From: Octopus vulgaris
Taxonomy: Eukaryota
NCBI GenBank assembly: GCA_951406725.2
Contig: CATOCA020000022.1
Coordinates: forward strand, 2,001 to 66,000
Reading direction: 5' to 3'
Length of the DNA stretch: 64,000 bases
Numbering within the stretch: position 1 is the first letter of the stretch; every line of letters begins with the position of its first letter. The notes under the pieces are model-generated. The model made no database searches. It had not been told where the DNA came from and saw nothing but the letters and a program-made list of their open reading frames with translations. The position numbers were made by a program, and so were the translations under genes. Shown in pieces: positions 1 to 64,000 of the stretch.

Positions 1-25426: not shown

Positions 25427-26627
25427 CACAAACATGACAAAAGTAAATAGATACCCATTAACACATTGTTATTATAACTTGAAGAGGTTTATATTTTTTT
25501 TATTAATTGACATTTATATGTTTCAGGTTCTATATGTAACTGTTTAATCATGCCATGTACAAAAGAAGCCTTAAAAATGTCCAATTTACAAAGAGGCCAT
25601 ATGCTGCACCTATTTCAAGGCTGACTTAGCCTAAAACCACAGAAAACATTGTGATTCTACTTTCTACAGTAAATAGAGTAATTTTTCAATTCACTAAACG
25701 GGAAAGTAGTCCATATCACCTTACCCAGGTAGACTAAGGCCCTCTGACAACACTTTGCTTTCTTAAGAGAAGTGTGTAAGATAATCCTCATTGCAAGGCC
25801 TCCAATATAGCAGAATAAGTTGATGTCAGTCCCAGAATAGCTGTCAGTTATCTCCGCAAAATTGGCTATTATGGCAGAGCAGCAAGAAAGAAGACACTGC
25901 TTCGACCAGCCAATATCAAATGGAGAAAAGATTGGACAAGTGAAATGGTAGAGAGGTCACTAGCACTTTGGGACACAGTCAAATCCTCTGATGAATCCAG
26001 ATTTGCTGTATTTTCTGACACTGATCGAATGTGGGTCTGGAGAATCAGTCACCAATATTTTCACGTGAATATATTGCAGCCAACAATGAAACATGTGATG
26101 GTCTAGAGAGCAGTTTGGAGCAATAGTCAATCAGAAATGGTGGAATGTGAGGGATACATAAACTCAGATAAATATGTGTCCATATTATAGAAAAATCTTC
26201 TTCCTATAACCTCCAGGAGTAAAATGATTAAATAACACTATTTATGGAAGATAGGGCTTTCTTGCACAACTAAAAGACCCAGGATTGGTTGGAAGAGAAT
26301 GGCATTAAAAAGCTTCCATAGCTAAGCCAATCACCAGATATGAACCCTACTGAACACATCTGAGGCATGATGGATGAGATACTTCCTAAAAAGAAAAAGA
26401 AAGCATCCTTAAAGCCAGATCTTTTGATATTACTGCAAGAAACTTGGCAAGAAAATCATGAAGAGAATATTCATCAGATCAGTAGCATGCCTGCTAGGGT
26501 CCTTGCATTCAAAAATGCAAGGAGCCTGTCTACTAAATATTAGATATTCACATTATAATAATTAATAAATAATTTAAATAAATTTTAACAATTATAAGGA
26601 TGTCTATTTAATTCTGTCATGTCTATG
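25427..26627 (+). mobile_element. Tc1-family DNA transposon fossil
   Basis: Imperfect ~27-bp TIRs (cacaaacatgacaaaagtaaataga / tctatttaattctgtcatgtctatg) with TA flanks; GYYGRAARKKTLL, WDTVKSSDESRF, QSPDMNPTEHI, SMPARV...TKY*. Confidence 0.88.
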
Positions 26628-26869
26628 TAGTTTTTGAAGCAAAACACAATGGAAACATTAATATTAAGACCTTTTCAAAAATCTCTCTCAAGCTTTTCAT
26701 GCACACTAAGATTTTATTGACATTCATTCAAATTCACTCATTCCAACATGAAACAATTTTTTCCATCAAAAACTTAGTGATGTTTTCACTGTCTCTAATT
26801 TGATCTAGATCCTCTAAGTGTCTCTAATGCATTCATGCCTTAATTTCAATTTGTTCCCTAGATTTTTCC

Positions 26870-27300
26870 TCAGGGCCAACTCACCAAACAGAAATTAATG
26901 AGACCTAATTGCCTTTCATCTTGATCACATAAATACTCCCACATATTTGGTGCTCAAATACAGCATGCTCCACACTAGGAGATTGACAGTTACCCAGTAT
27001 ATGCAAAAATCGAAAACATTTGCAGTACTAAACAAGCCATTACTATTGCATTTTCTGGCTTCATGTTTCCCAATTATATCCCAATTTTTTTTATCTCTGA
27101 AATCACCAAGTATGAAGATTTTATAAGCAGAAAGAATACTGCACAGAAGCTTTTTTCATGAAAGATAAAATATTAGTCCTTTTTTTCTCTTCAGAGGAAC
27201 ACATGGTTGGAGGGTAGACACTTACTAAGGTAACAAATCTCTTGTTTGACAATGGCAATCTCACTGACATCAAGGTAATCAGTAAATCCAAAGAGTTCAT
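26870..27300 (-). pseudogene. Degenerate APE endonuclease fragment of an RTE-like LINE
   Basis: LMSVRLPLSNKRFVTLVSVYPPT...SEEKK followed by an ILGDF-like motif. Confidence 0.65.
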
Positions 27301-28884
27301 AATCTTAGATGCCAATATTTCACAAACATTCAATGGTCTGTACTCTCTTGCAGTAGCAAGATGACACATAGGCCCAGGCAGCAATACTGTGGGACACCTT
27401 CCAAGCCAGACCTTTCACTATCCATTCCACATCCCTTCTTGACATTACTCTAAATTATTTTGATTTTTCAATGAGTATTTTGCACTTTTTGTCAACAGTT
27501 ACCTATAACATGCATCACATAATTGATATGGTGTATACACACACATGCAATAAGCTTCATATAGTTCCCATCAACCACTTTCACTAAAAATGCATTTGTT
27601 GGTCCCTACCTATAGTCGAAGACTCTTGCCCAAAATGCCACACAGTAGAACTAGACCCTAAACCATGGCATTGGGAAACAAACATATTTTAAATTTGCAA
27701 ACATATATGTCTTATGGAAATTGTTCAATATACACAGAGAAACAGTTGTTCAATTTACAAACAGCTATGGTTAACTAACAGAAAACTTAATTTAACAAAA
27801 AAATTATGTACTTACATATAGGTGAAGCTTCGCATGGGCTACTTGCTTGGTAAAATCTACATGTATAAAGAAAAGTCTACATGTATAAACTGTTGTGGTG
27901 AGAGTCATTGGCACCCCTATGGGATTGGAAGAATGGACTAGCAAAACTCTTATAAAAAAATTAGCATATTGGTTGAGACAAAGAGAGTCATTGGGAGTTC
28001 ATGGAAGTTGTTGACATTGTTCAGAGTTTATATTTATTAGAAGTATTGTGTTTAGTAGAGTAATCTGAAGTGGGTTGTGTGAAGACAGTTGTGTCTATCC
28101 CCGCTTCGTGAAATTTGCATATCCAACATATAGAAGGATATAAAATAAACAAAAGTTCGCATGTAAACAAATAAGTGTAATCATTCATTTTTTAACTCTG
28201 AAAGTAAAAATGAAAAACTTCCTAATAGTAGCGAAAGGAAAATTTTGGCTTTAATATCAGTTCAATACTCTTTATTTGAAGTGACAAGCAGCCAAGTATT
28301 ATGCAAATGGAAACTTTTACATGTCTCATGTTACATGCATATATATGCATGCTTGCACCCAGTTTCTGTGCACATCTATAGACTTAACTTTTTTTTTCCT
28401 TTGCATGCAACTCTTTTCTCATGAGAAGAATATCTCCTCCTCATTTTATAACTCTCCCGTCTTTTTCTTACCATATCACCATCGTCACATCAACAGAGAC
28501 ATTAAGGCTGCACAATAGCAGTCGACAAGGCATGTATAACGATTAAATAAAAAAAAATGTGTCTATATCTTCGATCACTGTCATTATTCCATTGAGTCAA
28601 CCTCATTGTTTTCTACATAGCAGACCGTTACATAAACAGGCAAAGGTAATCTCTCGTTTTAACTCGAAATAATGTAAACACTGAATCGGCCATACATACA
28701 TACACACACACACACATACATAGATAGATACATACACACACACACACACACACACATACATGCATACATACATATACACATACACCGAGTAAAAAATTTC
28801 AGTTATCTCTCTCTGTCTCTTCACACACACTAACAGAAGCACTTCACTTACACAACATACTTTCTGTCTCGCACACCCCATCAA

Positions 28885-28915
<31 letters not shown>

Positions 28916-29595
28916 CATCAAAGCTTCCCATTCGCGGTAACTTCAAAAAGAAATTCCCTCCTCATACAATCGCTTCCTCTTAGTCTCTTTCGCTCTCATT
29001 ACTTCAAAAGTTCCCGCAAACCCATATGTAAAAAAAAAATAAAAGTTTTTTACGGAAATCGACGGAAAGGTCTACTAGAAACGAAAGATAATCTTTCGTT
29101 TTAACCAACATCTTAATTATGAACCTCAACTCCAAACTTTTTATACATTTTGCCACTAAATAAAATGAAAACCGAGCGGCCTTCCGTCACAACAGACTTC
29201 CTTCAGCTTTTCTCTTTACATCGTCACCAACTACTCTCACTTATTTTTTCTAGATATTAACAATAACAATAATAATAATTTCTTACCTACTTCTTTCATA
29301 ATTGTTAGCTGCAGGAAAAACATTCAAAGACGAAAATTCAATAAAAAAACAGAGACCGTCGCCATTGAAAAGCATACGACAACAATCCCACAATGCTTTG
29401 CGAAAAGTCAGACACCAGTTTTTAGCCGCCATAGTTTCGTATTTGCTTGGTTCATAAATTGTAAAATAGATACATTTACAGCTTATTTTCTTCTGTTTTT
29501 TTTTTTTGCGGAACACGTACAAAAATACGGAGTTTATGATTCATGTGTGAGTGTGTGTTCTTGATAATCGTTTAGAACAAGTATTCTATAAGCAC

Positions 29596-29627
<32 letters not shown>

Positions 29628-29847
29628 CATGTAGTAATCCATGCATAAATGTTGAAATGCATGGTACTAAAATACATATATGCAGTTATATATAACCGTG
29701 CGAGCGTACATTGTTTGATACGTATGTACATATGTGTAGATGTATATGTGTGTACACGTGTCTGTGTATGTGTGTGCCGTATGTTGTGTATATTTGTGTA
29801 TAAATATGTACATGCACATGAGCACATTGTATTATATATGTATGCAT

Positions 29848-30243
29848 ACTCTTTACTCTTTTACTTGTTTCAATCATTTGACTGCGGCCATGCTGGAGCA
29901 CCGCCTTTAGTCGAGTAAATCGACCCCGGGACTTATTCTTTGTAAGCCCAGTACTTATTCTATTGGTCTCTTTTGCCGAACCGCTAAGTGACGGGGACGT
30001 AAACACATCAGCATCGGTTGTCAAGCAATGCTAGGGGGACAAACACAGACACACACACATACATACATATATACATATATACGACAGGATTCTTTCAGTT
30101 TCCGTCTACCAAATCCACTCACAAGGCATTGGTCGGCCCGGGGCTATAGCAGAATACACTTGCCCAAGATGCCACGCAGTGGGACTGAACCCGGAACCAT
30201 GTGGTTGGTTAGCAAGCTACTTACCACACAGCCACTCCTGCGC
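29848..30243 (-). mobile_element. tRNA-headed SINE, full length
   Basis: Reverse complement of the SINE consensus, with head, core and tail intact. Confidence 0.92.
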
Positions 30244-30719
30244 ATGTAAAATATATTTAAAAAAAACAATAAAATAAAACAAGTTTGAATTTTAACCATT
30301 GTCCTTGGAAAAATTGTCATATATATGTATAGAAAGAGCCATATACATCGATGACATAGTTTTCCGATCGGTCACGGTTGGAACGTCTCTCCGATCACCC
30401 ATAATCCACCTACTGGTTCAGTAAAGACTGTAGAAGTAGGGGTTTTAAACATGATCGACAACGCGGATTTCAGCAAAAACCACGCACCATAAGGAAACAA
30501 ACTAAAACCGTGTTGTTTACAATGTTTATATGTATTTAAATGTGTAATATACTGACCTTTTCATTGTCCAAGGTGGAGGTAAGGGACTGGCCTAAGGCTT
30601 CATTCAGTGTGGGGGTGATCGTAAGTCCACGACAGGGTGACCATTTGGACACACGAGCGGAAGAGATAGCAACATAATAATCCTTGTAGTGAGTTTGATA
30701 ATGGCTTTTAAACATTGCA

Positions 30720-31070
30720 CTAAGAGCTGCTGCTGATGGTGGTGGTAGTAAAAGGTAAAAAGTGCGTCGTGGTGAGATGAAGTCACTCTGTACTGATGGT
30801 GGTGACGGTGTTGTGGTGTGGTGAGAGATAATGTCGTGATAGAACACTCTGTACCGATGAGAGTGGTGATGGTGACTGTTGTGGTTGTGGTGAAAGTTAC
30901 TCAGAACTGATGTGGGGCTGGCGGGAGATACCGGTGTACCGATGATGGTGATAGTGGTGGGGAGAAGTTACTCTACTGATGGGGTGGTGATAGCGACTGT
31001 ATAATGATGGTGGGAGTGGTGGTGAGCGGTTACAGTGTACGAATGATAGTGGTGGTGGTAGAGAGAGAGA
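30720..31070 (+). repeat. Degenerate GGT/GAT-rich minisatellite
   Basis: Recurring actctgtac(t/c)gatg...gtggtga units. Confidence 0.55.
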
Positions 31071-31359
31071 GAGAGAGAGATAGGTAGACTGTAGTAGTAG
31101 TAGGAGGAACACAAACGCACACACTCGAACACATAGAAATAAATACATTCACTCACACACAAACGTATGCGCACACAGTACCTGGATCTGTAAAACAGAT
31201 CAAAGATAAAATACAAGAGATCGTAAGATCATTTCCAGTTTTCCACACGCACATATCAACACTTGTCAATGAACGTAGTGCACCAAATTACCAAACTCCC
31301 AACAGGTCAGGGGTCACTTCAACGTATCCTGATTGATATTGCTATCTGACCTATTTCCA

Positions 31360-31860
31360 ACACAGAAATGAAAACACTCACTCACACACACGCACAAACA
31401 CAGAAATGAAAACACACAGTTACACACTCACAAACGCACAAACTCGAACACATAGAAATAATTACATTCACTCACACACACGCACGGAAATGAAAATAAT
31501 CACACATACTCACACACAGAAATGAAAACACAGTTACAAACTCACACACCTAGCAATGAAAACACACATGTACACACTCACTCATTCACACACACACACA
31601 CACACTCAGGCACAAACATTGAACCGGAAACACTCTGTCACACAGGTGCGCGCAAACACAGACACAGAAATTAAAGCACACACACACACATATTGGCTTA
31701 CAAACACACTCATTTAATTTCTTCAGAATGTCAAAGTTTTAAAGTCAACATATTTAAAGCATAAATACCTACAAGTGTGCATCTTTGCATGTATCTATGT
31801 GTGTGTGTGTTCGGACGTATGTGTGTTTGTGCGTGTTTGAGCACAGTCCACACATACGCT
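31360..31860. repeat. CA-rich degenerate minisatellite plus an inverted homolog of a subtelomeric module segment
   Basis: cacagaaatgaaaacac units as at 10440-10850 and 52710-53115; 31720-31860 is the reverse complement of ~55535-55660. Confidence 0.7.
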
Positions 31861-31947
31861 GCCGTAACGTAACGGTTAGAATGAGTACTAGCATTCCAAA
31901 GAATAAGTCCTAGAGTACGTTTTGTTTGACTAAAGACGGTGCGCGGG

Positions 31948-32029
<82 letters not shown>

Positions 32030-32039
32030 AATACATAAT

Positions 32040-33830
32040 AATAATGGCCTCCACTCATGACCGAGGAAGACCATTGCCGACCTTCAGGAACATTGTGCGC
32101 TCTAGGACTAACTTATATTTTGCATTTGCGGCTCCGTTGGTGGCTAATGAGCCCTGCTCTTGACAAGCATACACGACTGCAAACATTGCAGACCAAGCTT
32201 TCCCCATTCACTATACGAGCCGTGTGCTTTCGCGCAGCTCGCTTAAGTTCTTCATGCTGGATACGTGCTCTCTCAAAAGTGTCCTCCATCTGTGGCGATG
32301 ACAGGTATTGCTCTCCCAGTCAGTGTCCTGCATATCACAGGCCTTTAATGAGGACTTGACACAGTCCTTAAATCGCAGCCTTGGTTTCTGCCGGACTCTC
32401 CTTCCATTCACAAGTTCTCCATAGAGCATCTGCTTAGGAATCCTTCTATCCTTCATTCGAATAAGGTGTCCAGTCCAACGCAACCGGTGCTTGTGCACCA
32501 CCGCTTCAATACTCAAGATATCAGCTGTCCTCAGGATCTGTGTGTCGGGAGTTTTTGAAGTCCAGCCAACATTGAGAATGTGTCTGAGACATCTCTGATG
32601 AAAACGTTCAAGGACCCTTACCTGACGTTTGTACAGAGTCCATATCTCACATGAGTAGAGAAGCGATGTCAGTACATAAGTACGGTACACAGCAACTTTT
32701 GTTCTCCTTGCGATGCCATGTTGGTACCAGACACGAGACTGAAGAGACTGGAAGGAATTAGTTGCTCTCTGCAACCTGAAAGATAGTTCCTCATCCAAGG
32801 AGCAAGAACGGCTGAGTGTGCTGCCCAGATAGACAAACTTGTCTACTACCTTCAGAATTGTTCCTTCAACGAAGATAGCTGGTTCTATATATGGATTTCC
32901 GGGTGCAGGCTGGAACATTACAACAGTCTTGTCCAGGCCAATGCTGAGTCCAAATGCTCTGCAAGAAGCAGAAATGCAATTCATGATTATTTGCATGTCA
33001 TCTACTGTATGAGTGACTAAGTCACAGTCATCTACATAAAGGAGGTCACGAATAATAGTCTGGAAAACCTTTGAATTGGCAGCAAATTGGCGAAGATTAA
33101 AGAGGCGGCCAGAAGATAGATATCTGATATATATTCCCAGAGAGCTAACCTTAGCAAAAGCATGAGTAAAAGTAGCAGCAAAGTAAAAGAAAAGAGAGTT
33201 GGGGCAAGGATGTCACCCTGCTTGACACCATTCTCTACAGGAATGGGTCCCACCATGGCACCACCAACATTGACCTAAGCCTCCATCCCATCATGAAATG
33301 ATTTAATTATAGATACAAAGTGATCCGGACATCCAAGTTTGCCAAGTATTTTCCATAGAAAGGCCCTATTTACGGTATCTAAGGCCTTAGCTAAATCAAT
33401 GAATACCTGGACAAGATCCATATTCTGCTCATAGCACTTCTCATGCATCTGTCTTGCTGTGAAAATCATATCCATTGTCCCTCTACCAGATCGGAAGCCA
33501 CATTGAGATTCAGATAGGACATCATTTACGAGACACCCATTCAGACGGGCAAGAAGAATATTTACCAGAACCTTACCAGCAGCTGATAGTAGAGCAATAC
33601 CTCTGTAGTTACCACACATTGTTCTGGCTCCTTTTCCTTTATATAGAGGAAGAATAATTGCATCCTTCCAGTCTTTATGGATTGCACCATCCCTCCAGAC
33701 TGCACTAATAAGTTCATGAAGGGACTGCGTGATGCAATTACCACCAAATCGCAAGACCTCAGCACAAATTCCATCCTTTCCAGGTGCCCTACCAAGATTC
33801 AATTTACTTATTGATGTCATTACTTCATCT
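32040..33830 (-). mobile_element. 5'-truncated RTE/BovB-like LINE; RT pseudogene
   Basis: [62 protein letters not shown]; terminal CxxC...H; (ATT)n tail; frameshifts. Confidence 0.92.
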
Positions 33831-33887
33831 ATATACATATATATACAAGTATATATATATGCAAACATACACATATCAATATATACA

Positions 33888-33936
<49 letters not shown>

Positions 33937-35261
33937 TACATATACATACATAGATATATACATATATATATTTATATATATTTACATACATATATACGTG
34001 CATTTACCCACACACGCATATATCCACTGAATATGGCCAATAATATTCCAAAACACTACTGGGTTGAAAATGTAATCAGTTCACTGATAAACGCTTGGTA
34101 CACTCACCAAAACGATTGTGTAAAAGCTAATGTTTACAGTAAACTCGCTGAAAAATTAGCAAAACATTCAGAAGACGATACAAAAAACACGGACGGGTCA
34201 TTCGAAGCCTTCAATCTTCAGTGAAGAACCGGATCATCCTCGCAATTTCGGCTGATTAATTTTGAGATTGCTCCAATCTGACCAGCCCCAAGGAAAAACT
34301 AAGCTAAGCGCATTAGATTCCTTGGAAAAAAGCTTCGAATGTATACGAAACAAGGACAGAAAAACGGACGATGTTATACGAATATGAATACAAAAATAAC
34401 ACGAAATAACAATAATAATATATATATATGCGACAGGCTTCTTTTAGTTTCCATATACCAAATCCACCAGACTATAGTAAAGACAGTTGCACAAAGTACA
34501 GTGCAGTGGAACAGAAACCGGAACCATTTCGTCGGAAAGCAAATATTATACCACAGAGCCGCCTGCGCCTACACACAGATTGCAGCCACATCTTCCTCGA
34601 ATCGTAGCATAGTGTTTAGAAGAGTCACGTGGTATAAGGTAGTTTTAAATGCAGTGAAATCGAAAAACAAAAAGTACGGGAAGATATGGTTGGTTGGGAT
34701 CATCGGCGAGGTCGATCAATACTTACCTAGGGTTAAATAATATCAAACCTATATAGCATTTTTTATCATCTCTCTTTTAAGCTGCCGTGTGTATGACATA
34801 TGTGATGGCATGTATGGTCTACACAGGTGCCGGAACTGATCTTTTTAGGTGCACTCGAATTTTGATAAAGGTTTTAAAAATGCATTTAACCCTGTGAGTG
34901 AGTGAGTGAGTGAGTGAGTGAGTGTGAGTGTGTGTGTGTGTGCGCGCGCGCGAAAATATTACCTAACGGCAAATATGATCGGATAAAGGCCCTTTGGCAT
35001 GTTCAACAAGGCGATAATCAGAACATGAAAATTCAGTCATCTCTATGTTCACAATGTACACACACACAGACATGCACACCTCACGTACACACACACACAG
35101 GCAAACACACACATAAAGCTGAAGATATAAGTATAGACACACATACATACATTATATATATGTATGCCCAAAATGCCACGCAGTCGGACTGAACCCGGAA
35201 CTCTATGGGTGGTAAGCGAGCTACTTACCTCACAGTCAGTCCTACGCCTATATAAATATAT

Positions 35262-35319
<58 letters not shown>

Positions 35320-35320
<1 letters not shown>

Positions 35321-36986
35321 TTATCATCATCATCATCGTTTAACGTCCGTTTTCCGCGCTAGCACGGGTTGGACGGTTCGACTGGGGTCTGGGAAGCCAG
35401 GGGCTGCACCTGGCTCCAGTCTGATCTGGCAGTGTTTCTACAGCTGGATGCCCTTCTTAACGCCAACTACTCCGCGAGTGTAGTGAGTGCTTTTTACGTG
35501 CCACCTGCACAGGTGCCAGGGGGTCTGGCATCGGCCACGATTGGTTGGTGCTTTTAACGTGCCACCGGCACGGAAGCCAGCCGAGGCGGCGCTGGCATCG
35601 GCCACGTTCGGATGGTGCTTTTTATGTGCCACCGGCACAGAAGCCAGTCGAGGCGGCGCTGGCATCGGCCACGTTCGGATGATGCTTTTTATGTGCCACC
35701 GGCACAGAAGCCAGTCGAGGCGGCGCTGGCATCGGCCACGTTCGGATGGTGCTTTTTATGTGCCACTGGCACAGGTATCACAACTACTATTTCCATTGAT
35801 ATTTGTTTCGATGTTCATGTACATGCACTTGACTCAACAGGTCTCCTCAAGCACAGCGAGATGTTCTGGGATCCAAGGTACTTTGAATGGGCAGGGGCTA
35901 TGCGGAACTGGTGCCGGAAGCATCCCGGGTCTTTGCAGTCACAGCACATCTCCAGAGATCTCGGTCCTTCGCCATTGCCTCAGTGAGGCCCAACGCTCTG
36001 AGGTCATGCTTGACAACCTCATCTCATGTCTTCCTGGGTCTACCTATCCCCCTGATTCCTTCAACTGTTTGGGAGCGGCACTTCTTCACACATCTCTCCT
36101 CATCCATCCACAGTACATGACCATACCATCGCAAGCGTCGCTCTTGCACACCACATCTGATGCTTCTTATGCCCAGCATTTCTCTCAAGGTGCTTACACT
36201 CTGTCGTGCGTTCACACTGACATTACACATCCAGCGGATCATGCTAGCTTCATTTCTTTCAAGTCTACGCATGTCCTCTGCAGTCACGGCCCATGTTTCA
36301 CTATCGTGAAGCATGGCAGTTCACACACATGCATCATACAATCTACCTTTCACTCTGAGTGAGAGACCCTTTGTCGCCAGTAGGGGTAGGAGCTTTCTAA
36401 ACTTTGCTCAGGCTATTCGTATTCTAGTGGTGACACTCTCTGAGCATCCACCTTCACTACTAACTTGGTCACCCAGGTAGCGGAAACTATCAACTACTTC
36501 TAGTTTCTCCCCCTGGGGTGTGATGGAATCTGTTTTCTGAGTATTTGTGGTGTCTATTGTCCCTGTGCATCTGCCGCACATGAAAGCTATCTTATCAGTT
36601 AATTTCCCTTTGATGTTGCTGCACCTCTTATGCGTCCATAGCTTACACTGGATGCATCTTATGGAGTTTCTACCTACACCTTTCCTACAGATCGAGCAGG
36701 GCCACCTGCCCGATGGGGTGTGTGCTGAGTTCGCCTTTCTGCTTACTATAACTTTGGTCTTTGCTACATTTACTCTAAGGCCCTTTGACTCTAACCCTTG
36801 TTTCCACACCCGAAATTTCTTTTCTAGTTCCGGTAGTGATTCTGCTATGAGAGCCAGGTCATCAGCATAGAGGAGCTCCCAGGGGCAACCTGTTTTGAAT
36901 TCCTCTGTTATTGCCTGGAGGACTATGATGAATAAAAGGGGACTGAGGGCTGAGATTTGGTGTACACCTACTTCTACCAGGAATTC

Positions 36987-36988
<2 letters not shown>
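35320..36988 (-). mobile_element. RTE-like LINE, 3' half
   Basis: GVHQISALSPLLF, ELLYADDL, Cys-rich insert, FRYLGD, RLRWYGHV; (GAT)n tail next to (GATA)n. Confidence 0.92.
35487..35775. repeat. 67-bp GC-rich tandem repeat (~4.3 copies) in the RTE 3' UTR
   Basis: gtgctttt...gtgcc anchors at ~35551, 35618, 35685, 35752. Confidence 0.9.
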
Positions 36989-37068
<80 letters not shown>

Positions 37069-37339
37069 TACATACATACATACATACATACATACATACA
37101 TACATACATACATACATACATACATACATACATACATACATACATACATACATACATACATAGGGACAACAAAATACCAAATAAAATATGATGACCTCGA
37201 AGACAGAATATTCCGGAATTGGTAACTTGATCTGTTAACACTTTTGAATTAATAAAGAGTCCAAAGTAAGAATGCTGTGTGTGTGTGTGGTAGGTTGTAT
37301 GCATATATCTGATAATAGCGATAATGAGATACACACCTG

Positions 37340-40300
37340 TATACACATACCAAACTACTAAACACCCAATAACACCAACATGAAATATGTATCCTCTGAC
37401 AAAGTGGCAAATCAAATAGGTAACTCTTTTTTACTGTCTTACCTAGAAAATATGAAGGCCGACCTAAGCCAGGATATCCAACGAGCTATCAGCAACCACC
37501 TATGCAAATCACAAGGACCACACACCCACTACCAACAAGAAAATCATACACACACAGCTCCATATAAGAACTACCCACATTGTTACCACTGAACAACATA
37601 AAACACAACTTAGAACAAGGCAAACATCAAACTCCCCTTACCTCGACATTCCTGTTAAATGTACGTGGCATCAACCCATCAATTATTGCCCAAAAATGGA
37701 AGATCCCATATATAGAGAGTTGGCTTGCTGAAACGGCACATTGCTTCCCTTCCTTTATCCTTACTGAGACTCACATGAACAACACCCATATGGACGCCGA
37801 GGTGAAAATAAAAGATTTCACCATTGTTCGTGTGGATCGCACAGACCGAAATAAGGGAGAGACAGCCATCTTTATCCATGACTCCTTTTCACTTGATGCC
37901 AAAGACATATTTTCCAATGGCTATTGGGAATCGGTATCACTATTCAGCAAGGCCAAGGACTTAATCATTGTTGGTCTTTACAGGCCTCCCCAAGCACCTC
38001 TAAAGTGCTTTGAAGAGTGCCTTAGTAAAGTCAAGTCCTTCATTCGGAAGTACAACTCCGGAAACATACTAGTGATGGGTGATTTTAACCTCCCTTATGT
38101 GAACTGGCCCACAAATACTCTGAAGTTAGGCAAATGCTCTACATCAGATAGAGCAGCAGCAGAACTGCTCTTTAATCTAATGGATGAATACTTGCTGACT
38201 CAGCTAGTGCTCGAACCAACGAGACAGAATAAAACGATCTTGGATCTGGTATTGACCAATCACTCTAGCTTCGTTCACAGTATTTCAGTTGAAAAAACTA
38301 TCCTCTCAGACCACGACATGATACTCTGCAATTTCAATTCCCGACATATAAAAACCAAACCAGCCAATACCACTCCATGGCACTCATTTGACAACATAAA
38401 CTTCCACAAAGCGGACTGGGGAGCAACCAGAAAGGATCTGTCTTGCATCGACTTGTCTTTCACTCTCAATTCCATCCATACTGAGACCGCATGGCAGCAC
38501 TTTGAAAACATTGTCACCTATACATGCGCTAAACACGCTCCCATGAAATCTACTAACACAAACAGAAACTGGCTCCCTAAAAAGAAAAAAACACTCATCA
38601 GGCGCATCAAAAGACTCAACAAACAAAATCAACCAATTAAAATATTCCCACATACAACATCCAAATTCAACAACAATGAAAAGGCTAGAGCTGGAAAAAC
38701 TTCATCTACAGAACGACATGAAAACCTCCATTGAAAATCAAAGAGCTGTGGAGGAACAGTGGGTAATCAAAAACATCAAACAGAACCCAAAAGTGTTCTA
38801 TTCTTATGCAAATAAGCATAGAACCACTGTCTCACCCATTGGGCCATTGATTGATGATAACGGCATTCCCCAACACGATACTAAAGAAATGGCAGAAATA
38901 CTGCAGAAATAATATTGCTTTGTCTGATATTGACACAAGAGAAGCGACCGAAGTTGACCCTCAACATAAAATCTCAGACATAACCTTCACTGCCACTGAC
39001 ATCACAGCAGCAATAAATGAGATCAAATACTACTCTGCTGTAGGCCCTGATAGATTCCCTGCTAGTCTCCTGAAGGAATGTAGACACCAACTTGCAGTCC
39101 CTCTGACCAACCTCTGGAGAAATTCGTTAGACGCAGGTTATATACCGAAACAGTTTCTATCCCAGTCAGTCATCCCGGTTTTCAAACAGGGAAACAGATC
39201 CCTCGCACTCAACTATCGCCCAATCTCACTCACCTCCCACATCATCAAAGTGTTTGAAAGAGTGTTAAGATCAAGGATAGCTGACTTCCTGGAGACCCAC
39301 AAACTCCTAAATGCAAATCAGCATGGCTTTCGCTGAGGCAGGGACTGTCTAACACAGCTCTTACACCACATTGAAGATGTACTCAAAGCCTTGGGAACAG
39401 GTTCGAACTCTGATGTCATATATCTTGACTTCAGTAAAGCGTTCGACAGGGTAGACCATAATATCCTACTCTCAAAATTGGCAAATGTTGGAATCCGTGG
39501 AAAAGTTCTACACTAGATCAAGTATTTCCAGGCGAATATAACACAACATGTTGTAGTTGATGGAGTCCACTCAAGCCCAGCATAAGTCACCAGCGGTGTC
39601 CCCCAGGGGACTATTTTGGGTCTGCTACTCTTCATAATTTACATAAACGACCTTTCCAGTGTCGTACATTACTGCAAAGTGAAAATATTTGCTGATGACA
39701 CTAAGCTCCAGCAAATCGTCAATGAAGAAGCAGACCGAACTCAACTCCAGTCTGATCTATATGCTGTGAGTCAATGGGCACACAGAGACAAAATGCAACT
39801 GAACAAGGGAAAATTTGAGTTGATGCATTTTGGAAGAAATTCCTCACTAAAACAGCCTCTAACAAATCAGTGACCTGGGTGTAATTGTTGATGACGATCT
39901 CAGTTGGAGTGCACACATCAACAAGAAGGTCGATATAGCACGTAGGATGAGTTCCTGGATCTTAAGAACTTTCCGGTCCAGAGAACAAGGTGTCATCATA
40001 CCACTTTTCTCCTCCTTTGTACGGCCACACCTCGAATACTGCTGCCCACTGTGGTCTCTTCACACAAGACAAAACATCTCCAGAATTGAGTCACCCCAGA
40101 GGGCACTCACTAAACGAATTGAAGGCATGGCTGCTGTCGATTATTGGGATCGCCTTAAAGCCTTGAACCTTTACTCCCTCCAGCATCGCCGTGAGCGGTA
40201 CATCATTTGTACGATGTGGAAAATATACCGCCAACTAAGCCCAAACGACCTAAACATTAGCTTCAAGGTTCATCCAAGACTTGGACCACGGGCTATACGT

Positions 40301-40636
40301 CCCCTGCCCAATTCAAGATCACAACATACATGTACACTGCAACATAATTTCTTTTCCTCAACAGGCCCTGCCCTATTTAACATTGCCCCGAAAGAGATCA
40401 AAGAGGAACAGGATCCCATCAACTTTAAACGGAGTCTGGATAGATTCCTTCAAGGAATACCAGATAAGCCACCCATAATTGGATACAACTCACCCAACAA
40501 AAACTCACTACTTGAATGGACCATAAACAAAACTTGACTTAAACAGGATTCAAATAATCCTATCAGGTGGTGCTATTAAGTTAGACATGGCCTGGACCAA
40601 TCTTTGGTCGAAACATATCAAGGTTTATCTAAGTTT
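37340..40636 (+). mobile_element. CR1-like LINE, family A copy 2: probable ORF1 tail plus disrupted ORF2 (APE and RT)
   Basis: LNVRGI, LTETH, GLYRPP, MGDFNLP, LDLVLTN, SDH (APE); YLDFSKAFDRVDH, FADDTK (RT); highly similar to 7727-9391; frameshifts and stops. The 5' boundary is uncertain. Confidence 0.93.
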
Positions 40637-40847
40637 ATATACAAACATACAAACATGTATATACAAATCTATATACAAACATATATACAAATATATATAT
40701 ACAGACATATATATATACAAATATATATATACAAACATATATATATATATACAAACATATATACAAACACATATATACAAATATATATACAAACATATAT
40801 ACACAAATATATATACAAACATATACATACAAATATATATACAAACA

Positions 40848-41448
40848 TATGACCCTCTCCGTAACCTTCATTACCTGATCCAACAGCTTGATACCTCTGT
40901 ATTTATTTGTATCTAAAGCGTCACCTTTACCTTTGTAGCAGTTGACTATTATGCTGCTACACCAGTCATTGGGTATGACTCCTTCGTGTATCAACTGGTT
41001 AACTATACGGGTGACTAGGCTATAACCAACACTGCCAGATATTTTGAGCCTCTCTGCAGTAATTCCTGATGGACCTGGGGCTTTCCCTGTCTTCATACTT
41101 CTAATTATCTTATCTACCAAAGAACTGTCAACTCGGATAGCTGGTCCCTCAGTTGGGTCGACATTCGGCAGACTCTCTTTCTCCCATTCATTGTCTTTAT
41201 TCAGCAACCTTTCATAGTGGCGTCTCCAAACCTCTCTCTTTGCAGCCACATTTAGCGCAAGTGAACCATTATCCATGCGAACACATTTCTCTCCTACCAC
41301 ATCACGATTCTCTCTCACACACTGTCTTGCAACACGAAATATCTCAAGTCTTTTGTCCTCACAGCGCAGAACATTGGCAAATTTTTTCTTATCTGCTTCT
41401 CCTATGGCTAAATAAACCTGCCTCCTAGCTTCCCTTCTGGCAGTCTGA
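40848..41448 (-). mobile_element. RTE-like LINE, 5' portion (same family and orientation as 35320-36988)
   Basis: MKTGKAPGPSGITAE, IPNDWCSSIIVNCYKGKGDAL...YRGIKLLDQVMKVTERV. Confidence 0.88.
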
Positions 41449-42340
41449 CACACTTCACCCATATAGTTAATCAGGATATATAGAAAGGTATTATACCCAA
41501 TGACTGGCATAGCAGCATTGTAGTCAACTGTTATAGGAAGACAGACGTTAAATGATGTTGATATATTTTTTAGTATACATAACTGACTTCTACACGTCCT
41601 TCATGGATGATTCTATGATCCACAAAAACAGATGAATTATATCCAAAATGCTAATGTTGCTGCTACCAAAAGGTATTGAGGACTTGATGCTTTTTGTTTC
41701 AGTAGAGTTGCCCTTCCAACTATAATCATCCTTATTTCTTTTAAATCTCTGAATTATCACCATTATCCCATTGCATGACATTTTGAGTCTATTGGGTACC
41801 TGGAAAATGAATAAAACCAGTCGTGTGTATCTCTTATTATAAAAGGCAGATTTTATCTGCCTCCTTTGGGAGTTATACAAATCTACAATATAGGATTTCT
41901 TCAATTACAATTTACCTTGCATTTTTAAGAGTACAATGCATTGCGTCATGCCAGCTCCAGTTTTTAAAATTTAAACTCCAGTTAAGCAAAATTTACAGAA
42001 AACTCACATTCTGGTGTGTGTGTCAAATGCTTTTCTTAGTCTGGTTTACACCACACGCAAACGCACACACACAGTGGGCAACGAATAAAATGAAACTAAT
42101 TCACTTACTGTAGTGAGTGATTCTTTCACTCTGCCTCCCACTTCTTCTTTCCACACAGACACGCAAATATATAAATAAAATTGTAAGCTAACGTGCGTGT
42201 GTGTGAGTGGGTGGGTGTGGGTGTGCGCGTGTGTGTGTGTGTGTGAGGCGTGTGTGTGTGTGTGTGTGCGCGTGTGCGTGAGTGTGTGACAGGAAAGTTT
42301 TTTTACGACGAATATAATACCTATATCCAAGTAGCAGAAA

Positions 42341-42826
42341 GATAAGACAGTAAGGTGTGATTTGAGGGAGATTTGGCTGCTATTTCTACCATGTCTAGCT
42401 GCTATGTAGGGGTCTCCCTCATAGGCTCATACATACATATATATATACATAGATAAGACAGTAAGGTGTGATTTGGGGGAAATTTGGCTGCTATTTCTAC
42501 CAGGTCTAGCTGCCATGTAGGGGTCTCCCTCATAGGCTCATACATACATATATACATAGATAAGACAGTAAGGTGTGATTTGGGGGAAATTTGGCTGCTA
42601 TTTCTACCAGGTCTAGCTGCCATGTAGGGGTCTCCCTCATAGGCTCATACATACATATATACATAGATAAGACAGTAAGGTGTGATTTGGGGGAAATTTG
42701 GCTGCTATTTCTACCAGGTCTAGCTACCATGTAGAGGTCCCCCTCATTGGCTCATATATATATATACATACATAAGACAGTAAGGTGTGATTTGAGGGAG
42801 ATTTGGCTGCTGTTTCTACCAGGTCT
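42341..42826 (+). repeat. ~107-bp tandem repeat, ~4.5 copies
   Basis: gataagacagtaaggtgtgatttg at ~42341, 42452, 42559, 42666, 42772. Confidence 0.92.
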
Positions 42827-43191
42827 GTTAGGCCTTCTCATGTAAACTCAAGCTTTCTCATGCCTTCAACATATGACCAAAGCAGAGAATGTATTCTTTT
42901 ATTCTTCTGCTTTTTCCAGCCATTGGTCTGTGGCCATGCTGGGGCAATGCCTTGAAGAATTGTAGTTTAATGAATCAACTCCAGTTTTATTTTTGTAAGC
43001 ATTGTACTTATTCTATCTGTTTCCTTTGTCAAACCACTAGGTGACAGGGATGTAAACAAACCAACATTCGTTGTCAAGCAGTGGTGGAGGACAATCACAA
43101 GCACAGACACGCACACACACACACACACACACACATACATGCATACACATATACACACATACATACATATATATATATGTGTATATATATA

Positions 43192-43450
43192 TTGCAGCGT
43201 GGAAGGTGTTTGTAAGCCATTTAAGAAACACACAAAAACCGTTACATTCACTTCAACATTTAAATTTAATTTGCCAAAATATTTTCGTCGCTTTGAGACC
43301 GCCACCTGTTCACTGACAAAAATATCGTGCTAACAGGTCGCGGTCTCAAAGCGACGAAAATATTTTGACAAATTAAATTTAAATGTTGAAGTGAATCTAA
43401 CGGTTTTTGTGTGTTTCTTAAATGGCTTATAAACACCTTCAACGCTGCAA
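43192..43450. repeat. Long inverted repeat (119-bp arms, 21-bp spacer), Penelope pLTR-like
   Basis: 43192-43310 is the reverse complement of 43332-43450 with ~5 mismatches. Confidence 0.92.
43270..43320 (-). ncRNA. Candidate minimal type-I hammerhead ribozyme, G3-C8 core variant
   Basis: TTTGTCA-GTGAACA-G-GT(G/C)GC-ggtctcaaa-GCGAC-GAAA-ATAT-T-T-TG(G/A)CAAA: stem I, core, stem II, GAAA, palindromic tetranucleotide in place of stem III, UH site. Confidence 0.6.
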
Positions 43451-43522
43451 CTGTTTTCGTTCCAGCACACGATCTCAGATCAAGTCACTTGCTATGCAAG
43501 TACATCTCTGTAACTATATATA

Positions 43523-43559
<37 letters not shown>

Positions 43560-43622
43560 TGGTAAAAACAGTAAGATAACAAAAGAAAGAAAGAGACCTC
43601 AATATTATGTAAATAGAGGAAA

Positions 43623-44017
43623 TCTTTATAGATAAAAGTGAGGTTGTGTGTCTGTCTCCTACGATTTAGATTCCTAACTACTCCCACATTTTGCGGTGCA
43701 GTTTAACCAAAACCGGGTATCTTATAGTCGTGATTCATATCGAGACCGTCTGGGTATTAGCGCGCGTCTACGATGAGTCTACGATTTATAAAAAAATTTA
43801 CCATCAATTTTTCCAATTTTTAATACATTTTTGACATATATAAGGGAAGTAACTCTCTAAAATTTATTATTAAATCTCAGAACGTAAAAAGCTACAGTAA
43901 CACCCCTCCCCCTTTGTGGTTAGCCATATTGAGATGGCTATTATACTTTACATCTCTAAAAATGCTTATATAATTATTTCCCTTACAAACCCGAGCAACG
44001 CCGGGCGATACTGCTAG
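43623..44017 (+). mobile_element. Complete non-autonomous Helitron
   Basis: A|TC 5' end; GC hairpin cccgagcaacgccggg ~9 nt before CTAG|T; no TSD. Confidence 0.85.
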
Positions 44018-44030
44018 TGTGTATATATAT

Positions 44031-44338
44031 GAGTGGCTGTGTGGTAAGTAGCTTGCTTACGAACCACATGGTTCCGGGTTCTATCCCAATGCATGGCACC
44101 TTGGGCAAGTGTCTTCTACTATAGCCTTGTGAGTGGATTTGGTAGACGGAAACTGAAGGAAGCCCGCCATGTGTATATATATATATTTGAGAGTTTGTGT
44201 ATGTATATGTTCGTCCCCACCAACATCGCTTGGCAACCGATGCTGTGTTTACTGCAAAAGAGACCGATAGAATAAGTACTAGGCTTACAAAGAATACGTC
44301 CTGGGGTCGATTTGCTTGACCAAAGTCGGTGCTCCATC
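44031..44338 (+). mobile_element. tRNA-headed SINE, internally deleted
   Basis: gagtggctgtgtggtaagtagc...ggttccgggttc...cttgggcaagtg head and core. Confidence 0.85.
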
Positions 44339-44635
44339 AAAAAAAGAGAAAAACACGTTTTCACTCTCTAAATATCGACTTCTTTCATAAACAACCAAGT
44401 TGATTTGTTATTGGGCTCCTAGACTGAACAATTGCATGATCTTGTATGGATCTGAGAGTAATTTGACTGCTATTTCTAGCCACCCCAAGTTAGCCTTGTT
44501 AATCATGTGAACGTCTAAAGAACTGAAAGTTATTTTAACAGTTGACAAACCAAATTCTAGTCAAGAACTCGTTTAAAAATTGCTGAGCCTTAACAGAAAC
44601 CATTAACATTTGAAGTAATAGACTTATTTTTAAAG

Positions 44636-44666
<31 letters not shown>

Positions 44667-44816
44667 TGTGTGTGTCTGTTTGTCCCCAAACATTGCTACA
44701 CAACGGATGTTAGTCTGTTTACGTCCCCATAACTTAGAGGTTCAGCGAAAGAGATTGATAGAATAAGTACTAGGCCTACAAAGAATAAGTCCTGGGGTCG
44801 ATATGCTCGACTGAAG

Positions 44817-44875
<59 letters not shown>

Positions 44876-46059
44876 CTGGAGCGCCGCCTTTAGTCGAGCA
44901 CATCATACACAGCACTTCTTTGTAAGCCTAGTATTTATTCTAACTTGTTCTCTTTTGCCGAACCGCTAAAATACAGGGAGTAAAACACACCTCTATCGGT
45001 TAAAAGCATCAACAACTACAGTCAATCGAAGATAATGACCAAACTGTCTACCAATTCAGACACTCAAACACGCGGACAAACACAGAAATGAAGACAGTTA
45101 CATACCTGCACATGCACAAACACACAGACATACACATATAGAAATGAAAAATACACACTTACACATTCAAACTCTCACACTCACACAAACACACACACAC
45201 ACGCACCCACACACAGAAATGAAAACACAGTTACACAATCACACATAAAACCCTAACCCTAACTAGCACAAACATACAATTTATTCAGAATGTAAAGGGG
45301 CATTGGGTGCTTTGCACTCGCAGTTAGAATATCAGCTCCCTCCACGCCAGTATGAGAATTTCTTTCATCCACTTGTGAAATTAATACATTGTCGACACAT
45401 GACAAAAATATGAGCAACATCTGAAGTCACTAAAGGTGCAATAAATTGAACTTATTTTGATTTAGTAGTTAGTGATCTCAAATGTGGGTATCTTAGCAAT
45501 GGTCAGTGTCGCACACACACAAGCAAATAGAAACACTCAGTCGCTCACACACTCGCGCACACAGAAATAAAAACACTCTCTCTCACACACACACACACAC
45601 ACACAAACACTGAAATGAAAATACCCACACTCACATAAATAAAAACAGTCCCACACTCACAAGGAGCCCCAATAGGTATATAAAAAAAGTTTCTAGTATC
45701 TTTCCTAGCCCATAATTTATGATAATTGTAGTTCTAACAATAAATAAATACCTACTAATTCAGTACATCGAACATTACGTCCCCGTAAATTATCGGTTCT
45801 GCAAAAGAGAACAATACGTTAAGTACTAGGAATACAAAAATAAGTCCTGGGGTCTATTTGCTCGACTAAATGCGGTACACCACAATTTAATAACAATAAT
45901 ATAATTATATGCAAGGTAAGTAAATCTATATGATATTTTGTAGTTATCTCACTAACTTACGGTGACGTAAACACATCAGAATCGGTTGTCAAGCAATTTT
46001 GAGGACAAAAACGCAGACAGAAACATAGACACACACATACATATGTGTGTGCGTGTGTG

Positions 46060-47379
<1,320 letters not shown>

Positions 47380-47394
47380 TATACATCATATATA

Positions 47395-49392
47395 TTCATC
47401 AGTCCCATGAAAAGGAGAGAGCAGATAAAGAAGCTTGGGTAATAGAAAATAGAAAATCAAACCCTAAAGCTTTCTTTAAGTTTGCCAAAGAGACAGCCAC
47501 AGTGCACCAGAGAATAGGACCTCTCTTCCAAAAAGATGGCTCTCTCACAGGAAATCCCACGAGGATAAGTGAAATACTGAACGAACAGTTCCAAAGTGTG
47601 TTCACTACACCTCTAGGACACAGGCAAGTAAACAACCCAGAAGAATTCTTTGCCACTTTACCAGCGGCCAAAGAGACAAAAATTGAGTACATCAACATCG
47701 AAGAAGATGATATCACACTAGCCATTGATGAGATTGACACAAACTCAGCTGCTGGACCTGATGGATTCCCAGCGATCCTTCTCAAATCGTGCAAACGAGC
47801 CCTTGCAAAACCACTACAGCTTCTTTTTCAGAGCTTTCTTGCAAGTGGTAAGCTCCCAGTCAAACTGAAAGAGGGGGTAATATGCCCTATCCATAAGGGA
47901 GGTAGCAGAGCAGATGCTAAAAATTATAGGCCTATCTCTCTGACCTCACACATCAGCAAAGTCATGGAACGAATAGTCCGTAAGAAACTAATCATGTTCC
48001 TTGAAGAAAATGACTTACTGTCTGACACCCAGCATGGATTTCGACCAGGTAGAGGCTGCCTAACACAGCTCCTGCAACACTATGACTGGGTGTTGAAACA
48101 GCTACTAAATGGCTCAAATGTGGATGTAATATATCTTGACTTTGCAAAAGCCTTTGATAAAGTCGACCATAATATGATCTGTCACAAACTGCGTGGTCTC
48201 GGCATAGGCGGGAAACTTGGAGAGTGGCTGCACAACTTCCTAAAAGACAGAAAACAGGCAGTTGTGAGCAATGGAGCCACCTCCAGGGAAACGCAAATAA
48301 CAAGCGGTGTCCCACAGGGCACTGTCTTGGGGCCACTGATGTTCATAGTGGCCCTTTCAGACATGCCTTCAGTTGCTACGATGACCACCCTTGCTAGCTA
48401 TGCAGATGACACAAAAGTCTCCCACGCAATACAAAACCCTGAAAATATTGCGCATCTGCAACATGAGCTGGACACAATATACAGGTGGGCTGAGGACAAC
48501 AACATGCAGTTTAATGCAGGTAAGTTCCAGGCCCTGCGCTACTGGCACACAAAGGTAAATGACGTGCATACTGGATACACTGGCCCAGGAAGAATTGCAA
48601 TCCCTGAGTCAAAATCAGTGCGTGACCTGGGCATTGACATGAGCAATGATGCATCTTTCCAAATGCATATTGCTAATCTGGTGATAAAATGCAGACGGCT
48701 AGCTGGATGGATTCTCCGAACTTTCAGAACAAGAGAGAAGGAGACACTGATGGTCCTATGGAAAACATTTGTCCTCAGCCGCTTGGACTACTGCTCCCAA
48801 CTTTGGTCACCACACAATATAAAACAAACAGCAGAACTCGAAGCAACTCAGAGAAGCTACACAAAGAAAATCGTCTCAATGCGAAATGTCAGCTACTGGG
48901 AAAGACTGAAGGTATTAAACCTCTTCTCCCTGGAGCGGAGGCAGGAGAGATATGCAGTGATATACATCTGGAAAATCCTGGAGGGTCTTGTCCCAAACTT
49001 TGGCATTCAAAGTTACTCCAACCGCAGAACGGGGGGCCGCTGCGTGGTGCCAAGGATTCCAACATCACCATCAAAATACAGGTCCAGATACTGCAACAGC
49101 TTGGGTTTCAGAGGACCACAGCTCTTTAACATCCTCCCTAAATGCCTGAGAGACTTACATGGTGTGGATGTGGGTTTCTTTAAAACTAAACTGGATCTCT
49201 TCTTGTTGGGAGTCCCAGATGAACCTACCTCACGACAGGAGACACGGATGCGGGCAGCAGCATCGAACTCCCTTGTTGATCAAGTGCCACGTATCAGAGG
49301 TGGATTCACAAACTAGTGTAGCTCATTCAGCGGTGGTGCCCCAGCATGGCCGCGGCCTTCGGGCTAAAACATTTTTAAGGATTTAAGGATTT
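47395..49392 (+). mobile_element. 5'-truncated CR1-like LINE, family B, with uninterrupted RT reading frame
   Basis: Open frame to stop at 49316: [65 protein letters not shown]; tail (TTTAAGGA)n. Confidence 0.95.
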
Positions 49393-49455
49393 ATATATAT
49401 ATCTTTATGTGTATATGTATATATATATATATATATATGTATATATCTTTATGTG

Positions 49456-49496
<41 letters not shown>

Positions 49497-49802
49497 GTAT
49501 ATATAAATGCTGGACCACCGCCATTATTCGAGCACATCGTGCGCAGCACTTATTCTTTCTAAGCCTAGTATTTATTCTAACTTATTCTTTTTGGCCGAAC
49601 CACTAAAATACAGGGAGGAAAACATACCAGCATCGGTTGAAAAATCTACTGTAGCCCAGGGCCGACCAAAGCCTTGTGATTGGATTTGTTAGACGGATTT
49701 GTTAGAAGATTGTCGTATATATATGTAACAGTGGCTGTGGTATGTAACTTGCTTTCAAACACACCAGCATCGGTTAAAAAATCTAACCCTAACCCTAACA
49801 AA

Positions 49803-50042
49803 TCAGTCAATCGAAGATAATGACCAAACTGTCTACTCTTATCCACCAGTTCCAACACGATTTAACAAAAAAGGAGACAAATTGCTTGACTAGATTTCAC
49901 TGCAAAGCCAGTAACATCTGTGGACTTCCCAAAATCTACAAAAGTTAAGCCATAAACAAAACCTGTAACAAGTTAACTTCTATAGTCATAAATATTCCAC
50001 ACCCGAGAGATCTTCGAATGAGGCCAATTATGGCCGATCCAG
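49803..50042 (+). pseudogene. Penelope-like RT fragment; further copies at ~51122-51375, 52327-52564, 56978-57115, 45003-45050
   Basis: QSKIMTKLSTLIHQFQHDLTKKETNCLTRFHCKASNICGLPKIYKS*...PRDLRMRPIMADP. Confidence 0.78.
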
Positions 50043-50399
50043 GTATGTAGATACGGGGGGCATTGGGTGCTTAACACTTGCAAATCTGACGTCGCTAAAG
50101 GTGCAATAAATTGAACTTCTTTTCATTTAGCAGTTAGTGATCTGCAAATGTGGGTATCTTGGAGATGCTTCAAGTGTTTCTTGTAGCTGTAATTGTCGCA
50201 CACACACAAACGAATAAAAACACAGTCGCTCACACACACGTACACACACAAATAAAAACATTGGTATCTCTGATTTTTACAGAAGCGAGTACTCTTAACA
50301 TTTCTACAAGAGTTTACTGGCTGTCGGAGGTCCTGTTTATATTGACTGTTGTTTTCACCAAGTCATCTATTTATTAAAAAAAATATATATATATATAAA

Positions 50400-50493
50400 C
50401 TATGAGCTATGGTTAGATGTGTGTATTTCCATTTCTGTGTGTGCGACTACGTGCTTTTATATACATGTGTGTGTGTGTGTGTGTGTGTGTATG

Positions 50494-50532
<39 letters not shown>

Positions 50533-52142
50533 GTCTACATCCCCGTAACTTAGAGGTTCAGCAAAAGAGACTGTTAGAATAAGTACTAGACCTACAAAGA
50601 ATAAGTCCTGGGGTCGATATGCTCGACTGAAGGTATTGTTCCAGCATGGCCACAGTTAAATGACTGAAACAAGTAAATGAGAGTAAAAGAGTAAATAGCG
50701 ACAAAAGTCTATAACCTGTTCACTAGGGAGATAGCTGAAAATATCTCCTAATCGTCATATAATACCTTTCATGTTGTAATTTCTGTAATAGGTGTGTTCG
50801 TTTTACGACTACGAAAGATGACACGACCATGCGCACACCAACAGAGACACATACACATCCAGGTAATCTGCTGGTACCTTTAACAAATAAACATTGACTA
50901 GCTGATCATTTACATTTCACTACACCCCACAAATATATAAAGTAATAATGTTATCTAGTACTACCCTTCGGACATAATCAAGTTTATTTTTTGCTTTAGA
51001 TAGTATATATGCGTGTGTGGGTATATACATGTATTCTTTGTAAGCCTAGTATTTATTCTAACTTATTCTCTTTTGCCAAACCGCTAAAATACAGGGAGTA
51101 AGACACACCAGCATCGGTTAAAAACATCAACAACTACAGTCATACGAGGATAATGACCAAACTGTCTACTCTTATCCACCAGTTCCAACACGATTTAACA
51201 AAAAAGGAGACAAATTGCTTGACTAGATTTCACTGCAAAGCCAGTAACATCTGTGGACTTCCCAAAATCTACAAAAGTTAAGCCATAAACAAAACCTGTA
51301 ACAAGTTAACTTCTATAGTCATAAATATTCCACACCCGAGAGATCTCCGAATGAGGCCAATTATGGCCGATCCAGGTATGTAGCTACAGGGAGCATTGGG
51401 TGCTTAACAATCGCAAATCTGAAGTCGCAATAAATTGAACTTCTTTTCATTTAGCAGCTAGTGATTTGCAAATGTGGGTATCTTGGAGATGCTTAAAGTG
51501 TTTGTTGTAGCTGTAATTGTCGCACACACACAAACGAATAAAAACACAGTCGCTCACACACACGTACACACAGAGATAAAAACAATCACACAAACAGAAA
51601 CACTGAAATGAAAATACCGACACGCACAAATAAAAACAGTTCCACGTACACAAACACTGATACATGTAGGGAAGTAACTCTGGAAGATTTTGTAATTATC
51701 TCCCTTTCAAGAGTTCCTTCCCTTGCCTTGTATATTTAACAATTATTAGTATATGTGAGGGAAGTAACACTGGAAGATATTGGAGTTATCTTCCTTCGTA
51801 GAGTTACTTACCTTGCATATTATAATTTAATAGCTAATAATATGCGAGGGGAGTAACTCTAGAAAGGAAGATAACTACAAAAACTTCCAGATTTACTTCC
51901 CTTACATTTACTTTAAATCTTTTCCTGGTTTAGTTATTTGACTGTGCCCATGCTGGAGCACAGCCTTTTCTAGAGCAAATCGACAATGGGACTTTTATCA
52001 ACTTCAGTCTAGTATTTATTCTGTTGGTCTTCTTTTCCCGAAGGGATAAGTTAATGGAGTGTAAACATCACCGGCATCGGTTTTGGGGACATCGAAAAAT
52101 ACACACATATACATATAAATATCTATATGTATATACATGTTT

Positions 52143-52183
<41 letters not shown>

Positions 52184-64000: not shown

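What the first reader, a model, noticed from the sequence alone, without database searches (positions are those of the whole stretch)
43192..43450. Palindromic pLTR-like element carrying a G3-C8 variant minimal hammerhead ribozyme
Seen, minus strand 43320-43270: stem I UUUGUCA/UGGCAAA; core GUGAACA instead of CUGANGA; one extra G; stem II GU(G)GC/GCGAC; GAAA; palindromic AUAU; U-U. The opposite arm supplies the perfectly pairing alleles (GUCGC, UGACAAA) but has a broken core. Known: C3-G8 is a tertiary Watson-Crick pair and the G3-C8 swap preserves it. Penelope pLTRs carry minimal hammerheads with a palindromic tetraloop instead of stem III, thought to act as dimers, and occur in inverted arrangements. 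Inference: a Penelope- or retrozyme-type family using a rare core variant that standard CUGANGA searches would miss. This copy may be inactive.
Basis: partly seen in the sequence, partly recalled or inferred. Interest (0 to 1): 0.75.

Follow-up and report, generated by a model that had tools for sequence, protein, structure and literature searches.

The report
Swapped-core hammerhead in Penelope end
This mirror-image stretch is two end-pieces of a Penelope-type jumping gene, carried inside a second mobile element and copied hundreds of times; the family's hammerhead-shaped RNA motif has two paired core letters swapped and likely still cuts weakly in full-length elements, but this copy is predicted to be unable to fold and cut.

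Summary
Confirmed and extended. The palindrome is two pseudo-LTR pieces of a Penelope-like element (PLE) joined head to head, one with the short and one with the long 3' end. The hammerhead-shaped motif reads as described. Its G3-C8 core is the family norm: 1,360 exact pattern hits, G3 in 99 and C8 in 96 of 100 listed. The same motif sits before the start codon and behind the RT/GIY-YIG frame of autonomous copies. A sister PLE has C3-G8 at the same site with compensated stems; other families here use U3-A8 and A3-U8. The 'broken' arm is truncated inside the core. This copy rides in a 2.2-kb non-autonomous Helitron (624 exact junction copies), has a stem II mismatch, and is predicted to be buried in a long hairpin. 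Cleavage is untested. Natural G3-C8 was not in the papers I could read, but the likeliest paper (Lunse et al.) was not held. The scan noted this swapped core before, twice in this genome and three times in others. New variant of a known kind.

The parts
41830..44017 (+). Host element: 2,188-base non-autonomous Helitron (5' TC, 3' hairpin + CTAG, inserted between A and T)
   Evidence: 5' end found in 31 of 39 loci, all after A; 3' end in 38 of 39, all before T; longest stop-free frame 126 codons
43990..44017 (+). Helitron 3' terminal GC-rich hairpin and CTAG end
43192..43331 (-). PLE pseudo-LTR piece A (positions about 6-145 of the 207-base unit), holds the whole hammerhead motif, ends at the short 3' end
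43270..43320 (-). Minimal type I hammerhead motif; predicted cut between 43277 and 43276; one G-G mismatch in stem II in this sub-lineage
43307..43313 (-). Core GUGAACA with G3 (43313) and C8 (43308)
43332..43513 (+). PLE pseudo-LTR piece B (unit positions 26-207), 5'-truncated inside the core, ends at the long 3' end
43422..43513 (+). First 30 codons of the PLE reading frame (MAYKHL...), continued in full-length copies into the RT/GIY-YIG frame
43451..43513 (+). 63-base 'tail' present on one arm only
   Evidence: concept from PMC8557442 and PMC11167929
43166..43191 (.). (TA)-rich target, left side
43515..43553 (.). (TA)n target, right side

Best explanation
The palindrome is a head-to-head pair of Penelope-like pseudo-LTR pieces whose family carries a minimal hammerhead motif with a G3-C8 core; the family ribozyme likely cleaves weakly, as a dimer or with help from the element's protein, while this Helitron-borne copy is predicted to be inert. 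How it arose (inferred): the PLE endonuclease nicked both strands of a (TA)n tract; its reverse transcriptase primed on uncleaved element RNA at two internal sites about 60 bases apart in the start of the reading frame; the two cDNAs were joined where they ended, giving one short and one tailed arm. That insertion came to lie in a non-autonomous Helitron and was then multiplied at the DNA level, which needs no ribozyme. How the ribozyme works in the family (inferred): G3 pairs with C8 in place of C3-G8, keeping the 2'-OH of position 8 in place; the AAUAUU palindrome pairs with a second copy to form stem III.
For: Shown: motif before the ATG and behind the RT/GIY-YIG frame in L151-L154, L170, L177. 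Core fixed: 84 of 100 listed hits have the exact core, G3 99, C8 96, none C3; in 26 copies picked by an upstream pattern, G3 24, C8 22, differences 8 of 182 in the core against 59 of 234 in loop II. Sister PLE (54% identity over RT-EN): C3-G8 at the homologous site, stem II G-C to A-U and stem I U-A to C-G. With positions 3 and 8 left free, 8 of 9 motif families (my grouping) have a Watson-Crick 3-8 pair; an A3-U8 family adds the fourth. 3' ends: 56 of 133 at unit 140-159 and 63 at 200-207; 33 of 39 head-to-head pairs have one of each. Helitron ends and 624 identical junctions. Computed: stems I and II pair with probability 0.93-1.0 in an autonomous copy, about 0.5 in this copy alone, 0.0 within the palindrome. 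Literature: C3G/G8C partly restores cleavage of a PLE hammerhead that is protein-assisted and primes at two internal sites on both strands (PMC11167929).
Against: No cleavage was measured. Copies are not clearly enriched for 5' ends at the predicted cut (counted by eye), and most short copies contain the uncut motif. The sister family has C at position 9 and one related copy has C3-A8, so core constraint in this clade may be relaxed. The extra nucleotide is G, outside the H consensus of PMC4209133. The palindrome can extend to 10 bases and compete with stem I; unconstrained cofolding of two copies did not give the stem III dimer. Core conservation among copies mostly reflects a few master lineages, and a free copy of the older subfamily (L039) folded the stems only about 0.2 of the time in 150-base context. 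No copy with an unbroken frame from the ATG to the end was found among those examined.
Confidence: 0.8

Rival explanations
1. Same element, but the motif is a catalytically dead relic kept as a structure (protein-binding or priming signal), with the 3-8 pair conserved for folding only.
For: Hammerhead mutants did not affect insertion in vitro and no reads ended at the cut site in Anolis (PMC11167929); A9C in the sister family; no clear excess of copies starting at the cut; no start or end pile-ups in RNA reads (fragmented libraries, weak test).
Against: G5, A6, A9, G12, A13, A14, A15.1-U16.1 and a non-G at 17 are all kept, and the 3-8 pair, a tertiary pair of the active fold, is compensated across families.
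Confidence: 0.3
2. The unit is an independent retrozyme or SINE that spreads through circular RNA.
Against: The unit is contiguous on both sides with the PLE (3' untranslated region upstream, reading frame downstream); no tandem monomers at this locus.
Confidence: 0.07
3. The palindrome is a MITE or fold-back DNA transposon and the hammerhead likeness is chance.
For: 119-base inverted arms, many near-identical copies.
Against: Arms are unequal, junctions differ between free copies, the copied unit is the whole Helitron, and the motif covaries with a sister PLE.
Confidence: 0.02

Closest known systems
Minimal type I hammerheads in PLE pseudo-LTRs (Cervera and de la Pena 2014, PMC4209133; read parts 1-2 of 4 of the text and parts 1-2 of 3 of the supplement)
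   Same: Location in pLTR, type I layout, extra nucleotide between 9 and 10.1, G10.1-C11.1, palindrome in place of stem III, opposite-strand pairs of motifs.
   Different: Their listed motifs have C3-G8 or U3-A8 only; here G3-C8, with G as the extra nucleotide.
Poseidon element of Anolis carolinensis, PAc (Frangieh et al. 2024, PMC11167929; read parts 1-2 of 4)
   Same: Hammerhead at the pLTR/frame boundary, two internal priming sites that make the tail, AT-rich targets, both strands extended; engineered C3G/G8C partly active.
   Different: PAc is naturally C3-G8 with a 30-40-base tail; here the swap is natural, the motif lies about 85 bases before the ATG and the tail is about 60 bases.
Natural hammerhead core variants (Perreault et al. 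2011, PMC3088659; read section 8 and passages)
   Same: Natural covariation of the 3-8 pair.
   Different: Only U3-A8 is named there.
C-terminal-endonuclease PLE clades Hydra, Neptune, Nematis (Craig et al. 2021, PMC8557442; passages)
   Same: Single RT + C-terminal GIY-YIG frame, cysteine linker, (TA)n targets, inverted 5'-truncated copies, one-sided tail.
   Different: Clade not settled: RW and DKS motifs recall Hydra (RWK, DKT), the C-x3-C-x2-C linker fits Neptune/Nematis; no tree was built.
Non-autonomous Helitrons (defining ends recalled, not from a call)
   Same: 5' TC, 3' hairpin + CTAG, A|T insertion, head-to-tail tandems, captured pieces.
   Different: The cargo here includes a PLE palindrome; the mobilising RepHel element was not sought.

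Membership tests
Penelope-like element (EN+) | One frame with RT and C-terminal GIY-YIG endonuclease linked to the repeat | tested here: met
   L151: 1,025-residue frame, PF01541 E=1.8e-5 over cut-off; RT read by eye from motifs (YVDD); Pfam gave no RT hit and PDB no match
Penelope-like element (EN+) | Pseudo-LTRs in partial tandem or inverted arrangement | tested here: met
   L151, L153, L154, L170, L129, L130
Penelope-like element (EN+) | One-sided tail from two priming sites | tested here: met
   33 of 39 head-to-head pairs are short + long
Penelope-like element (EN+) | RT groups with PLE/telomerase RTs; clade | not tested
   No tree built; motifs mixed
Minimal type I hammerhead of PLEs | Stems I and II, G10.1-C11.1 | tested here: met
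   one stem II mismatch in this copy
Minimal type I hammerhead of PLEs | Literal CUGANGA core | tested here: not met
   Core is GUGAACA
Minimal type I hammerhead of PLEs | Watson-Crick pair 3-8 and U4, G5, A6, A9, G12, A13, A14, A15.1-U16.1, H17 | tested here: met
   (26 copies); covariation
Minimal type I hammerhead of PLEs | Palindrome in place of stem III allowing a dimer | tested here: inconclusive
   Palindrome present; unconstrained cofolding gave another dimer
Minimal type I hammerhead of PLEs | Self-cleavage after position 17 | not testable with these tools
   Indirect tests inconclusive
Non-LTR retrozyme | Tandem monomers each with a hammerhead, no coding link | tested here: not met
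   Head-to-head pair, contiguous with a PLE frame in full copies; definition from bioRxiv 10.64898/2026.07.22.740005, part 1 of 5
Non-autonomous Helitron (host) | 5' TC, 3' hairpin + CTRR, A|T insertion | tested here: met
   31 of 31 found 5' ends after A, 38 of 38 found 3' ends before T, 39 loci examined
Non-autonomous Helitron (host) | Autonomous RepHel partner with shared ends | not tested
   No search made

The most novel reading that the evidence does not exclude
The G3-C8 core is an active natural hammerhead, and the Penelope-type elements of this one genome use all four Watson-Crick pairs at positions 3-8 (C-G, U-A, G-C, A-U), so the pair and not its identity is what selection keeps, and CUGANGA-based surveys miss whole high-copy ribozyme families; G3-C8 and A3-U8 are unreported in nature.
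Probability: 0.4. Interest if true: 0.62.

Novelty: new variant of a known kind. Interest (0 to 1): 0.45.

Why it matters
It is natural, compensated evidence for the 3-8 tertiary pair of the hammerhead, known so far mainly from engineered double mutants and U3-A8 variants, and it gives a ready test set: sister elements with C-G and G-C at the same site. It also says descriptor searches should allow any 3-8 pair. The gain is moderate: PLE hammerheads, inverted copies, tails and the tolerance of the swap are published, the function of these ribozymes stays open, and this particular copy is most likely inert cargo.

Tried and rejected
Rfam at E<=10 over 38000-48000 gave 86 matches, none a hammerhead family and none at a gathering score. 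The GIY-YIG family search found intact 781-residue PLE frames, but those examined (30 loci) carry a U3-A8 or A3-U8 motif, not this unit. PDB sequence search: 0 matches at E<=1. Test for copies starting at the predicted cut: of 100 listed of 171 hits, by eye 15 join exactly at the cut (3 through 7-base microhomology with the stem I complement), 0 at -1, 12 at -2, 7 at -3, 7 at -4; a control window ten bases downstream showed about 35 truncations in 100 listed of 152; no clear excess, inconclusive. Sequencing runs: no RNA holder listed. Raw RNA reads of a related organism covered the unit about equally in both orientations, with no start/end pile-ups and no splice joints; depth up to 344 on the unit against at most 6 on the frame: passenger transcription, nothing on cleavage. 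The sharp 5' start of short copies follows a stretch that looks like a 3' splice site (611 exact hits) but could equally be a transcription start; not resolved. Papers not held: Lunse et al. on small PLE hammerhead variants and two ids recalled for Przybilski and Hammann 2007 and Hammann et al. 2012. Rejected: MITE, chance likeness, private decay of the alleles, retrozyme at this locus.

Full report
Observation. The inverted arms 43192-43310 and 43332-43450 differ at 5 of 119 positions; the right arm continues 63 bases to 43513; both ends lie in (TA)-rich tracts. The window holds no second copy. Rfam gave no hammerhead match.

The copy is cargo. A DNA search with the centre gave 832 candidates, 40 scored, 24 identical over 81 bases and 16 at 99%. 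In the 30 loci fetched, identity extends over about 2.2 kb. The repeat runs 41830-44017, starts TC and ends in a GC hairpin and CTAG; over 39 loci the 5' end was found in 31, always after A, the 3' end in 38, always before T; two loci show head-to-tail copies. These are Helitron marks (recalled). Eight of the 39 loci also share the window's flanks, so they are segmental copies, not separate insertions. The palindrome's junction occurs 624 times exactly. So one PLE insertion was multiplied at the DNA level; the stem II mismatch belongs to a sub-lineage of these copies.

The family. A pattern with the eight core positions free hits 1,360 places, 0 for the reversed control; of the 100 listed, 84 have the exact core, 99 G3, 96 C8, none C3 (counted by eye). 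Of 30 loci fetched, 9 lay in the Helitron and 21 were free. Free copies are a 207-base unit with a sharp 5' start about 15 bases before stem I and mostly perfect stems. In an independent set picked by an upstream pattern (26 of 30 loci; 4 dropped because the alignment did not span the motif) G3 is in 24 and C8 in 22; differences from the column majority are 8 of 182 in the core, 6 of 260 from G12 to N17, 26 of 260 in stem II, 59 of 234 in loop II and about 7% in flanks. These copies descend from few masters, so this shows that masters changed loop II but not the core; it is not 26 independent observations. Reads of organism B have C8 in 549 of 592 and 409 of 458, and loose-end consensus lines from contigs of organisms D and E show the same core: the swap predates several species splits.

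Link to a Penelope-like element. Upstream of the unit, L129 and L130 hold a 3' untranslated region and an RT + GIY-YIG frame in inverted pairs. The RT search returned many copies at 92-97% and a 1,025-residue open frame; L151-L154 and L170 carry the G3-C8 motif, with a different loop II, in their terminal repeats; PF01541 passes its cut-off. The unit's last 92 bases are the start of the frame: window 43422-43513 translates openly, and in L177 the motif is followed by that start and continues into the sequence that opens the L151 frame. No copy examined was open from start to end. Clade is unsettled.

Covariation. A sister PLE with 1,312-residue frames (54% identical over RT-EN, alignable N-terminus) has at the same place a motif with C3-G8, the same extra G, stem II G-C to A-U and stem I U-A to C-G, but C at position 9. 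With positions 3, 8 and 9 free, a descriptor run over 785,726 bases of held loci found nine motif families by my grouping: four U-A, three C-G, this G-C family, and one single copy with C-A; shuffles gave 0.67 hits per replicate. A further family behind a GIY-YIG frame has A3-U8 with a very short stem II: 155 exact hits, A3 in 99 and U8 in 100 of 100 listed. All four pairs therefore occur in this genome; adjacency to a PLE frame was shown for four families (this one, the sister, the 781-residue family, L081).

How the palindrome formed. Of 133 distinct unit segments outside the Helitron (loci fetched for 3' extension left out), 56 end at unit 140-159 and 63 at 200-207; of 39 head-to-head pairs 33 have one short and one long end. 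The window copy fits: left arm short, right arm long, joined at 43331|43332 with the right arm cut inside the core. Frangieh et al. found that a PLE protein nicks and extends both strands and primes at two internal sites in the start of the frame, and that the stretch between is the tail (PMC11167929, parts 1-2). Priming from both target strands at the two sites, then joining of the cDNAs, is my inference from this. Priming at these sites and running to the RNA's 5' end would also explain the many solo 207-base copies; whether that end is a transcription start or a splice site is open.

Activity. Computed pairing of stems I and II is 0.93-1.0 for an autonomous copy, about 0.5 for this copy alone, about 0.2 for one free copy in 150-base context, and 0.0 inside the palindrome, also when only the part made before and through the motif is folded. 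The plus strand lacks G3-U4-G5. This copy is therefore predicted inert. For the family, published C3G/G8C double mutants are partly active (PMC11167929; PMC8495972, passage; a G3-C8 variant is mentioned as data not shown in PMC3884650, passage), and metazoan PLE hammerheads cleave weakly and as dimers (PMC4209133; PMC6765202, passages). My indirect tests for cleavage were inconclusive. I put cleavage by the family motif at about 0.6.

Novelty. The extra nucleotide, the palindrome and opposite-strand pairs are published PLE features. Natural 3-8 covariation was given as U3-A8 only in PMC4209133 and PMC3088659. Searches showed no report of natural G3-C8 in their listings; passages of PMC6155905, PMC10085705 and PMC13282606 had none. 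The paper most likely to hold it, Lunse et al., and its alignments were not available, so absence from print is not established. The scan itself noted a swapped core before: two notes in this genome, three in others, and the short/long-end rule in two notes; I read these after reaching my own reading and count them as no support. That the genome is an octopus is my inference from recalled SINE sequence, genome size and one scan note, not a tool result. Verdict: real, well explained, a new variant of a known kind; interest 0.45.

Noticed in passing
L081 (G000:C4:866857 and 868557) and 155 exact hits: PLE-linked hammerhead motif with A3-U8 core and a 2-pair stem II, often in inverted pairs.
   Followed up: partly
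L155-L160: Young sister PLE family with intact 1,312-residue frames, a long Asn-rich insert and a C3-G8 motif with C at position 9.
   Followed up: partly
L067, L072 and related: Young PLE family with many intact 781-residue frames and a U3-A8 motif.
   Followed up: partly
L051 about 2740-2790, minus strand: Single copy of a third related pLTR with core C3-A8 and C9.
   Followed up: no
Upstream of the unit in L095-L124: Branch-point, pyrimidine tract and AG-like stretch right at the sharp 5' start of short copies; 611 exact hits.
   Followed up: partly
L091-L094, L171-L200: A few copies run about 90 bases past the long end and stop at a similar place, perhaps a third priming site.
   Followed up: partly
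window 42321-42871: Four to five tandem copies of a 107-base unit inside the Helitron; copy number varies between Helitron copies.
   Followed up: no
window 1-3470: Telomeric (TTAGGG)n array with variant blocks; the window is a chromosome end, and its Helitron neighbourhood is segmentally duplicated on other contigs.
   Followed up: no
window 38000-40570 and 47400-49000: Decayed CR1-type LINE reverse-transcriptase stretches, read by eye.
   Followed up: no
L125, L127: The unit lies in larger tandem repeats of 3.4 and 2.6 kb without a PLE frame; in L125 C8 is changed to A.
   Followed up: no
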